The notes under the pieces are model-generated. The model was given only the letters and a program-made list of their open reading frames with translations. It searched no databases and was not told the DNA's origin. Positions 1 to 64,000 of a DNA stretch of 64,000 nucleotides are shown piece after piece; positions within the stretch are counted from its first letter, which is position 1; each line of letters opens with the position of its first letter. Both the position numbers and the translations under genes were made by a program. Source of the DNA: Polyangiaceae bacterium (GTDB lineage: Bacteria; Myxococcota_A; Polyangia; Polyangiales; Polyangiaceae). Where the stretch lies: positions 125,773 through 189,772 of the forward strand of contig JBNKBE010000012.1 in NCBI GenBank assembly GCA_050287085.1, read 5' to 3'.

Positions 1-401
1 AGTCGCTGCGGGGTCTGCTCAGGTGACAGCGTCGAAAACGATGCGTTACAGAATTGCCACGGCTTGGTCGCATCGATTCGCGGCGGCGACGGGACAACCA
101 TGTGACAATTCGGAAACATCCCGCAAGCTCTGACCCGTCGGAAACGGCTCGAGCATTCAGCTATTGATCTTACATATCCATCACTTACGAAAGCGCACCC
201 GGGGGCTCCGCGGCTGAGACTCGGAAACGGTGCCTGACGCTCGTTGCCTGTCACTGACCACGACGCCCGTGACAACAGCATGCGGTGCCAGGGAAAATAT
301 CGCGCCGTATCGCCGCCCCCACTTCGAGCGCCGACATCACTGCCGTCGTGCACCCGCCGGGGCCAACGTCGGGTCGAGCGCTGAAGCGATAGCCACAGAG
401 C

Positions 402-1943
402 TCATCTGGGTCTGGATGACCTCGCCCCCGAAAGCCGGCTACCGTCCTCCCCAGAACGCGGCCAGTCGACGGCAACAGTGGTGCCGTCCTTCTCGTCTCC
501 CACGATACAGATGCTACCGCGATGCAACTCGACCACCTTCTGGCACAGCGCAAGCCCGATGCCGCTGCCTTCGAACTCGCGCTTCGCGTGGAGACGCTGG
601 AATACCTTGAAGACGCGAGTGCGGTGTTCCGGCGGAATGCCGATCCCGTTGTCACTAACAAGGATGCGATAGACAACAGGATGCACTTCTACCCGAACCG
701 CGACGCGCAGAGGGCGCTCAGGGGAACGGAACTTGATAGCGTTGGCAAGCAGGTTGGAAACGAGCAAGCGGAGCGCGGTCAGATCTCCCCAAACTATCGG
801 CAGGTCTGGGGCCAACTCAAGTTCAGCATCATCGGGTGCGCCGAGCCGGAGCGTGTCCCAGATGTGGGAAAATAGCTCCGATAGCGCAATTGAGTCCTCA
901 TGAAGCCCCTGTGCCCCGGCAGTCGAAAACGCCAGAAGCCCGTCAACCAGAGCCCCCATATCCTTCGTAGCCTGCGCGATGATGCGGAGTGCGTCCCGCA
1001 CCTCGGCGTTGTCATGTTCGCCGAGCAGTTGCTCCAAGATTCCCGCGAACACTGAAATGTGCCGAATTGGCGCCTTTAGGTCATGCGAAGCCGCGTAGGC
1101 AAATTGTTCAAGGTCTCGATTCTTCGCTCGCAGCGCACTCTCGACATGCTGGGCGTCGGTCACGTCGCGCACGACTACGACCATCCGTCGACGACCTTGG
1201 TCCGTGCGCGACGCAGGCACCGCGCTGACCGCCCAATAGCTCCCCCCGGGCTGCTCCGTAGCCTGCAGGTAGTAGCAGCGCTCGGCAAAGGCTTCCCCCG
1301 CTAAGGCTAGCGCAAAGGGATGAAGTTCGGGTGGAACTGTCGCCTTCGTCTCGGCTTCGAAGAGTGGGAGACTGCAGAAGCGCTCAGCCGCCTGCGAGGT
1401 CACTGTGGCAAGCGGCCAGATGCGTCGCATCGCGGCGTTGACGTAGGACACGGACCCACCCTCGACAATGACCACGCCGTTGTTGAGGCTAGCCATAGCG
1501 CTCTCAAACAGCTCTTTCTCCGCTGCGACTTCGTCCGCGCGACGACGCAGTTCAGCAAAGACGGCGAGCTTCGCCCGGAGGATCTCCGCATCGATCGGTT
1601 TCGGTAGGTAGTCGAAGGCCCCCAGGTCAAACGCCTGCGGGTCAGAACGCGTCCCGGTATTGTGAGCTGTGATGAACAGGACTGGGGTTTCCGCATGCTC
1701 AGGATCTTGGCGGATCATTCTTACAAGTTCGTAGCCGCTCATGTCTGGCATTTGGACGTCGCAGAGAATGCATGCGTACGAATGCCGAAGCAGCTGACTG
1801 AGCGCTTCATTGGCGCTCTTGGCAACATCGAGTCGATACGACTCATGACCCAGCAGCTGCGACATGGCGTACAGGTTCTGCTCGAGGTCGTCCACGTAGA
1901 GCAGTCGCACGAGTGATGGCGGCGTTATTGCAGTCTCAAACAC
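402..1943 (-). CDS. Hybrid sensor histidine kinase (receiver-PAS-HisKA-HATPase)
   Basis: Receiver motifs (LYVDD, CDVQMP, FITA, KP), H-box FAYAASHDLKAP, N-box NLLANAIKF, DNGIGI and GSGIGLA. Start moved to GTG 1943, which follows GGAGG; the ORF track extends to 2240. Confidence 0.9.
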   Translation of the reverse strand: MFETAITPPSLVRLLYVDDLEQNLYAMSQLLGHESYRLDVAKSANEALSQLLRHSYACILCDVQMPDMSGYELVRMIRQDPEHAETPVLFITAHNTGTRSDPQAFDLGAFDYLPKPIDAEILRAKLAVFAELRRRADEVAAEKELFESAMASLNNGVVIVEGGSVSYVNAAMRRIWPLATVTSQAAERFCSLPLFEAETKATVPPELHPFALALAGEAFAERCYYLQATEQPGGSYWAVSAVPASRTDQGRRRMVVVVRDVTDAQHVESALRAKNRDLEQFAYAASHDLKAPIRHISVFAGILEQLLGEHDNAEVRDALRIIAQATKDMGALVDGLLAFSTAGAQGLHEDSIALSELFSHIWDTLRLGAPDDAELELAPDLPIVWGDLTALRLLVSNLLANAIKFRSPERPLRVAVRVEVHPVVYRILVSDNGIGIPPEHRTRVFKVFQRLHAKREFEGSGIGLALCQKVVELHRGSICIVGDEKDGTTVAVDWPRSGEDGSRLSGARSSRPR

Positions 1944-2314
1944 GTCTCCTCCTTCGGGCCACTCAGCGTTGCCCTTCCCCCCGATCCGGCCGACAATGAC
2001 CCGGACGCTCGACAATCTATCATAGCCAACGCCACAATGGTGAAGGCCGTTTGGCCCCAAAGAGATCCGAACTTGAACCGTTCTCTCTCTGGGCCCGCTA
2101 CGCACCGAGCGCTTCTCAGGTATGGGCAGGCGGCCGGTGGCGAGGCCTTGGAGCGCCCGGATTCGGCCGCGGCACCGCGGCGACAAGACGCGGAAATCCC
2201 TGCCCTTTTCCTCGGACTCCCGGAACCCATTGAACGGCACCTAGAGCGAGGTCGAGCGCAGGAGCCCGCGACGGGCGCGCCCCCGCGCGAAGCTGCTAGG
2301 CTAGCGACACCCGA

Positions 2315-3394
2315 ATGAGCCACGGCAATAGTAGCGCTGATCGCCCCATATTGAAGCTGAAGCGTGCAGCGGAGGTCTTCCTGCACTGGAAGGTCACGCA
2401 CTCGGAAAGCCTGCCCTACCTGCCCACGGAGATCAGCTTCGAAGTCACGAATCGCTGCAATTTCAAGTGCGACTTCTGTCCACAATCCTCCCCCCAGCAC
2501 TTCGAGCGCGTCCCCCCCGGGCAGCTGGAACCACCGGAGCTTCGGCGCATGTTGGGCAAATTGAGAGCCGCGGGCCTAGCCACCCGGACACTGCATTGGA
2601 CGCTCGATGGAGAGCCATTCATGCACAAGCGCTTTGAGCAGCTGATCCAGACCGCGGGAGAATACGACTTCACGACCCACCACTTCGCCACGAATGGCTA
2701 CTTCGTCAGCGCGGCACGTCTGCGGCAGTTTCCGGGTGGCAAGCATCGCTATTTTCTCACTCCGGACTTCTGCGCGGATCGCGAATATTTCGAGTCCGTA
2801 CGAGGCACGGCCGGCTCGTGGCAGCGTGTGCTCGACAATCTTCGATCGGTACTGAGCGCACCGGACCTCTCCCGTTTCCACCTGAAGATCACCGATATTG
2901 CGAGCTACAAGGAACAAGACGAAGAACTGCTACGGAAACGCTTCAAAGAGCTCAAGGCCCTGTTCCCAGACTCGCCGCGAGTCACTTTCCTGCAGCGCGC
3001 GTTCCACAATGCGACGGGCTTCTCTCAAACGGAGAACAAGGTTGATGTTGGCGTCGAGCGCTTGAAGCGGACTCCAAAGGCTAGCGTGCCCCGCGCCGGG
3101 TACCGGCTTTGCCCCTACCCGTGGTTCAGCTTCGTGGTCGCCAGCAACGGTGAAGTGGTGGCCTGCTGCCGCGATCTGGAACACAAGACGGTACTCGGCA
3201 ACTTGCTAACGCAGGAATTCGATGAAATATGGAACGGTGAGCCATACCAAGAACTGCGGCGCGCGCTCGTGAATCGTGACCCGGGGAAGATTGCGGCCTG
3301 CGCCCGGTGCGACATGCCCTACGATCCGTCCAAAGGAACGCTGCGACACCTCGCTCGCTCCGCCATTCACCGCATGCTATTGTTGGAGAAGTAG
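2315..3394 (+). CDS. Radical SAM protein with C-terminal SPASM/Twitch-type Fe-S domain
   Basis: CNFKCDFC (CxxxCxxC) motif, DGEPF, and C-terminal CPYPW...VVACC...LGNL...IWNG...CARC. Confidence 0.9.
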   Translation: MSHGNSSADRPILKLKRAAEVFLHWKVTHSESLPYLPTEISFEVTNRCNFKCDFCPQSSPQHFERVPPGQLEPPELRRMLGKLRAAGLATRTLHWTLDGEPFMHKRFEQLIQTAGEYDFTTHHFATNGYFVSAARLRQFPGGKHRYFLTPDFCADREYFESVRGTAGSWQRVLDNLRSVLSAPDLSRFHLKITDIASYKEQDEELLRKRFKELKALFPDSPRVTFLQRAFHNATGFSQTENKVDVGVERLKRTPKASVPRAGYRLCPYPWFSFVVASNGEVVACCRDLEHKTVLGNLLTQEFDEIWNGEPYQELRRALVNRDPGKIAACARCDMPYDPSKGTLRHLARSAIHRMLLLEK

Positions 3395-3400
3395 TTCGTC

Positions 3401-4255
3401 ATGCTGGACTCGATGCTCGCTCGACTCCGGGCGCATGCCCCCTGGTATGTGTTGACCGGTGCCGGGGTCAGCGTCGACAGTGGCATCCCAGCCTACCGCG
3501 ATGAGCAGGGAACGTGGCAGCACTCCGCGCCGATCACTTATGCGGAATTCACGCAAGAAGTGTCCGTCCGCCAGCGTTATTGGCTCCGCTCTAGCTTTGG
3601 CTTCAAACGCGTTGCTCGCGCCCTTCCCAACGAGGCACATCTCGCCCTGGCAGCCTTGGAACGCGCTGGCTTGGTAGCGGCGCTTGTCACGCAAAATGTC
3701 GACGGACTGCACAACGTCGCCGGCAGCCGGCACGCGATCGAACTGCACGGCAGCATTCACCACGTGATCTGCCTTGGCTGCGGTCAACGAAGCCCTCGCA
3801 GCTCGCTTCAGCGACGCTTGGAACAGCAAAATCCGTGGTTGACTACGCTCACCGAGCTCAGCGCCGCACCCGACGGCGATGCCAACGTCTGCGCGCCAGC
3901 TGATAAGTCCCTGGAGCTCGTCAACTGCGAGCGATGCGGCGGGCTACTCAAGCCCGACGTGGTCTTCTTTGGCGAAGGCGTCCCCAAGGCCCGCGTCAAA
4001 CACTGCTATGAGCTCCTGAACGCCGCACGCTCGGTACTCGTTATTGGTAGCTCGCTCGCAGTCTTCTCTGGGTACCGCTTTGTAAAACGAGGGGCAAGCT
4101 TGGGTCTGCCAGTGCTCGTCGTCAACCGAGGCACGACGCGCGCGGACGGCTTCGCCGCTGCCAAGTACGAATTCTCCTGCGGAGCGTTGCTCAACGCCCT
4201 AGCCGCTCGCACCGCAGCTGAAGCAACACCCCTTGAATCCCCATGCGAAACCTAG
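3401..4255 (+). CDS. cobB: NAD-dependent protein deacylase (sirtuin, class II/SIRT4-like)
   Basis: TGAGVSVDSGIPAYR, RQRYW, PNEAH, TQNVDGLH, ELHG, two CxxC pairs, LKPDVVFFGE, IGSSL. Confidence 0.9.
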   Translation: MLDSMLARLRAHAPWYVLTGAGVSVDSGIPAYRDEQGTWQHSAPITYAEFTQEVSVRQRYWLRSSFGFKRVARALPNEAHLALAALERAGLVAALVTQNVDGLHNVAGSRHAIELHGSIHHVICLGCGQRSPRSSLQRRLEQQNPWLTTLTELSAAPDGDANVCAPADKSLELVNCERCGGLLKPDVVFFGEGVPKARVKHCYELLNAARSVLVIGSSLAVFSGYRFVKRGASLGLPVLVVNRGTTRADGFAAAKYEFSCGALLNALAARTAAEATPLESPCET

Positions 4256-4333
4256 CTGACGTCCTATTGCAACAAGCGGGAGCCTTGCCGCGCTTCGGGC
4301 TATCCCCTAGCCTCCAAAGCTCAGGAACCAGCC

Positions 4334-5127
4334 ATGACGGAAACGCTAACCAGCGCTCGCGCCGCCGCCTTTCTTCTTCGCTACGAGGCCGGCGGACGCT
4401 TCTTCCGGGAGCCCATTCTCCCTTCCACGGACCTGCGCGAACAAAACCTGAGCGGGATTGAGTTCCGTGGCGGCAGCTTCGCTGGCAGTGACCTGTTCGC
4501 GGCCAGTCTCTACCAGGCCACAATAACGGGCACCGACTTCAGTCATGCCAACCTTGTCTCCTGCGACCTGAGTCGGAGCCATATCTCTCTGAGCCACTTC
4601 GTAGGAGCTCACTTGAATCAAGCGCGGATCCGCTACAGCCAACTCTTGGAGGTGGAATGCGCGGGGCCAGCCTCGCCCATGCAGATCTGCGCCACAGCGC
4701 CCTAGAAGCCAACCTCGAAGGCGCCAACCTCACGCGCTGTCGAGCCGAAGGAGTGGACCTAAGTCGTTGTTTTGCATTCGGACTCAACGCCGAGCGGCTG
4801 CACGCTCCGAAGGCCGATCTGAGCTTCGCCAAGCTGCGTCGCTCCAACCTGCACGGAGCCACGCTTCGAGACTCATGCCTTTCAGCAACTGATCTGCGGG
4901 AAAGCCAGCTGTCGGAAGTTGATGCCACCGGAGGCGACTTCCGCGGGGCTCAGCTTCAAGGTGCAGATCTCAGTCGCTCTTCATTGCGTTATGCAGACTT
5001 GAGTGATGCTGACCTGACGGGCGCTCGATTGCTCGCCACCGATCTGCGTGGAGCCATTCTGAACAACACGTGCTTTGACCAGGTCGACCTATCGGAAGCC
5101 CTGCTCGGTGCGTTGGAAGCGGAGTGA
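4334..5127 (+). pseudogene. Pentapeptide-repeat protein split by a 1-nt frameshift near 4655-4670 (real lesion or sequencing error)
   Basis: A(D/N)LxxA-type repeats run through ORF 4334-4705 up to about 4660 and continue in the -1 frame ORF 4657-5127. Confidence 0.75.
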
Positions 5128-5466
5128 GATCTCAACGCCGGCGCCCTCGCGCGACGGCTCGAGCCGTCACGTCAGCGTATTTCTCGCAGGTATGAGTGCG
5201 GTCGAACCACACGGCTGAATTTCTGACTCGTGGGTTCTAGTCACCTACGCGAACGCCATCTGGGGGAGATTCTGGGTGGTTTCAAGGCAACGCGAAATCC
5301 GTTCCAGCACGGACCTGTACGCGAGGACTGAGCCTCCGCCTGCCCTCCAAACCCGGGCGAAGAGATCCTGAAGTCGCCCCTATGCGGTGTTTTTGGTAGG
5401 CGAAGCATTGAGTTGAGCGTCGCTCTCTAGGCCAGCGCATGCGCTCTTGAGATCCATTGTGACTCG

Positions 5467-5976
5467 TTGCCGGAATCGGGCATTCAATTGAAGTACCCCA
5501 CATCTCACCCCCGTTGGGGGCTCGCATTGCATATTGCAAGCAGCGCCCTACTGCTTCTTCTGCTGCTGTCGCGCCCAGCCGCCGCCGGCATCGAAGCACC
5601 GACGTGGCACGAAACCCAAGACGCCGATGCTGAAGCGGGCCACGTGACCCTGACCTGGTCCGGCACGGGCGATAGCTACGAGCTTCAACATGCAACCGAT
5701 GAACAATTCCTGCGCACCAGCCGCATAACAAGTACGGCAGATACGCAAAGTTTCGTCTCCGGACTCGGAAATGGAGCCCACTACTTCCGAATTCGCTCGA
5801 AGCAACGCGGGGTGCTATCGCCCTGGTCGCCTGTGCTTCGCTTCGACGTGGCTCACCCCTCGCTTGCCACAAGTCTTGGTCTGTTCGGAGCCGGCGCGCT
5901 CGTCTTCGTCGTCACCGTTGCCTTCACTCTGACCGAGGGCTTTGGAGCATCAAGACACGCAAGGCGGGCGACTTGA
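5467..5976 (+). CDS. Exported, membrane-anchored fibronectin type III-like protein
   Basis: Signal-like hydrophobic stretch ending AAA, FN3-like pattern (LTWS...YELQ...SGLGNGAHYFRIRS...SPWS) and a C-terminal TM helix. The stop overlaps the symporter start (TTGA). Start codon uncertain. Confidence 0.7.
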   Translation: MPESGIQLKYPTSHPRWGLALHIASSALLLLLLLSRPAAAGIEAPTWHETQDADAEAGHVTLTWSGTGDSYELQHATDEQFLRTSRITSTADTQSFVSGLGNGAHYFRIRSKQRGVLSPWSPVLRFDVAHPSLATSLGLFGAGALVFVVTVAFTLTEGFGASRHARRAT

Positions 5977-7412
5977 ACTCGTTCAGTTTGCCTGCTGGCC
6001 TCGCCTGGGGATTGCTCGCCGCGTTCTCCGTACTGTGGATTGGCCTCGGGCTGTTCTGGGGTAAACGCGCTCGGACGGCTGAAGGGCATATGCTGGCAGG
6101 GCGCAATGTGGGCCTCGCACTGGGAGCTGCCACGGCCGTGGCCACCTGGGTCACCTCCAACACCACCATGTTGGCGCCGCAGTTCGCCCTCCAACTCGGA
6201 ATCTGGGGCATGCTGGCATACTCCACCGCGTCCATCGGACTGTTTCTCTTTGCACCGATGGCACGTCGCATTCGAGCCCTGATGCCCAATGGCTACACCA
6301 GCGCGGAGTTCGTACGACTGCGTTACGGAAGAGCAGCTTGGGGCGTCTTCATGCTCATTTCGGTCTTCTACAGCCTCACATGGCTGATCAGTATGGCCAT
6401 GGCCGGTGGCCTGCTCCTGGAGGCCCTTGCCGGCATTCCCTACGTCGCGGGCATGAGCATCATCTTGGCCGTCTGCGTGGTCTACACGGTGGTCGGCGGC
6501 CTCTACGCCGTGATCGGAACCGACTTCATTCAGAGCCTGATCATTCTGGCTGGAGTTGTCATCGTCGGAGTGGCTGTGCTGGATCGAGTTCCCGTGGGTG
6601 TGATGTACGATCGCATCTCGGAAGAGCGTCCACTTCTACTGGACGCGATGTTCCCCGCGGCACTGATGGCCGTGTTCAACAATCTTCTATTCGGGCTGGG
6701 TGAAATCACGCACAGCAACGTTTGGTGGAGTCGTGCCTTCGCGATCCGCGACGGCCTAGGTCAGAAAGCGTACACACTAGCGGGGCTCATCTGGTTCCCC
6801 ATCCCTCTCGCCGCAGGTTTCATTGCGCTCGCCGCGCCGAGCTTGGGAGTGAACGTGGCACGCCCGGATATGGTCGCCCCCTTGGTCGCGGGGTCGTTGC
6901 TGGGCAAAGCCGGAGCCGTCCTAGTCTTCATTGTCGTGTTTTCTTCTCTGGCCTCTAGCATCGACAGCCTGCTTGCGGCGACCAGCGATTTGATCACGAA
7001 GGAGGTCGTCGCACGGATACGACCCCGGCCCGGCGATGCTAGCGAGAAGCGACAGGCCATTGTCACTACGCTCGCCCTAGGTCTCCTGTGCTGGCTCGCC
7101 TGCCTGCCGAAAGTCGGAACGCTAGCGTCCGTATTATTCTTCGCCGGTCCCCTCGTAGGTAGCACCATCTGGCCAATTCTGGCTGGGCTCTATCATCCGA
7201 AGGCCTCGGCTGCTGCCGCAACCAGCGCGATGGTTCTCGGCAGCGGCGCTGGGCTCTTCGCATACTTCACCCTCGGTTGGTATACCGCGTCCTTGATCGG
7301 CACCACTGTATCGATGGCAGTGGTGTTGGTCGGGCTTGGCAGCAGCGCCCGCACTTTCGACTTCTCAATTCTCGCGGGAAGTAGCCCAACCCGAAACACG
7401 GAGACCTCGTAG
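5973..7412 (+). CDS. Sodium:solute symporter family transporter (resembles the DUR3/urea-type subfamily)
   Basis: About 13 hydrophobic helices; LAGRNVG, EFVRLRYG, YTVVGGLYAVIGTDFIQ, SSLASSIDSLL. Confidence 0.9.
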   Translation: MNSFSLPAGLAWGLLAAFSVLWIGLGLFWGKRARTAEGHMLAGRNVGLALGAATAVATWVTSNTTMLAPQFALQLGIWGMLAYSTASIGLFLFAPMARRIRALMPNGYTSAEFVRLRYGRAAWGVFMLISVFYSLTWLISMAMAGGLLLEALAGIPYVAGMSIILAVCVVYTVVGGLYAVIGTDFIQSLIILAGVVIVGVAVLDRVPVGVMYDRISEERPLLLDAMFPAALMAVFNNLLFGLGEITHSNVWWSRAFAIRDGLGQKAYTLAGLIWFPIPLAAGFIALAAPSLGVNVARPDMVAPLVAGSLLGKAGAVLVFIVVFSSLASSIDSLLAATSDLITKEVVARIRPRPGDASEKRQAIVTTLALGLLCWLACLPKVGTLASVLFFAGPLVGSTIWPILAGLYHPKASAAAATSAMVLGSGAGLFAYFTLGWYTASLIGTTVSMAVVLVGLGSSARTFDFSILAGSSPTRNTETS

Positions 7413-7531
7413 TGTTTCCAAAAGTTGTGTTCGAGGCGCTGGTACTGCTCAGTCTCATACTGACGGGCAGCTCCGTACTCCTATTGACGGTGCTTTGGCT
7501 GCGCGACTTGCGAAAGGGGAAACTGTGGTAG
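7412..7531 (+). CDS. 39-aa single-TM small protein MFPKVVFEALVLLSLILTGSSVLLLTVLWLRDLRKGKLW (not in ORF track)
   Basis: GTG start overlaps the symporter TAG (TAGTG) with GGAG upstream. One hydrophobic helix and a basic/Trp tail; the stop overlaps the next gene's start. Confidence 0.75.
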   Translation: MFPKVVFEALVLLSLILTGSSVLLLTVLWLRDLRKGKLW

Positions 7532-8628
7532 AGGGGAAACAGCGCTTCGAGTCCAGGATCGCGCCCGTGGGGTTGTCCCATAACTCGAGCGGACAACAAC
7601 TCGCCGCCCGAGGTTTGGTCGAATTTCGCGATCAACGCCTGGACTTCATGCTCCTACAGAGCCTCGCCGGAAAGGCAGTGCTCAGCGCGCGCCTGTTCGA
7701 CGCTTCGCTGGTCGTGGCGTTATGCAAGTTTGCTGGGCTACTCGAAATGACGGAGATCGCATCTCATCATCCACTCGACGGCAAGCTTGTGATCACCGCC
7801 TTCTTTGAGGCTAGCACACGGACGCGACTCTCCTTTGAGAGTGCCGCCCTCCGGCTCGACGCCAAAGTCGTGAGCGTACCCGACGGCAAGGTCACCGGCA
7901 TCGCCAAAGGCGAAAGCTTGGCGGACATCGGCGAGATGTTCAACACCTATGGTGACCTTGTGGTCATGCGCCACCCAAAGAGCGAAGCCGTTTCTCAGCT
8001 ACAGACTCACCTACGACTCCCCCTCATCAACGCAGGCAACGGCACTGACGAACATCCCACGCAAGCGTTAGTTGACTGGTACACGCTGCTCAAGTGGCGC
8101 CCAGAGTTGTGCGCCAGTGAACTCCCCCGGAGCAAACGCATCAGGCTCGGCATCATTGGTGACCCCAGCACGATGAGAACGGTTCGCAGCTTTCTCTACC
8201 TGGCTTGCTGTTTTGCCCCCGCTATCTCGGAGCTGTACATCATATCGCCCAACAAGAGCGAACCGACGGGTGCTCTCAAACGCAGCCTAAGCAGCGCTGG
8301 CATTCCACTCACAACGACCGACAAGCTCGGCCCCATATTGCCTTCGCTCGACGTCGTCTACATCAACTCCATCGCGCTACTGGATGATGGCTATCATGAA
8401 TTGTCCGGGGACTACAACCTGAGCGCTAGTAGCCGTCTGAAGAAGGGTGCGGTCATTCTGCACCCCTTTGCCCGTCGTGGAGAACTTGCCGAGGACCTCG
8501 ACGGAACAGAGCACAATCTCTACTTCGCCCAGGCAGCTGGCGCCGTTTATCTGCGTCAGGCGCTCCTGATCTGTCTACTCGAACGCTTGACCGCTTTGCC
8601 TGGGGGCGTGCTCTACTTGGCAAAGTAG
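7525..8628 (+). CDS. Aspartate/ornithine carbamoyltransferase-family protein; PyrB-like but with an altered acceptor site
   Basis: FFEASTRTRLSF, KGESL, MRH, INAGNG..EHPTQ, GD....RTVRS, HPFAR. The ATCase RxQxER motif is replaced by YINSIAL. GTG 7525 chosen as start (AAAGGGG upstream). Confidence 0.85.
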   Translation: MVEGKQRFESRIAPVGLSHNSSGQQLAARGLVEFRDQRLDFMLLQSLAGKAVLSARLFDASLVVALCKFAGLLEMTEIASHHPLDGKLVITAFFEASTRTRLSFESAALRLDAKVVSVPDGKVTGIAKGESLADIGEMFNTYGDLVVMRHPKSEAVSQLQTHLRLPLINAGNGTDEHPTQALVDWYTLLKWRPELCASELPRSKRIRLGIIGDPSTMRTVRSFLYLACCFAPAISELYIISPNKSEPTGALKRSLSSAGIPLTTTDKLGPILPSLDVVYINSIALLDDGYHELSGDYNLSASSRLKKGAVILHPFARRGELAEDLDGTEHNLYFAQAAGAVYLRQALLICLLERLTALPGGVLYLAK

Positions 8629-8708
8629 AGCATCGGCCATACTACTCCGCGTGACCGACAACGCGACTTCGACAGTGCATCCAGAAGCTATGCGGGAATC
8701 GAACTAAC

Positions 8709-10673
8709 ATGTGTGGAATTACAGGTTTCTGGCAGGTAGGTGGCCTCGGGGCAAACGATCACGAGAACCTGACGCGTATGCTCGCTACACTGCACCATCG
8801 CGGTCCCGACGGCAGCGGGCGCTATCACGATGACGCGCTAGGCCTCGCCATTGGACACACTCGCCTCACCATCATCGATTTGCACACCGGCAAGCAGCCA
8901 TTGATCGCTCCGGATCGCGCCCAGGTGTTCTCAGCCAACGGCGAATTCTACAACTACAAGGAAATGCGAGCGGAGTTCGCTCGCAGCGGCGTGGACTTCG
9001 AAACCAAGAGCGACAGCGAGGTCGCTCTCTATGCGTATCGGCGCTACGGCGACGCGTTCTTCGAACACCTTCGTGGCGAGTTCGCAATCGCGCTATTCGA
9101 CTACCAGAAGCAAGAACTGCTGCTGGTCAGAGACCGCTTTGGTGTCAAACCACTCTACTACCATGCGACGGACGAGCGTTTGGTCTGGGGGTCCGAGGTA
9201 AAAGCCATTCTCGCTAACGACAAGGTGCCCAGAAGTCTCGACTTCAAGTCTGCGCTCAACCAAATGATGCAGACCATGGTGCCCGGCACAACAGCCTTTT
9301 CTGGTGTGCGAACACTGCTGCCTGGACACTTTCTACGAGTGCGCCGCGAGGGCCACCGACTGGTTGCGCGTGAGCATCGCTACTGGGATATGAACTTCCC
9401 TGACGCCGAGGCACACGAGGAAGCACTCGAACCGCAGGTCTACATCGACCGCACTGCTGAGCAATTGATCGATGCGATTCGAGTACGGCTCGAGGCGGAC
9501 GTTCCAGTGGGCTGCTACCTGTCGGGTGGCATCGACAGTTGCTCGATCCTGGGGCTCGCCACGGCGATGCAGCAATCGCCCGTCAAAGCCTTCACGATAA
9601 GCTTCGAGCACAAAGCCTACGACGAAAGCCATATCGCAACCGAGATGGCTCAGAAAGCCAAGGCGCAACAGGAGATTCTACGACTATCGGCAAGAGAGCT
9701 CTACGGACCGGCCTACGTTAAGACTCTATGGCATGCGGAGCGCACATTCTACAACACGCTGGGAGTTGCCAAATGGCACATGAGTCGGCGCGTTCGAGAA
9801 TGCGGCTACAAGGTCGTCGTAACCGGTGAAGGCTCCGACGAGATGTTTGCTGGCTACCCCTTCTTCAAGCGCGACTACTTCGCTCACGCGCCAGAGGCGA
9901 AGGGGGATGCCGCGGAGCTGGCACGGCGTATGGACGCCAGCAATACCCTCTTCAAGGGTGCGATCCTTGCTGAGGAAGCGACTCACCACGATGCTGCCGC
10001 GGATGTCATGGGGTTTACCCCTTCGTGGATTCAACCGTGGATCCTTACGCTGGCAGCAGCGCGACCGCTGCTTTCAAAGACAGCCACTGAAGCCCTCGCA
10101 GAGTACGATCCAGTCGCGGCCGTGTTCGAAACGCTCGACCCCGAACAGTTGCGAGGACGCCATCCGCTGGACAAGGTTCAGTATAGCTGGATCAAGACGA
10201 TGCTCGAAGGCCAGATCCTCACCTGGGGGGGTGATCGAGTCGATATGGCCAACTCGATGGAATCACGTCCAGCATTTCTCGATCATCACCTCGCGGAGAT
10301 GGCACGCAACATTCCACCGAAATACAGAATCCGGGGTGGCGTCGAAAAGTGGGTCTTGCGCGAAGCTATGCGTGGCGTGTTGCCCGAGGTGCTCTACAAG
10401 CGAGAGAAGTTCGCCTTCATGGCTCCGCCCGCACATACCGAGAAGCGGCAAAACAGTGTCTTGGACGACCTTATCGAAGAACGTCTCTCACACGCCGCAA
10501 TCGAGTCCCTGGGCTTCTTCGACGCGAGCGCAATCGATGCGTTTCTTGCAGCCCGCAAGCAGGAGACTGACCCGGCACGGCAGACTCGCAACGATATTCT
10601 ACTCAACCATACATTGGGCCTTCAGGTGCTGCATCAAGAATTTGTGGAGGCCCCGCGAGGCGCCGTGCTGTAG
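8709..10673 (+). CDS. asnB: Asparagine synthase-like glutamine-hydrolysing amidotransferase (class II GATase + ATP-pyrophosphatase domain)
   Basis: N-terminal MCGITG, HRGPD, RLTIIDL, NGEFYN, SDSEV, RDRFGVKPLYY, LSGGIDS, TGEGSDE. Confidence 0.9.
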   Translation: MCGITGFWQVGGLGANDHENLTRMLATLHHRGPDGSGRYHDDALGLAIGHTRLTIIDLHTGKQPLIAPDRAQVFSANGEFYNYKEMRAEFARSGVDFETKSDSEVALYAYRRYGDAFFEHLRGEFAIALFDYQKQELLLVRDRFGVKPLYYHATDERLVWGSEVKAILANDKVPRSLDFKSALNQMMQTMVPGTTAFSGVRTLLPGHFLRVRREGHRLVAREHRYWDMNFPDAEAHEEALEPQVYIDRTAEQLIDAIRVRLEADVPVGCYLSGGIDSCSILGLATAMQQSPVKAFTISFEHKAYDESHIATEMAQKAKAQQEILRLSARELYGPAYVKTLWHAERTFYNTLGVAKWHMSRRVRECGYKVVVTGEGSDEMFAGYPFFKRDYFAHAPEAKGDAAELARRMDASNTLFKGAILAEEATHHDAAADVMGFTPSWIQPWILTLAAARPLLSKTATEALAEYDPVAAVFETLDPEQLRGRHPLDKVQYSWIKTMLEGQILTWGGDRVDMANSMESRPAFLDHHLAEMARNIPPKYRIRGGVEKWVLREAMRGVLPEVLYKREKFAFMAPPAHTEKRQNSVLDDLIEERLSHAAIESLGFFDASAIDAFLAARKQETDPARQTRNDILLNHTLGLQVLHQEFVEAPRGAVL

Positions 10674-10784
10674 TCAGCATAGAGCAGCGCCAGACAGACG
10701 CGGTCCCGAGCGCGCTCCTTTCGCGTCAACGCGAGCCGCAACGTGATGCCGCGGCGTTTTTGAGATCGATTCCAAGACGAGACA

Positions 10785-12020
10785 ATGCTGAGCATAAACA
10801 TGAAGCGACTGCAGCGAGATCTCGAGGAGCTCGCTGAAATTGGCCGCCGCGGAGACACAGGCATCTACCGCATTGCGTTGAGCGACGAGGACATGCAGGC
10901 GCGTCAGTGGCTGCAAGACAGGTTGTCGGACGCAGGCCTCCACTGGGAAGTCGACCCAGCGGCGAATATCTGCGGCAAACTCAATTGCGTGCCAGGAGAG
11001 CCCAACGTCTTGACGGGCTCGCATCTCGACACCGTACCGAGCGCCGGACATTTGGACGGAGCCTTGGGCGTCGTTGCCGGACTTGAATGCTTGCGCACGC
11101 TCTCCGAACAAGGCTTTGTTGGCAAGCGCGGTATCGAAGTCGTCAGCTTCACCGATGAGGAGGGTCGCTTTGGCGGAATGCCAGGCTCGCAGGCGATCGC
11201 CGGAAAACTCACTCCCGAATCGGTCTACTCAGCAAAAGATCTCAGCGGCGTGAGTCTGGCTGAAGCGCTTGAAGCGCGCGGGTTCATCCCCCTTCACGTG
11301 TTGCGCGCAGCGCGAGGGCGCGGCAGCGTCCATTCCTTCGTGGAGCTCCACATCGAGCAAGGCCCTGTGCTCGACAGTCAGGGGCTAGACATTGGTATCG
11401 TCACGGGCATCGTCGGCCTCGTGAAGTGGAAGGTAACACTGACAGGACAAGCCAACCACGCGGGAACAACGCCTATGGCGCTACGACGTGACGCATTTCA
11501 AGGTCTGGCCGAGTTCTCTCTGAGTCTTGATTCGATTCTGCGGAAACACGGCGATCCGAACAGTGTTGCCACGATTGGCCAAGTTAGCGTCAAACCAGGC
11601 GCCCCCAACGTGGTTCCCGCTCGAGCTGAGTTCTCCCTTGAGATCCGCGACATCAACAGTGAAGCGCTGGAGCGCCTCGCCGCCGCCATACGGCAACATC
11701 TCCGCGAAATCGCAGACCGACGCCGGCTGAGACTCGACTTCGCGGTATTGAGTGAGATCGCGCCTGTGCCCTGTGCCGAATCGGTCATGCAGACAATTGT
11801 CAGCGTCGCGCACGAGCTCGGACTGCGCGGGCAGCGTATGCCGAGCGGGGCCGCCCACGACGCGCAGCAAATGGCTTCACTGGCTCCAACCGGGATGATC
11901 TTCATTCCGAGCAAGGACGGGCGCAGTCACTCTCCGGCTGAATGGTCAAGCTGGGAATCGATCGAGGCAGGGACCAATGTACTGCTGAATACTTTGGTCA
12001 GCCTGGCTGAAGCCCCCTAG
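10785..12020 (+). CDS. Zn-dependent M20 amidohydrolase (N-carbamoyl-L-amino-acid hydrolase / allantoate amidohydrolase family)
   Basis: GSHLDTVP, DGALGV, FTDEEGRFG, ELHIEQGP, NHAGTTPM, SGAAHDA, SHSPAEW. Confidence 0.92.
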   Translation: MLSINMKRLQRDLEELAEIGRRGDTGIYRIALSDEDMQARQWLQDRLSDAGLHWEVDPAANICGKLNCVPGEPNVLTGSHLDTVPSAGHLDGALGVVAGLECLRTLSEQGFVGKRGIEVVSFTDEEGRFGGMPGSQAIAGKLTPESVYSAKDLSGVSLAEALEARGFIPLHVLRAARGRGSVHSFVELHIEQGPVLDSQGLDIGIVTGIVGLVKWKVTLTGQANHAGTTPMALRRDAFQGLAEFSLSLDSILRKHGDPNSVATIGQVSVKPGAPNVVPARAEFSLEIRDINSEALERLAAAIRQHLREIADRRRLRLDFAVLSEIAPVPCAESVMQTIVSVAHELGLRGQRMPSGAAHDAQQMASLAPTGMIFIPSKDGRSHSPAEWSSWESIEAGTNVLLNTLVSLAEAP

Positions 12021-12150
12021 TGCCCCGACACCCAGGACCGTGAGGTCGACGGCCGGCCGCGGCACTCCCCGGCCTGGCTGCCATGGAAGCTGCTATACTC
12101 CTCCCCTATCGGGTCGCGCGCCGCAGCCGGCTGGCACCGACTTTCTCCTC

Positions 12151-12894
12151 ATGACTCAAAAGCAATTCGACAATATAGACCCGCTGCGCGACGCGTATCG
12201 GACCCACCTCACAGACGCCCATGAGGTGGAAATCGCGATTCGACAAGACCACGTCGCCCTGCTCTGTATCGACATGCAGTACTTGGACGCCGCTCGTGGG
12301 TGGGGGGTGTTCGCCCCTGGCCCGCAGGCGGTAGTACCGCCACAGGCCGAAGACTACTACTTCGAACGTCTCGAGAGCCTTGCATTGCGCAACGTGCGGC
12401 GATTGCAAGACGCATTCAGACGGCAACGTCTGGAAGTGATCCACACCCGCATTCGCTCTCTGACGCAGGATGGTCGCGATCGCGGCCCCGGACACAAGCG
12501 CCTGGGCCTACATGCCGCTCCAGGGTCAAAAGAAGCCGAGTTTCTCGAAGAAGTCGCTCCGCGGGGAGATGAAATCGTCCTCAACAAGACGGCCAGCGGA
12601 GTCTTCGTATCGACCAATCTGGAATACGTATTGCGAAATTTAGAAGTCAACGCCCTCTACATCGTTGGGGTCTACACCAACGAGTGTGTCGAAACCACCG
12701 CAAGAGACGCCAGCGACCTCGGCTTCTTCACAACCGTCATCGAAGACGCCTGTGCCACGGTAACACCTGAACTTCACAACTCATCCCTAAACACACTGCG
12801 GGATCGCTACGCACGCATCCTGTCCACTGATGCCGCCATTCGGGAGATCGAAGCGTATCGAGGCCGGGCAAGCGTGGCGCCACCGGGCCTTTGA
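12151..12894 (+). CDS. Cysteine hydrolase (isochorismatase-like amidase)
   Basis: D-K-C triad context: IDMQ, NKTASGVF, GVYTNECVETT..DASDLGF. ATG 12151 chosen as start. Confidence 0.88.
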   Translation: MTQKQFDNIDPLRDAYRTHLTDAHEVEIAIRQDHVALLCIDMQYLDAARGWGVFAPGPQAVVPPQAEDYYFERLESLALRNVRRLQDAFRRQRLEVIHTRIRSLTQDGRDRGPGHKRLGLHAAPGSKEAEFLEEVAPRGDEIVLNKTASGVFVSTNLEYVLRNLEVNALYIVGVYTNECVETTARDASDLGFFTTVIEDACATVTPELHNSSLNTLRDRYARILSTDAAIREIEAYRGRASVAPPGL

Positions 12895-12950
12895 CTCCGA
12901 GCATCGAATTGGGCCAGAAGCGACCCACATACTGACAACGACGCGGCTAT

Positions 12951-13033
12951 CAACAGCAGACTTACCAACGGCAGACTTACCAACGGCAGACTTACCAACG
13001 GCAGACTTACCAACGGCAGACTTACCAACGGCA
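12951..13033. repeat. Intergenic tandem repeat, 15-bp unit CAACGGCAGACTTAC, 5 copies plus a partial
   Basis: Read directly; the first copy has one mismatch (CAACAGC...). No spacers. Confidence 0.97.
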
Positions 13034-13043
13034 CAGTAAGGTG

Positions 13044-14354
13044 ATGAGTACCGGGCACGCACTTCGCTTCGCTTCACTGCTCGCGTCGATGACCATCGCA
13101 TGGCTCATGGTCGCCTGTGAACAACGTTCAGAGCAACTCGAAGAGCTAGGCATCGACGAGCAAGAAGCGCGGCGGATCCTGGCCGAGATCGCTGCAAGGA
13201 GCGCGAGCGCTAGCGCCGCGCTACCGCCCCCTCCCGCGCCACCGAAAGCGAAGATGGCAGGCAAAGAGGAGGCGCAAGCACCAGAACCGGCCAAGACCAG
13301 CAGTCAACGCTGGGTCGTCGATGAGATGGTGGATATTGCGCCGGCTGCACCCCTTGCCACCCATGCTCGAGGCGTATTCCTCCTGGATGCACAAAACCGA
13401 CTCTGGCTCGCGAAGTTGGGCTCCTTGCAACACCGCAAGAAGCCGGGCCCCTCACCCGTAGCGGCCATCCCCGACAACGACGTGCGCTTCGCGCTGGGAC
13501 GCGGTCCAAGCATTGCTGGCGACTACGCCTATTGGGTCCGCGAACACTACTTGCTGCGTCGCCCAATCGTTCCCCCTTATGAACCTCTCGAGGTGCTCGC
13601 AGACGATGCTCGCGTGGGAACCCGGGCAAGTGCTCTGAGTGCGTTTCTTGGGGGGAAGAAGAGAAACTGGGTGGTCTACGTCGCGTTCCCGCCGACCCGA
13701 GGGGGACCGCTTCGAGCCAAGCTCTGGCATGGCAACGATCGACATCTGGTCCTGACGCCAGATGGCAGTTCGACCCTCAACGCGCAGCTTGTCCTTGCTG
13801 GCAATGAAGCGCGTGTCTTCTCCCTAGAAGCTCGCACCGGCATGAGCTCGGTTCACTCACGCAGGGTGGTTGCCACTCATGATCTGCCAGTGCTGGGTGA
13901 AGACCAAGTAGTTTGGGTCGGCGGAAGTGCCAACGGCCTCAGCGAACTCCGTGCGTTTGGATCCAGCAGCCAAGATGTATTCGGACTGCTGCCGATCGAA
14001 AAGGACATGGCCCATTTCGGCATGGCTGTCTTGTCCTTCAACCTGACCGAACCCCCAGCCCCGGCGGAAATCGCATGGGCCGATTTTCAGAACGGTTTGG
14101 ATCCAGCGCCTGTGGATGCCGCCCGTGTGTGCGGTACGCAGAGCGCCCTGTACGCTCGTCCGCAGACGGCAGAGCCCCACGGCCCTCAAGAGCTGGTGCT
14201 AGCCGAGCTGAAGAATGGAAGACCCGAGCCCGGAATAGTGCTCGCCCGCTCCAAGGCCTTCTACGACTTGTCGCTGGTATCGCTCAAGGGCGGCGCGCTC
14301 TTGGCCTACGTCGCCGACCACCGCTCCTGGGCTCAGACGGTCCGCTGCAGATAG
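13044..14354 (+). CDS. Hypothetical lipoprotein
   Basis: Signal peptide with lipobox-like MVAC, Pro/Ala-rich linker and a beta-rich C-terminal domain. Confidence 0.7.
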   Translation: MSTGHALRFASLLASMTIAWLMVACEQRSEQLEELGIDEQEARRILAEIAARSASASAALPPPPAPPKAKMAGKEEAQAPEPAKTSSQRWVVDEMVDIAPAAPLATHARGVFLLDAQNRLWLAKLGSLQHRKKPGPSPVAAIPDNDVRFALGRGPSIAGDYAYWVREHYLLRRPIVPPYEPLEVLADDARVGTRASALSAFLGGKKRNWVVYVAFPPTRGGPLRAKLWHGNDRHLVLTPDGSSTLNAQLVLAGNEARVFSLEARTGMSSVHSRRVVATHDLPVLGEDQVVWVGGSANGLSELRAFGSSSQDVFGLLPIEKDMAHFGMAVLSFNLTEPPAPAEIAWADFQNGLDPAPVDAARVCGTQSALYARPQTAEPHGPQELVLAELKNGRPEPGIVLARSKAFYDLSLVSLKGGALLAYVADHRSWAQTVRCR

Positions 14355-14389
14355 CGGAGGAACCCGCCTGAAGCTTCTGCGGTACCGCC

Positions 14390-14731
14390 CTAGCTGGTGG
14401 TGACTCGGACTACCTCGCTGCCCAACAGCGCGAGCGAGGCAATAGCCGTTGCAATCTTCGCTCGTCGCGCCGCGGCGGGCGCTGCACTACTCGCTGCGCC
14501 AGGCATGAGCGCCTTGCGCGTCGCAACCAAGCCAATGACTGCGGCCCCCACTCCGAGGCCGCGCGCAGCCACCGCCACGGAGGGTGCTCCTATGCCCACC
14601 ATCGACAGAAGTAGCACCGGCGCCCCAAGGGCCGCCGGAATGAGAGCGGTCTTGCTCGCTCGAGCTGAACCATAATACCCAACTACGCCGATGGCGACGA
14701 GCGAGGCTCCGAACAGTGCGGGCGCTATCAT
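14390..14731 (-). CDS. Small multi-pass membrane protein
   Basis: MIAPALFGASLVAIGVVGYY...SKTALIPA, 3-4 hydrophobic segments. The longer ORF in the track runs through the repeat element and the upstream gene. Confidence 0.6.
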   Translation of the reverse strand: MIAPALFGASLVAIGVVGYYGSARASKTALIPAALGAPVLLLSMVGIGAPSVAVAARGLGVGAAVIGLVATRKALMPGAASSAAPAAARRAKIATAIASLALLGSEVVRVTTS

Positions 14732-14789
14732 TCGCCTCGAATCGCGCCTTTCGGTTGACCCTGTCAAGCTCTTTGCGCCGGGCGGAAGC

Positions 14790-14945
14790 CTTGATCGGAG
14801 GAGCGGGGAGCGAGCTTGCTCGCGCCCCGCGCTTTGGGGTTCGGCCGGTGGGAGGGGGTTCGGCTTTGGGAGGCCGGTTGCAGCACCGCCGTGCTGATAA
14901 GCTTGCGCACGACAGCGAGGGCAACGGTTCGGTCGGGACCGGGAT
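14790..14945 (-). repeat. Dispersed ~155-bp structured non-coding element, copy 1
   Basis: Its reverse complement aligns by eye with 37024-37184 along the whole length. Confidence 0.9.
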
Positions 14946-14951
14946 GCCCTT

Positions 14952-15755
14952 CTACTCCCGGGCAGCGAGAAGCTCCGCGCTTGCGAACTCGTTGTAGCTG
15001 TCGAAAATGGGAAAGGTCGTTTCGGTCGCTCCCAGGAGCGTAGCCAATTCCGACCCGGCATGAGTCTGCAGGTTGGTATTGGCCACGCCGAAATGAATGT
15101 TCGGAAAGGTCGAACGCATCTTGACCCGACCCTTGGGGCCGTCCTCCCACCACGTGGCCACAAATGATGTCGAAGTCACATCTGGTGCGTTCACTCCAGC
15201 CGTCGCAGTATAGGGTGCCCCATTGGGCTTGAACGCTCGAACGACGAGCTGACTTTCGCCTTGTCCCCAGACGGCCTCGAACTCGAGACGCGGGTCCAGC
15301 TTCGCCGTCACACCAAGGCGCCGAAGGCCTGCCGCGAGGCCCGCATTGTTGGTCGAAAAGTACAGCGCGTAGTTGTTGAGATCGGCGCTTGGGTCCGGAC
15401 CCGGACCGCCGTCAGCCGAGCTCAGATTGATCCCCACTTGAGATACGATAGCCGCTCCTGTTGAACGCCCGTCGACCCAAACGTCGTCGCAATTGGCAAC
15501 CCGAAGCACAAGCAGCGCCACCGCGCCTCCGCCCGCAACGGTGTACGCCACCGGCACCCGAGCCCCAATCGCAGCGGGCTCCACCGGCGCAATGCTGGCA
15601 ATCTCCGAACAATCGTTGAACGTCACCTCCGTTCGGGCCTGTGACAGAGCGGCCCCAAGGTGTCCGAATCCAGGTTCGGTCATCACATCCTCGCCTCCGC
15701 AGCCCGACAGCCAAGCCAAGCTACTCACGCCGACGGCCATTTTCCAAAGTCGCAT
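14952..15755 (-). CDS. Hypothetical lipoprotein (possibly acetoacetate-decarboxylase-like fold)
   Basis: Lipobox LSGC after a hydrophobic signal. The fold suggestion is weak. Confidence 0.65.
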   Translation of the reverse strand: MRLWKMAVGVSSLAWLSGCGGEDVMTEPGFGHLGAALSQARTEVTFNDCSEIASIAPVEPAAIGARVPVAYTVAGGGAVALLVLRVANCDDVWVDGRSTGAAIVSQVGINLSSADGGPGPDPSADLNNYALYFSTNNAGLAAGLRRLGVTAKLDPRLEFEAVWGQGESQLVVRAFKPNGAPYTATAGVNAPDVTSTSFVATWWEDGPKGRVKMRSTFPNIHFGVANTNLQTHAGSELATLLGATETTFPIFDSYNEFASAELLAARE

Positions 15756-16000
15756 CGTTCTCAGCATTCCTTCCACGATTGACGAGGGTTTGCCTCCATG
15801 CCGCCGCGCAGTGACACACCGCGCCCCTCAAGTCCATACAGCACCGGACTCGACTGTCGCCGTCGCACAACGACGCCACGAGGCCCCATAGAGGTAGCGC
15901 ATGCGGGTAGTGCACGCCACTCACCCAGCGTGGTAGCATGCACCAAGGTGCGATGAGCCCTCAGGCGTCTGGAAATGGCCGACATCAGGAACATACCAGG

Positions 16001-16399
16001 TCAGAGATCCCCTTCGAAGCTTGCCCAGGCGGCATGCGATTCATGGAGGGTTACCTTCATCGATACAAGTGCATCGCTACCCGGCCCGAGGCGGCCCCCG
16101 GCGATCGCCGCTTGCATGCGGTCGAACACCGTGCGCGCCATATATTCCGTCGTGGTGTTTTGTCCGTGCAGCGCTTCAAGGTCGTCCAAGTTCTTGAAGT
16201 TGAACTCACCGACAATTGCCTTGAGCGTTTCCCCGGCGCGGCCAATATCCACGACCACGTTGTTGGGGTCTAGAGTTGCACGCCGGAACTCGACGTCAAC
16301 CACGTAGGTCGCTCCGTGAAGGGCCTGAGCCGGGCCAAATAGCTCCCCACGAAAGCTGTGGGCGATCATCATGTGTTCACGAACGCAGACTGTATACAT
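16001..16399 (-). CDS. 6-pyruvoyl-tetrahydropterin synthase homolog (COG0720, PTPS-IV-type signature)
   Basis: MIAHSF...FGPAQALHGATY, NLDD, NTTTE, LHESH. Lacks the QueD CxxxHGH motif. Confidence 0.85.
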   Translation of the reverse strand: MYTVCVREHMMIAHSFRGELFGPAQALHGATYVVDVEFRRATLDPNNVVVDIGRAGETLKAIVGEFNFKNLDDLEALHGQNTTTEYMARTVFDRMQAAIAGGRLGPGSDALVSMKVTLHESHAAWASFEGDL

Positions 16400-16460
16400 T
16401 GCTCTTCCTTTTTTGAGACGCCGGAGGCGCTGCTATTGGGTGCTTTCCCATTGGCGGGTC

Positions 16461-17567
16461 CTAAGCACCAATCGTTTGGAGTACGTCGTAGCGAAACGAG
16501 GCGGCAGCCTGGTGCCAAGTAGCTAGCTTTCGGGCGAATTCGTGAGCGCCGCGAGACAACGCGGCTCGCCGCTCAACGTGGCTAATGCAGTCAAGATGAG
16601 CCGACAGTTGCGCCACATCCCCGACGGGTGCCAACAAACCCGTCACCCCTGCGTCCACGATGTCGACAACCCCCCCCGCGGCATAAGCCACCACGGGCAG
16701 CGCTGCGGCGGCAGCCTCAACCAATACAAGCGGGTAGTTCTCGGTATAGCTCGGGTGTAGCAACACATCCGCTCGCGCCATATGGTCGCGCACCTCCACG
16801 GGCGAGCGTTGCCCCACAAAGTGCACAGCAAGACTGGCGGTATTCGAACGAGCTTTCAACTCCGCGACGAAGCCGGGCTCCAGCTCACAATTGCCAATGA
16901 CCGTCCAACGTAGCTCACGCCGAGCAAGGCGTCGCAGCGCCTCCACCGCGTCAAGCAGCCCCTTGTTTCGCGCCACTGCTCCTACCGTGAGAATCTGCAA
17001 AGGCCCCGCCACGCGGTCTGCACTAGGCCTCGCTGGAGACCGCTGCCCCTCGATGCCCGGATAGGCTACGACAAAGCGGGTCTGCGGCAACAGGGAGCTG
17101 AGCTCACGCGCTAGATAAGGACCCGGCAATACGACCAGGTCTGCTCGGGCCAAGAGCTCCAATTCGCCGGGCTCCGGTGCGAGCAGGAGCTCCGGCCCGG
17201 GCTGGGTAACCTGCGCCGCAACCCTGACGAAGGAGGGCAGGGCGTGCAACAAGACTCCGAAGTGCACCTGCGCTTGGTGGGCTTGCTCTTGGATGAACTC
17301 AAAGGGCCCAGATTCCAGAAAGAGCGAGTCAACCAACCAGACGTCGCCGCGTCGCGAATTCGTGGCCTGCAGGGTAGACCTCCAGAGCGAACGATCCACG
17401 CCCAAGCCAACGCGCTCGACTCCTGATCCACTGCGAGCGATCTCCCGATTGTAGCGATAGCCGCCACTCAGGTGCCCGGTCGCACTGGGCTCAATCAGGA
17501 CGATATGCGGTGTGGTTCGGGGGCTGGCAACTCCACCCGAGAAGGGCTCAACACCACGAGGAGTCAT
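16461..17567 (-). CDS. Glycosyltransferase family 4 (GT-B)
   Basis: SGGYRYN, NKGLL, ADVLLHPSYTENYPLVLVEAAAAALPVV, TGLL. Confidence 0.88.
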   Translation of the reverse strand: MTPRGVEPFSGGVASPRTTPHIVLIEPSATGHLSGGYRYNREIARSGSGVERVGLGVDRSLWRSTLQATNSRRGDVWLVDSLFLESGPFEFIQEQAHQAQVHFGVLLHALPSFVRVAAQVTQPGPELLLAPEPGELELLARADLVVLPGPYLARELSSLLPQTRFVVAYPGIEGQRSPARPSADRVAGPLQILTVGAVARNKGLLDAVEALRRLARRELRWTVIGNCELEPGFVAELKARSNTASLAVHFVGQRSPVEVRDHMARADVLLHPSYTENYPLVLVEAAAAALPVVAYAAGGVVDIVDAGVTGLLAPVGDVAQLSAHLDCISHVERRAALSRGAHEFARKLATWHQAAASFRYDVLQTIGA

Positions 17568-17570
17568 CCC

Positions 17571-18467
17571 TCAGCGAGTACCCGGCCCGCGGCCAAATAC
17601 GTCCAGTTGGTGGGCGATGTAGTGCAGTCTGCCAGCGGCAATCTGCTCGTGCCGAAGCCCCGCCCAGGCACGTAGTTCGTCCGCGTCAAGCGCGCCAGAC
17701 CCCGTCAACGCTACCTCGATAGTGTTGACGATGTGATGCAGGAAATACGCTTCGTCCGCTGGATAGCTTTGGCTCTGTGGGAAGACAACCCAGTCCGAGC
17801 TCGCCGCTTCGAGGAGGCGAGCCCCACTCTCGGGGAGTGCCTCAAGCAGATGTCGACCCGTTTTGCTGTCACCCGCGGGTAGTCCGTTCGTGATGCGCTC
17901 GTCCATGGTCTTGTGGAACTGAGCCATTACCCGACCGTCCAACGGCTCTTCGGGTAGCAATATGGTCTCCCCGTCAAAGTTGATGGTGAACCAATAGGGA
18001 GCATCCGGCACCACTCCCCGCCAGATTGCAGACAAGGCGGGCCGCAAGTCCATCAAGTCTAGAACGGCGTTGGCGGATACCGCGTCGTAGCGTTCCGCCT
18101 GCGACCGCATCGAGCAAAAACGCAAGGCGTCCTCATGCACAAAACGCAACTCGAAGTCGAAGTCCTGACCCCTTAGCTTCAACGGGCTCGCCAGCTCGCC
18201 GCCATCCGCAGCGCCGGCCCACTCGACCAAGTGTGCTCGCGCCGCAGACAGGCTCGCGAGATCGCGATCGACAAGCGTGTAGCGCGCACGACGCAAATAG
18301 CCCCAGTCGGCCAAGCGCGAGACCATTGTCCCGACTCCGGCGCCGATCTCCACGATATTGGGACACTCGGGCAGAGCGGCGACAAACCCCTCGAGCACGC
18401 GCCGATGAATCGCACGGTCGTCGACGGTTTTCTTCGAATGGAGGTAGCGGACGTCGGAGAACTGCAC
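17571..18467 (-). CDS. Class I SAM-dependent methyltransferase-like protein
   Basis: VEIGAGVG motif I, VDRD, DAVSANAVLDL, SDWVV. Confidence 0.8.
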   Translation of the reverse strand: MQFSDVRYLHSKKTVDDRAIHRRVLEGFVAALPECPNIVEIGAGVGTMVSRLADWGYLRRARYTLVDRDLASLSAARAHLVEWAGAADGGELASPLKLRGQDFDFELRFVHEDALRFCSMRSQAERYDAVSANAVLDLMDLRPALSAIWRGVVPDAPYWFTINFDGETILLPEEPLDGRVMAQFHKTMDERITNGLPAGDSKTGRHLLEALPESGARLLEAASSDWVVFPQSQSYPADEAYFLHHIVNTIEVALTGSGALDADELRAWAGLRHEQIAAGRLHYIAHQLDVFGRGPGTR

Positions 18468-18528
18468 GCAGCGAACCTAATCTACAGCGCCCCGCGTCGC
18501 AAAGTGTATCAGGCAGCGCTGAGCGTAG

Positions 18529-19227
18529 TCAGGAGGCGTCTGAGATGCGGTAGCGCTGCCAAAACGAGCGGACGAAAGAAAGACTGACAAGCAGCGTTCC
18601 AAAGCTACACAGCCACGGAGCGAACGCCGACGGCAGGACAAACGCCAGCAAGAACGAGCCGATCATCAGGGCGTAGATAGTGCGGCCAAAGCGGGTGCGT
18701 GGGGCACGTCCCACGGGCGTCGGCACGACCAACGGAGCCAATACGTAGAGGTAGTGCCAAGCGCCAACCCATACCAGAGCGCGAGGGATCAACCCGGCAT
18801 GATGCAAGGCCAAGGGCAGGGCCGTGACCAACACCGAATCCACCTCAACGTCGTACAATGCGCCAAAAGGCCCCTCAAGCCCGTCGCGCCGCGCAAGCCA
18901 GCCGTCGAGCCCGTCCAGAACCAATATTAGAAGCCCGAGAATACCAGTGCCGGGCAAAGGCAGGGCGCCTGCGGTGAGCAGAAGTCCCAAGACACCTCCA
19001 AGGCGCAACGTCGTGACGACGTTGGCGCTCCCGAAGTGCCCTGTAGGGCTCCACGCGCGGCGCCCGAGAAAGAGCAGCCCGGCGAGCGACACGCCGCTAT
19101 AGACCGCCAACAACGACGGATCGGGCGCCCACGACGCAAGCAGAATCACCGCTAGCATTCCAGCCGAATGCCACAGCAGCCAGCGCTCCATGACAGCGAA
19201 TCGCGCTTTCTCCGCCGCGTCGCTCAA
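18529..19227 (-). CDS. CDP-alcohol phosphatidyltransferase family protein
   Basis: ANVVTTLR and LDGLDGWLARR...FGALYDVEVD signature; multiple TM helices. Confidence 0.88.
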   Translation of the reverse strand: MSDAAEKARFAVMERWLLWHSAGMLAVILLASWAPDPSLLAVYSGVSLAGLLFLGRRAWSPTGHFGSANVVTTLRLGGVLGLLLTAGALPLPGTGILGLLILVLDGLDGWLARRDGLEGPFGALYDVEVDSVLVTALPLALHHAGLIPRALVWVGAWHYLYVLAPLVVPTPVGRAPRTRFGRTIYALMIGSFLLAFVLPSAFAPWLCSFGTLLVSLSFVRSFWQRYRISDAS

Positions 19228-20954
19228 GCGCCAGCCATCGCCTCCAACAGGGGGGGGACCATCACCATCAGCTCATGAGCCACAGAACGAGCTGCGAATA
19301 ACACAAGGGCCCCGCGCTCCCCCGCAATAGCTGCCTCCGAAGCCACACCCCCGGACATCAGGGTGCTAGCCGCCACGAAAGCACCAGCGTTCAGCTCCCC
19401 AACCCCAGCACCGTCACGCTGAAGCAACACGCTGCCCCCGGTCACGATGTACAACCCTGGCAGAGGCACCCCCGCCTTGACGAGCTCCTCGCCGGGAGAA
19501 AAGACCTTCACATCCATTCGCGCGAACACCGTCTCGCGCAGCGATTGGTCTAGTGCCGCCCCCAGCGGCCCCAATGTCGCTCCACAATAGGCCAAGTAGC
19601 GATCCGCGATAAAACGCAGTTCGTCCGCCACCCAGGGACACTCTTCCAGGCATTGGCGCATTTCCGCAGGGCGCCACAACGCAACGCGAGTTCCGCTCTC
19701 CTCCGCCAGAACACGAAGCGCGAGGTTGTCTTCGAGCGATCCCTGCGTGAAGACGACGTCACCCGCACGCGCGTGAGCCCCCGCTTCATCAGCGAAAGCA
19801 GGCAGAACATACACGGCCCCAGCGGTCACTATCGCGGCGCCAAATAGGCCAACCTCCTCGCCCTTGTCCAAAGCCTCAACCCGGGCCGAGGCGCCAAGAC
19901 GCAGCTGCACCGGCTCCGGTAGGTCTTCAAACCCAGGCACGTCCGCAAGGGAGAAGCCGTCCACGTCTTTGGTCAGCGCCAGAGCGGGAGGAAAGCTGGA
20001 CTCGATCCACTCTCGCGTCGGACGATCCACCTCCGGATCCCCATACTCCGCCGCTGAGGGGGCGATGCTGGGCGCGGCTATCAGCCCATCCGGATCGGAA
20101 TAGGGTCCCGTCCGTCCCGAATCGCTCGGCGGCTCAGAGCTCCAGTGGGGCAGCAAGTCAACCGCTGCCTCAACCGGCTCCAGGCTGTCCTGAAGGTCCT
20201 CGAGCTCCTCCAACTCTTCAAACTCTTCTAGTTCCTCTTCCTCTGCGTCATCGTCAGGCACCAGCTCCAAACGGGGCACGCGCCCCGACGGGGGGATCAC
20301 TGGGCTCGAAGACGGAAAGCGACTGTCAGGCCCGATGGATGCCAAGACCTCTGGGGATTCCTCCGGATACGCACGGAATGGCTCGTCTGCTCTGCGCGCA
20401 TACGCTTCCAAACTCCCCGCGTACCCCCCATCGGCCACAACAGTCGGCTCGAACGATTCCCCCAACGGTGGAGGCGGGGGACGCGTGTCGGCCGAAAAGG
20501 CATCCGAGGGCGGACGGGAACCGTCGAAGGGTGACAAATCGGCGGGCGGCGGAGCGTTGAAGGGACTGCTCGTCCCATCGTCGGCAAGATCTGGCTCGTC
20601 AAAATCCAACGGGGACACCTCCCGACGATGCCTCACGGCGCCGTTCTGCACCTCTTCAGCCTCGAGCTCCATCTCGACGTCGATATCGATGGCCTCGTCG
20701 TCCGTCTCGCCCCACATCGACTCGGCAAGGCGCGCCGCCATGCCGCGCAACTCCTCGGCGCGCTCCAGGGCCCCGCCGTGCGCAGCCGCTTCCGCCGCCC
20801 GACGGATCCAGACGATGGCGTCCGCCTTGCCGCCTCGCTGCCATTGCGCCAGCGCGGTCGAAATCGCCCAGCGCACGTCATCATCGTCCGACTCGCGGGT
20901 GCCAAAGGCGTCTTCCAGTGCCGCGCCTTCGTTCATCCTCAGCATCCTATGCAC
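19224..20954 (-). CDS. Protein with acidic low-complexity linker and C-terminal cyclic-nucleotide-binding-like domain(s)
   Basis: Long D/E/P-rich linker, then F-S-PGEELVKAG...LYIVTGGSV...ELNAGAFV cNMP-type pattern. Confidence 0.65.
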   Translation of the reverse strand: MHRMLRMNEGAALEDAFGTRESDDDDVRWAISTALAQWQRGGKADAIVWIRRAAEAAAHGGALERAEELRGMAARLAESMWGETDDEAIDIDVEMELEAEEVQNGAVRHRREVSPLDFDEPDLADDGTSSPFNAPPPADLSPFDGSRPPSDAFSADTRPPPPPLGESFEPTVVADGGYAGSLEAYARRADEPFRAYPEESPEVLASIGPDSRFPSSSPVIPPSGRVPRLELVPDDDAEEEELEEFEELEELEDLQDSLEPVEAAVDLLPHWSSEPPSDSGRTGPYSDPDGLIAAPSIAPSAAEYGDPEVDRPTREWIESSFPPALALTKDVDGFSLADVPGFEDLPEPVQLRLGASARVEALDKGEEVGLFGAAIVTAGAVYVLPAFADEAGAHARAGDVVFTQGSLEDNLALRVLAEESGTRVALWRPAEMRQCLEECPWVADELRFIADRYLAYCGATLGPLGAALDQSLRETVFARMDVKVFSPGEELVKAGVPLPGLYIVTGGSVLLQRDGAGVGELNAGAFVAASTLMSGGVASEAAIAGERGALVLFAARSVAHELMVMVPPLLEAMAGA

Positions 20955-21079
20955 ATCCGCAGCCTACTCCAGGCCACAGCTCGACGCCCAGATACGACGT
21001 TTCGACCGACCAGAATCTCAATGGGCACGCAGATCCAATGTGCACCGCGCTGCCGCACCCCTGCAAACGAAATGCTGTC

Positions 21080-23782
21080 TCACTGAGCATGCACGTAGAT
21101 TTCGCGGTCCTTGGCTCCGTTCGCCGGGCCAACCACCCCGTTGGCCTCCATCGCTTCCACGATTTTGGCAGCCCGATTGTAGCCGATCGTTAGCTTTCGT
21201 TGCAGCCATGAGGTGGAACAGCGCTGAGTTTGAGCTACGATGGCCACCGCTTCGTCATAGCGAGGATCCAAGGGCTGTTCCTTCGATTCGTCGCCCTCAT
21301 CTTCCTCTTCCTGGAGGATGATGTCGCGGTACTCTGGCGTACCCTGGGTACGTAGGTAGGCGGTCAGCTCGTTGACCTCTTCCTCGCTGATGAAGGGACA
21401 CTGCACGCGGTGAGTGTCGGTGGAGCCGTTCAGCTTGACCAACATGTCGCCTTTGCCGAGCAACAATTCGGCCCCCATCTCGTCCAGGATCGTGCGACTG
21501 TCCACTTTCTGCGCCACGCGGAAGGCGATACGAGTAGGGAAGTTGGCTTTGATCATCCCAGTGATGACATCGACGCTGGGGCGCTGCGTCGCCAACACGA
21601 CGTGCATGCCGGCCGCGCGAGCCTTTTGAGCGAGACGCGCAACGGATGCTTCCACCTCTTTGCCCTGCTGCATCATGAGGTCGGCAAATTCGTCGACGAC
21701 GATGACGATATGCGGCATCCGCCCCGGAAGCGCCACGCCATCGGTGCCCGTCTGGGCTGCCGCTACGGTCACCACCTGGCCATCCGCGGTGAGCGCTTCG
21801 ACTTCCGCCGGCGGGGGCGCTGGAAGCTCGCCACGCTGCACGCGATCAGTCCATTGATTGTAGGTCGTGATGTTCTTCGTCCCAGCCGTGGCAAAGGCTT
21901 GATAACGCCGCTCCATCTCGTCGACGGCCCACTTCAAGGCCTTGTTTGCCTGCTTCATGTCGGTCACGACCGGCAAGAGCATGTGGGGGATACCGTCAAA
22001 GGGAGCGAGCTCTACCACCTTCGGATCCACCATCAGCATGCGCAGCTCGTCTGGCGTGCGCTTGAACAACAAGCTCGAGAGCATGACATTGAGCCCAACG
22101 CTCTTTCCGGCCCCCGTCGCCCCCGCCACGATCACGTGTGGCATGGCCGCCAGATCGGCGAAAAACGGCGCGCCCACAATGTTGCGTCCCAAGACAACCG
22201 GCAACGCGGCATCCCCCGCTAGCGCCTCGAAGCGCTCGTCCTCCACCAGCTCACGCAAGCTCACCGGAGTGCGTGTGTCATTGGGCAACTCAAAGCCAAT
22301 ACGCGCCTTGCCCGGAATCGGCGCGATGATACGAACCTTGCGGGAAAGACCCAACGCGAGGTCGTCACATAAGCCCGCCACCTTGCTCACCTTGGTTCCC
22401 GCCAGAGGTGAGACCTCGTAGGTCGTGACCGTCGGACCGGGATGCACCTCTTCAACCTTGCCGGTAACCCCATAGTCCAAGAGCGTGGTCTCAAGCCGCT
22501 GCGCAAGCTCGAATACCCGCTTCTCGTCGATCGGTCCGGCTCCGGCTTTGGCTTCGAGCAACAACTCGGTTGAGGGCAGCTCGAAGCGCCCCGCGCGCGC
22601 GCGAACGCGGCGCCTAGTGGAACGCTCGACCTCGCTGTTGAGCGTCGTATCCACAATTTTTGGGGCGAGCGCGGCCCCCTCGTCGCCGGACGGGGGAGCG
22701 TTGCCTCCGAGCCCATCTTCGCCCCCGCGTGCGTCTGCCGAGCCCTCCAGTCTGGAGCTGGCCGGCTCCGAGCCTGGGTCCTCACACGGGTCCTCGCCTG
22801 CGCTGGACTCCCAATCGTCCAGCAGGTCCTCTTCGCCCGGCCGAGGCGCCACCGACGGGGCCAAGGGTGAGCCGGCAGCAGCCGCTTCAGCCTCCTGCCC
22901 GTCACCCGCCAAGTCCAAATCCGCAACGAAAACGGGCGCCGGGGTCGGCGTTTCCGGGTAGAGCATGCCACTGGACGGAAAGGCCGCGCGCAGAGAGTCG
23001 GCGATCACCAATGGGGGACGACCCGTGCGCTCGAGGGGAACCCAAGGTTCGCCAAAATCGAGACTCGCCAAGGCCGACTTGCTGGCCCCCGCGTGCACGA
23101 CCCGCTCCGTCGAAGGCTGAAGGCGTCGCAACTCGCTGGCCGCATGCCACACACGCGTCAGGTACCGCAGCAGGTGACGCAGATGCAGCCCCAAGAGGCG
23201 GGCCCCCTCGATGGCCTGCTCACACCACTGGATGAAAGAAAACTCAGAACGGCCGATAAGAATCAGCCCAATGAGCGTCAGACCTACCAGATACGAACCC
23301 AGGGTCGAGAAGAGGGCCGACATGAGCTCACCAAAGAGCAAGCCAACGTTCCCTCCTACGCGCAGCGCCCCAAATACCTCGGCGTGGGGACTCGCGACAT
23401 GCACCAAAGCCGAGGCCACAATGGCCATCAACACGTCGCCCGCTAGGCGCAGTCCTGACAGACGGAGCTGACGCTCGCGAAAGAGCGGCACCGCTAGCCA
23501 CAGCAGTTCAAGAGGAGCAAGCCATGCGACCACCCCAAAGCCCTGAGCCAGGACGGAAGCACAGGTCGCACCCACCGGCCCAACCCAGTTGCCGCCACTC
23601 ACATCCGGGTCGGATGGATCGAGCTGCAAGCTGGACAAGGCCAGCGAAAGATAGACAGCAAGAGCGACCAAGACCAAAGCCAGGGTCTCAGGCAGCGGCC
23701 CCGCAGGGACCGAGTGCGAACGGACCGAGCGACGCGGGGCGGCCGTTGCCGACGCGCGAGGAGTGAATAATCGAACGCCCAT
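21080..23782 (-). CDS. ftsK: DNA translocase FtsK
   Basis: N-terminal 4-TM domain, Walker A GATGAGKS, VDPKVVEL, VVDEFADLM, RLAQKARAAGMH, gamma domain LQRKLTIGYNRAA. Confidence 0.97.
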   Translation of the reverse strand: MGVRLFTPRASATAAPRRSVRSHSVPAGPLPETLALVLVALAVYLSLALSSLQLDPSDPDVSGGNWVGPVGATCASVLAQGFGVVAWLAPLELLWLAVPLFRERQLRLSGLRLAGDVLMAIVASALVHVASPHAEVFGALRVGGNVGLLFGELMSALFSTLGSYLVGLTLIGLILIGRSEFSFIQWCEQAIEGARLLGLHLRHLLRYLTRVWHAASELRRLQPSTERVVHAGASKSALASLDFGEPWVPLERTGRPPLVIADSLRAAFPSSGMLYPETPTPAPVFVADLDLAGDGQEAEAAAAGSPLAPSVAPRPGEEDLLDDWESSAGEDPCEDPGSEPASSRLEGSADARGGEDGLGGNAPPSGDEGAALAPKIVDTTLNSEVERSTRRRVRARAGRFELPSTELLLEAKAGAGPIDEKRVFELAQRLETTLLDYGVTGKVEEVHPGPTVTTYEVSPLAGTKVSKVAGLCDDLALGLSRKVRIIAPIPGKARIGFELPNDTRTPVSLRELVEDERFEALAGDAALPVVLGRNIVGAPFFADLAAMPHVIVAGATGAGKSVGLNVMLSSLLFKRTPDELRMLMVDPKVVELAPFDGIPHMLLPVVTDMKQANKALKWAVDEMERRYQAFATAGTKNITTYNQWTDRVQRGELPAPPPAEVEALTADGQVVTVAAAQTGTDGVALPGRMPHIVIVVDEFADLMMQQGKEVEASVARLAQKARAAGMHVVLATQRPSVDVITGMIKANFPTRIAFRVAQKVDSRTILDEMGAELLLGKGDMLVKLNGSTDTHRVQCPFISEEEVNELTAYLRTQGTPEYRDIILQEEEDEGDESKEQPLDPRYDEAVAIVAQTQRCSTSWLQRKLTIGYNRAAKIVEAMEANGVVGPANGAKDREIYVHAQ

Positions 23783-23983
23783 GAATCCTACTCAAGCCTA
23801 CAGTATCACACCCTCACCGACCCAGTTATCTGCGCCAGCGCGGGCGCTGCACTTCATTAAGGTCTCGTCCGGCGCGGTGGTCCGCCCACCTCCGTCCTTG
23901 AGTGTCAGCCCAGCCGACGTATATTTCGGTGCCGAGGGGTGGCGGCCGGGCTCCGTTCTCGGCATCGTAGGCATAGGCATTGA

Positions 23984-25618
23984 ATGACGACAATTACTAG
24001 GGGACTTGGTCGCGCGCTGCCGCTGCTCGTGCTGCTCGCAGCCAGCAGCTTGGCGGGATGCAGAACGACCGAGAAGGAACTGCAGCGCTGGGCTAGCACC
24101 CAGCACGGGCCTGAGAAGTTGGTCGCGGTATTGGTCCACGACAAATACGACGCCGATCTTCGCGGCCAGGCTGCCCTCGCGTTGGTGGGGATGAAGCTGA
24201 GAGGCGGACGCCGGCTCGGCATCGATCTGCTGCTGGACGCCTACCCAAGGCTCTCAGACGAGGAGCGCAGAGAGCTCAATACGCGCTTGGTGCCCGCGCT
24301 GATCGTCGAATTGAGAAAACCCCCACCCGCGCCCCAGTCCGAGGGAAATCCGGTCCAGGACGAGTCGATCGCCTTCAAAGACGCTGCGGCCGCCCTATTG
24401 ACCGAAAACGCCGCCCTCATTCCAGATCAGGGCCAGCGCGATGAACTCAGCAACGCGTTGTCGGACTGGGCCTTTGTGGCGTTCGACACGCGTGTTGATG
24501 CTTCGGGTCAGCGTATCGATATGCAGCGCATGCTCGAGTTGCTGGGGCCGCGCAGCGTCAAACGCTTTCCCGACTTGCTTCAGACCGAAGCCTTGAAGCT
24601 CGGACGCGCCGTCCAGATCATTGACAAGGTAGCGGACAAGGCGACGCGCGCCGCGGCTGGACGCCGCCTGATCGCGATCGCCAACGAGGTGAGTTCGGCA
24701 CGGTGGCTACAAAACAAGCGCAAACTGGTCGAAGACGCCAATCTCAAAGCAGGGGCCAAAGTATCGGGTCCCCGCCTGGAGCTGCAGCTCAAGCGCTTCC
24801 AGGAAGAAGAACTCAGCCGCATCTTCGGATTGATGAAGCGGGTGCACAGCCCAGAGGTTGTGGGTTACCTGGTGGCCCACGCGGCATCGAATAACCATGC
24901 AGTCAAGACACGCCAGGCCGCTCTGATTGCGTTGGATGGTCTCGTGGCTCACGCTGACAAGGGGATCGCTGCCCCCTTGCTCACCCTCGCCAAAGATCCG
25001 GCGACCGACAGCGAAATCCGCGCCCTAGCATTGCGCCGCGCAGGTGAACGGCCCCGTAGCGAATTGGCCGCGCCCTTGTTCGAGTTCTTTGACAGCAAGG
25101 ACTGGCGGATACGACAGGCGGCGGCTGAACTCCTGCTCGTGCTGGGCAAGCAGGAGGACCTCGAAGCCTTCATGGCCCACATCCCATCCGTCAAGAATCT
25201 GACTATCAGCGAACCACTGCGCTATGGACGACTGATTGGGCAGCTCAAAGGAAAAAGTCACTTCCGCGATCTCGTCGCACCCTACCTCTCAGGCCGACAC
25301 AGCGTACCCGAACGACTGAGCGCGCTGGGTGCCTACTATGCCCACGGCACGCCCGCGGACCTGGCAGCCCTAGAGCGGTGGGAGGGCGATCCAACCCCCG
25401 CCCCCGCCTGCCAACGCGACGCCGAAGGATGCAGCTGGGAGTGCAGCGGGGAAAGCGTCAAATCCGTCGGCGCCTTCGTGAAATGGTGCGTTCGCCCTGA
25501 GATCGACCGCCGCGCGCAGTTGGAAAAAGCCCAAGCGGTTGCAGCTCCCAAGACGAACGCCAAGAAACCAGCCGGCCCGGCAGCAAATGCGTCGCCCCCG
25601 GGTGAGAAGACGCAGTAA
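23984..25618 (+). CDS. Hypothetical alpha-helical (HEAT-like) lipoprotein with C-terminal Cys cluster
   Basis: Lipobox LAGC, repeated IR..A..AL helices and 4 Cys near the C-terminus. Confidence 0.7.
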   Translation: MTTITRGLGRALPLLVLLAASSLAGCRTTEKELQRWASTQHGPEKLVAVLVHDKYDADLRGQAALALVGMKLRGGRRLGIDLLLDAYPRLSDEERRELNTRLVPALIVELRKPPPAPQSEGNPVQDESIAFKDAAAALLTENAALIPDQGQRDELSNALSDWAFVAFDTRVDASGQRIDMQRMLELLGPRSVKRFPDLLQTEALKLGRAVQIIDKVADKATRAAAGRRLIAIANEVSSARWLQNKRKLVEDANLKAGAKVSGPRLELQLKRFQEEELSRIFGLMKRVHSPEVVGYLVAHAASNNHAVKTRQAALIALDGLVAHADKGIAAPLLTLAKDPATDSEIRALALRRAGERPRSELAAPLFEFFDSKDWRIRQAAAELLLVLGKQEDLEAFMAHIPSVKNLTISEPLRYGRLIGQLKGKSHFRDLVAPYLSGRHSVPERLSALGAYYAHGTPADLAALERWEGDPTPAPACQRDAEGCSWECSGESVKSVGAFVKWCVRPEIDRRAQLEKAQAVAAPKTNAKKPAGPAANASPPGEKTQ

Positions 25619-25677
25619 GCTTTGGCGCCGAGGCCTCGCGCCCTCGACGCGCACACTCCGATGGGATCCCAGCGCTG

Positions 25678-26481
25678 ATGTCAGACACGAACAAGACCGA
25701 CCGCTCCTTCAAGTGCCGCGAGGCACTTTGGCACAAGTTTGAGCAAATGGCTGCCGAGCTCGACTGTTCGGTGGACTACTTGATCAACGACGCGATGAAG
25801 CAGTACGCACGGCAACGCGGGTACGGCACGCGCGGCCTCGGTTCCGCGCCCAGCGCGTCGGCTCCCCCGTTGCCCAACATGGCAGGTCCCACCGGAGTCC
25901 TAGCACCCCCTGCCCCTCCCCTGACGGTTCCGCAGCGCTCCCCCGCCGGCCCCCCCCAGGGGCCGGGTCGTGCAGCGGTTGGTGGTCCTCCTCCTCCGCC
26001 GCCGATGGCCCCGCCGCCGATGGCTCCGCCACCGCCGCCACAGACGCGGCTGTCAGCACCTCCCCGCGGACCCGGGGCCGCGACCTTGCCCATATCACCC
26101 CTGGCCCCCGGCGCTCCCCCACCGCCGCCCCCACCGCCACCGGCGGCGCCACCGCGCGCCCGACACGATGGCAGCGCTCGCAATCATGCGCTGCCCGCGG
26201 CAGGTTCCCTCAACCTCTACTACATGGGTGAACGCTTCCCCATCACCAAAGAGCGCTTCGTCATCGGACGCGGCAAGCAGTCGAGTGACCTGACGATCAA
26301 AGATCCGAACGTCTCCCGCCAGCACGCCCTCGTAGAATTCCTAAACGGCCAATACTTCATGGTCGATATGGGCTCGACGAACGGTGTCGAATACGAGGGG
26401 CAGCGTATCCAGCGTCAGGTCATCGGCGAAGGGGACGTCTTTCACGTCTGTGACCACGAGCTCCGCTTTTCATCCCACTGA
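25678..26481 (+). CDS. Ribbon-helix-helix + Pro-rich linker + FHA domain protein
   Basis: N-terminal RSFKC..LW..FEQMA...SVDYLINDAM (RHH-like), poly-Pro linker, FHA motifs IGRG, VSRQH, DMGSTNG. Confidence 0.85.
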   Translation: MSDTNKTDRSFKCREALWHKFEQMAAELDCSVDYLINDAMKQYARQRGYGTRGLGSAPSASAPPLPNMAGPTGVLAPPAPPLTVPQRSPAGPPQGPGRAAVGGPPPPPPMAPPPMAPPPPPQTRLSAPPRGPGAATLPISPLAPGAPPPPPPPPPAAPPRARHDGSARNHALPAAGSLNLYYMGERFPITKERFVIGRGKQSSDLTIKDPNVSRQHALVEFLNGQYFMVDMGSTNGVEYEGQRIQRQVIGEGDVFHVCDHELRFSSH

Positions 26482-26505
26482 GCACACCGACCTCGCTAGG
26501 AGCGT

Positions 26506-27810
26506 GTGTTCTTCTTCCGCAGCCTCCGACTCAACGCACTCGCATTCCCCCTGGCAGCGTGGGCAGTGTGTTACCCTCGAAGCCCAGCCGCGGCACAGGA
26601 GCTTCCCTGGCGTTGGCCGGGCTCCACACCGCTTCCGCCAGCCGCTAGAAGCGCCGAGATTGCAAACGCCGAGGCTGGGCTTTTCATGGCCCCACGCGCG
26701 GACGCGCCACGACGCGGCGCTGCGCTGAGTGGAGCCCGCCTCACCATCTTCGGCGTTCACCCCGGCGGAGCAGGGTGCACCGGTCGCTGGTTCTTGGTCG
26801 GTCATGCCGCGTGGCTGTGCGAAGACGAAATGCGCCTATCAGCCTGGCCGGCGAGCGATGGCTCGGCACGGCTGTACAGCAACGGACTGCCCTATCGCTA
26901 CTTCTTCGTCGGCGCTGACGGAAGCCTCGGGTACAACACGCTCGAACTGGCGGGCGAGGGTATTGCCGACTCCCAACTCCAACCCGGATTCGCGGTCGCA
27001 GTGGTGCGCGAGCACCAGCAGCCCGGCTCGGGGGAGCCCTACCTTGAAACCAGTCACGGCCTGTTCTTGCCAGCACGAGACCTGACCCCTGCTCAGGCCT
27101 CTACGTTCCAAGGTGAAGAGCTCTCAGACGGGCTTCTAGACGTCGCCTGGACGCGGCCGAGAAACACCTGGATCTACGACGTACCCGCAGGCAGACGTCA
27201 GCGCGCAGTGGGGAAGCGGCATGCGCTAAGACTCCGAAACCCACCGCCCGCGCTGAGCGAGCGGAAGCTCGACACGTGGTTGCAATTGAAGGACGACGGC
27301 TGGGTACGCCGCAAAGACCTCATAGTGCTGCGCCCACCCCACGTCGCGCCGGCCAATGCGCCTTCGGAAGATGCACCTTGGGAGCGCTGGCTATTCGTCG
27401 ACACCACCTCACAAACCCTCACGGCATACCAAGGTGTAACCCCGGTATTTGCAACACTCGTCTCGACCGGCCGAGGCGCCGTCGGCAGCGAAACGGCCAC
27501 TCCGCGCGGGACATTCCGCCTCTGGATCAAGCTTCGGAGCTCAGACATGACAGACCTCGAAGTCGACACGGGGGACGCCAGTTATGCCATCGAGGAAGTC
27601 CCCTGGGTCATGTTCTTCCACGGCGGATACGGTCTGCACGGGGCTTTCTGGCATGACGCCTTCGGCGAGCGCCGTAGCCACGGATGCATCAACCTGAGCC
27701 CCGAGGACGCTCGTTTCCTTTTCGAGTGGACAGCGCCAGCCCTACCGCGAGGGTGGCATGCGGTGCTCCCCACAGAGCACGATCCCGGCACTCGCATCAT
27801 CATTGAATAA
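26506..27810 (+). CDS. L,D-transpeptidase (YkuD domain), exported
   Basis: VSTG...TPRG, GLHG, SHGCINL catalytic motif; signal peptide. Confidence 0.9.
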   Translation: MFFFRSLRLNALAFPLAAWAVCYPRSPAAAQELPWRWPGSTPLPPAARSAEIANAEAGLFMAPRADAPRRGAALSGARLTIFGVHPGGAGCTGRWFLVGHAAWLCEDEMRLSAWPASDGSARLYSNGLPYRYFFVGADGSLGYNTLELAGEGIADSQLQPGFAVAVVREHQQPGSGEPYLETSHGLFLPARDLTPAQASTFQGEELSDGLLDVAWTRPRNTWIYDVPAGRRQRAVGKRHALRLRNPPPALSERKLDTWLQLKDDGWVRRKDLIVLRPPHVAPANAPSEDAPWERWLFVDTTSQTLTAYQGVTPVFATLVSTGRGAVGSETATPRGTFRLWIKLRSSDMTDLEVDTGDASYAIEEVPWVMFFHGGYGLHGAFWHDAFGERRSHGCINLSPEDARFLFEWTAPALPRGWHAVLPTEHDPGTRIIIE

Positions 27811-27930
27811 CGGCCGGCGATTTCTTCGCTGCTTTGCTGGCCGAATCCCAAGGCTCGGCGCTTTGATGACGTAGCGTCCGGGCGATCGGCTATTGCCATG
27901 AGGCAAGGGCATTCCCTAGGATCGCCTTCG

Positions 27931-29571
27931 ATGGTTTCTATTGTCCACGCCGCTCGGGATATTGGACGCCTTCGCGATATCTCCCGAGTGCTGGCGCGCC
28001 ACGGCTTCGGCGAGATTGCGCAGCGTCTCGGCCTGGTGCGCCGTGGCGGACAGACCAGCGCCGCTCCTCCTTCGGTGTCCGCAAGCCGCGCAGAACGCAT
28101 CCGACACGTCCTAGAAGACCTAGGACCGTCGTTTGTAAAGCTCGGGCAGATCGCATCAACGCGAGCGGACCTATTGCCCCCCGACGTCATCACGGAGCTT
28201 CGACGCCTGCAAGACGGCGTACCAGCCGTGCCCTTTACCGCCATTCGTGAACGCGTGGAACTCTCCCTTGGCGCGCCATTGGAAGAGCTATTCGAAAGCT
28301 GGGACGAGACGCCGCTAGCTGCCGCTAGCATAGCGCAGGTGCATCGCGCGGTGCTCCGCACCGGAACTGGAGCGAAGGAAGTCGTTCTGAAGGTGCAGCG
28401 CCCCGGGATCGCAGAAACCATCTCCAGCGATCTCGACATTCTGCACAATCTGGCCGCACTCCTCGAACGCACCGTCGCCGAAACACGCATCTACTCGCCC
28501 ACGGGTCTTGTCCAACAATTTGACCGTGCCGTCACCAACGAGCTGGACTTCACGACTGAAGCTGAAAACGCACGACGATTCGCTCGCAACTTTGAGCACG
28601 TACCCGGGGTACGCTTTCCAAACGTCTATCGAGAACGTTCGTCCAAGCACGTCATCTGCCTCGAATATCTCGACGGCCAGAAGATCGACGAAGCGGTCAG
28701 AAACGGCCACTCCGGCCCCGTGCTGGCGCGCCGAGCGGTTGAGATTATCGTTAAGCAAATCTTCGAAGACGGCTTCTTTCACGCCGATCCTCATCCCGGC
28801 AACGTATTGATTCTAGGACCGCCGCAGAACGCTGTGTACGCCCTGATCGACCTGGGCATGGTCGGTCGACTGAGTCCGCGTATGCGAGACCTCACCATCG
28901 ACATGATGGTCGCGGCTTTTCGCAGCGACTACGACGCCATTGCCGATGCCCTCTACGCCATCGCCTCACCTACCGAGAAAATCGACTTGAGGGCATTTCG
29001 GTCCGAAGTTGCGCTCCTGGCAGATCGCTACCTGGGTAAGCGACTAAAAGAACTGGAGCTAAGCTCTCTGGTCCGTGATCTGGTGGGCGCTGCGAATCGC
29101 TACGGGCTGGAAGTGCCCTCGGATTTCCTGCTCGTAGGAAAGACCCTGATGACGGTCGAAGGGATCGGCAAGGAAATCGCTCCTGAACTCGACATCATGG
29201 AGGAAACCCGTCCGTTCTTCCTCGACCTGGTTCGTCGACGCTATTCGCCCGAGCGGCTCGGACTAGACATGTTGCGGCAGCTCGATCGGCTGACGTCGAT
29301 GAGCAAGAGCGTCCCCGAGCAGCTACAAGAGGTGCTGGAGGACGTCCGCACCGGACGGCTCACGATACGCGCCTCTCAACCGGATTTGGTTGGAGCGGCC
29401 GCACTGCTGGCGCGAAAGCTGTTTACCGGACTGATCTTTCTAGCGCTGGCTCTAGCTGCAGCGCTTCTCGCCGGCTCTGGCAAAGAACGAGCGGCTTGGT
29501 TCGTGGGCTCTGGGGCGCTTCTCTGGCTAAGTGTTCACCTACTCCGAGACGCCACTCGAAGACGTCCGTGA
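27931..29571 (+). CDS. AarF/ABC1/UbiB family atypical kinase
   Basis: LGPSFVKLGQ..STR.DLLP, AAASIAQVH, KVQRP, FFHADPHPGN, IDLGM; two C-terminal TM helices. Confidence 0.92.
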   Translation: MVSIVHAARDIGRLRDISRVLARHGFGEIAQRLGLVRRGGQTSAAPPSVSASRAERIRHVLEDLGPSFVKLGQIASTRADLLPPDVITELRRLQDGVPAVPFTAIRERVELSLGAPLEELFESWDETPLAAASIAQVHRAVLRTGTGAKEVVLKVQRPGIAETISSDLDILHNLAALLERTVAETRIYSPTGLVQQFDRAVTNELDFTTEAENARRFARNFEHVPGVRFPNVYRERSSKHVICLEYLDGQKIDEAVRNGHSGPVLARRAVEIIVKQIFEDGFFHADPHPGNVLILGPPQNAVYALIDLGMVGRLSPRMRDLTIDMMVAAFRSDYDAIADALYAIASPTEKIDLRAFRSEVALLADRYLGKRLKELELSSLVRDLVGAANRYGLEVPSDFLLVGKTLMTVEGIGKEIAPELDIMEETRPFFLDLVRRRYSPERLGLDMLRQLDRLTSMSKSVPEQLQEVLEDVRTGRLTIRASQPDLVGAAALLARKLFTGLIFLALALAAALLAGSGKERAAWFVGSGALLWLSVHLLRDATRRRP

Positions 29572-29588
29572 CCACGTTTCGCAGCCTG

Positions 29589-29626
29589 AAAAAAGAACTG
29601 CGCGTCCCCAAAAAGGGCACGCGCAG
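29589..29626 (-). terminator. Intrinsic terminator downstream of atpE
   Basis: Stem ACTGCGCGT(G)CCC...GGGACGCGCAGT followed by TCTTTTTT on the minus strand. Confidence 0.75.
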
Positions 29627-29670
29627 TAGTTGCGGCAGTCAACGCTGCCACGAGGGAAGTGGAGCGGCGA

Positions 29671-30000
29671 TTAGCCGATCTTGCCCTGGAGCATGAACGC
29701 GATAACAAAGCCGAACAGCACCAACGATTCGATCAGCGCGAGTCCGAGAATCATCGGGGTTTGAATGCGCGATGCAGCCCCTGGGTTACGGCTAATGCCC
29801 TCAAGCGCAGCTGCCGCCGCACGGCCCTGACCGAGACCACCACCGAGAACGGCAAGACCGATTGCTACGCCAGCTGCGAGAGCGGCCATCGCCTGCGCAT
29901 CGAACTCGTTGGCCGCAGCGCCCGACTGCGCAAACGCCGACTGGGCAAAGAAGGTGGTTACGAGGCTCAGAGCTACGACAAGCTTGTTCTTCATGGCCAT
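29671..30000 (-). CDS. atpE: ATP synthase F0 subunit c with N-terminal extension
   Basis: GGGLGQG...ISRNP...[17 protein letters not shown] upstream; start at 30000 or 29994. Confidence 0.95.
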
Positions 30001-30157
30001 GATGATTGGTCTCCTTGATATTCTCTAAAAGCGCGGGTGCGTGTAGTTTGATTCAGAAAAGGGCGCTACCGCTTTTTGCCAGCGCCCAACGGGAAATACT
30101 TCAGGTGTTCAGTACCGCTCACCCATCAGATGAACGGCGAAGATTCGCAAGCGGACG

Positions 30158-30925
30158 TCAGTGCGCCTCATGCTCGGTGGCAAGGCCTATATAGACGCAC
30201 GTCAGAAGCGTAAAGACGAGCGTCTGAACCGCGATGACGATACAGCCGAGCAACATCACCGGTAGGGGCAACAGTAGGCTAGCCATCGACGTCACGATGC
30301 CGAGGATCAAGTGGTCCACGGACATATTCAACATGAGACGGACCGCCAAGGTCACCGGACGAACGCAAAGCGAAACTACCTCGATGGGGAATACCAGGGG
30401 CGCCAAGTACCACGCCGGCCCCATCAGATGCTTCACGTACCCCATGCCATTGCTGAGCAGGCCGTAGAGGTTGAAGAGAACAAATACAACGAGCGCGCAG
30501 CCGAGCGTGATGTTGAGGCTGCTGGTGGCGACAGGCATGCCTGGCAGCAGAGCCATCACGTTGGACGTGAAGACAAAGAGCGCAGACCCGCCAATGATGG
30601 GGAAGTACTTCTTGGCCCGTTCAGCGTCCATCACGCCCTTGGCCATATCGTAGAAGTAACCCACAAACGCTTCCACGCCGGTGCGCAAGGTCAGCTTGTC
30701 ATCGGGGACAACCGCCGAGTCCAAATCCGCGAGCTGAAACTTCACCGCACGCGCGACGAAGAGAATGAGCAGCATGACCAAGGCTGCCGCCAAAATCGGC
30801 TCGAAAGAGTGCCAAGTCGGCGTCTGGTGCGCGACAAAACTCTCGCCAATGGCGGCCGCATTCTCACTGAGTCTCTCTTCTGCCGTCCCCAAGAGCAGGG
30901 TCAGCCAACTACTGTGTTCAGGCAC
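30158..30925 (-). CDS. atpB: ATP synthase F0 subunit a
   Basis: SNVMALLPG, ATSSLN, EVVSLCVRPVTLAVRLMLNM, QTLVFTLLT. Confidence 0.95.
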   Translation of the reverse strand: MPEHSSWLTLLLGTAEERLSENAAAIGESFVAHQTPTWHSFEPILAAALVMLLILFVARAVKFQLADLDSAVVPDDKLTLRTGVEAFVGYFYDMAKGVMDAERAKKYFPIIGGSALFVFTSNVMALLPGMPVATSSLNITLGCALVVFVLFNLYGLLSNGMGYVKHLMGPAWYLAPLVFPIEVVSLCVRPVTLAVRLMLNMSVDHLILGIVTSMASLLLPLPVMLLGCIVIAVQTLVFTLLTCVYIGLATEHEAH

Positions 30926-31322
30926 GTCGCTTTTCCTTCGTCTCAGCCTGCCCCGAGCTCTGCGGAACGGGAGAAAGCTGAGCTAGCACAATCCCAATCG
31001 GCAGCGCCCCGAGCCCCACCATCAGCGGGAGGCCCTTGAGCAAGCCGGCGTCAAATAACAGGTACAGCGCAGCAAGCAACACACAAAGCTTCAGCACTGC
31101 GGCAACAAGCCACGCCGCAGCGGACCCGCCGCCCAAAAGCGCTCGTACCGTTCTGCTGAGAGTCCACAGGTTGAGCACCCCGACGGCGGCCCCAGCCAAG
31201 ACGCTCAGCGCGCCGGGAACCCCAAAGAGCGGCACCGACAACACGGCAAACAGACCACCGACAACCACAACAGTCACCAGTGCGCGTCGTTCCATAAGCC
31301 GTGCGATGTCAGCTTCGTTCAT
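30918..31322 (-). CDS. atpI: ATP synthase protein I-like membrane protein
   Basis: Four TM helices, position upstream of atpB, GGAGG before ATG 31322. Confidence 0.7.
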   Translation of the reverse strand: MNEADIARLMERRALVTVVVVGGLFAVLSVPLFGVPGALSVLAGAAVGVLNLWTLSRTVRALLGGGSAAAWLVAAVLKLCVLLAALYLLFDAGLLKGLPLMVGLGALPIGIVLAQLSPVPQSSGQAETKEKRRA

Positions 31323-31575
31323 CGTGATACCTCCGTCGCTCCGCGCGTTGTCGCGCCTCGTCAGCATCCGCCTCGCGGTTCGCCTGGCGCAGCGCGCGAT
31401 ACACAGCGCGAGCCCCATGGGCCAAACCCAGCGCAAATCCGGCTAGCAGAAACACATTCCGAGTAGCCAGGTGCTCGTCGACTCTGTACCCCACGTACGC
31501 CGGCAAGAGAACGCCCAGGGCGATTTCGAGCCCCAATGTCCCGTAGCTCCCCAGCCCTTTTAAGTTGCTCTGCAC
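31309..31575 (-). CDS. AtpZ/AtpI family protein
   Basis: GLEIA..V.....GY.VD..L.T pattern, two TM helices, first gene of the atp F0 unit. Confidence 0.75.
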   Translation of the reverse strand: MQSNLKGLGSYGTLGLEIALGVLLPAYVGYRVDEHLATRNVFLLAGFALGLAHGARAVYRALRQANREADADEARQRAERRRYHDERS

Positions 31576-31671
31576 GGTTCGACTCGCGCGCGACCTACCA
31601 CGCTGAAGGAACTACGGTCAACGCAGCCGGAAGGCTGCCCCTGTGCCGCGTTCCGAGGTAAAACACGAGCT

Positions 31672-32760
31672 ATGCGGCACGCGCGATTCCCCATCAATCG
31701 TCCACTCCTGCTTGCCTGGCTGTGCTGTTGCGGAGTCGCGAACGCCGCGCCCGTTACGCCTTCTCCCGTCAAAGCCGGCCCAGCCTTGGACGCCTCGGAA
31801 GGCAGTACCGCCGACGCGCCGCTGTCCGACCCGCCGCTGTCCGACGCGCCCCTGTCCGACGCGCCCCTGTCCGACGCGCCCCTGTCCGGCGCGCCCCCGC
31901 CCCAGGCGGTCCCTCCGGGCGCCCCTGAACCGCCGCCAGGACAGTTTCCAGCGGCAGAAGAAGTGCGGCAAGACGACGTCGAACCCGCAGACGATTCAAA
32001 CGCGAACGATGCGGACGCCCCCTACGAGCCACCGCTGCCGGACGGCATCGTATTGCCGCCGCTCCGTCCCGTGCCGAAAGGTCCTATCTCCCTTCCGGCC
32101 GCGGCGCTCCACCCACTCCGCATCGGCGCCCCACGCTTCTCGCTTTGGGGCGGCCTGCGCGCGGGCTGGCTCTTTCCGCAGGGCACCTTGTGGCTCAATG
32201 GCTGGGACGACGGACGCGTCTGCTGCTTCTACTCACCCGTCCATTTCACGGACGTGGCGCGCTCGTCCCCCAAGCTCCAGGCAGATCTGGGATTGCGTTT
32301 CGGTCGACGCTACAACGTTTTCGGGACTTTCGAGTTTTCCCCGACGCGCCCAACATCCGACGGTGCAACGCGCAATAGCCAGCAGAAGTGGGGGCAACTC
32401 GCATTCACCGGACTCGGCTTCAGATTCTCCACGGACCCAGACGGGCTCGGCATGTTGTTTGAGGTGGCGCTGGGGTATCGAACCTTCCGCACCGAATGGG
32501 AAGACGGCGCGGTATTCGAAGGAGACAAGAGTGGTATCGCCCTGCGCTTTGCCCTCGGCGCCGACATCCGACTTAGCCGTTGGCTATCGCTGACACCCCA
32601 GCTTTCGCTGGCGACGGGAAGCTTCAGTCGACTGCGCTTCACGGCCCCCGAAAGCGCTCGCCGCAGCGTGTTGACTTCGCTCGACGAGCTCGGTGCGCAC
32701 CACATCATCGGACTGGATCTGGGAGCGCATTTCGACATCTGGGATCTGAGCGCCTACTAG
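31672..32760 (+). CDS. Exported protein: Pro/Asp-rich N-terminus plus probable outer-membrane beta-barrel
   Basis: Signal peptide, DAPLS repeats and alternating aromatic/Gly beta strands ending GAHFDIW. Confidence 0.65.
   Translation: MRHARFPINRPLLLAWLCCCGVANAAPVTPSPVKAGPALDASEGSTADAPLSDPPLSDAPLSDAPLSDAPLSGAPPPQAVPPGAPEPPPGQFPAAEEVRQDDVEPADDSNANDADAPYEPPLPDGIVLPPLRPVPKGPISLPAAALHPLRIGAPRFSLWGGLRAGWLFPQGTLWLNGWDDGRVCCFYSPVHFTDVARSSPKLQADLGLRFGRRYNVFGTFEFSPTRPTSDGATRNSQQKWGQLAFTGLGFRFSTDPDGLGMLFEVALGYRTFRTEWEDGAVFEGDKSGIALRFALGADIRLSRWLSLTPQLSLATGSFSRLRFTAPESARRSVLTSLDELGAHHIIGLDLGAHFDIWDLSAY
31813..31896 (+). repeat. Coding 15-bp tandem repeat (GACGCGCCCCTGTCC; D(A/P)PLS x5 plus a partial)
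   Basis: Read directly. Confidence 0.95.
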
Positions 32761-32769
32761 GAGCCGAAG

Positions 32770-34560
32770 TCAATGCGCTCGGGTCTCGACGGAGGGCTCG
32801 GCTCGGACCTCGGGGGAAGGCTTGGCCCAAGCTGCGGTCACGCTGACGTTCACTCCCGTGGGCTGCTCGTCAGCGAACTCATGAGCCTGCGTCACAGGCG
32901 TTAGCAGCGCGTCGCGCCCTCGAGTGAACGATTGGTCGAGCACCACGCCCAGATAGGCGCGATCGAGTGCGAGTGCTCGCGTTGCCGACGGAATGAGCAG
33001 AGCTTCTACGTTGGTCTTCAGTTCAGCCAGCGCGGCGACGCTGAGCGTACCATCGGGCGCAAAGAACTTGCGACTGACCTCTTCGTTGCTCCGAAAGTCA
33101 TCGGCGGCCCCGTTTTGTTCCAAGTACAAGGCGTATTCGAAGTGACCATCCGCTCGTCTGGGCTCCGATACGCCCCTGAGCGAATCCTGAGTGGCGTGGA
33201 ACCATCCACCGCGACGTTCATCGACTTTGCGCGCAAAGGAGAAGCTACTGTCGTCCGTTACCCCAACCCCGCCGTGGCAGCCCACGCAGAAGGTCAGCTC
33301 CTCGTAGGTTTGAGGGCGCAGTCGCCCTTGTGGGTTCTCGATGAAGGCTTGGTAGGTCCAGCCTTGACCGTTGGTAACACCGCGTTCGAAGTTGCCTCGG
33401 ATCTGACGGACCCGATCTGGATCGGTAGCTTTCTCCTGAAGCTCGCGCATCGCTTTCTGCTGAAGCGCCGAGAAGTTGTAGTATCGGTGCTTCCGCGCGT
33501 AGCGCAGCTCTTTCATGCGCGATGCCATCCGCACCTCCTGCTTGGGGCCCACGTCCAGGTAGCGTACGCTATGCAAGAATTCGGTTCCTTGTGGGAACAG
33601 GCCGGCACTGGGCGCGGGAATTCTTGAATCGGCACCCGCCTGCCCCACGTAGCGCAGACGAGAACCCTTGCCTGGTTGCCAACTAAACACAACCCGCGAG
33701 GCTGACGATAGTTGGCCATCGTCGTCGAGATCGGTATCAACGCTGCGCTCGACCACCGTATCGATAGGCACGTCGCGGCGCTGAATCATCGCCTGCACGA
33801 TAGCGAGATTCACTCGGTATACGCTGAGGTCGAAACGGCCCTGGACATCTTGCTGGAACTCGGCAGGCAAGCGAATGAGGGCGTCCCCCATCGAACCGCC
33901 GTTGGTTGGAAGGAATGCTCCGGGAAAGGGATAAAACGAGTATGCACGCCAGCCCGTGTAGCTTCCATCCTCACGACGATCGAACCCGCTATCATCGAAT
34001 CGATAGGCCGCGTCCGGCACATAGCCGTCCCACTTGCCATTGTCGTCCTCATCCCAGGCAGCCGGAAGGTCCTGCAGCTCAGCCCGTAACGCGGGCTTCC
34101 CTGTCGGGTCAAAGTAGTTGCTCTCCCGCACGTACCTAAGCAACTCTTCATCGCTCACGTTTGCCGTACTCGGCGGGTTGAACAGATTGCGCCACGGATT
34201 CTTGCGCGCAGGCTCGGGCAGCTTGAGCTCCCGCTGCAGATCACCATCGTCGGCGTAGTTGGGCGCGCGGGAGTCCGTATGGCACACGTAACAAGGATTG
34301 TGGGCGCGCCCACCGCCCTCGCTGGTCTTCACGTAACACTGCGCGGGAAGATATGCAGTGCGAATCGGCGGCTGCAGCGGCGGCTCATCCCTTGCCCCAA
34401 GCTGCCCCAAGTCAGAGGAAGTGCCCACTCCCCAACTTTCATCGGGCTTGTCATCGGCTTGAACCTCGCTCCTTGAGGTTCTGGTGCAGGCAAGGCCCAA
34501 AGATAAGGCCCCCGCACAGGCACAGGATAGCCAAACAGAAAAGCTGACGCGAAGAATCAT
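32770..34560 (-). CDS. Putative di-heme c-type cytochrome lipoprotein
   Basis: Lipobox GLAC, two CxxCH motifs (CYVCH, CVGCH). Lies downstream of phoX on the same strand. Confidence 0.75.
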   Translation of the reverse strand: MILRVSFSVWLSCACAGALSLGLACTRTSRSEVQADDKPDESWGVGTSSDLGQLGARDEPPLQPPIRTAYLPAQCYVKTSEGGGRAHNPCYVCHTDSRAPNYADDGDLQRELKLPEPARKNPWRNLFNPPSTANVSDEELLRYVRESNYFDPTGKPALRAELQDLPAAWDEDDNGKWDGYVPDAAYRFDDSGFDRREDGSYTGWRAYSFYPFPGAFLPTNGGSMGDALIRLPAEFQQDVQGRFDLSVYRVNLAIVQAMIQRRDVPIDTVVERSVDTDLDDDGQLSSASRVVFSWQPGKGSRLRYVGQAGADSRIPAPSAGLFPQGTEFLHSVRYLDVGPKQEVRMASRMKELRYARKHRYYNFSALQQKAMRELQEKATDPDRVRQIRGNFERGVTNGQGWTYQAFIENPQGRLRPQTYEELTFCVGCHGGVGVTDDSSFSFARKVDERRGGWFHATQDSLRGVSEPRRADGHFEYALYLEQNGAADDFRSNEEVSRKFFAPDGTLSVAALAELKTNVEALLIPSATRALALDRAYLGVVLDQSFTRGRDALLTPVTQAHEFADEQPTGVNVSVTAAWAKPSPEVRAEPSVETRAH

Positions 34561-34725
34561 CGAAGAACCCACAAGAAAAAAGACCTGGCTACGTCGCCTG
34601 CGCGTTCGCAATGCGGCTGCCCATCAGGCGCGTGGGCTCCGTGAAGAAGCCCACGCGTGATTCATTGCGGACGACGCGCGGGGTCGCCCTGAGCTTCTCG
34701 CACCGCTCACGCGGCGCGACGAGCG

Positions 34726-36831
34726 CTACCGGAGTGCCGGAAACGGCCCAATATATCCGTCGTAGGCGCGGGTGTCTTCCGGAGAAGACGCCTTGTCCTC
34801 ATCGCTCTCACCATAGGGATGCTGCACGACAGCCTTGAGATAGCCAAAGCCGTTGATATCGCCGTACCAGTAGGGCGACGTCGTCTCTGAACCGTAGGGA
34901 GTTGTCAGGATGCGCGTCAAGGCACCCGTCGTCAGGTTGTACGACCACACAGCGTCGTTCTGGTGACCGTCCGTGTCCTCACCAATGATCAAGGTATCGT
35001 AGCCATTGACCATCGTCAGATTGTCCGGAGAAGAAATCCCATTGACGCTGCACGAATTGCCCGCGTACGGGCTCGAATCCGCATAGGTGATCGGCGCTCC
35101 CATGAGCAGCGTATTCCAAGATCGAGCCACGTAGTCGCTACCGATGTTTGGGTCGTTGCCTACGGGCAAGCTGTACACCGCACCGCAGGGGTTGTATTCA
35201 ACGCGAACGTCGTTGCGCTCGGCCAGGTCGTAGTTGGTGTTGTCTGAACCTTTGCGCTTGAAGTCTTCCATGCCACTGGACACTTCGCTGATCGCGATGA
35301 AGAGCTGATTGGTGGCCGGATCAAAGGTGATTCCTTCTTCCTTGCGCAGCTCGCTGGTACCTCCCATGTACGCCACGTAGCGACGCGTCTCAAGTCTAGA
35401 AGCTGCAAGTTGCATCCCGGTCTTGACGCGGAGGCACTCTGGCCCCGCTTCGGTGTTCACCAATACGAAGCCGGCGGTCGGACAGGCGCCAGCCACGACG
35501 TCTTCGGTCTCGAAGATGTCGCTGAACGTTGCATCGGCATCGATCAGCGCTTTGACCTCGGCGGAAGTTGCATGCCCCAGGTCGATCCACTCAATGTCAG
35601 CGTAGCCAGCATCGTCAGCGCTCGTCTGAAGCCACTTCATTCCGTAGAGTGAACCGGCATCGAGCTCGCCTGCAACGTCGGCCACAAACATCGTCAGCAC
35701 GACGTTGGTACCGTCGTCACTGATGTAGACCGTCTTGGAATCTGGCATGACGTACGCTAGCTCCAATGCCGTGCGGCCCATCGCGTAGTGCTTGGCGACA
35801 TCGTACGTCCCGTCCTCATGAACGCTTACCTCTGTCGGATATCCGTAGAAGTAGGGACTGTAGACAGCACGAGCTTGTTCGATTGTGGTCGTGAGCGCCC
35901 CCCCTGCGTCCGTCGAGTAGACGTCCAGACCGAAGTAGCGAAGTTGTGCGCTTTGATAGCTCCCAAGGTCCTCTAGGCTGGTTGCCGCTTCGAAAGCGCG
36001 TGCGTCCGACGGATACTCCTCGCTGCCAAGGTGGGTATTCCACGGAGTAACGTTGCCCGCACACGGGGTCCACAGACCGTTGACCGACGAGAAGTCGATC
36101 GGTTGAGTCCCGATCATCGTCAGCGCGCCGGTTGCCGGATCCTGCTCGAGTTCGCTCAAGAACATGCCACCCGGGCGACTTTCCAGATGTGTGACTTGGT
36201 ATAGCTTGTCTCCAACGGGAAGCAGTGACGAGAAGTCGAAGGACACAGCCACTTCTGGGTTACCATCTTCAGCAAGAACGGGATCCATGTCCTGGTCGAC
36301 AAGCGTTCCGAACGGAACGGCTGCGCCACCGGGGGTGTCTCCGCCGCGGGCCAAGGTGACAAACTCGATCGGATATTGCACTCCGTCAATGCGAGCCCAA
36401 CTCGAGGAGACGGCCTGGCGCTTCTGAGCGTCGGTCTCCGGGAAGGCAAGCGACTCGAACATTAGGCTGCGGGTGGTCCCGGGGACACCCGGCTCGCCCT
36501 TGTCGCCCATCTCGCCGGCAGGTCCCATGGCGCCTGCGTCACCCGTCGGCCCCGGAGCGCCCTGAACTCCGGGCTCCCCATCCTTACCCTTGTCACCGTC
36601 GGCGCCCCTGTCACCGTCGGCGCCCTTGTCACCGTCAGCGCCCTTGTCACCGTCGGGACCCTTGTCACCGTCGGCGCCCTTGTCACCCCGATCGCCGTTG
36701 GGGCCTTTCTTGCCGACGCCAGCGTCGACCGAATCTGAGGAATCACTATTCGAATCGCCACAGGCGGTGAGAGCGCCCAGGCTGATGATGCTGGTAAGAA
36801 CTAGACTACGAAATATGTATGAGCCTCGCAT
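34726..36831 (-). CDS. phoX: PhoX-family (DUF839) alkaline phosphatase, lipoprotein with collagen-like stalk
   Basis: PCAGNVTPWNTHLGSEE, MGRTALE, SPDNL, IGED and QHP motifs; lipobox LTAC; (G-X-Y)n region; AAGGAGG RBS. Confidence 0.85.
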   Translation of the reverse strand: MRGSYIFRSLVLTSIISLGALTACGDSNSDSSDSVDAGVGKKGPNGDRGDKGADGDKGPDGDKGADGDKGADGDRGADGDKGKDGEPGVQGAPGPTGDAGAMGPAGEMGDKGEPGVPGTTRSLMFESLAFPETDAQKRQAVSSSWARIDGVQYPIEFVTLARGGDTPGGAAVPFGTLVDQDMDPVLAEDGNPEVAVSFDFSSLLPVGDKLYQVTHLESRPGGMFLSELEQDPATGALTMIGTQPIDFSSVNGLWTPCAGNVTPWNTHLGSEEYPSDARAFEAATSLEDLGSYQSAQLRYFGLDVYSTDAGGALTTTIEQARAVYSPYFYGYPTEVSVHEDGTYDVAKHYAMGRTALELAYVMPDSKTVYISDDGTNVVLTMFVADVAGELDAGSLYGMKWLQTSADDAGYADIEWIDLGHATSAEVKALIDADATFSDIFETEDVVAGACPTAGFVLVNTEAGPECLRVKTGMQLAASRLETRRYVAYMGGTSELRKEEGITFDPATNQLFIAISEVSSGMEDFKRKGSDNTNYDLAERNDVRVEYNPCGAVYSLPVGNDPNIGSDYVARSWNTLLMGAPITYADSSPYAGNSCSVNGISSPDNLTMVNGYDTLIIGEDTDGHQNDAVWSYNLTTGALTRILTTPYGSETTSPYWYGDINGFGYLKAVVQHPYGESDEDKASSPEDTRAYDGYIGPFPALR
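36587..36688 (-). repeat. Coding 18-bp tandem repeat (GDKGAD collagen-like hexapeptide, about 5.5 copies)
   Basis: CCTTGTCACCGTCGGCGC units read directly on the + strand. Confidence 0.95.
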
Positions 36832-36912
36832 GAGGCCTCCTTCCAAGTGGTGGGTTACGCCGCCGGGGGGTCACGCCCACGGCCGAGGTGGACGGGACCC
36901 TAGGGGACGTGC

Positions 36913-36960
36913 GCGACGTTGCTGCGACGGCTCCTTTACGAGTGTTTGACAATCTATGAC
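36913..36960 (-). promoter_or_regulatory. Pho-box-like phased direct repeats upstream of phoX
   Basis: Minus strand GTCAT, GTCAA, GTAAA, GTCGC, GTCGC at 10/11/11/11-bp spacing. Confidence 0.45.
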
Positions 36961-37023
36961 TCAAACGCACTACTTCTCGGTAATGAGCCGCTGCGCGACG
37001 AAGAGGCAGGCACCCAGCCAAAA

Positions 37024-37184
37024 ATCCCGGTCCCGACTGAACCGCTGCCCTCGCTGCCCGCACGCAATCATCAGCAAGGCGGTGCCGCAACCGGCGCCCC
37101 AAGACCGAACCCCCTCCCACCGGCACCTGCCGAACCCCAAAGCTCGGGGAGCAAGCAAGCTTGCTCCCCGCGCCTCCGCTCAAG
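37024..37184 (+). repeat. Dispersed ~160-bp structured non-coding element, copy 2
   Basis: Matches the reverse complement of 14790-14945; perfect inverted repeat CGGGGAGCAAGC-AA-GCTTGCTCCCCG. Confidence 0.9.
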
Positions 37185-37268
37185 ACTGGTCGTGCGCCCC
37201 GCCACCCTTGCTGGTCCGAATCCAGTCTGGCATAGGTATTGGTTTGCGCAGATGAGGTGAGCTCGGCA

Positions 37269-38627
37269 ATGGCTGACGAGGAAGTGAATAAGAGCGTGTC
37301 CGCTGACCGGGCGTACGCATCCCAGCTCGCCGAGCGGATCCAGACCCGAAAGGCAGCTATCGGGGTTGTCGGACTCGGTTATGTCGGACTACCGCTGGCG
37401 CTCGCGCTCGCAGAAGGAACCTTTCGCGTCACCGGTTTCGACGTCGATCTGGCAAAGGTCATGCGGCTTGGCAAAGGCGAGTCCTACTTGGCGCACGTCT
37501 CGGCCGAACGGATCGCCGCGGCGACCGCCAAGGGTCGCCTGAACGCCACGGTGGACTACGACGTGCTGGCGAGCATGGACGTCATCATCATTGCCGTTCC
37601 CACACCGCTGACGCGGCATCGTGAACCCGACATGCACTTCGTCACGCGCACAACGCTGGAAATCAGTCAGCGGCTGCGCCGCGGCCAGCTCATCGTTCTT
37701 GAGTCGACCACGTATCCAGGAACGACCGAAGAACTCGTGCTCGACGCGCTACAAGACACTGGACTCCAAGTTGGCACGGACTTCTTCCTCGCCTTTTCCC
37801 CCGAACGCGAAGATCCAGGCAACGCGATGTTCACTACCCGAAGCGTTCCCAAGGTGGTCGGTGGCGTGGACGCCACGAGCGGTGCACTCGCCACCGAACT
37901 CTACGGCACCATTGTCGACCAAGTCGTCTCGGTCGCGAACGCGCGTACCGCCGAAGCCGTGAAGCTGACCGAAAACATATTTCGGGCAGTGAACATCGCC
38001 TTGGTCAACGAATTGAAGGTCGTCTACGACGCGATGGGCATCGACATCTGGGACGTATTGGACGCGGCCGCAACCAAGCCCTTTGGATTCATGCGCTTCG
38101 ATCCGGGACCTGGCCTGGGCGGGCATTGTATTCCCATCGACCCGTTCTACTTGACGTGGAAAGCTCGTGAGTTCGGACTTTCCACGCGCTTCATCGAGCT
38201 GGCAGGCGAGATCAACGTTGGCATGCCGCAGTACGTGATCGACAAAGTGCAGTCCGCACTCAACGACCGCGGCATCCCCCTGAAAGACGCTCGCGTGCTG
38301 CTGCTGGGGATCGCCTACAAGAAGGACCTGGACGACTGTCGAGAAAGCCCGGCCTTTGCGCTCCTGGACTTGTTGCGCCGCCGCGGGGCCACCATCGCTT
38401 ATCACGACCCACTCGTAGACGCGCTTCCAACGACCCGCGCATGGAAGCATCTTCTCCCCATGCGCAGCACACCGCTCACGCCGGAAACCCTGTCGGCGCA
38501 AGACGCCGTCGTCGTCGCAACGGACCACACCAGGGTCGACTACAATCTGGTCAAACGCCACGCGCGGATAGTCGTCGACTCCCGCGGGGTGTTCCGTGAA
38601 CCATTCCCCGGTCTCATTAAGGCCTAG
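37269..38627 (+). CDS. Nucleotide-sugar dehydrogenase (UDP-GlcNAc/ManNAc 6-dehydrogenase, WbpA/WecC-like)
   Basis: GLGYVGLP, VPTPL, ESTTYPGTT, SPEREDPGN, GGHCIPIDP, AYKK..DDCRESP. Confidence 0.93.
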   Translation: MADEEVNKSVSADRAYASQLAERIQTRKAAIGVVGLGYVGLPLALALAEGTFRVTGFDVDLAKVMRLGKGESYLAHVSAERIAAATAKGRLNATVDYDVLASMDVIIIAVPTPLTRHREPDMHFVTRTTLEISQRLRRGQLIVLESTTYPGTTEELVLDALQDTGLQVGTDFFLAFSPEREDPGNAMFTTRSVPKVVGGVDATSGALATELYGTIVDQVVSVANARTAEAVKLTENIFRAVNIALVNELKVVYDAMGIDIWDVLDAAATKPFGFMRFDPGPGLGGHCIPIDPFYLTWKAREFGLSTRFIELAGEINVGMPQYVIDKVQSALNDRGIPLKDARVLLLGIAYKKDLDDCRESPAFALLDLLRRRGATIAYHDPLVDALPTTRAWKHLLPMRSTPLTPETLSAQDAVVVATDHTRVDYNLVKRHARIVVDSRGVFREPFPGLIKA

Positions 38628-38677
38628 ACCTGGGGGAGACCAAGCGCAAGGCGCCCCTCTGAACCCGCCCCTTGTCT

Positions 38678-40198
38678 TCAGGTGCCTTGCAGCGGTAGGC
38701 GCAGTTCGAATACCACCCCCCGCGGCTCTCTCGCTCGGCACGCTATGGTGCCCCCGTGAGCCTCGACAATCTGACGCGAAATCGCCAAACCCAAGCCCGT
38801 TCCACCTTTCTTGGTCGAGAAGAAGGGTTCAAATAGGTGCTCGCGTGCACTAGCTGACAGCCCACCGCCCTCGTCAGCGACGAAGAGCAGGGCGTTGGCT
38901 CCTTCGCGGCGAGTACCGAGCACCGCAGTCCCCCCCGACGGCATCGCCTGCCGCGCGTTGCGGAGCAGGTTGTGGATGACCTGCCGAAGTTGACGCTCAT
39001 CAACTTGCACATCTAGAGATCCCGTCGCGAAATCGCATTCGAGATTCACTCCGCTGGCTTCGAACTCTCGCCGCACGAAGGCCGCCGCTTCTTGCCCAAC
39101 AAGCGAAAGATCCTCCGCTCGCAAATCTGGATCGTTGCGCCGAGCGACCGACAAGTACTGCTCGGTCAACTCTGTTAAACGCTCAAGTTCTCTTTGAATA
39201 GCGGCGCACAACTCATGGGCCTCGGGTGAAGCGACCGCAAGCTCTTCCTCCAACAGCTCAATGTTGAGGTTGATCGACGAAAGTGGGTTTCTCAGTTCGT
39301 GGGTTACCTGAGCTGCCATCTTTCCGATCGCGGCAAGACGCTCAGCCTCGACCAGCTCTCGATTCGCCTTCGCTATCGCGGCCACCATCGACTCGAAGGT
39401 ACGAGCAAGCTCTCCGATTTCGTCATTGCCGGCGACAACGTCCCGCGGGGTAAAATCACCTCGCGCCACCGCGTTGGCTCGTTGCGTGACGGCCACCAAC
39501 GGACGCAGCAACTGTCGGGTATAGAGTGCCAGAGACCCACCAAAAAGCACCGTAAAGGCACCCCACGTCAGGAGTATCTGAAGCGAAGAACGTTCGTGGC
39601 GAACCGCTTCGGCCATCAGCGTGTCCAGCTGAAGCGTGACGCGCTCCTCCAGATTGCGCAGTCGAATCAGCGCCTGAGTGCCACGCGTAACAAGCTCGTC
39701 CCGCAGCACCTCAGCCTGCCCTATCTCGTCACGGCCCAGCATGTCGAACAACTGCAGGAGCGCCGCCTCGTCGCCCGCCAAGAACTCCTCAATGGAGGCA
39801 ACCTCACGCCCCAGCTCGACACGACTCGGCTCGCTGTCGTCAAATGCACGCCTGAGCGCGACCCGAATCTGCTGAAAGACCCGAGGGCGGCCAACGGATA
39901 GCGCAGAAGCAAACCAAGCCTCCTTGTCGGCCGGATTTCGCGCTTCGGTAATGTAGTTAAGCTGAGAGTTGTAGGTGTTTTGACTAGCCACCGCGTCGCG
40001 CAACGCCAACGCAAATGGCAGGTACCCACCGCGGGTGCGTTCCAGGGCCCCCACGCTGCTGTGCTGTCCCCACGCCGCGTAGCCCGCGACGGACGCGAAG
40101 GCTAGCGTGACCACCACGTACAGCCCAAGCACGCGCGCGAGAACGGTGCGACGAGTGGGTCTGCGCTCACCTCGTTCGCTACCACTTGCCCGCCTCAC
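38678..40198 (-). CDS. Membrane HAMP-domain sensor histidine kinase (NtrY/NtrB-like)
   Basis: Two TM helices around a helical periplasmic domain, HAMP (DEIGELARTF), VTHELRNPL, NLLRNA, PFFSTK.GGTGLGL. Start uncertain. Confidence 0.9.
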   Translation of the reverse strand: MRRASGSERGERRPTRRTVLARVLGLYVVVTLAFASVAGYAAWGQHSSVGALERTRGGYLPFALALRDAVASQNTYNSQLNYITEARNPADKEAWFASALSVGRPRVFQQIRVALRRAFDDSEPSRVELGREVASIEEFLAGDEAALLQLFDMLGRDEIGQAEVLRDELVTRGTQALIRLRNLEERVTLQLDTLMAEAVRHERSSLQILLTWGAFTVLFGGSLALYTRQLLRPLVAVTQRANAVARGDFTPRDVVAGNDEIGELARTFESMVAAIAKANRELVEAERLAAIGKMAAQVTHELRNPLSSINLNIELLEEELAVASPEAHELCAAIQRELERLTELTEQYLSVARRNDPDLRAEDLSLVGQEAAAFVRREFEASGVNLECDFATGSLDVQVDERQLRQVIHNLLRNARQAMPSGGTAVLGTRREGANALLFVADEGGGLSASAREHLFEPFFSTKKGGTGLGLAISRQIVEAHGGTIACRAREPRGVVFELRLPLQGT

Positions 40199-40315
40199 CG
40201 TGCGCCTCGTTGGTGAGCGGAAAACGGAATCCCAGCAACACCCAACGGGCGCCTGTCGTTCTGTGCCATCAGCTCCAGGCAAGGCGCGCAGCGCCCTCCG
40301 GAACGCAGAACTACA

Positions 40316-42163
40316 CTACACCCGCAGCTGAGCATCGGAGGAAAGGGCAGAACCTCGGTCCGTCCGCGCCCCGTCCTGTGGCGATGCGGGTTGCGGCAGG
40401 CGAATCTCGAATCGCGTGCCTTTCGGTTGGGCAATACACGCGACGGTACCGCCATGCTCTTCGACCACCTTCTTGACGATCGCAAGGCCCAATCCAGTCC
40501 CATTCTTCTTACCAGCCGTGACAAATGACTGGAACAGCTTATCCTGAATTTCGGGCGGGATACCGGGACCGGTGTCTGAAACGGCGATCAAGAGTTCATC
40601 CTGAACCATTTGGGCCGATATCGTCAGCACCCCGCCGGTGTTGGTCATAGCCTCAACCGCATTGCGCGCGAGGTTCTGAATCGCACGCGCAATCTTGTTT
40701 TCGTCGAAACGCGCCACCAACTTGGTATCGATGTCGAGTTCCAATTCGATCGCGCGACCGTCGATGGTCGGTGCCAAGCTCTGGCGAAGATCGGCAAAGA
40801 ACTTGTGCAGGAACACCCGTCGCACAAAGATGTGCTTCTCCCCACGCGCAAACTCGAGCACCTCCTTCTGCATGGAGGCCAAGAGATCGAACTGACTGAG
40901 AACCTTCTGCAGATGTTCCTGTCTGGCCGCCGCGTCGTCGGTCAAGGCCATCAACTGCGCGTGCCCGCTGATGACGGTCAACGGGGTCTTGAAATCATGG
41001 ATCACCTGACTCAGCAAGCGGCCAATGCTCGTCAATCGCTCCGTGCGTTCGCGCTCGGCGTTAACCGAATACAGTCGCAGCGCGGTGCTGACATTGGCAC
41101 TAACCAGCTTCAGTAGGTCTTCATCAGCCGGACTGAATGGGCGCGCGCCCCGCTTTCCAACCAAGGCCACAGCGCCCATGGCTTGGTCCTCGCCGTCGAG
41201 ATGGCAAGCAAGCAGGGATTCCGCGGAAAACGGAATGTGCCCCTCCATGTCTGGACTCCAGCGCGGATCCTTGCGCATGCGGCGAATGTTGAGCAGGTCG
41301 CGCTGATTCATCGCGGCACCGAGCAAGCCATCGCCATGACGAACCCCGAAGCGCGTGAGCTTGCCCCCGCCGTCGGCGTCGAATACGTACTGCACGAGAT
41401 CACCCGTGTCACCGGCCACAACCAACGCCGCACCGCGGGCGTCACAGGCGCGGGCAGCCAGGGAAAGGGCCGCAGAAATCAGCTCCTCTGACGTCTGGGC
41501 TCGAGACGTCGCTTGCTCGAGTTCGAAGAGCAGCTCGAGGTCTCGAACCTTTCGTTCGAGCTTGTCCTTGGTGTCGAGAAGCTGACGGTTCTTCTGCACC
41601 AGCGTGAGAAACAGTCGCGAGTTGTCAATCGCCACCGCCGCCTGAGTGCTCAGTGTCATGAGGATGCTCTCATCCTCGTCCGTGAAGGTGCCGCTAGATT
41701 TATTGAGAACCTGGATTACTCCGATTGTGCGGCCAAGGTGATTCTTGAGTGGGGCGGCCAACATGCAGGTAGTTCGGTAACCCGTGAGCAAGTCCCACTC
41801 CGGCTCGAAGCGTGGATCTTTATACGCTTCGCTCACCCGAATAGGACGTCCCGTCTGGGCCACGGCGCCCGCGATGCCATGCCCGAGGCGGACGCGGATA
41901 GAGCGAACCTTGGAGCCGACTACAACGCGGCTCACGAGGTCTCCGCTCTTATCGTCGACCAGGTAGAGCGTCGACCGATCCGCTTCGAGCAATTCCGTGA
42001 GCCGACCCAGTATCAGCTCCAAGAGGTCGTCAAGATCGAGTGTGGTGCCGAGCGCAACCCCCACCTCGCGAAGCGCAGCAGCCACTCGGGATTCGCGGCT
42101 TAGCGAAGCTTGCAGCTCCGCAACACGCAGCTCCTCCGCAGATTGTGGCTCTGACTCGCTCAC
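40316..42163 (-). CDS. Cytoplasmic double-GAF sensor histidine kinase
   Basis: GAF motifs (GIAG.VA.TG, GVIQVLNK..G.FT..DE), HDFKTPL, NLARNA, DTGPGI, GTGLGL. Confidence 0.92.
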   Translation of the reverse strand: MSESEPQSAEELRVAELQASLSRESRVAAALREVGVALGTTLDLDDLLELILGRLTELLEADRSTLYLVDDKSGDLVSRVVVGSKVRSIRVRLGHGIAGAVAQTGRPIRVSEAYKDPRFEPEWDLLTGYRTTCMLAAPLKNHLGRTIGVIQVLNKSSGTFTDEDESILMTLSTQAAVAIDNSRLFLTLVQKNRQLLDTKDKLERKVRDLELLFELEQATSRAQTSEELISAALSLAARACDARGAALVVAGDTGDLVQYVFDADGGGKLTRFGVRHGDGLLGAAMNQRDLLNIRRMRKDPRWSPDMEGHIPFSAESLLACHLDGEDQAMGAVALVGKRGARPFSPADEDLLKLVSANVSTALRLYSVNAERERTERLTSIGRLLSQVIHDFKTPLTVISGHAQLMALTDDAAARQEHLQKVLSQFDLLASMQKEVLEFARGEKHIFVRRVFLHKFFADLRQSLAPTIDGRAIELELDIDTKLVARFDENKIARAIQNLARNAVEAMTNTGGVLTISAQMVQDELLIAVSDTGPGIPPEIQDKLFQSFVTAGKKNGTGLGLAIVKKVVEEHGGTVACIAQPKGTRFEIRLPQPASPQDGARTDRGSALSSDAQLRV

Positions 42164-42378
42164 GCTATGACCTCACCATACCTGCCACGCTGAAATCCAG
42201 TCGTCCCGGAGGTTCGATGGGTGTTTCCACCGAACGTGGGCGCCGAACACCGCGGTCAGAATACGGCCAAACTCGCTCTCGCTCTTGGCCGCCGGACCGA
42301 TATGGCTCAGCAGCGAGATCGGAGCGTGGCGTTCCTGATGCTTTGGACCTAATTACTGGTATTGCGAGAGGCGACTCC

Positions 42379-42657
42379 ATGGCGTTGAAACAGTTGCAAC
42401 TCATCATTCGTGGGCGCGTACAAGGCGTGTACTTTCGGGCCTCTACCCAGCGCGAGGCACGTCGCTTGGGGCTCAGCGGTTGGGTCAAGAATCGCCCTGA
42501 CGGCTCTCTGGAAATCCTGGCCGAGGGTGAAGAAGCGGCGATTCGCGAGCTCTACGGGTGGTCCCAACGCGGTCCAAGCGCGGCGCGAGTCGACAAGGTC
42601 GACACCCGTTGGCGCAGCTTCACTGGGGATCACCCTGACTTCCGCATCGTCGACTGA
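42379..42657 (+). CDS. acyP: Acylphosphatase
   Basis: GRVQGVYFR, GWVKNRPDGS.E, GPSAARV. Confidence 0.92.
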   Translation: MALKQLQLIIRGRVQGVYFRASTQREARRLGLSGWVKNRPDGSLEILAEGEEAAIRELYGWSQRGPSAARVDKVDTRWRSFTGDHPDFRIVD

Positions 42658-42664
42658 ACCTGCA

Positions 42665-44227
42665 TTGCACTCATTGGGCGCGAAGAGAAAGCCTCCGCGA
42701 CGCGGCGCGTGCCTCCTGGTGCTCGCCCTATTGGGTACGTGCACAGCAACCGTGGCGCACGCTGAACTTGAGGCGGAGGAACCCAATCTGAAAGCCGCGG
42801 CGCACGCTTTTCAACCGCCACTATTGCCGCTGCCGGAACGCCCAACACGGAAGCTACCCCCGGCCTCGGACGAAGAGCGCGCCGTCTTGGATAGGTTGCT
42901 CGCCCAGCTCAGCAGTCCCGATCGCGCGTCGCGACTTGTGGCCGCAGAGGAAGTGCACAACGTCGACGAGAGCCTGCTGCCGGCGATCGTGGAGCGGATC
43001 GACCGCGAAGCCACAAACGCCAATCGCGTTGCAATGAAGGCGTATCTACTCGACGTACGGCGGAGCGCGCGAGACAAGCTGAAAGCCCAGATGGTAGCTG
43101 CGGGTCGGCAGGGCGAAGTCGAGACGCCTGACTACCTGCAGATGCTCGTACAATACGGCAGCCCAGAAGCCAAACCCTACGATTCCTTGGTACGCGTGCT
43201 GGCACTCAGTCGAATGTGCGTGTCCTTGGCAAGCACGCCAGCCGTACGCCTGCTCCTGCGCGTCTATGTGCGCTTCGCATTTCTGAGAATCGACACTCAA
43301 CTTCAGCTGAAGGCTCTGGGCGACAAGGCGCTTCCGGCATTGATCGAATTGACCCGGCATCCGGCACCTCAGGTTGCTTCCTGGGCACGACGACAGCTGG
43401 ACTTCTTCGGCAAGGCAATTCCCAGCGAGACGGTTGGCGTCGCGGATCCCCACGCTTTGGCTGACATCCTCCGCGCCTACGGATATACGAAAAACCCGGA
43501 CGCAGGTCGCCTGATAGCGTCATTTGCCAATAGCGAGAACTCCGAAATTCGGACAGCTGCACGCCAAGCCATAGTTCTGCAGGGTGAACACATTCTCTGG
43601 CAGTTGCGCGATACCTACGAAGATACGGTCGGCAGCAAGCCAGCCCGCGAGTGGGGTTGGGAACGCACTGCGCAGGAGCTCTTCCGAGAATACGACCGTT
43701 TGCGTCTAGCAGAGGTCTACGAAGCATTCGAAGCTGGTGTTCTGGCCCTGCGCCAAGACGACCTCGCGGAAGCTCGCCTACGCTTCAACCAAGTGCTCAG
43801 TCGCGCTCCCACCTTCGCCAATCGAGCGCCCATCGTCGACGGGTACCTACGCTACGCAGAGAAGTACCATGACAAACATCCTGAGGAAACCGTGGATGCC
43901 CTGTCTCGTGCCGAACGACTGACAAGCGACGACGCGATCCGCCGCAGGGCTCGGAGCTTGCGGCTTACCATCCGAGCGCAGCAGAGACTCGAGCAGACGC
44001 AAGTTGCTGACCGTGCTCTACTCACAGAAGCGTTGGAGCTGGACCCTAGCAACGGCCGGGCGCAGGACCTGCTGTCGGCGATGAGCCGCGACGCAGACGC
44101 TCGCGATCGCACTTGGTGGCATAGGCGTGCGCCCCTTTGGCTACTCATACTTGGCGCTGCGGCGGCCTTCGTCGTCATCTTGCGCGGGGCGCTGCGCTCG
44201 TCTTCCGATCGACAGAATCTTGCTTGA
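42665..44227 (+). CDS. Exported alpha-helical (HEAT/TPR-like) protein with C-terminal TM anchor
   Basis: Signal peptide ending AHA, ALELDPSN TPR-like segment and a C-terminal hydrophobic helix. Start uncertain; the track ORF overlaps acyP. Confidence 0.7.
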   Translation: MHSLGAKRKPPRRGACLLVLALLGTCTATVAHAELEAEEPNLKAAAHAFQPPLLPLPERPTRKLPPASDEERAVLDRLLAQLSSPDRASRLVAAEEVHNVDESLLPAIVERIDREATNANRVAMKAYLLDVRRSARDKLKAQMVAAGRQGEVETPDYLQMLVQYGSPEAKPYDSLVRVLALSRMCVSLASTPAVRLLLRVYVRFAFLRIDTQLQLKALGDKALPALIELTRHPAPQVASWARRQLDFFGKAIPSETVGVADPHALADILRAYGYTKNPDAGRLIASFANSENSEIRTAARQAIVLQGEHILWQLRDTYEDTVGSKPAREWGWERTAQELFREYDRLRLAEVYEAFEAGVLALRQDDLAEARLRFNQVLSRAPTFANRAPIVDGYLRYAEKYHDKHPEETVDALSRAERLTSDDAIRRRARSLRLTIRAQQRLEQTQVADRALLTEALELDPSNGRAQDLLSAMSRDADARDRTWWHRRAPLWLLILGAAAAFVVILRGALRSSSDRQNLA

Positions 44228-44232
44228 GGCCC

Positions 44233-45168
44233 CTATCCAAACTGGATAGCCGAGACCTGAACACCCAGCACCGGCCCAGAGAAGGGCACCGATCCCGTCT
44301 CTTGCTCTCCGGCACCCAGTACCACGTGTAATGGCAGGAGGTGCTCTTCCCGAGGATGACAGTCGCGAGCAGCGGGAGCACGCTGCCAGTCCACAAGTGT
44401 CGCGGAACGAGCCTCCGTGGGCGCACTGCAAGCGGCCGTCTCTAGCCAACTCGCAAACGCCTCCGACGCAGCGCGACCCCGCCCGAGGAAGCCACGCATA
44501 TTGTGGTAGCTCATCCCGCTCCCTACGATCAACACGCCTTCGTCTCGCAAGGGGCGCAGTGCGCGGCCCATTCGAACGTGCTCCGCGGGATCGAGCCCCG
44601 CCTTGAGAGACAGCTGAACAACCGGTACTTGCCCATCCGGAAATGCCAACATCAGAGGCACGAAGGTCCCATGATCGAACCCGCGTGTGGGAGCTTCTGC
44701 GGAAGCAATGCCCGCGCTCGTCAAGAGCTGTCGCACACGCACGGCCAACTGCGGGTCTCCGGGCGCCGGCCAGGTGAGCTCGTAAGCGGCCTGCGGAAAG
44801 CCATAGTAGTCAAAGAGCAGCGGTGGTCGTTCACCGGTGGTCACGGTCGCCTCCGCCTCTTCCCAGTGGGCGGAAATGACAAGCACTGCGCGCAGCCGAC
44901 CTTCGAAAGCTTTCGGCAGTGCCCTCAGGTATTGTTCGAGTGGTGCGTACTGCGCCGGATCTCCAAAACCGATCTCGACAAAAGGCCAAGGACCACCGCC
45001 ATGAGGCAGGTATAACGTAGGAAGAGGCTTGGGTTGGTTCATGATTGGCGCCGGCTCATAGGACGCATCGCCCGTCCTAGCTCTGCGAAACAAAGCTCCA
45101 AACACAACGCTTCCGAAAGCGCCCAGAGCGAGGTTCCGTCGGCTTGGAAGCAGACTGCGTACGACCAT
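44233..45168 (-). CDS. Class III extradiol dioxygenase (DODA/YgiD/LigB family)
   Basis: PHGGGP, ISAHWE, DYYGFP, RGFDHG, GSGMSYHN, HPREEHLLPL. Alternative start at 45042. Confidence 0.9.
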   Translation of the reverse strand: MVVRSLLPSRRNLALGAFGSVVFGALFRRARTGDASYEPAPIMNQPKPLPTLYLPHGGGPWPFVEIGFGDPAQYAPLEQYLRALPKAFEGRLRAVLVISAHWEEAEATVTTGERPPLLFDYYGFPQAAYELTWPAPGDPQLAVRVRQLLTSAGIASAEAPTRGFDHGTFVPLMLAFPDGQVPVVQLSLKAGLDPAEHVRMGRALRPLRDEGVLIVGSGMSYHNMRGFLGRGRAASEAFASWLETAACSAPTEARSATLVDWQRAPAARDCHPREEHLLPLHVVLGAGEQETGSVPFSGPVLGVQVSAIQFG

Positions 45169-45316
45169 CGAAGGCTACGACCTAGCGCTGGGAAGCACCA
45201 ATGGCAACGGCAAGAGTGGTGTCACCCGGCTCGAACGCGCCTATCAGCCCAAGCGCTCCGGAACGTGGTACCCAGGAGTTGTCCGAGCAGACTCGGGCCG
45301 CCGAGCCACGAATCCG

Positions 45317-46243
45317 ATGCCAACACCCTCGCCCACACCCCCAAACGGCGCAAGCCCCGCGGTCCACATGCTAGTCGTTCTTGCCGTCGCCCTATGGCAA
45401 GGAATGATCGGCGTGCTGGTGAAGTGGATCCCGTGGCCGCCGCTTGCCTTGGTCTGTGCTCGATGCTCAATCGCAAGCCTGGCATTGTGGTCGCTGCACA
45501 TGCTGCGCAGGCGCATGAGGTCCACGCAGCCCCTTCCCACCGGTGGCGCACTGCGCTCGCGGGATCGCTGGATCGGTGGGCTCCTGCTCACGGGTCACTG
45601 GGGGCTCTTATTCATCGGCTACCGCGTGGCAGACGTTGGCCCCGTCCTGATCGCAGTCTTCACGTACCCGGTGTTGGCCAGTATCGCCGAACCCGTCGTA
45701 TTCAAGCGCCCCACCAACGCTCGACAGGTCCTGACCGCCGCTCTTGGAGCCACGGGGGTGATGTTCCTCGTGACCCCCGCCGAAGCCCAACACGATGGCA
45801 ACACGCTCGGAGTAGGGCTCGGTCTGCTCTCCGCTGCGTGCTTCGCTGCCCGCAACATTCACGCGCGAGTGGCTCTGCGTCAGGCGGATGCTGTCGAACT
45901 CATGGCTTGGCAGGTGTCCATCGTGGCGCTCATGCTTTCGCCGGCACTGCTCTCGCTTTCCGCGGCCGACTTCGCCCCGCACCAGCTCGGGTTGGTTCTG
46001 CTACTGGGGTTGTTGTTCACGGCCTTGCCGCACACCCTGCACGTCTGGGCCCACAAGGGGATGTCGGCGGCCGCCATTGGTATCATCGCCTCGCTGCAAG
46101 TCCTTTCTGGCATGATCCTGGCCTCGGTCTTGCTGGAAGAGCGCTTGGACGCCCATGTGTGGAGCGGCGCGGCCATCGTGGTCTTGGCGGTACTCATCGA
46201 AGGGGTGAGCTCCTGGCGCCAGCGGGCAGTTGGGGGTATGTGA
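45317..46243 (+). CDS. DMT/EamA family transporter
   Basis: About 10 TM helices in two repeats; TYP motif; LLEERL. Confidence 0.85.
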   Translation: MPTPSPTPPNGASPAVHMLVVLAVALWQGMIGVLVKWIPWPPLALVCARCSIASLALWSLHMLRRRMRSTQPLPTGGALRSRDRWIGGLLLTGHWGLLFIGYRVADVGPVLIAVFTYPVLASIAEPVVFKRPTNARQVLTAALGATGVMFLVTPAEAQHDGNTLGVGLGLLSAACFAARNIHARVALRQADAVELMAWQVSIVALMLSPALLSLSAADFAPHQLGLVLLLGLLFTALPHTLHVWAHKGMSAAAIGIIASLQVLSGMILASVLLEERLDAHVWSGAAIVVLAVLIEGVSSWRQRAVGGM

Positions 46244-46500
46244 GCAGGTTACGGTCCCTGCTCGTCGTTCACCGGAGAGCGGCGCTACCTCCGTCCCGAT
46301 GCAGCATGCCGTCCGATAGTGCGGGGTCCCACCATGCCAAAAACGAGATTCCAAGTCCCGGAAGCTCCACTTGGGCAGGAATTGTCTACGGGATCACCTG
46401 CGCCGAGGGGGGCTCTGGCGTAGCGCTGGCAATCGAGCTCAGCCGGTGCGTATATCACGCATGATATGCGGGATGGCGGCTGTTCCTTCGTCGCGCGCCC

Positions 46501-47898
46501 ATGACTCCCTGCTTGATGAAACGCGAAAAAATTATGAACCGACGCCCCCCCCGAAAGTCCGCATCCTGCATGTTGGCAGTCCTTGGAGCCGCTGGTTTCA
46601 TGGTCGCCTGCTCTGAGTCTAGCGACCCTGCGAGCCCCAGTCAAAGCGGAGGTACTTCGGGCATGGTCGGCACCGCCGGCGCCGGCAATGCAACCAACGC
46701 GGGCGCGACGATGCAAGACGCAGCAGGTTCCGGCGGAATGCCCGCCGCTGGTGCCGGCGGGGAGCCCGCTACGCCGACGGCTGGCACTGGCGGAACGGCG
46801 GGCGCCGACAACAGCGCCGGAGCAGCGGGTGCTCCCCCCATGACCGATAACGACGCCGGCATGAATCCGGACATGGTGGTTCCGGACGCAGGCGGTGGTG
46901 ACATGGGTGAGCCGGGTCTTCCTGAATTGCCAGATCCCGGCACCGAGGGTGACGGCGACTTTGAGGCGGGCCCCAACTACGGCACTCAGCCAGAGCTCAC
47001 CAATCAGGGGAACCCCAAGGGGCGCACCTTTCGCTTCAACATGCGCCTCGCCGACAGCAAGATCTTCGACGGCACTGACTCCACGCTCGATCCGGGCAAG
47101 GGCGTAAACCAGAGCCGCGGGATCACCGTCTACGTTCCAGCTCAATACCAAGACGGAACCCCCGCTCCCGTGCTCGTGATTCAAGATGGCCCGGGTCCCA
47201 TCGACATGATCGGCAACGCGCTGGACAATCTAACCGTATCCAACGACCCGAACCGCAAACTCCCGCCCTTCATCGCAATCGGCGTCCAGAACGGTGGCAA
47301 CGACGCACAGGGCAGCGAGCGCGGACTAGAGTACGACACGCTGTCAGACCGCTATGCGCGTTTCATCGACGAAGAAGTGCTCCCGGCAGTGATAGCAGAC
47401 TCCGCCGTTAGCATGGCCTACCCCAACTTGAAGTTCACGACCAACCCCTCGGGTCGCGCCGCTTTTGGTTGCAGCTCCGGCGGTGCTGCCGCGTTTACGA
47501 TGGCCTGGTTCCGCCCCGATCTATTCAGCCGCGTCATTGCCTACTCGACTACCTTGGTCGATCAGCAGAATCATAGCTCGGCTGAATACGCGATATACCC
47601 GCACGGTGCCTGGGACTACCACTCGGAGCTGGAACTGATCCAGAACTCAGACAAGAAGCCAATCCGTGTGTTCATCAACGTCAACGAAAACGATCTGCGC
47701 TCCACCGACGCGGAGTCGACGTTGCACAATTGGGTCATGGCCAACGAGCGTACCGCGGAAGATCTAGCGGCAAAGGACTATCACTACCGATACGTGCTCG
47801 GCCGAGGACGCGGACACTGTGACCTCGGCGTGCAGCAAGGCACACTGGCAGACGCGCTGGTCTGGGCGTGGCGCGGCTACGAACCCGACACTGAGTAG
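46501..47898 (+). CDS. Alpha/beta-hydrolase esterase (enterochelin-esterase-like) lipoprotein
   Basis: Lipobox MVAC, Gly/Ala linker, VYVPAQY, QDG, ERGLEYD, GCSSGG nucleophile elbow. Start may be 46516 or 46534. Confidence 0.85.
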   Translation: MTPCLMKREKIMNRRPPRKSASCMLAVLGAAGFMVACSESSDPASPSQSGGTSGMVGTAGAGNATNAGATMQDAAGSGGMPAAGAGGEPATPTAGTGGTAGADNSAGAAGAPPMTDNDAGMNPDMVVPDAGGGDMGEPGLPELPDPGTEGDGDFEAGPNYGTQPELTNQGNPKGRTFRFNMRLADSKIFDGTDSTLDPGKGVNQSRGITVYVPAQYQDGTPAPVLVIQDGPGPIDMIGNALDNLTVSNDPNRKLPPFIAIGVQNGGNDAQGSERGLEYDTLSDRYARFIDEEVLPAVIADSAVSMAYPNLKFTTNPSGRAAFGCSSGGAAAFTMAWFRPDLFSRVIAYSTTLVDQQNHSSAEYAIYPHGAWDYHSELELIQNSDKKPIRVFINVNENDLRSTDAESTLHNWVMANERTAEDLAAKDYHYRYVLGRGRGHCDLGVQQGTLADALVWAWRGYEPDTE

Positions 47899-48061
47899 AG
47901 GCCCCATCACTTCCGTTTCAATCGGTGCGTTCGAAGCGAGCGGGCGCACCGACCGCGTCACGAAGCGCGCTACGCCCTCCGATGAAGCCAAGCGGGAGTG
48001 CTCGGTGCCGCAAGGCGACGCAGACCACGCGGCCCGGTGTCCGCGCGACACCACTCTGGCC

Positions 48062-48433
48062 TTAGCTCGCCCCCACCGAAATGGTCCGCTCCTGAGTTGA
48101 CTCGCTCGCGGCCTCGACGGCGAAGACATAGGGCCGCACGATGACACTCTCGAAGCCCTTCGTGGGCACCCGACTCCACGCGTCGACCTCGCTCACACTC
48201 GGGCGACGCAGCTCGCCCCGCTGGAGCCACGCCTTGACTCGCTGCGCCTCGTTGGCCGCAACGGCTAGGGCCACAGCCCGCAGCGACAGCTCGGGCGACA
48301 CCAGGTAGAGGGCATCTCGCTCCACATGGGCTCTCAAATCACTCCACTGAACCGAGCCCAAGGTACGGTCAATCAGGGCTTCCGCTTCGCCGCTTGCACT
48401 TGTCACGTGCTGCAAGCTAGCAGCCCGCCCCAA
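48062..48433 (-). CDS. DUF2288-like protein
   Basis: W.DL..H..RDAL..V...L.L..VA.A.A.N....V..W...G.L, IV.PYV pattern. Start uncertain. Confidence 0.7.
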   Translation of the reverse strand: MGRAASLQHVTSASGEAEALIDRTLGSVQWSDLRAHVERDALYLVSPELSLRAVALAVAANEAQRVKAWLQRGELRRPSVSEVDAWSRVPTKGFESVIVRPYVFAVEAASESTQERTISVGAS

Positions 48434-48474
48434 ATTTGAAATGGGAAGATTCTAGCGCGACTCTCTTCGATACA

Positions 48475-49134
48475 TCAGTCCGCGGGCTGCTGTCCTCCAG
48501 CGGCCGCCACTCGACGCAATACAAGTACGGTAAAGACATGGAGCGCACCGCCCGGGCTGAGATGCTCGTGACGCAGACTCTCAACCGCTTGCCAACCAGC
48601 CCCCATCGCGGTCGCGAGCGCCTGCGCGTCGTAGCGGCAGACGGGCAGACCGCTGCAGCGCTCCGGCCCCTCAGGGGCAAATACCTGGATGATCGCATGC
48701 CCGCCTAGACGCACCGCACGCGACATCTGCGTTCGATAGCGAGCTCGCTCCCTCTCCGAGAGTAGGAAGTGAAACACGGCTCGGTCGTGCCAAAGCCCGA
48801 ACTGCCCCAGCCCAAATGGGTATTCGAGGACATCGGCCTCCAGCATCTCGACGGCGCCAGGTGTCGGAGCCAACTCTCGAGCCAGCATGGCCAGCGCCGC
48901 GCGGCTGATGTCCAACACCGATAGCTTCATGAACCCGGCAGCCAAGAGTGAATTGGCCAAGCGCGCCGCTCCGCAACCCACGTCCACAATAGCGTCCGTT
49001 CGCGAACCATAACGCTGGATCAGCGAACTCGACGGCTCCGATTCCGCCTGATACCAGCTCACCGTATTCGGGGTGCGCCGAGACCAGACCTCCTCCCAAT
49101 GCGCCTTCTTCGTTTTGTCCTGGGCATCGACCAT
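48475..49134 (-). CDS. Class I SAM-dependent methyltransferase
   Basis: HWEEVW, VSWYQ, VDVGCG, LDIS, WHDRAVFHFL, GPERCSGLP. Confidence 0.88.
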   Translation of the reverse strand: MVDAQDKTKKAHWEEVWSRRTPNTVSWYQAESEPSSSLIQRYGSRTDAIVDVGCGAARLANSLLAAGFMKLSVLDISRAALAMLARELAPTPGAVEMLEADVLEYPFGLGQFGLWHDRAVFHFLLSERERARYRTQMSRAVRLGGHAIIQVFAPEGPERCSGLPVCRYDAQALATAMGAGWQAVESLRHEHLSPGGALHVFTVLVLRRVAAAGGQQPAD

Positions 49135-49420
49135 CGGTCTTTCGCCAGAGCCTAGCACAGCCCAAAACGCGCGCTAATCAGCTTTAGAGCGCACTTTGCT
49201 CGCTGGATCCGAAGCAAGGATGCATCCGCCTGACGTTCCGGAAGCGCTTTTGGGTCGATGCCCCATCTTCGCGAAACTCAAAACGTTTTACGCAGGCATT
49301 ACACCCCGCCCCGCGCCGCCACAAAGCGTGCCGAAAGCGGCCAGCACCCCACCCATGCGGCACATCCGACCTCCTTTGGAAGCGGACTTCAGCCATCAAC
49401 AACTATTCTACGCACGCCAA

Positions 49421-49448
49421 ATAGAAAAGCCGACACGGACGTGTCGGC
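49421..49448 (-). terminator. Intrinsic terminator at the end of the alpha operon
   Basis: GCCGACAC-GTCC-GTGTCGGC followed by TTTTCTAT on the minus strand. Confidence 0.8.
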
Positions 49449-49501
49449 CTTTCCTCCAGAGTCGCGTTGGACCTTCGTCCAGCGCCGTCCACTGATCCTA
49501 A

Positions 49502-50008
49502 CTACTCGGCAGCTGTCTCGGTGACTTCTGCAGTCTCTTGCGCCGACTGCGGTGCCGGCTCTGGCCGGTCCACAAGCTCTATGAGCGTCATCGGTGCATT
49601 GTCTCCGCGGCGCCGACCCAACTTGATGATGCGAGTGTACCCACCCGGGCGGTCCTTGTAGCGCCGAGCCAACTCGGTCAGCACCTTCTCCACCAAGTCA
49701 ACCTTGGCGCTGACCTCAGCGGTCTCAATCACGCCAGTACGTCGCAGATACTGCGCTATCTGGCTCTTAACAGCATGTCGACGCGAGCGCTCCGCGTTAT
49801 TAAGCTGGTCCCACGGAGTATACGCCGTCTCACCCAAGCGACGCGCGCGGGTGATCAAACGCTCCGCAACTCGACGCAGCTCCTTCGCCTTGGCCTCAGT
49901 CGTCTCGATGCGCTCGTGCAGGACGAGGTTCGCCGTGAGCGCACGGAACATCGCCTTGCGGTGCGCAGTGTCGCGGCTGAACTGCCGCCCCAGTTTCTTA
50001 TGTCGCAT
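49502..50008 (-). CDS. rplQ: 50S ribosomal protein L17
   Basis: MRHKK.GR, IETTEAKAKE, RPGGYTRIIK, RRGDNAPM. Confidence 0.97.
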   Translation of the reverse strand: MRHKKLGRQFSRDTAHRKAMFRALTANLVLHERIETTEAKAKELRRVAERLITRARRLGETAYTPWDQLNNAERSRRHAVKSQIAQYLRRTGVIETAEVSAKVDLVEKVLTELARRYKDRPGGYTRIIKLGRRRGDNAPMTLIELVDRPEPAPQSAQETAEVTETAAE

Positions 50009-50043
50009 GTCTTACTCCGTCTCGGGATGAAACTTCGAGGCTC

Positions 50044-51141
50044 TTATCCCTGAGCCTGCTGCGCCTTCCAGCGCTCGATCATCTGTGGCCAGTTGTCGAG
50101 CTTCATGCCCAACGAGAGGTTCATCGTCGACAAGATCTCTTTGATCTCCTTCAACGACTTTCGGCCGAAATTCTTCGTCTTCAGCATGTCCTGCTCTGAA
50201 CGCTGCACCAACTCGCCAATCAGCGTGATGTTCGCATTCTGCAGGCAGTTCGCAGAACGAACCGACAGCTCCAATTCGTCTACTGAACGGAAGAGGTTCT
50301 CGTTGAGAGGCTCTTCATTCTGGCTGGGCAACGGATAGGACGTCTCTTCGGTTTCCTCGAAGTTGATCCAAATGGACAGCTGCTCCTTCAGGATCTTCGC
50401 CGCAAACGCAACCGCATCCGCGGGCGCAACCGAACCGTTGGTGCGCACCTCCAAGATCAGCTTGTCGTAGTCCGTTACCTGTCCAATACGCGCGTTCTGA
50501 ACGGTGTAGTTCACCTTGCGAATCGGAGAAAAAATGGAATCTATTGGGATGGTTCCCAGCGGCATCGTCGGGCTCTTGTTCTGCTCCGCGCGCACGTAGC
50601 CGCGACCAACGCCCACCGTGAGCTCCATGGACAGTGGACCCTTCTTGTCCAACGTCGCAATGTGGTGATCCGGGTTGAGAACCTTGAGCCCGTCGACGAG
50701 CTGAATGTCGCCCGCGAGTACCGGCCCCGGTCCCTCCTTCTCAAGTCGCAGCGTGTAGGTCTTGACCTGCTCCGCTTTAAATACGACGCCCTTGAGATTG
50801 AGCACGATGTCGGTGACATCCTCCACAACATCGTCGATGCTGGTGAACTCGTGCAGCGCTCCGTCGATGCGCACAGCCGTAATGGCAACACCCTGCAAGG
50901 ACGACAGCAGAACTCGCCTCAACGAGTTGCCGATCGTGATTCCGAAGCCCCGCTCTAGCGGCTCGCAGGTGAACTTACCAAAGGACTCGGTCGCTGAATC
51001 AGTGTCAATCTGGATCGACTTCGGCCGAATCAGCTCACGCCAGTTGCGTACAACAAGGGCAGTGGGTTCGCTCTTCGTGTTCTCCGCCGGAGACTCATCT
51101 TCATCTGGAACACTGCTCATCACGTCTTCTTCATCCATCAT
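50044..51141 (-). CDS. rpoA: RNA polymerase subunit alpha
   Basis: [40 protein letters not shown]. Confidence 0.98.
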
Positions 51142-51307
51142 GCTGCCGATCTCCTATTAGCGAGGCCGAACCCTCGGCACCCTGTCTTGCGCGACCGTCC
51201 CAGCCACCAGCGGTTCCTACTTCCGCTCAGTCGCTCGCAGTCTGCCCGCATCGTCGTTCACCAACGTTCGTCCGAGCCGCGTTCTGGCCCGGACAAGGAC
51301 TTCAGTT

Positions 51308-51336
51308 AGAAAAGCCGGAACCTAGGTCCCGGCTTC
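51308..51336 (-). terminator. Terminator-like hairpin between rpsD and rpoA
   Basis: Minus strand AAGCCGGGAC-CTAG-GTTCCGGCTT followed by TTCT. Confidence 0.55.
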
Positions 51337-51340
51337 ACAC

Positions 51341-51970
51341 TTAGCGCGAGTAGTACTCGACCACGTACTGTTCGCGAATCTGCGGCTCATTCAGAGCCTC
51401 GCGCGGCGGAGCCCCACGGAACGTGAACGCGTAGTTCGCCGGATCAACGTCCAACCAACTCGCCTTCTCTCGCCCATTGGCACTCTCGAGAGAAGCCGCG
51501 ATGTACGCGATCTTACGGCTGCGCTCGCGAACCTCAACCTTGTCACCGGGATTGACGCGGTAACTTGGAATGTTGACCCGCTTGCCGTTAACCAGGATGT
51601 GATTGTGCCGCACCAGCTGACGTGCCTGAGCACGGGTCGACGTAAATCCAGCCCGGTACACCGCATTGTCCAAGCGGCGCTCCAGCAATCCGAGCATCTC
51701 TTCGCCGGTGCGTCCCTTGAGTCGCGTGGCGTCCGTGTAATACAACCGGAACTGGTGCTCCAATAGGCCGTAAACGCGACGCATCTTCTGCTTCTCACGG
51801 AGACGCATCCCATACTCGCTCATCTTGAAGCGCCCCTGACCGTGTTGTCCTGGGGGATAGGGTCGCCGCGTTACCGCGCACTTCTCGCCGAAGCAGCGAT
51901 CGCCTTTGAGATACAGCTTAGTGCCTTCGCGGCGGCAAAGCTTGCAAACGGGTCCAATATACCGAGCCAT
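51341..51970 (-). CDS. rpsD: 30S ribosomal protein S4
   Basis: MARYIGPVCKLCRREG, LERRLDN, VVEYYSR. Confidence 0.98.
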   Translation of the reverse strand: MARYIGPVCKLCRREGTKLYLKGDRCFGEKCAVTRRPYPPGQHGQGRFKMSEYGMRLREKQKMRRVYGLLEHQFRLYYTDATRLKGRTGEEMLGLLERRLDNAVYRAGFTSTRAQARQLVRHNHILVNGKRVNIPSYRVNPGDKVEVRERSRKIAYIAASLESANGREKASWLDVDPANYAFTFRGAPPREALNEPQIREQYVVEYYSR

Positions 51971-52013
51971 AGCTATTCTACTCTTTGCTTCAGATTATCA
52001 ACGGCGCGCTACA

Positions 52014-52409
52014 TCAAACGCGGCGGCGCTTGGGTGGACGGCAACCGTTGTGCGGCACGGGCGTCACGTCTCGAATCAGGGTGATGCGGAAGCCGACTGA
52101 CTGCAGCGCGCGCAACGCGCTTTCGCGCCCGGCACCCGGTCCCTTGACGAATACAGCGACCGAACGCATTCCTTGGTCCATCGCCTTGCGTCCTGCTTCT
52201 TCGGCGGCGAGCTGAGCCGCAAACGGCGTGCTCTTCCGTGAACCTTTGAAGCCACGTGCACCAGCACTAGCCCAAGAGATGGCGTTACCACTGACGTCCG
52301 TGATCGTCACAATCGTATTGTTGAACGAGCTCAACACGTGAGCGATCCCGGTTGGGATGTTCTTCTTGGCGACCTTTTTGCCGCCCCGAGGCCTTCTTGC
52401 AACTGCCAT
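52014..52409 (-). CDS. rpsK: 30S ribosomal protein S11
   Basis: [31 protein letters not shown]. Confidence 0.98.
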
Positions 52410-52415
52410 GATACC

Positions 52416-52784
52416 TTACTTCTTTCGGGCCATTACGCCGCGCTTGGGCCCCTTGCGGGTGCGCGCATTGGTCTTCGTACGCTGGCCGTTGCAGGGCAAG
52501 CTGCGCCGATGGCGAAGTCCCCTATAACAACCCAAGTCCATCAGCCGCTTGATGTTTTGCTGCACTTCGCGCCGCAAATCACCTTCAACCTTGTAGTCCG
52601 CCTCGATGCACTCGCGGATCGCGCGGACGTCCGCCTCCGTGAGCTCCTCGACCTTGCGGCTCTCGGGGATACTTGTCTTTGCGCAAATCTCAACCGAAAT
52701 CCGATCGCCAACTCCGTAGATATAGCGAAGCGCGTAGCGAACCGCCTTACGGCGCGGAAGGTCTACACCAGCAATACGTGCCAT
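52416..52784 (-). CDS. rpsM: 30S ribosomal protein S13
   Basis: [31 protein letters not shown]. Confidence 0.98.
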
Positions 52785-52796
52785 AATGTCTCTCTC

Positions 52797-52910
52797 TTAT
52801 CCTTGTCGCTGCTTGTGACGGGGGTTGTCGCAGATAACGCGCACAACGCCCTTGCGACGGATGACTTTGCACTTGTCACAGATTTTCTTGACGCTTGGAC
52901 GAACCTTCAT
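52797..52910 (-). CDS. rpmJ: 50S ribosomal protein L36 (37 aa, zinc-ribbon type; not in ORF track)
   Basis: Manual translation [37 protein letters not shown]. Confidence 0.97.
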
Positions 52911-52919
52911 TTTGGCGCC

Positions 52920-53114
52920 TCAGAGTTTCTTGGTTATCTGACCCCGGGAAGGGTCGGTCGGTGATGTCCTTAGCTCGACCCGGTCTCCCGGTAACAGTCG
53001 AACCATCGAATGTCTTGACGAAGGGGTCAGGCCCGCGCGAACTCGCTTTCCACCATCGAGCACCACCAGATACATCCCCTTGGGAAGAATCTGCTCGACG
53101 GTTCCAGTGATCAT
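52920..53114 (-). CDS. infA: Divergent translation initiation factor IF-1 homolog
   Basis: G.V...LP.....V.L..G..V......R.LPGD.V....SP.D..RG.I pattern at the canonical infA position. Confidence 0.7.
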   Translation of the reverse strand: MITGTVEQILPKGMYLVVLDGGKRVRAGLTPSSRHSMVRLLPGDRVELRTSPTDPSRGQITKKL

Positions 53115-53152
53115 TCTCGGCTGGCGCTTTCTCCTACTTCACTTGCTTTGGC

Positions 53153-53773
53153 TTACCCGAGTACCGCGACTATCTTCGCGGTGACCTCGTCCAAGCTGCC
53201 CGTGCCGTCGATCCTCTGAAGAAGTCCACGGCTGTGGTAGAACGGCAACAAGGCCGCCGTCTGCTCCTCGTATACATCGAGGCGTGCAGACACTGTCTCC
53301 TCATGATCGTCGGCCCGGTGTTCGAGCTCGGCGTCAGGGGGAGGCGGATTGTACTTGAGATGATAGATCTGTCCAGTCCGAACATCTGTGCGGCGTCCGG
53401 TAGCACGCTCGAGCAGAAGGCTCCTCGGAACGTCGATCTGCACGACGGCGTCGAGGTCCTGGGCGGCTGCCCCAAGCACCCTCTCCAGCTCCTCAGCCTG
53501 CGGTACGGTGCGAGGAAAGCCGTCGAAAATGAATCCCTTCTGGGCGTCACTCTGCTCTAGACGCTCGGCGACCAGACCGATAACAACGCTATCCGGTACC
53601 AACTTGCCCGCGGACATATACGCTTGAGCCTGCTTGCCCAACTCCGTGCCGGCTGCCTTTGCGGCTCGTAGCATGTCCCCGGTTGAGATTTTGGGCACAC
53701 CATAGCGCTCTACAAGCCGCTGGCCCTGCGTCCCTTTACCACTTGCTGGTGCACCGAGGAGGATGATTCTCAT
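53153..53773 (-). CDS. adk: Adenylate kinase
   Basis: GAPASGKGTQ, STGDMLR, DGFPRT, RADD. Confidence 0.97.
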   Translation of the reverse strand: MRIILLGAPASGKGTQGQRLVERYGVPKISTGDMLRAAKAAGTELGKQAQAYMSAGKLVPDSVVIGLVAERLEQSDAQKGFIFDGFPRTVPQAEELERVLGAAAQDLDAVVQIDVPRSLLLERATGRRTDVRTGQIYHLKYNPPPPDAELEHRADDHEETVSARLDVYEEQTAALLPFYHSRGLLQRIDGTGSLDEVTAKIVAVLG

Positions 53774-53785
53774 GGCCGCTATTCC

Positions 53786-55105
53786 TTATGCCGGACGGCG
53801 CCCGCTGAGACGGGTGGTTTGAGGGCCCGTTACGCCCTCGTAGCTCTGGGTGATGAGGTGCGCCTCGATCTGGTTGACCGTTTCCAGTGCTACGCCGACC
53901 ACAATCATCAGGCTCGTGCCGCCGAATTGGAACGGAATCCTGAATGCCTGGGCCACGACTGACGGAATCACGCAGATGCAGGTGACGTAGATGGCGCCGC
54001 CTACCGTGATCCGCATTACGACCCCCTCGATATACTCAGCGGTATGTCGACCGGGACGAATCCCCGGAATATTGGCCTGCTGCCGCTTGAGCGCGTCCGC
54101 GACGTCCACCGGCTGGAACTGGACAGCCGTGTAGAAGAAGCAGAAGAAGATGATCAGCGCCCCGAAGAGGGTATTGAACACCCAATCACCCCGATTGACC
54201 ATCGCGGCAAAGCGCGCCATGCCCGGAATGTTGAGATTACCTAAGGTGGTTGGCAGCACGAGTAGGCTCGATGCGAAGATCGGCGGAATCATGCTGGCCA
54301 TATTGACCTTGAGCGGCAGGTGCGCGGTCTGACCGCCGTAGACTCTGCGCCCTACTTGCCTACGAGCATACTGAATCGGGATCCGACGCTGAGCGCGTTC
54401 GAAGAAGACGACGGTCGCGATGCAGATGAGAACGATGCCTCCCACCACCAGCATTGCCAGCGGTTGGATCTGCCCGGCGTTGGCGGCCACATAAGATCCC
54501 ATCGCTGATGGGATCCCACTGACAATCGACGCAAAGATGATGATGGAGATGCCGTTTCCGATGCCTCGCTCGGTAGCCTGCTCTCCCAGCCACATGATCA
54601 ACGCGCTACCCGTGGTCAGCGTCAACATGGCCATCAATCGAAAGCCCCAGCCGGGCTCCGCAACCACGTTACCGAATTCCGTCGCCCCGTTTTGGCTCTC
54701 CAGCATCGTGGCGATGCTGTAGGACTGAACCAAACTCAAACCGACCGCGCCGTAGCGCGTCCACTGCTCAAGCTTTCGGCGCCCCTGTTCTCCCTCTCGC
54801 CGCAGCTCCTCGATCTGCTTGGAGATCAGCGGCATGAGCTGCATCACGATGCTCGCCGAGATGTACGGCATGATGCCAAGGGCGAAGATGGACAAGTTCG
54901 CGAGCGCGCCGCCCGAGAACATGTTCAGCATCCCAACGAGTCCTCCTTGGGAGCTGACCATCTGCTGCATCACCGAGCGATCGACGCCCGGCGTGGTCAC
55001 AAACACCCCAAGCCTATACACAACCAAGATCGCCAGCGTGAAAACCACACGCTTCCGAAGCTCGGGGATCTTGGGGATATTGGCGAAGCCGCTGAATAGG
55101 GACAT
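53786..55105 (-). CDS. secY: Preprotein translocase SecY
   Basis: SIFALGIMPYISASI, GIGNGIS, IPGIRPG, GGTSLMIVVGV. Confidence 0.98.
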   Translation of the reverse strand: MSLFSGFANIPKIPELRKRVVFTLAILVVYRLGVFVTTPGVDRSVMQQMVSSQGGLVGMLNMFSGGALANLSIFALGIMPYISASIVMQLMPLISKQIEELRREGEQGRRKLEQWTRYGAVGLSLVQSYSIATMLESQNGATEFGNVVAEPGWGFRLMAMLTLTTGSALIMWLGEQATERGIGNGISIIIFASIVSGIPSAMGSYVAANAGQIQPLAMLVVGGIVLICIATVVFFERAQRRIPIQYARRQVGRRVYGGQTAHLPLKVNMASMIPPIFASSLLVLPTTLGNLNIPGMARFAAMVNRGDWVFNTLFGALIIFFCFFYTAVQFQPVDVADALKRQQANIPGIRPGRHTAEYIEGVVMRITVGGAIYVTCICVIPSVVAQAFRIPFQFGGTSLMIVVGVALETVNQIEAHLITQSYEGVTGPQTTRLSGRRPA

Positions 55106-55198
55106 GGCGTATTCTCTACTGGCTCATGCAACGCGCGGGAGCGATGCGACAAGGCATCTCAGCTCCCGCTGCCGTCACTGCAGCACAAGTATTCGAAC

Positions 55199-55678
55199 TT
55201 ACTCGGTCGTTTCTTCTACCTCGGGCGCAGCAAGCAGAACCACGCTGCCCCCAGCCTTGGCGATCTTCTCGGCAGCGCTCTTGCTGAATGCATGAGCGCT
55301 TACAGTGAGCTTCTTGGTCAACTCACCATCACCTAGGAACTTGATTCGAGCGCCGGGCTTCTGAAGCAATCTAGCCGCCCGGAGTGCCGCTTCGTCCACG
55401 GTCGCGCCGTCGTCGAAGCGTTCCAGAACCGTGACATTGAGCGCCACGGTCTGTAGCGGAAACGGCACGCGAAACCCACGCTTTGGAAGGCGACGCTGAA
55501 TCGGCGTCTGCCCACCCTGAAAGTGCAGCTTGCTGATGTTGCCGCCCTGACGCGCCTTCTGCCCTTTGAATCCCCGACCAGACGTCTTGCCTTGCGTGGA
55601 TCCGGGGCCGCGCCCTTTCCGGCGCTCCTTATGGCGGGCGCCAACGGGCGGCGCCAGCCGTGCGAGTACGTCACTCAT
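55199..55678 (-). CDS. rplO: 50S ribosomal protein L15
   Basis: GRGPGS..GKTSGRG.KGQKAR, FQGGQTP, FSKSA..KI..AGG. Confidence 0.97.
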   Translation of the reverse strand: MSDVLARLAPPVGARHKERRKGRGPGSTQGKTSGRGFKGQKARQGGNISKLHFQGGQTPIQRRLPKRGFRVPFPLQTVALNVTVLERFDDGATVDEAALRAARLLQKPGARIKFLGDGELTKKLTVSAHAFSKSAAEKIAKAGGSVVLLAAPEVEETTE

Positions 55679-55683
55679 GAAAC

Positions 55684-55875
55684 TTAACCCTTCTCGCTGA
55701 CTTCCTTCACCTCGACGAGGTGCAGGACCTTGCGGATCATGCCGCGGAACGAAGGCGTATTCGCCACCGTAACCTCACGCCCAATTCTGCGCAGCCCGAG
55801 TCCAGCTAGAATCGCTCGCTGCTGATGCGGGCGTCCAATCACACTTCTGACTTGGCGAACAACCAATTGGCTCAT
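55684..55875 (-). CDS. rpmD: 50S ribosomal protein L30
   Basis: [18 protein letters not shown]. Confidence 0.95.
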
Positions 55876-56432
55876 GACGCCTCACCTTCAATACTGGTCT
55901 CTTTTGCGATCGCGAAGCGGGCCACTGTGTAGTCGTGCGCAACGTGATCGACCGACAACCCGCGACGGTTTGCGAACTGCTCAGCTGACGAAAGCGAGCG
56001 CAGCGCCTCGATGGTGGCGTAGACTGCGTTGTACTTGTTCGCCGAGCCAAGGCACTTCGTGAGAATATCGTGGATTCCCGCGGACTCGACCACAGCGCGA
56101 ACCGGACCACCAGCGATAACCCCCGTACCGGGAGCGGCGGGCCTCAAGAGCACTCGGCCAGCGCCAAACTCACCGATCACCTCGTGAGGAATCGTGCCCC
56201 CCACCATGGGGATCTTGAACATGTTCTTGCGAGCCTGGTCGTTCCCCTTGCGAATCGCTTCCGGGACCTCATTGGCCTTGCCGAGACCCACGCCCACGCT
56301 ACCCGCTTCATCTCCAACGACGATCAGTGCGGCGAAGCTGAAGCGACGGCCACCCTGCACTACCTTGGCAACGCGGTTGATGTGGATGACCCGCTCTTTG
56401 AGCCGGTCGTCGTCGATTTGATCAAATGCCAT
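55872..56432 (-). CDS. rpsE: 30S ribosomal protein S5
   Basis: [25 protein letters not shown]. Confidence 0.98.
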
Positions 56433-56440
56433 CAGAACTC

Positions 56441-56794
56441 CTAGAACTTCAGCCCGGCTTCCCGTGCCGCCTCAGCCAGCGCTTTGACGCGGCCGTGATA
56501 GAGAAAGCCGTTTCGGTCGAAAACCACCTGCTCAACGTTGTGGGCCAGGCAGAGCTTCGCCACCAGCGCCCCCACCTTCTTCGCGGAGTCGGTTTTGTCT
56601 TCCGCCTTGATGCCTTTGAGATCCCCAGAGAGGGACGAGGCAGCGGCCAGGGTCTTGCCGGCCGCGTCGTCTACCACCTGGGCGTAGATGTGCTTGGCAC
56701 TGCGGAATACGCTCAAACGAGGTCGCTCCGCGGTTCCAGAGATCTTGTTGCGAATGCGAAACTTTCGCTTCTGCTGTCCGGTTAGCTTTGCCAT
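56441..56794 (-). CDS. rplR: 50S ribosomal protein L18
   Basis: [34 protein letters not shown]. Confidence 0.98.
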
Positions 56795-56806
56795 TACCGA
56801 TAAACC

Positions 56807-57382
56807 TTACTTCTTGCCGGCCTTGCCAGCCTTGCGGCGTACGTTCTCGCCCGCGTAGCGGACGCCCTTACCACCATAGGGCTCTGGGGGGCGGTACGAG
56901 CGGATCGTGGCCGCGGCCTGACCGATCACACTCTTGTCGCTCCCACTCAGGTGAATGAGCGTGCCCTTCTTGTCCTTCGGAACATCACAGGAGATGCCCG
57001 CGGGCAAGGGGTAGACCACCGTGTGCGAAAGCCCGAGCGAAAGGTGCAACTCTTGCCCCTTGAGCTCTGCGCGATAGCCGACACCAACGAGCTCGAGCGA
57101 TCTGTTGTAGCCCTCGGCGCACCCCTTGACTGTATTAGCCAGAAGAGCACGCCCAAGTCCTTGCAGGCGAGCGGCATCATTGGGCCCAGCGTCTGAGCTC
57201 ACCCGGAGGCTATCGCCCTCTTGTTCGACCTGAACGCCAGGGGGTAGCACCAGCTTGAGAGTGCCCTTCGGTCCCTTGACCTCGCACTCTGCACCCTTGA
57301 TCGTGGCAGTCACCCCCTTCGGCAAAGAAACAGGGATCTTGCCTAGACGGGACTGCGGAACTGCTGTCGTTGCCTCAGCCAT
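56807..57382 (-). CDS. rplF: 50S ribosomal protein L6
   Basis: SRLGK.P, VKGPKG.L, GVGYRA, PPEPY.GKG; ATG overlaps the rpsH stop. Confidence 0.97.
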   Translation of the reverse strand: MAEATTAVPQSRLGKIPVSLPKGVTATIKGAECEVKGPKGTLKLVLPPGVQVEQEGDSLRVSSDAGPNDAARLQGLGRALLANTVKGCAEGYNRSLELVGVGYRAELKGQELHLSLGLSHTVVYPLPAGISCDVPKDKKGTLIHLSGSDKSVIGQAAATIRSYRPPEPYGGKGVRYAGENVRRKAGKAGKK

Positions 57383-57783
57383 CACCAAACCTCACACAGA
57401 ATCTCGCCGCCGACTCGCTTTACACGAGCCTCTTTGTCCGTCATCAGCCCACCGGACGTGCTGATGATGGCGATTCCGAGACCGCTCAAGACGCGGGGGA
57501 TGTGGTCGTGTCGTGCATAGACGCGTCGACCGGGACGGGATACTCGTCGAATGCCGCGAAACGCAGCGCTTCTATCTGAGCCGTACTTCAGATTGACCAC
57601 CAGGGCGCCGTCCTTAGCGGACTCCCCCTGCTCGACGTGGCAGCCTGAGATATAGCCCTCGCGCTTCAAGATCTCGCCGATTGCGACTTTGATCTTGCTG
57701 AGTGGGATGCGGGTCGACTCGTGGTGGGCACCCGCTGCGTTGCGGATCCGCGCCAACATGTCGGAAATGGGATCTGTCACCAT
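57382..57783 (-). CDS. rpsH: 30S ribosomal protein S8
   Basis: DPISDML.RIRNA, RVSRPG.RVY, STS.G, GGE. Confidence 0.97.
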
Positions 57784-57812
57784 TGTGTTCTGACCTCGCT
57801 AGAGACTGCTTG

Positions 57813-57998
57813 TTACCAGCTCGCCTTGGTTACGCCCGGAAGCTCGCCGCGAAGGGCGAGTTGACGGAAGCATACGCGGCACAGACGAAAGTCGCGGTAA
57901 ACTGCCTTCGAACGCCCACAGGTGTTGCAACGGTTGACGTTCTGCGTGGAAAACTTCGCGGGCTGATTCATCTTCGCCCATTGTGCTGCTCGTGCCAT
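57813..57998 (-). CDS. rpsZ: 30S ribosomal protein S14, zinc-binding type Z
   Basis: 61 aa, RCNTCGR...LCRVCFR...PGVTKASW. Confidence 0.96.
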
Positions 57999-58001
57999 TG
58001 C

Positions 58002-58556
58002 TTAGTTCCTGAAGGGCATGCCGAGCTGCGCGAGAAGCTCTTTGCTCTCCTCGTTCGTGCTCGCCGTCGTAACAAAGGTAATGTTGATGCCGCGGACCGC
58101 GTCCACCTTGTCAAAGTCGACTTCGGGGAAGATGGTCTGATCCTTGACGCCTAGGGTGTAGTTGCCGGCACCGTCAAAGGCCTTTCCACTGACGCCACGG
58201 AAGTCGCGCACGCGGGGAAGAGACAGCGAGATCAAGCGGTCAACGAACTCCCACATCCGGTCGCGGCGAAGGGTGACCATCGCCCCGATGGGCATGCCCT
58301 GGCGCAGCTTGAAGCCGGCGATGGCCTTCTTGGCGCGGGTGACGACCGGCTTTTGGCCGGTAATTGCCGTCAATTCCTTAACGGCACCGTCGATGATCTT
58401 GGGGTTGGCTACCGCCGCACCTAGGCCCATGTTCACCACGACCTTTTGCAGGCGGGGGACCTGGTTGACGTTCTTGTATTCGAAGCGCTTTTGCAGCGCT
58501 GGTACCACGCCCTCGTGATACTTCTTCACCAAGCGCGGCTGTTCTGCGGTACTCAT
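58002..58556 (-). CDS. rplE: 50S ribosomal protein L5
   Basis: [28 protein letters not shown]. Confidence 0.98.
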
Positions 58557-58579
58557 CGGAAAGGTCCTTCTTTCAAGTA

Positions 58580-58894
58580 CTACTTGGCCGTGGGGATGAC
58601 GGCGCCACTCTTGGCGACGCGCACCTTCTTGCCATCGCGAACCTCGTGCTTGACACGGGTCGGCTTTGAGGTTTCGGGGTCAACAAGCATGACATTGCTG
58701 ACGTGAATGGGCGCCTCTTGGCGGAGGATGCCTCCGGCATTCTGCGGAGATGCCTTGACGTGGCGCTTCACGAAGTTGACGCCTTCGACGACCACGCGGT
58801 CGGCTTTGAGCAGAACGCGTTTGATCGTGCCGGTGCTGCCCTTGTGAGCGCCACCGACGACCACAACCGAGTCACCTACTTGTAAGCGCTGCAT
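58580..58894 (-). CDS. rplX: 50S ribosomal protein L24
   Basis: [24 protein letters not shown]. Confidence 0.97.
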
Positions 58895-59262
58895 CAGAGC
58901 ACCTCCGGTGCAAGAGAAACGATTTTCATGAAGCGGGCGGCGCGCAGCTCGCGGGCGACAGGTCCAAAGATGCGGGTTCCAACTGGCTCTTTCTGAGCGT
59001 TGATAATCACCGCGCTGTTGCTGTCGAACTTGATGTAACTGCCGTCGGAGCGGCGAAGTTCCTTCTTGGTCCGGACCACCACCGCCTTGACGGTGTCGCC
59101 TTTGCGAACCTTACTGCCCGGCAGTGCTTCATGCACCGCGACGACGATGATGTCGCCCACGGACGCATAGCGACGGCGCGAGCCACCGAGGACTTTGATG
59201 CACTTGACGGACTTGGCGCCGGAGTTGTCGGCGATGTCCAACACGGTCTCGACCTGTATCAT
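58894..59262 (-). CDS. rplN: 50S ribosomal protein L14
   Basis: [25 protein letters not shown]. Confidence 0.98.
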
Positions 59263-59264
59263 GA

Positions 59265-59552
59265 CTACACCTCCGTGGGCGCTCGCTCGATCAGAGCGGA
59301 GACGGCCCAGCGCTTGTTCTTGGACAGCGGGCGGTGTTCGATCAGCTCTACGCGATCGCCAACCTTGTACTCGTTGTTTTCGTCGTGCGCTTGGTAGCGC
59401 TTACGAACCTTCACGTACTTCTTGTACATGCGGTCCATCTTGTAGCGGACCACCTCGACTACGATGGTCTTATCCATCTTGTCGCTGGCGACGCGCCCGA
59501 TGATCTTGCGCTTGCGGGCGGTCGTATCCGCCGTCTCGTTAGCTTCGCTCAC
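59265..59552 (-). CDS. rpsQ: 30S ribosomal protein S17
   Basis: [23 protein letters not shown]. Confidence 0.97.
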
Positions 59553-59755
59553 GCTTGGCTCCCTTGCTCAGCTTGACGCTGGGAAAGAATCGTCTTGATC
59601 CGCGCGATGTCCTTACGAGCCTTGCGCAGGACGCTCGTGTCCTCGAGCTGGTTGGTGTGGTTCTTCATCCGATTGCCAAATACGTCCCGGCGTGTTGCCT
59701 CGAGCAACTCAACCAGATCTTGCGTAGTGCGCTCGGCTAGATCTTTTGCCTTCAT
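59549..59755 (-). CDS. rpmC: 50S ribosomal protein L29
   Basis: MKAKDL, QLE, RKDIARIKT; position. Confidence 0.95.
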   Translation of the reverse strand: MKAKDLAERTTQDLVELLEATRRDVFGNRMKNHTNQLEDTSVLRKARKDIARIKTILSQRQAEQGSQA

Positions 59756-60168
59756 TAGAGCTCTCCTCGCGCCATGAAACGTGTTGTTACCGGCAGCTTG
59801 GCAGACGCCAGCTTAAACGCAGCCCGCGCTTGCTCTTCGGTGACGCCGTTGATCTCGAAGAGAATTCGCCCTGGCTTGACCAGCGCGACCCAAAGTTCGA
59901 CGGAGCCCTTGCCAGAGCCCATGCGGACTTCGAGCGGCTTCTTGGTCACCGGCTTGTCCGGGAAGACGCGAATGAAGAGTTTGCCCTGGCGCTTCACGGA
60001 ACGCATGATCGCCATACGACCGGCCTCGATCTGGCGAGCGCTGATTCGCGACGCCGTCGTGGCTTGCAGTGCGTAGTCCCCGAAAGCCAGATCGCTACCG
60101 CGCCATGCAAGGCCGCGGTTCTTGCCCTTTTGTTGCTTACGGAACTTGGTACGTTTGGGAGACAGCAT
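59755..60168 (-). CDS. rplP: 50S ribosomal protein L16
   Basis: [24 protein letters not shown]. Confidence 0.98.
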
Positions 60169-60181
60169 GGCTCATTTCACC

Positions 60182-60877
60182 TTATGCCTGGGGAATGCGC
60201 CGCGCCTTGCGCTGCAGCACTTCACCCTTGAAGATCCAGACCTTGACGCCGATGATGCCGTATGGCGTTCGGGCCTCTGCGAGACCGAAGTCGACATCGG
60301 CGCGTAGGGTGTGAAGCGGCACGCGCCCTTCTCGATACGTCTCGATGCGTCCCATCTCCGCACCGCCGAGACGCCCGGCGCACCGAACGCGAATGCCCTT
60401 GGCGCCAAACTTCATGGCCGTGCCAAGCGCCTTCTTCATGGCTCGGCGGAAGGCGATGCGGCGCTCCAGCTGGGTAGCGATATTTTCAGCGACGAGCTGT
60501 GCGTTGGTCTCCGCCTTGCGGACCTCCTGCACGTCGATGAACACCTCGTTCTTCGTCAGCGACTGAACGCCCGCGAACTTGGTCTCACCCTTGGCTGCGC
60601 TATCGAGGTTGCCGATCTTCAGCGTCTCGATGCCCTTGCCGCCCTTGCCGATAACCATACCAGGACGCGCCGTGAAGACGACGACCTTCACCTTATTTGC
60701 GGCACGCTCTACCTCGACGGCAGCAACGCTGGCATTGGATAGGTAGTTCTTGACTGCGCGCTTGATGCGCAAGTCTTCGTGCAACCAATCAGCATACTGA
60801 TTGCATTCGTACCATTTGCTCGTCCAAGACTTAATGACGCCTAGACGAAAACCATAGGGATGTGTTTTCTGACCCAT
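60182..60877 (-). CDS. rpsC: 30S ribosomal protein S3
   Basis: [28 protein letters not shown]. Confidence 0.98.
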
Positions 60878-60892
60878 GAGTGCTCCGGCTGC

Positions 60893-61234
60893 TTAGCGCG
60901 CGTCCAGCTCGATGTGTACGTGGCTGACGCCCTTGACGACGCGAGTCGCGCGACCCTGCGCACGCGGTCGCCATCGACGCATGTGCTGGTTCGGACCCTC
61001 GTCAACGGTCGCCTTGCTGATGTAGAGCGAGTCCGCATCAACCGACGGGTCGAGATCGAGCGCGTTGGCGATTGCGCTGGTCAAGAGCTTCTTGACGATC
61101 GGCGCGCCCGCTTTGGGGGTAAACTCTAGAAGCTGCAGGGCCTCACCCGCGTCACGACCTCGCACCATGTTGATGACGATGCGGGCCTTTCGCGGACTAA
61201 TCCGCTGGAATCTAGCTGTAGCTTTACTTTTCAT
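60893..61234 (-). CDS. rplV: 50S ribosomal protein L22
   Basis: ISPRKAR, SAIANA, RPRAQGRA, SH; ATG at 61234. Confidence 0.97.
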   Translation of the reverse strand: MKSKATARFQRISPRKARIVINMVRGRDAGEALQLLEFTPKAGAPIVKKLLTSAIANALDLDPSVDADSLYISKATVDEGPNQHMRRWRPRAQGRATRVVKGVSHVHIELDAR

Positions 61235-61537
61235 CCGACAGTTTCTCCGTTCGAGACTTGCCGTCCCCGACTGCACCGCGCTGTGCGCTGTGGGACGCCC
61301 GCTGGCGCCCGGCGATCCCCGGCTTGGCCGCTTCACGCTTTGGACCGGCGTCAGTCAGGCTGCGCACGGTAGACCGGGGCCGTCCGCGACCGGGCCACAA
61401 GAGCCGGGAAGTTCGGATGCCCCGAAAAAGGGGAACGGCTACCTAGCAAAGGCGCTAGGCGAGCGCAAGACTGAATTGTGGTCTTGTCGCTCAAGAAGCG
61501 CGTGCACTGCGCGTTTGCGCAGAGCACGCGCTCGGCT

Positions 61538-61810
61538 CTACTTCTTCTTCCTATCGCCGGCGTGACCGGTGAAGGTGCGAGTGGGTGCGAACTCACCGAA
61601 TTTGTGCCCGACCATGTTCTCCGTGACGAACACGGGGACGAACTTGCGTCCGTTGTGAACCGCGAAGGTAAGACCGACCGCCTCCGGGTAGATGGTGGAA
61701 CGGCGAGACCAGGTCTTGATCGCCTTGCGGGAGTTCTCCGCGCGGGCTGCCTGGATCTTGCGCGCCAAGTGCCCGTCGATGAACGGCCCTTTCTTGATAC
61801 TGCGTGCCAT
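61538..61810 (-). CDS. rpsS: 30S ribosomal protein S19
   Basis: [30 protein letters not shown]. Confidence 0.98.
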
Positions 61811-61827
61811 AACTTAGCCTTGGTCCC

Positions 61828-62655
61828 TTACTTCTTGTTGCGTCGCTTGACGATCATGCTGTCGGTGCGCTTGTTGTGGCGAGTCTTCAGCCCCTTGGCG
61901 AGCTGACCCCAAGGAGAGCACGGATGTCGACCACCGCTCGTGCGCCCCTCACCACCACCCATGGGGTGATCGACGGGGTTCATCGTAACGCCGCGGTTGT
62001 GAGGACGGCGGCCGAGCCAGCGGCTACGCCCTGCCTTACCAAGCTTGATGTTCTTATGCTCGGAATTGCTGACCGCGCCCACGGTCGCGCGGCATCCGAG
62101 GAGCACCTTACGAACTTCTCCGCTCGGGAGCTTGACCTGAGCGTACGCGCCCTCTTTGGCCATGAGCTGTGCTGCCGCTCCGGCAGAGCGAACAAGCTGT
62201 CCACCTTTGCCGAGCTTCAACTCCAGATTGTGGATCGCCGTTCCTACGGGCATTGCACCCAGCGGGAGGCTGTTGCCCGGGCGGATGTCCGCGTGACGAC
62301 TGGAAAGTACTTCCTGCCCCACCTTGAGCCCATCCGGACAGAGAATGTAGCGCTTCTCTCCGTCGGCGTAGTGCAGCAGCGCGATGCGAGCAGTTCGATT
62401 GGGATCGTATTCGATGCTGGCCACACGGGCAGGAACACCGATCTTATCACGACGCCAGTCGATTTGACGGTAGCGCTGCTTGTGGCCGCCCCCGCGGAAG
62501 CGTGAGGTGACGCGGCCGTAGTTGTTGCGTCCACCGGTAGACGAAGCGCCTTCAGTGAGACTGCGCTCCGGCGTGGTGCGTGTGATCTCTTGGAAGTCGC
62601 TGACCGAGCACTGCCGGCGACCGTTTGATGTTGGCTTGTAGACTCGAACGCCCAT
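61828..62655 (-). CDS. rplB: 50S ribosomal protein L2
   Basis: EYDPNR, RG..MNPVDHP.GGGEG. Confidence 0.98.
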
Positions 62656-62657
62656 GA

Positions 62658-62963
62658 TTACTCCTCGGCCTCGCCAGACTCGTCAAAAAATTGGATATCC
62701 TGGCCCTCACCGAGAGTGACCATTGCTTTCTTCCAGTTGGGGCGCTTGATCGAGCGGCGGCCAACGCGCTTGTTCTTCCCTCGCTGAACCAACGTGTTGA
62801 CGTCGACTACTTTGACGTCGAAGAGCGTCTCCACCGCCTCGCGGATCTGAATCTTGTTGGCATGCAAGGCCACCTCAAAGACAACCTGATTGTTGTCCAC
62901 TTTCAATTGGGTGGCTTTCTCCGTGAGCGCGATCGGGCGCTTGATGATTTGCTCTGGGGTCAT
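62658..62963 (-). CDS. rplW: 50S ribosomal protein L23
   Basis: IIKRP..TEKA, ANK.QI..AVE.LF.VKV, WKKA.VTL. Confidence 0.97.
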
Positions 62964-63595
62964 GACTCGCTCCCGATGCAACGGGCCTCAATGGCCTTGG
63001 CGGCTTCCTTCGACACCACCAGATGATCATGCCGGAGAAGGTCGTACACGTTCACGCCCTCGGGGGGCAGAAACTGGTTGGAAGACATGTTTCGAAGCGA
63101 CAACCGCAGGTTGTCGTTGCCTTTGGCGTCGACGACGAGCGTCTTGCTTGACGCCTGAAGAGTGCTGAGCACCCCGAGAAGCGCCTTGGTCTTGATCTCC
63201 GGCAGCTCGATGCTGTCGACGACAATCAGCCGACCCTCTCGGACGAACAGGCTGAGCGCGCCTTTGAGGGCGCTGATGCGAGTCCGGCGCGGCGGGCGAC
63301 GGCTGAAGTCCTGAGGCTTCGGCGGGTGCGCGCGACCTCCTCCGACAAAGCTCGGAGCGCGGACTGAGCCATGGCGAGCATTGCCTGTGCCCTTCTGCTT
63401 GTAGATCTTGGACGATGAGCCGCGAACTGCCGCGCGCTCCTTGCCCGCTTTGGTTCCAGCGCGCTTCGACGCAAGCTGGGCCACGACCACCTCATGAATG
63501 AGGTGTTCTTTGGTTTCGGCGGCAAACACCTCGTCGGAAAGCTGGATCTCCCCGACCTTCTCACGCTTGAGGTTGAATACGTCTACTGTCGGCAT
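62960..63595 (-). CDS. rplD: 50S ribosomal protein L4
   Basis: [15 protein letters not shown]...PKP, NVYDLL; ATG 63595 with GGAG upstream. Confidence 0.97.
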
Positions 63596-63608
63596 TTCAT
63601 TGCTCCAA

Positions 63609-63920
63609 TCAGCTCTTGATCTCGACGTCCACACCCGCGGACAGATCGAGCTTCATCAGCGCGTCCAGGGTTTGCGGTGTTGGCTCGAGAATGTCGATCA
63701 CCCGGCGATGAGTGCGCACCTCGAACTGCTCTCGGGACTTCTTGTCCACGTGTGGCCCACGCAGCACTGTATAGCGACGAATGCCGGTCGGCAGCGGAAT
63801 CGGTCCCGCCACGCGGGCGCCGGTGCGACGCGCCGTCTCGACGATGTCCCCAGTGGACTTGTCGAGCAGCTGGTGATCAAATGCCCGAAGGCGGATACGG
63901 ATCTTCGTTGTGTCAGCCAT
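63609..63920 (-). CDS. rpsJ: 30S ribosomal protein S10
   Basis: [28 protein letters not shown]. Confidence 0.98.
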
Positions 63921-63922
63921 AA

Positions 63923-64000
63923 TTACTCAATGATCTTGGAAACGACGCCGGCGCCAACGGTCCTGCCACCCTCGCGGATTGCAAAACGCATCTGCTCTTC
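63923..64000 (-). CDS. tuf: Elongation factor Tu, C-terminal fragment (gene continues beyond window)
   Basis: Manual translation [25 protein letters not shown]. Confidence 0.96.

Follow-up and report, generated by a model that had tools for sequence, protein, structure and literature searches.

N-carbamoyl-L-glutamine 1-amide (CGA) is an osmolyte of the purple sulfur bacterium Ectothiorhodospira marismortui that was described in 1991 and is reported from that one organism only; no gene assignment for it was found in the literature searched, which includes few subscription journals. The osmolyte NAGGN is made by an asnO-ngg system that is accompanied by a peptidase gene and often by a MarR regulator. 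A marine group of pseudo-aspartate carbamoyltransferases (pseudo-ATCases) was presented without a function by Barba et al. (2013, PMC4016543), where a neighbouring gene, here found to encode an AsnB-type amidotransferase, is called a putative asparaginase; the accessible sections of that paper do not mention the FN3 protein, the small peptide, the cysteine hydrolase or osmolytes. In the same sections, the number given to the motif set of this group in the table is not the one that its subgroup has in the text. In marine Synechococcus and Prochlorococcus, an asnB-pyrB2-pydC cluster is interpreted in the accessible part of Doré et al. (2023, PMC10119275) as a route for recycling nitrogen or for alternative pyrimidine synthesis, and to judge from gene names and order it would be identical with the CT-AsnB-M20 loci described below. 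The module is not mentioned in the accessible part of PMC8092127. The initial annotation had known of no characterised cluster for CGA, which holds for the gene assignment, but the block itself was already in print, without a CGA function, in the accessible parts of the 2013 and 2023 papers.

The window, a stretch of 64,000 nucleotides from a Polyangiaceae bacterium (GenBank accession number JBNKBE010000012.1), carries the seven co-oriented genes of the initial annotation as intact ORFs with no internal stops (Table 1). The overlaps of stop and start codons claimed for the first four genes were found at all three junctions: the FN3 stop overlaps the TTG start of the symporter (SSS) gene at 5973-5976, base 7412 is common to the SSS stop and the GTG start of the peptide, and the carbamoyltransferase (CT) gene, beginning with GTG at 7525, overlaps the peptide stop at 7529-7531. 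Gaps of 80 bp and 111 bp lie upstream of the AsnB and M20 genes, and the gap upstream of the cysteine hydrolase gene is 19 or 130 bp, depending on the start. For this last gene the ATG at 12151 is probably the start and not the GTG at 12040, as most homolog alignments span about 230 aa, and the CT most likely starts at 7525, an identical protein of 367 aa being present in the protein collection. Profile matches agreed with the proposed families (SSF, OTCace_N/OTCace, GATase_7 with Asn_synthase, Peptidase_M20 and Isochorismatase). Neither the FN3 protein nor the 39-aa peptide matched a Pfam or NCBIfam family, yet the predicted structure of the former (pLDDT 89) gave FN3 domains as its Foldseek matches, in line with its assignment. 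Scans of 5100-13100 were uninformative for promoters (0 promoter-like sites vs a shuffle mean of 2.0) and for terminators (5 terminator-like sites vs 6.6).

Table 1 Features of the proposed CGA module in the window.
Feature	Position	Strand	Basis
FN3-fold protein, hydrophobic helix at N terminus, membrane helix at C terminus; probable symporter accessory subunit	5467..5976	+	ORF, structure model, co-occurrence, complex model
Sodium:solute symporter (SSS); probable product importer	5973..7412	+	PF00474; nearest solved relative DUR3
39-aa single-helix membrane peptide with C-terminal Trp; probable small symporter subunit	7412..7531	+	conservation
Pseudo-ATCase carbamoyltransferase, 367 aa; proposed L-glutamine N-carbamoyltransferase	7525..8628	+	PF02729/PF00185, motifs
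AsnB-type glutamine-dependent amidotransferase, 654 aa; proposed alpha-carboxylate amidation	8709..10673	+	GATase_7 + Asn_synthase
M20 hydrolase, carbamoylase type	10785..12020	+	TIGR01879, PRK09290.1-5 above cut-off
Isochorismatase-family cysteine hydrolase, proposed amidase; longest ORF from GTG 12040	12151..12894	+	PF00857

Searching with the CT retrieved 289 distinct loci. The module is found in hundreds of genomes, which counts against CGA as its product, a compound described from a single organism. The AsnB-like gene is present in 272 of the 289 loci, SSS in 247, FN3 in 206, M20 in 186 and the cysteine hydrolase in 117, so that CT-AsnB is the core of the gene set. The set is thus kept as a unit across genomes, contrary to the lack of conservation that would have spoken against it, and since the FN3-SSS-peptide-CT-AsnB order recurs across many phyla the arrangement is not due to chance. 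Both hydrolases, previously counted as module members, are present with conserved motifs but are accessory and not core; the cysteine hydrolase almost always adjoins M20. The gene set is common in sea and salt-lake bacteria, of which the window holds an intact copy. In picocyanobacterial loci the order is CT-AsnB-M20, followed by DUF1028 in place of the cysteine hydrolase, and SDMT-like betaine genes occur in 13/289 loci. The window locus has no MarR regulator and no MarR homolog was found in its own genome, while the MarR proteins of other loci gave no match tying them to a named osmoregulator. A plasmid collection gave no CT match at 1e-50. In Pirellulaceae, CT occurs in 12 of 79 genomes with nqrA and in 2 of 72 without it (Fisher p 0.01, with kin that are not independent). 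In the window's phylum CT occurs in 2 of 201 genomes and the sole other carrier lacks nqrA, which is uninformative or slightly against a link; among 41 relatives both CT carriers have nqrA (present in 11) and SDMT (present in 9), too few to count. A search for RNA runs with a Thioalkalivibrio locus gave one run, with a share of 0.05, which carries no evidential weight.

The CT has the ATCase fold (TM about 0.85 by target, AlphaFold model) and contains the carbamoyl-phosphate motifs STRT and HPTQ together with equivalents of K84 and R105 (E. coli numbering). Residues for carbamoyl phosphate and the alpha-carboxylate are kept among 284 CT sequences (R99 in 280, K128 in 280, R149 in 283, H177 in 282 and R218 in 284). 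Across the same 284 sequences the RxQ position is replaced by N-[SA]-I-[AS], with A (167) or S (108) at the R position and A (234) or S (36) at the Q position, and HP[LF]A is found instead of the ATCase motif HP[LG]P. The window CT reads SIA and HPFA, the L of HPLA being present in 275 of the 284. RxQ is ATCase-specific according to the accessible part of Barba et al. (2013, PMC4016543), and its absence speaks against an aspartate-specific CT, which would have told against the initial annotation. In a quick tree the window CT forms one clade (support 100) with the copies of Rhodopirellula baltica, Kangiella and Synechococcus; CT and AsnB trees, likewise quick ones, each show two deep branches, with R. 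baltica on the window's branch and the CGA producer on the other.

The AsnB-like protein scored 260.2 against the asparagine synthase B model PRK09431 (cut-off 499) and 301.7 against the NAGGN amidotransferase model TIGR03104 (cut-off 570.1), passing only the broader TIGR01536. The Ntn glutaminase Cys and the NG, SGGxDS and GEGxDE motifs are invariant or nearly so in 243 AsnB-like sequences, and invariance of the catalytic and family-specific motifs in 243/243 suggests one substrate across the family. M20 scored 412 against TIGR01879 (cut-off 204) and also passed PRK09290.1-5, with ErtE below its cut-off; its best PDB match was the L-carbamoylase 3n5f (E 1.5e-96), and its metal-site motifs are conserved in 175 sequences. 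The D-K-C triad of the cysteine hydrolase is invariant (110/110).

The SSS protein matches PF00474, with TIGR00813 below cut-off, and its best PDB match was the urea transporter DUR3 (E 1.7e-28; other SSS 1.8e-8 or weaker); it probably imports the module's product. In the 289 loci the FN3 gene was never found without the SSS gene, and a model of the FN3-SSS complex scored 0.79 against 0.00 for the best control, in a benchmark where the mark was reached by 116/157 solved complexes and 2/215 mismatched pairs. On this modelling the FN3 protein probably binds the symporter as an accessory subunit, for which we know of no counterpart among SSS transporters. The 39-aa peptide is present in 246/246 loci with SSS directly upstream of CT, every copy ends in W, and W39 is invariant among 50 aligned; it is probably a small subunit of the symporter.

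E. mobilis DSM 4180 is listed as E. marismortui DSM 4180T, type strain of the CGA-producing species. It contains all four enzymes, in a MarR-M20-ISO-CT-AsnB locus between genes for sucrose synthase and a PfkB kinase, and the objection that known producers might lack the cluster falls away. The transcarbamoylase family of this strain consists of argF, pyrB and CT only, leaving CT as the sole spare transcarbamoylase; no CmcH/NodU carbamoyltransferase was found in it. A NAGGN-type amidotransferase elsewhere in the genome could do the amidation instead. CT occurs in 11/11 genomes of the genus Ectothiorhodospira, whose loci have no transporter genes, and the producer shares 50% (CT) and 52% (AsnB) identity with the window.

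The proposed induction by salt was seen in one carrier and is not listed for another. In a published salt-shock table of Synechococcus WH8102 the two synthesis genes SYNW2454 (+0.78 log2) and SYNW2453 (+0.62 log2, both q=0) are 4th and 6th of 82 up-regulated genes and change with the same sign as the betaine genes, although the induction is <2-fold and nitrate, nitrite and cyanate genes are up too; SYNW2452 and SYNW2455 are not listed. R. baltica SH1 carries CT as RB13301, but its salt microarray supplement lists neither RB13301 nor any carbamoyl or asparagine gene, and the solutes reported from NMR across salinities are limited to glutamate, sucrose, MGG and trehalose, without CGA.

A small compound that is rich in nitrogen and protects against salt, probably CGA, is most likely what the module synthesises, imports and recycles, and CGA synthesis, uptake and recycling is the function that we favour, with some reserve. 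The original reading as an N-carbamoyl amino-acid amide osmolyte system is upheld in part: the CT and AsnB enzyme types, the producer's genes and WH8102 support it, and the R. baltica NMR data do not. The pseudo-ATCase would carbamoylate the alpha-amino group of L-glutamine from carbamoyl phosphate, and the AsnB-type enzyme would presumably follow, adenylating the alpha-carboxylate and amidating it with glutamine-derived ammonia; the enzyme types are evident from profiles and motifs, and the substrates are putative. A DUR3-like Na+ symporter of three parts (SSS, peptide and FN3), a composition supported by co-occurrence and the model, may recapture or scavenge the product. The cysteine hydrolase would then take off the 1-amide and the M20 carbamoylase the carbamoyl group, giving glutamine, ammonia and CO2. 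Glutamine is the proposed acceptor, and the computed evidence would fit Glu, Asn or another amino acid equally.

At least in the Myxococcota/Planctomycetota branch to which the window belongs, the same chemistry might yield another product, an N-carbamoyl amino acid amide derived from Glu, from Asn or from some other amino acid, or serve a low-level nitrogen store or exchanged metabolite and not an osmolyte. This is unlikely, but has substance: it would suit the R. baltica spectra, the two deep branches in both trees, the P-II and glutamine synthetase genes neighbouring CT (7 loci each), the 401 bits that M20 scores against the model of N-carbamyl-glutamate hydrolase (cut-off 520), and a picocyanobacterial cluster that follows N- and P-depleted waters in the accessible part of Doré et al. 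(2023, PMC10119275). Against it, AsnB and CT have the same substrate-site motifs on both branches, no compound bearing both caps is known except the one from a module carrier, and the WH8102 genes respond to salt.

Two further explanations change the chemistry. In a catabolic route the symporter would import a ureido compound, the pseudo-ATCase would cleave it phosphorolytically like ureidoglycine carbamoyltransferase, and the hydrolases and AsnB would release and recapture nitrogen. For the sister pseudo-ATCase Rxyl_2847 a catabolic role is given in the accessible part of Barba et al. (2013, PMC4016543), SSS is nearest to DUR3 and the set includes two hydrolases; nevertheless this route is improbable, as the carbamate kinase gene arcC was found in 0/5 genomes (controls positive in 2/14), ATP-consuming AsnB is the constant partner while the hydrolases are dispensable, Ectothiorhodospira retain CT-AsnB without a transporter, and M20 would duplicate the decarbamoylation. 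Still less credible is the reading of the database annotation, an additional aspartate carbamoyltransferase paired with an asparagine synthetase of the ordinary kind, although the ATCase fold, the source protein names (aspartate carbamoyltransferase) and the suggestion in the accessible part of Doré et al. (2023, PMC10119275) point that way, and AsnB passes TIGR01536, with no other full-length AsnB in 4/6 genomes. The CT scores below both PyrB cut-offs (TIGR00670 173.8 vs 236.95; PRK00856 171 vs 263), and no pyrC or pyrD is found among the conserved neighbours; canonical pyrB and argF-type genes are separate from CT in 6/6 genomes checked, and this together with the missing RxQ disfavours the alternative pyrimidine pathway. 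Nor is the AsnB-like gene needed for asparagine, the supply of which is independent of it in 5/5 genomes (three with gatB and no asnS, two with asnS and asnA).

Beyond the function favoured here, it is possible, though we would not presume it, that the module is the pathway so far missing for CGA and that this compound is widespread in the sea but has been overlooked. Its makers would then be Synechococcus, some Prochlorococcus, planctomycetes, myxobacteria and many Gammaproteobacteria, with exchange via the three-part DUR3-like symporter. If the CGA reading is right, hundreds of 'pyrB' and 'asnB' genes would be re-annotated, the transcarbamoylase family would gain a new acceptor, and a four-nitrogen solute would be predicted in abundant marine bacteria, with consequences for dissolved organic nitrogen and for adaptation to salt. 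The module offers a concrete two-gene candidate for an osmolyte without assigned genes in the searches run, and the locus suggests that two accessory subunits go with its SSS transporter.

Compared with PyrB, the CT has in common the fold, the carbamoyl-phosphate site and the alpha-carboxylate arginine, and differs by the replaced RxQ, the change of HPLP to HP[LF]A, an N-terminal extension of ~40 aa and the lack of a pyrimidine context. The carbamate kinase and purine-catabolism context of ureidoglycine carbamoyltransferase (Rxyl_2847 type) is not that of the CT loci, purine catabolism being absent among their conserved neighbours. With the marine group in the accessible part of Barba et al. 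(2013, PMC4016543) the window shares the HPLA-type and AIA/AIS/SIA motif set and synteny with a Na+ symporter, an asparagine-enzyme gene and a carbamoylase. Like NAGGN synthesis, the module would combine an N-cap with AsnB-type C-terminal amidation to give a neutral solute derived from glutamine, and both have a hydrolase gene nearby and often MarR, but the NAGGN cap is an acetyl from a GNAT-ligase whereas here a transcarbamoylase would supply carbamoyl, and the window's module has a dedicated symporter. No ngg adjoins the module genes, and TIGR03103 matched in 0/5 genomes, but no control gave a match either. The locus of the CGA producer E. marismortui differs from the window in having no transporter genes; CGA itself bears exactly the two groups that these enzyme types add, and the producer's type strain has the four enzymes.

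Seven ORFs were found in the module, all intact and on the forward strand, with overlapping junctions among the first four, as the initial annotation had described. Pfam and NCBIfam families were matched by an SSS symporter, an ATCase/OTCase-family carbamoyltransferase (CT), an AsnB-type amidotransferase (AsnB), a carbamoylase-type M20 hydrolase and an isochorismatase-family cysteine hydrolase (ISO), while the first gene and the 39-aa membrane peptide gave no family match in either database. The first gene product is predicted to form an FN3 sandwich with a helix on either side, as deduced from the predicted structure and its structure match, and the Atlas clusters resembling it are labelled FN3 or hypothetical. 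All seven genes are single-copy in this genome, and CT and AsnB cluster with Myxococcota and Planctomycetota copies in the trees. Just 5' of the module are two pentapeptide-repeat ORFs, overlapping in different frames and possibly a single frameshifted gene; further upstream is a radical SAM/SPASM gene closely followed by a Sir2-family deacylase gene (Pfam/NCBIfam). On the other side, a tandem repeat (15-bp unit, 5.5 copies, 98% matches) lies between ISO and a 437-aa ORF with no match in Pfam or NCBIfam.

Coordinates of the module and of the other features discussed
Feature	Sequence	Position	Strand
Seven-gene module	window	5467-12894	+
CT start	window	7525	+
ISO start (probable)	window	12151	+
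Radical SAM/SPASM and Sir2-family genes	window	2315-4255	
Pentapeptide-repeat ORFs	window	4334-4705, 4657-5127	
Tandem repeat	window	12951-13033	
437-aa ORF	window	13041-14354	
P-II gene	L200	5163-5522	
Glutamine synthetase gene	L274	11422-12864	
Porin-like gene	L287	1784-3058	
Porin-like gene	L129	11211-12494	
DUF1028 gene	L191	12404-13090	
NAGGN-type amidotransferase gene	L337 (DSM 4180)	778-2550	
Three genes around SDMT	contig C40 of the window's genome	9214-12592	

The gene neighbourhood was searched across genomes, as had been proposed. Four scans of named genomes gave 77, 251, at least 598 and 512 matching stretches, and at most 80 were taken from each; 312 loci became 289 once 23 duplicates were removed, every one chosen through CT. 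The set recurs: among these CT-selected loci AsnB is present in 272/289, SSS in 247/289, FN3 in 206/289, M20 in 186/289 and ISO in 117/289, contig ends accounting for many of the absences. The core of the module is the CT-AsnB pair. The FN3-SSS-peptide block is mostly 5' of it, M20 and ISO lie downstream, inverted, upstream or inserted, and a MarR regulator gene occurs in 105 of the 289 loci, within 600 bp in 67 of those. According to record titles the carriers include Rhodopirellula, Stieleria, Enhygromyxa, Kangiella, Idiomarina, Pseudoalteromonas, Kordiimonas, Thioalkalivibrio, Ectothiorhodospira, Nitrosomonas halophila, Synechococcus, Prochlorococcus and Leptospiraceae, which we take to be mostly marine or salt-lake taxa. 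The distribution is patchy, with the module in 2/18 genomes of the window's own genus, 2/201 of a phylum sample and 14/151 of the family of R. baltica.

Several loci have further neighbours or departures from this arrangement. A P-II gene is immediately 5' of the module in seven loci, mostly of Leptospiraceae, a convergent glutamine synthetase gene is 3' of it in seven Thioalkalivibrio loci, and a porin-like gene is close by in 23 Thioalkalivibrio and Pseudoalteromonas loci, with a weak Porin_O_P match at one locus. CT is present with no adjoining AsnB in Thiorhodospira sibirica (L264) and Jatrophihabitans (L071). Copies in records titled archaeon (L165) and Bifidobacterium (L312) resemble gammaproteobacterial copies very closely and are possibly the result of mis-binning or mis-assembly. 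The family alignment and trees show a derived clade of CTs, with 13 representatives and a support of 100, in which both the STRT motif and the K84 equivalent have been lost; at its loci L164, L165 and L167 no AsnB adjoins CT, and it is possibly a pseudo-enzyme or binding protein.

The CT model has the ATCase fold (pLDDT 90), and the residues for carbamoyl phosphate and the alpha-carboxylate are retained across 284 CT sequences. In ATCase, the Arg and Gln of the RxQ motif contact the beta-carboxylate of aspartate. Here N-[AS]-I-[AS] stands in place of this motif, its Asn being present in 279/284 sequences, and judged from sequence the small residues would make space to fit a side chain that is longer and uncharged, like that of glutamine. 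RxQ is given as ATCase-specific in the available part of Barba et al. (PMC4016543). The CT score is under the PyrB cut-offs of NCBIfam, a representative tree built by a quick method unites these CTs in a single clade (24 rows, support 100), and a separate canonical pyrB and an argF-type gene were found in 6/6 genomes checked. CT is distinct from PyrB, and the aspartate specificity that the initial annotation had named as fatal to its proposal is disfavoured by the replaced motif and the low score. A catabolic function of the module is quite improbable: carbamate kinase was found in none of the five genomes searched, which speaks for the synthetic direction of CT.

AsnB is over the NCBIfam cut-off for the broad model TIGR01536 and under those for asparagine synthase B and NAGGN. 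The family-specific motifs of its synthetase domain are invariant in 243/243 full-length copies, suggesting a single substrate in both family branches. At first sight, the finding that it is the sole full-length AsnB in 4/6 genomes favours the database annotation, namely aspartate carbamoyltransferase with asparagine synthetase. However, of five genomes three lack asnS but have gatB and two have both asnS and asnA, so that the module AsnB is dispensable for protein synthesis in each. It is probably not an asparagine synthetase, the other outcome that would have undone the proposal, and with RxQ replaced and pyrB separate, the database annotation is the least probable reading of all. It seems likely, with moderate confidence, that the module directs the synthesis, uptake and recycling of N-carbamoyl-L-glutamine 1-amide (CGA), an osmolyte of Ectothiorhodospira marismortui with the formula C6H12N4O3 and a calculated [M+H]+ of about 189.10; that the module makes another carbamoyl amide or has a non-osmotic role is possible, albeit unlikely.

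For recycling of CGA, M20 was nearest to an L-carbamoylase in a solved-structure search, and its R288, presumably the residue binding a free carboxylate, is kept in 174/175 sequences, so that the amide should come off first. Amide removal would precede decarbamoylation by M20; we infer both the order and the substrates. The Asp-Lys-Cys triad of ISO is kept in 110/110 sequences. M20 occurs without ISO in many carriers, and in 13 picocyanobacterial loci without ISO (L191, L175, L179, L235 and others) a DUF1028 gene directly 3' of M20 may encode a candidate amidase standing in for it.

The closest solved structure to SSS is the urea transporter DUR3, in keeping with a substrate that carries a ureido group. 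A hydrophobic peptide with a terminal Trp is encoded 3' of SSS in 246/246 loci having SSS before CT; FN3 was found without SSS in 0/206 loci, and SSS without detected FN3 in 41. In a three-chain model the FN3 protein scored 0.79 versus 0.00 for the best control, the mark used being reached by 116/157 solved complexes and 2/215 mismatched pairs, counts that apply only roughly here. At least 95% of contacts agreed between runs, with partner pLDDT of at least 80. The modelling supports a probable binding of the FN3 protein to the symporter, the score being that of the FN3 chain.

In the available parts of the respective papers, CGA is reported from E. marismortui, which is E. mobilis (PMC1224877), is known from this species only (PMC3857566), and DSM 4180 is given as its type strain (PMC7824335). 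The concern that a known producer might lack the cluster was dispelled by this strain, which carries all four enzymes in the order MarR-M20-ISO-CT-AsnB, flanked by sucrose synthase and PfkB kinase genes; identities with the window enzymes are 52% (M20), 67% (ISO), 50% (CT) and 52% (AsnB). Its draft genome, possibly incomplete, carries three genes of the ATCase/OTCase family, namely argF, pyrB and the module CT, and gave no match to CmcH/NodU; by elimination, the carbamoyl group would most naturally come from CT. CT occurs in 11/11 Ectothiorhodospira genomes, in one of them split into two pieces, and the transporter genes are missing from the module locus in this genus. DSM 4180 also has a separate NAGGN-type amidotransferase (TIGR03104, 985 versus a cut-off of 570 bits), which, on sequence grounds, could be an alternative amidating enzyme for CGA. 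A search of this genome for ngg gave no match, but no control matched either.

Mild salt shock changed 102 genes in Synechococcus WH8102, 82 of them with the same sign as the betaine and glucosylglycerol genes (PMC2874817, table S10). Equated with the module through annotation, gene order and the WH8102 listing in the available part of Barba et al., rather than by sequence, are SYNW2454 ('putative aspartate carbamoyltransferase', +0.78 log2) and SYNW2453 ('putative asparagine synthetase', +0.62 log2), 4th and 6th of the 82 by fold change, both changes being below 2-fold and nitrogen-assimilation genes rising as well; SYNW2451 is at +0.20, and SYNW2452 and SYNW2455 are absent from the table (PMC2874817). 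For R. baltica, of the same branch as the window, the outcome is negative: the available salt microarray supplements contain neither RB13301, of whose neighbours only the tags RB13294 and RB13300 appear, nor any carbamoyl or asparagine gene (PMC2754498). The solutes reported by NMR, in the available part of the study, are only glutamate, sucrose, MGG and trehalose (PMC3694870), assigned against known shifts, so that a minor solute could escape notice. In its family CT occurs in 12/79 nqrA-positive versus 2/72 nqrA-negative genomes (p 0.01), the genomes being kin and thus non-independent and nqrA only a proxy. Seventeen loci contain a methyltransferase cluster, 13 taken as SDMT-like betaine genes and four put aside, and a BCCT transporter gene adjoins the module in four loci. 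The window's genome carries nqrA and an SDMT gene, the latter within what looks like a betaine cluster; three adjacent genes on contig C40 can be interpreted as a glycine/sarcosine methyltransferase, SDMT and a BCCT transporter, SDMT alone by search match.

No gene for CGA was found in the literature covered, which excludes most subscription journals. The NAGGN pathway is alike in logic, adding an N-cap and a C-amide, but the module is not a member of it. Barba et al. (PMC4016543) describe a marine pseudo-ATCase block of which the module is a member, and in all likelihood the module also corresponds to the asnB-pyrB2-pydC cluster in Doré et al. (PMC10119275); in the available parts of both papers the block is given no CGA function, the role to which we tentatively assign it here.

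Follow-up and report, generated by a model that had tools for sequence, protein, structure and literature searches.

The locus and its gene content

The window analysed here is a stretch of 64,000 nucleotides from a Polyangiaceae genome. It carries a same-strand run of genes for a small membrane protein, a sodium:solute symporter, a pseudo-aspartate transcarbamylase (pseudo-ATCase), an asparagine synthetase B (AsnB) family amidotransferase, an M20 carbamoylase and an isochorismatase-family cysteine hydrolase:

5467..5976, + strand: small membrane-anchored protein, no Pfam or NCBIfam family; overlaps the start of the symporter gene by 4 bases
5973..7412, + strand: sodium:solute symporter (SSS; PF00474, E = 5.6e-25), present in 69 of 76 loci
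7525..8628, + strand: pseudo-ATCase (HPLA/SIA group), put forward here as an L-glutamine N-carbamoyltransferase (profiles, fold, residue map and tree)
8709..10673, + strand: asparagine synthetase B family amidotransferase, glutamine-dependent and ATP-using (TIGR01536, 416 bits, above the cut-off of 267)
10785..12020, + strand: M20 carbamoylase (TIGR01879, 412 bits, above the cut-off)
12151..12894, + strand: isochorismatase-family cysteine hydrolase, an amidase (PF00857, E = 3.7e-35)

The pseudo-ATCase frame is open from a GTG start codon with the purine-rich stretch AAGGGG just 5' of it, and its 367-aa product is the same as the protein-database call for this gene (P0003). A longer version starting at 7336 was rejected, since it overlaps the symporter gene and the homologues measure about 345-370 aa; this longest ORF is probably over-extended. 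A scan of the locus for promoters and terminators gave no signal exceeding that of shuffled sequence.

The catalytic residues of the three partner enzymes are conserved. The N-terminal cysteine and the NGE, SGGIDS and TGEG motifs of the amidotransferase are conserved in 97 homologues. The metal ligands of the M20 protein are conserved and its top PDB match is 3n5f (E = 1.5e-96); its best function-named equivalog is the N-carbamyl-L-glutamate amidohydrolase ErtE, at 401 bits against a cut-off of 520. The Asp, Lys and Cys positions of the cysteine hydrolase are conserved in 61 homologues, and its relatives in the PDB include biuret, ureidoacrylate and N-carbamoylsarcosine amidohydrolases. We take the roles of these conserved catalytic residues to be those of the respective families. 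The product of the first gene of the run is likely a partner of the symporter. In 70 of 111 related loci a homologue adjoins the symporter or the M20 gene, and these proteins make up an undescribed family of secreted or membrane-anchored accessory proteins.

Some other features of the window deserve mention. At positions 4334-5127, a pair of pentapeptide-repeat ORFs (4334-4705 and 4657-5127) overlap in different frames and are possibly one frameshifted gene. A short tandem repeat follows the amidase gene (12900-13000), with AVGKS/LPLVS repeats in shadow ORFs. A run on the opposite strand (16001-19227) comprises CDP-alcohol phosphatidyltransferase, methyltransferase, GT4 glycosyltransferase and 6-pyruvoyl-tetrahydropterin synthase-like genes.

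Fold and phylogeny of the pseudo-ATCase

The structural model of the protein (pLDDT 90) has the ATCase fold (Z = 36.9, rmsd 2.1 Å over 299 residues), and in the ESM Atlas it retrieves only clusters of its own family, which bear automatic ATCase names. All ATCase profile cut-offs are nevertheless missed (173.8 versus 236.95 bits for TIGR00670 and 171 versus 263 bits for NF002032). The SxRT motif, the conserved beta4 arginine, HPxQ and the two-domain fold of the ATCase/OTCase superfamily are all present, and HPFA takes the place of the superfamily motif HxLP with its cis Leu-Pro. According to the available parts of Shi et al. 2015 (PMC4581275), OTCase, PTCase, DPTCase and DBTCase are recognized by the signature loops DxxxSMG, (Y/W)(G/W)(V/L/I) and (T/S)RWQ(T/S)(T/M)G; neither these loops nor HCLP/HDLP are matched, and the OTCase sequences are distant in the tree. 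The protein does not resemble the knotted-type enzymes (AOTCase, SOTCase, YgeW) either: the YgeW models score 21-23 bits for cut-offs of 453-500, and the alignment to E. coli PyrB reveals neither a proline-rich loop nor an extended 120s loop. The H(S/T)LP motif and the carbamate kinase and allantoinase neighbours of the ureidoglycine transcarbamylase (UGTCase) are also absent.

The evolution of the family was studied in a tree of 94 sequences (quick IQ-TREE reconstruction, midpoint root), in which the ATCase-like enzymes are represented by 32 hand-picked sequences, none of them knotted. The family and 11 degenerate offshoots form a single branch (SH-aLRT = 100) on a stem of 1.32. This covers the ATCases and OTCases of the phylogenetic comparison that the earlier note had called for, and the gene does not group with true ATCases. 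The family branch is nearer to the E. coli, archaeal and eukaryote-type ATCases than to the genome's own PyrB. Within it, the window protein belongs to a clade of 19 sequences (SH-aLRT = 95) together with sequences from Rhodopirellula europaea and Stieleria, and the Planctomycetota/Myxococcota branch to which it belongs is separate from a gammaproteobacterial one. No member of the family was found in a plasmid collection, where the best match to PyrB had 34.6% identity and the AsnB matches were below 38%.

The degenerate offshoots (P0138, P0144, P0148, P0176, P0178, P0179, P0200, P0241, P0242, P0244 and P0253) form a clade nested in the family (SH-aLRT = 100). They have lost STRT, KGE and HPxQ but kept the length and other conserved stretches of the family, and in four of four loci (L198:5577-6716, L199:401-1468, L200:4796-5881 and L212:7-801) the gene stands alone, outside any cassette. 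From their sequences, they look like a conserved pseudoenzyme family. Another branch is actinobacterial and consists of L072:144-1244 (Jatrophihabitans), P0123 and P0133 (Actinophytocola, Micromonospora). At L072, the gene heads a run of what look, from their N-terminal sequences only, like thymidylate-synthase-like, ThiD-like kinase, enolase-family and TenA-like genes, a context that would possibly indicate a role in secondary metabolism.

Retained carbamoyl-phosphate motifs and lost aspartate-binding residues

Residues were mapped through an alignment of 196 family sequences to E. coli PyrB from the annotated K-12 record, and their roles, including that of Arg167 as the alpha-carboxylate ligand, follow Shi et al. 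2015 (PMC4581275, available in part):

7813..7824, + strand: STRT phosphate-binding motif, residues 97-100, equivalent to S52-T55 of E. coli PyrB
8053..8064, + strand: HPTQ carbamoyl-binding motif, residues 177-180, equivalent to H134-Q137 of E. coli PyrB
8176..8178, + strand: Arg218 in GDPSTMRT, equivalent to E. coli Arg167, the alpha-carboxylate ligand; invariant (196/196)
8359..8379, + strand: YINSIAL, residues 279-285, in the 240s loop; Ser and Ala at R229 and Q231, ER absent
8461..8475, + strand: HPFAR, residues 313-317, a variant of the group motif HPLAR

The earlier note had read STRT, KGES, MRH and HPTQ as intact, and all are in place, KGES at residues 128-131 and MRH at residues 148-150. 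The mapped ligands of carbamoyl phosphate and the alpha-carboxylate ligand R167 are conserved throughout the family: S52, T53, R54, T55, K84, R105, H134, Q137 and R167 are retained in 195-196 of the 196 sequences, and STRT, KGE and HP(T/S)Q occur together in 276 of 277 relatives from a wider non-redundant protein set. A less certain contact is that of Ser80 of E. coli PyrB, which aligns with Gly125, a neighbour of the invariant Thr124. The arginine that the same note had assigned to the alpha-carboxylate, in a GD....RT motif, is the invariant Arg218. The GD part of that motif is no family signature, since its Asp is particular to the window copy (Thr in 189 of 196 sequences, Asp in one of 277 relatives).

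The replacement of the RxQxER loop and the unusual late motif, both of which had also been noticed, extend well beyond this gene. R229 is replaced by Ser in 195 of the 196 sequences, T228 by Asn in 195, Q231 by Ala in 185 and P268 by Ala in 194, and none of the 196 has a residue in the R234 column. RxQxER, stated to be present in all known ATCases (PMC4581275, available in part), occurs in none of the 277 relatives, of which 240 have HPLAR, 32 HPFAR and 272 HP(L/F)A. Since the substitutions are family-wide, they do not reflect decay of the window copy. In the AlphaFold2 model, a short beta-hairpin (residues 283-292) occupies the place of the 240s loop. Asn281 and Ser282 are invariant in the family alignment, and the new loop offers no basic residue that is conserved; the last loop residue is F or L in the Planctomycetota/Myxococcota branch versus W in the gammaproteobacterial one.

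It might be argued that the protein, as an inactive or regulatory subunit, serves to sense carbamoyl phosphate. Pro268, replaced here by Ala, belongs to the motif by which backbone carbonyls are oriented for catalysis (PMC4581275, in its available parts), and degenerate offshoots do exist in the clade. Yet the joint conservation of STRT, KGE and HP(T/S)Q is nearly perfect, and the offshoots form a clade of their own that lies outside the cassette in every locus inspected, which makes an inactive subunit very unlikely.

Paralogues in the host genome

The host genome, 96.8% complete, has a canonical pyrR-pyrB pair (RIQQER, HPGP) on contig C6 and an argD-argF pair on contig C9, both read from motifs and neighbours. 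It also has carB, and a pyrC that, like this pyrB, lies on another contig than the window. The window gene is thus not the only pyrB-like gene of its genome, and all 10 of the other carriers that were tested (5/5 and 5/5) likewise have a separate canonical pyrB. The lack of an adjacent pyrC, which had been taken as a pointer to a different function, carries little weight, because the true pyrB of the same genome has no neighbouring pyrC either.

The alternative that the enzyme is an additional ATCase serving another route to pyrimidines, which Dore et al. 2023 suggested for asnB-pyrB2-pydC (PMC10119275, available in part), agrees with the fact that its closest structures and profiles are ATCases and that databases label it so. 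This reading is very improbable in view of the missing RxQxER, the long and fully supported stem branch and the canonical pyrB that accompanies the gene in its own genome and in all the other carriers tested. By contrast, the carbamoylation of the alpha-amine of an amino acid other than aspartate, which the earlier note had proposed, is supported: the two outcomes that would have spoken against it, a sole pyrB and a grouping with true ATCases, were not observed, and glutamine or glutamate as acceptor fits the chemistry of the cassette.

Distribution and gene context

Of 76 loci, which come mostly from Planctomycetota and Myxococcota, 69 have the symporter, 72 AsnB, 44 M20 and 40 the cysteine hydrolase, counts to which many loci that stop at contig edges contribute and in which one M20 is a distant opposite-strand match. 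Three of the four loci lacking AsnB stop at a contig edge, and the carbamoyltransferase and amidotransferase genes are adjacent in 72 of the 76. In a sample of 400 genomes from one class (that of G041), 21 have an AsnB orthologue of nearly full length (E < 1e-180) and two more a partial one; the 19 fetched genomes, a set that leaves out the centre genome and one unpublished genome, all carry the four enzymes, and 17 the symporter. In the order of G359, the gene is present in 49 of 55 genomes, with the four enzymes together in 15 of 16 fetched regions and the gene alone in one. In this order, L197:8411-9493 is an intact gene with no cassette partner within 8 kb. In 25 metagenome loci the gene is either intact or truncated where the contig stops, and AsnB adjoins it in 22 of them. 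The copies at L135 and L193 appear frameshifted.

Elsewhere the distribution is patchy (two of 41 relatives of the window genome, 11 of 151 genomes in the family of G043). The patchy carriage among relatives of the window genome and a slightly low GC content (0.58 vs 0.63) suggest a possible horizontal transfer into the Polyangiaceae genome.

The recurring neighbours in 111 distinct loci (from 112 examined, L151 repeating L017) are MarR (35), BCCT transporters (13), sarcosine/dimethylglycine methyltransferase (12), glycine/sarcosine methyltransferase (11) and sucrose synthase (11). In all, betaine or sucrose genes flank the cassette in 26 of the 111, with sucrose synthase in a single order accounting for 11 of these 26. 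In the one class sampled, with the centre genome and an unpublished genome dropped, glycine/sarcosine methyltransferase was found in nine of 21 cassette genomes versus 21 of 377 others (odds ratio 12.7, with kin that are not independent); the match is thus missing in 12 of the 21. The host genome itself carries a betaine-synthesis trio, including glycine/sarcosine methyltransferase genes, on contig C40, and tblastn with two queries found no close MarR homologue in it.

This gene content bears on a catabolic scenario, in which the symporter would import a carbamoylated compound and the enzyme would work in reverse, by phosphorolysis, as does the ureidoglycine transcarbamylase of Rubrobacter. 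The cassette does offer a transporter and two hydrolases, UGTCase shares both the Ser in place of Arg229 and the retained Arg167 (PMC4581275), and the picocyanobacterial transporter is annotated ureP/DUR3 in a cluster enriched in nitrogen-poor water (Dore et al. 2023), as far as the available parts of these papers go. Nevertheless, carbamate kinase above cut-off was found in none of five carrier genomes and is absent from the recurring neighbours, the motif is HP(L/F)A instead of H(S/T)LP, and the most constant partner is the ATP-consuming amidotransferase, far ahead of the two hydrolases. Ureide scavenging is therefore quite improbable.

A candidate pathway for N-carbamoyl-L-glutamine 1-amide

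N-carbamoyl-L-glutamine 1-amide (CGA) was reportedly described in 1991 by Galinski and Oren. The compound is glutamine with an alpha-carbamoyl group and a 1-amide, and is a solute of Ectothiorhodospira marismortui, "also known as" E. mobilis (PMC1224877, available in part). No genes for it are named in the available part of PMC7824335, and a literature search that barely covered subscription journals and theses retrieved neither genes assigned to CGA nor a paper tying the pseudo-ATCase group to it. The two synthetic enzymes of the cassette, a carbamoyltransferase and an amidotransferase, match the two modifications of glutamine in CGA, which supports a link between them. Judging from sequence, it seems probable (roughly 0.6) that the pseudo-ATCase carbamoylates glutamine and that the amidotransferase then gives CGA.

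We infer the direction, the acceptor, the order of the reactions, the product and all the partner roles. The pseudo-ATCase would transfer the carbamoyl group onto the alpha-amine of glutamine in the first step and the AsnB-like amidotransferase would amidate the alpha-carboxyl in the last, yielding CGA. The symporter would take up CGA, and the cysteine amidase and the M20 carbamoylase would recycle it by stripping the amide and the carbamoyl group, respectively. The retention of Arg167 and Lys84 suggests that the alpha-carboxylate of the acceptor is free, and thus that carbamoylation comes first and amidation last. That Arg229 is gone and no other conserved basic residue has taken its place, together with the invariant Asn281 and Ser282, would point to a neutral side chain and favor glutamine over glutamate. 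The reading is further favored by the betaine and sucrose genes that flank the cassette, by the higher frequency of glycine/sarcosine methyltransferase in cassette genomes, by the layout shared with the NAGGN system, and by the presence of carB along with the lack of a carbamate kinase above cut-off in the five carriers.

The pathway can be compared with two genomes that bear the name of the reported producer. NCBI records with the label E. mobilis (WP_200180292.1 and WP_090484788.1) are identical to proteins of L186 and L187; these loci are known by that label, and the CGA-producing strain may differ. Their pseudo-ATCase, AsnB, amidase and M20 proteins are respectively 49-50%, 51%, 67-68% and 52% identical to those of the window. 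The genes follow the order MarR-M20-amidase-transcarbamylase-AsnB, with sucrose synthase and a PfkB kinase as flanking genes; in L187, the PfkB kinase stands on one side of the cassette and the MarR gene plus sucrose synthase on the other. Each genome has three ATCase/OTCase-fold genes only (this one, a PyrB-like and an ArgF-like one) and several further AsnB-family genes, and a NodU-type carbamoyltransferase was found in neither of the two. Since the gene is near-universal in the order searched, E. mobilis would be expected to carry it whatever its function, and this occurrence discriminates weakly.

Other observations do not sit easily with CGA. Rhodopirellula baltica SH1 carries the pseudo-ATCase RB13301 (PMC4016543), and the NMR spectra of R. 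baltica DSM 10527 across salinities report glutamate, sucrose, trehalose and MGG but no CGA, in the available part of PMC3694870. RB13301 does not appear in the salt-shock tables of PMC2754498 in their available form; the small ORFs RB13294 and RB13300 near it, which were not matched to cassette genes, are upregulated by salt at 300 min. The picocyanobacterial cluster tracks warm nitrogen- and phosphorus-depleted water (Dore et al. 2023), which suggests a role in nitrogen metabolism. Some carriers are not obviously saline, the actinobacterial locus L072 has no AsnB within 8 kb downstream, and the window protein belongs to another sub-branch than that of E. mobilis.

The same chemistry might consequently serve another acceptor or product: glutamate amidated twice, asparagine, another alpha-amino acid or lineage-specific N-carbamoyl amides, possibly as a nitrogen store instead of an osmolyte. 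The pocket residues say "not aspartate" and no more, the best function-named equivalog of the M20 partner is an N-carbamyl-glutamate hydrolase model, and the absence of CGA from the R. baltica spectra (PMC3694870, in its available part) and the distinctness of the Planctomycetota/Myxococcota and gammaproteobacterial branches point the same way. Yet Arg229 has not been replaced by a conserved Arg or Lys able to hold a gamma-carboxylate, and both branches share their active-site residues as well as the five partner genes. An acceptor or product of this kind is, in our opinion, unlikely.

A broader interpretation can be put forward, although its chances fall slightly short of even: the cassette would be the missing pathway for the synthesis, uptake and recycling of CGA, with a new L-glutamine carbamoyltransferase activity, and CGA, with four nitrogen and six carbon atoms, would be widespread in marine and soda-lake bacteria as an osmolyte and nitrogen currency that has been overlooked. 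As part of the same tentative claim, it would belong to Planctomycetota, Myxococcota, sulfur-oxidising Gammaproteobacteria and probably Synechococcus instead of a single purple sulfur bacterium. Were the cassette to make CGA, a new transcarbamylase activity would receive a name, a large group annotated as ATCase (>270 sequences) would be corrected, a niche-linked cluster of picocyanobacteria would no longer be read as an "alternative pyrimidine pathway", and a nitrogen-rich metabolite, so far unmeasured, would be indicated in saline waters. Two candidate genes can be named for the orphan CGA pathway; the window copy of the transcarbamylase is itself one more member of a published group.

Comparison with known systems

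The window gene is an ordinary member of the "pseudo-ATCases" of Barba et al. 2013 (PMC4016543), whose function is still unexplained there. In its available parts, this paper describes one group with HPLA and AIA, AIS or SIA at R229-Q231, and a marine subgroup comprising R. baltica RB13301 and sequences from Nitrosococcus oceani, Synechococcus WH8102 and Kangiella koreensis, whose neighbours are a Na+ symporter, a HyuC-like hydrolase and a "putative asparaginase"; the assays concerned only UGTCase, the enzyme of Rubrobacter, and the marine group was given no function. The row numbers of its Table 1 disagree with its text, as the HPLA row is "1" and the marine group "3" in the text, and UGTCase has H(S/T)LP yet is Subgroup 1 of the text; the HPLA row was here equated with the marine Subgroup 3 by motif. 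The R. baltica BR-MGV protein carries SIA and HPLA. The window gene resembles the marine pseudo-ATCases in STRT, HPTQ, SIA at R229-Q231, HPxA and its status as a paralogue of a genuine pyrB, as well as in the Na+ symporter, asparagine-related enzyme and N-carbamoyl amino acid hydrolase alongside. It differs from them in having HPFA instead of HPLA, a conservative variant that 32 of 277 relatives in the same clade also show, and GD instead of GT or GV, and the asparagine-related neighbour is an AsnB family enzyme in the window versus Barba's "putative asparaginase".

With PyrB (EC 2.1.3.2), the protein shares the fold, the carbamoyl-phosphate site, Arg167 and Lys84, but it departs from it in the absence of RxQxER, the change of Pro268 to Ala, a shorter 240s loop, scores below the cut-offs, a separate clade and another gene context. 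Like UGTCase (Rxyl_2847), it is derived from ATCases, keeps Arg167 and has Ser at the Arg229 position; it lacks the H(S/T)LP motif and the carbamate kinase and allantoinase neighbours of that enzyme, and probably its catabolic role.

The ureP-pyrB2-asnB-pydC cluster of picocyanobacteria (ProCAG_007/SynCAG_003), for which the alternative pyrimidine route was proposed (PMC10119275, available in part), similarly unites a transporter, a PyrB paralogue, AsnB and an N-carbamoyl hydrolase. The membership of the cyanobacterial pyrB2 in the pseudo-ATCases rests on Barba et al., not on a sequence comparison, and the fifth enzyme of the cluster is annotated as an Ntn hydrolase versus an isochorismatase-type one in the window.

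Finally, the cassette recalls the NAGGN system (asnO-ngg, PA3458-PA3461), which also combines the amidation of the alpha-carboxyl of glutamine by an AsnB-family enzyme, an N-capping enzyme, a hydrolase and MarR. AsnO acts last, on NAGG (PMC8070244, available in part). The cap differs, as it would be a carbamoyl group here versus an acetyl-dipeptide there; the cassette has no Ngg homologue, and its AsnB scores 302 bits on TIGR03104, below the cut-off of 570. The likeness would nonetheless extend to the product, which in both cases would be an uncharged osmolyte derived from glutamine.
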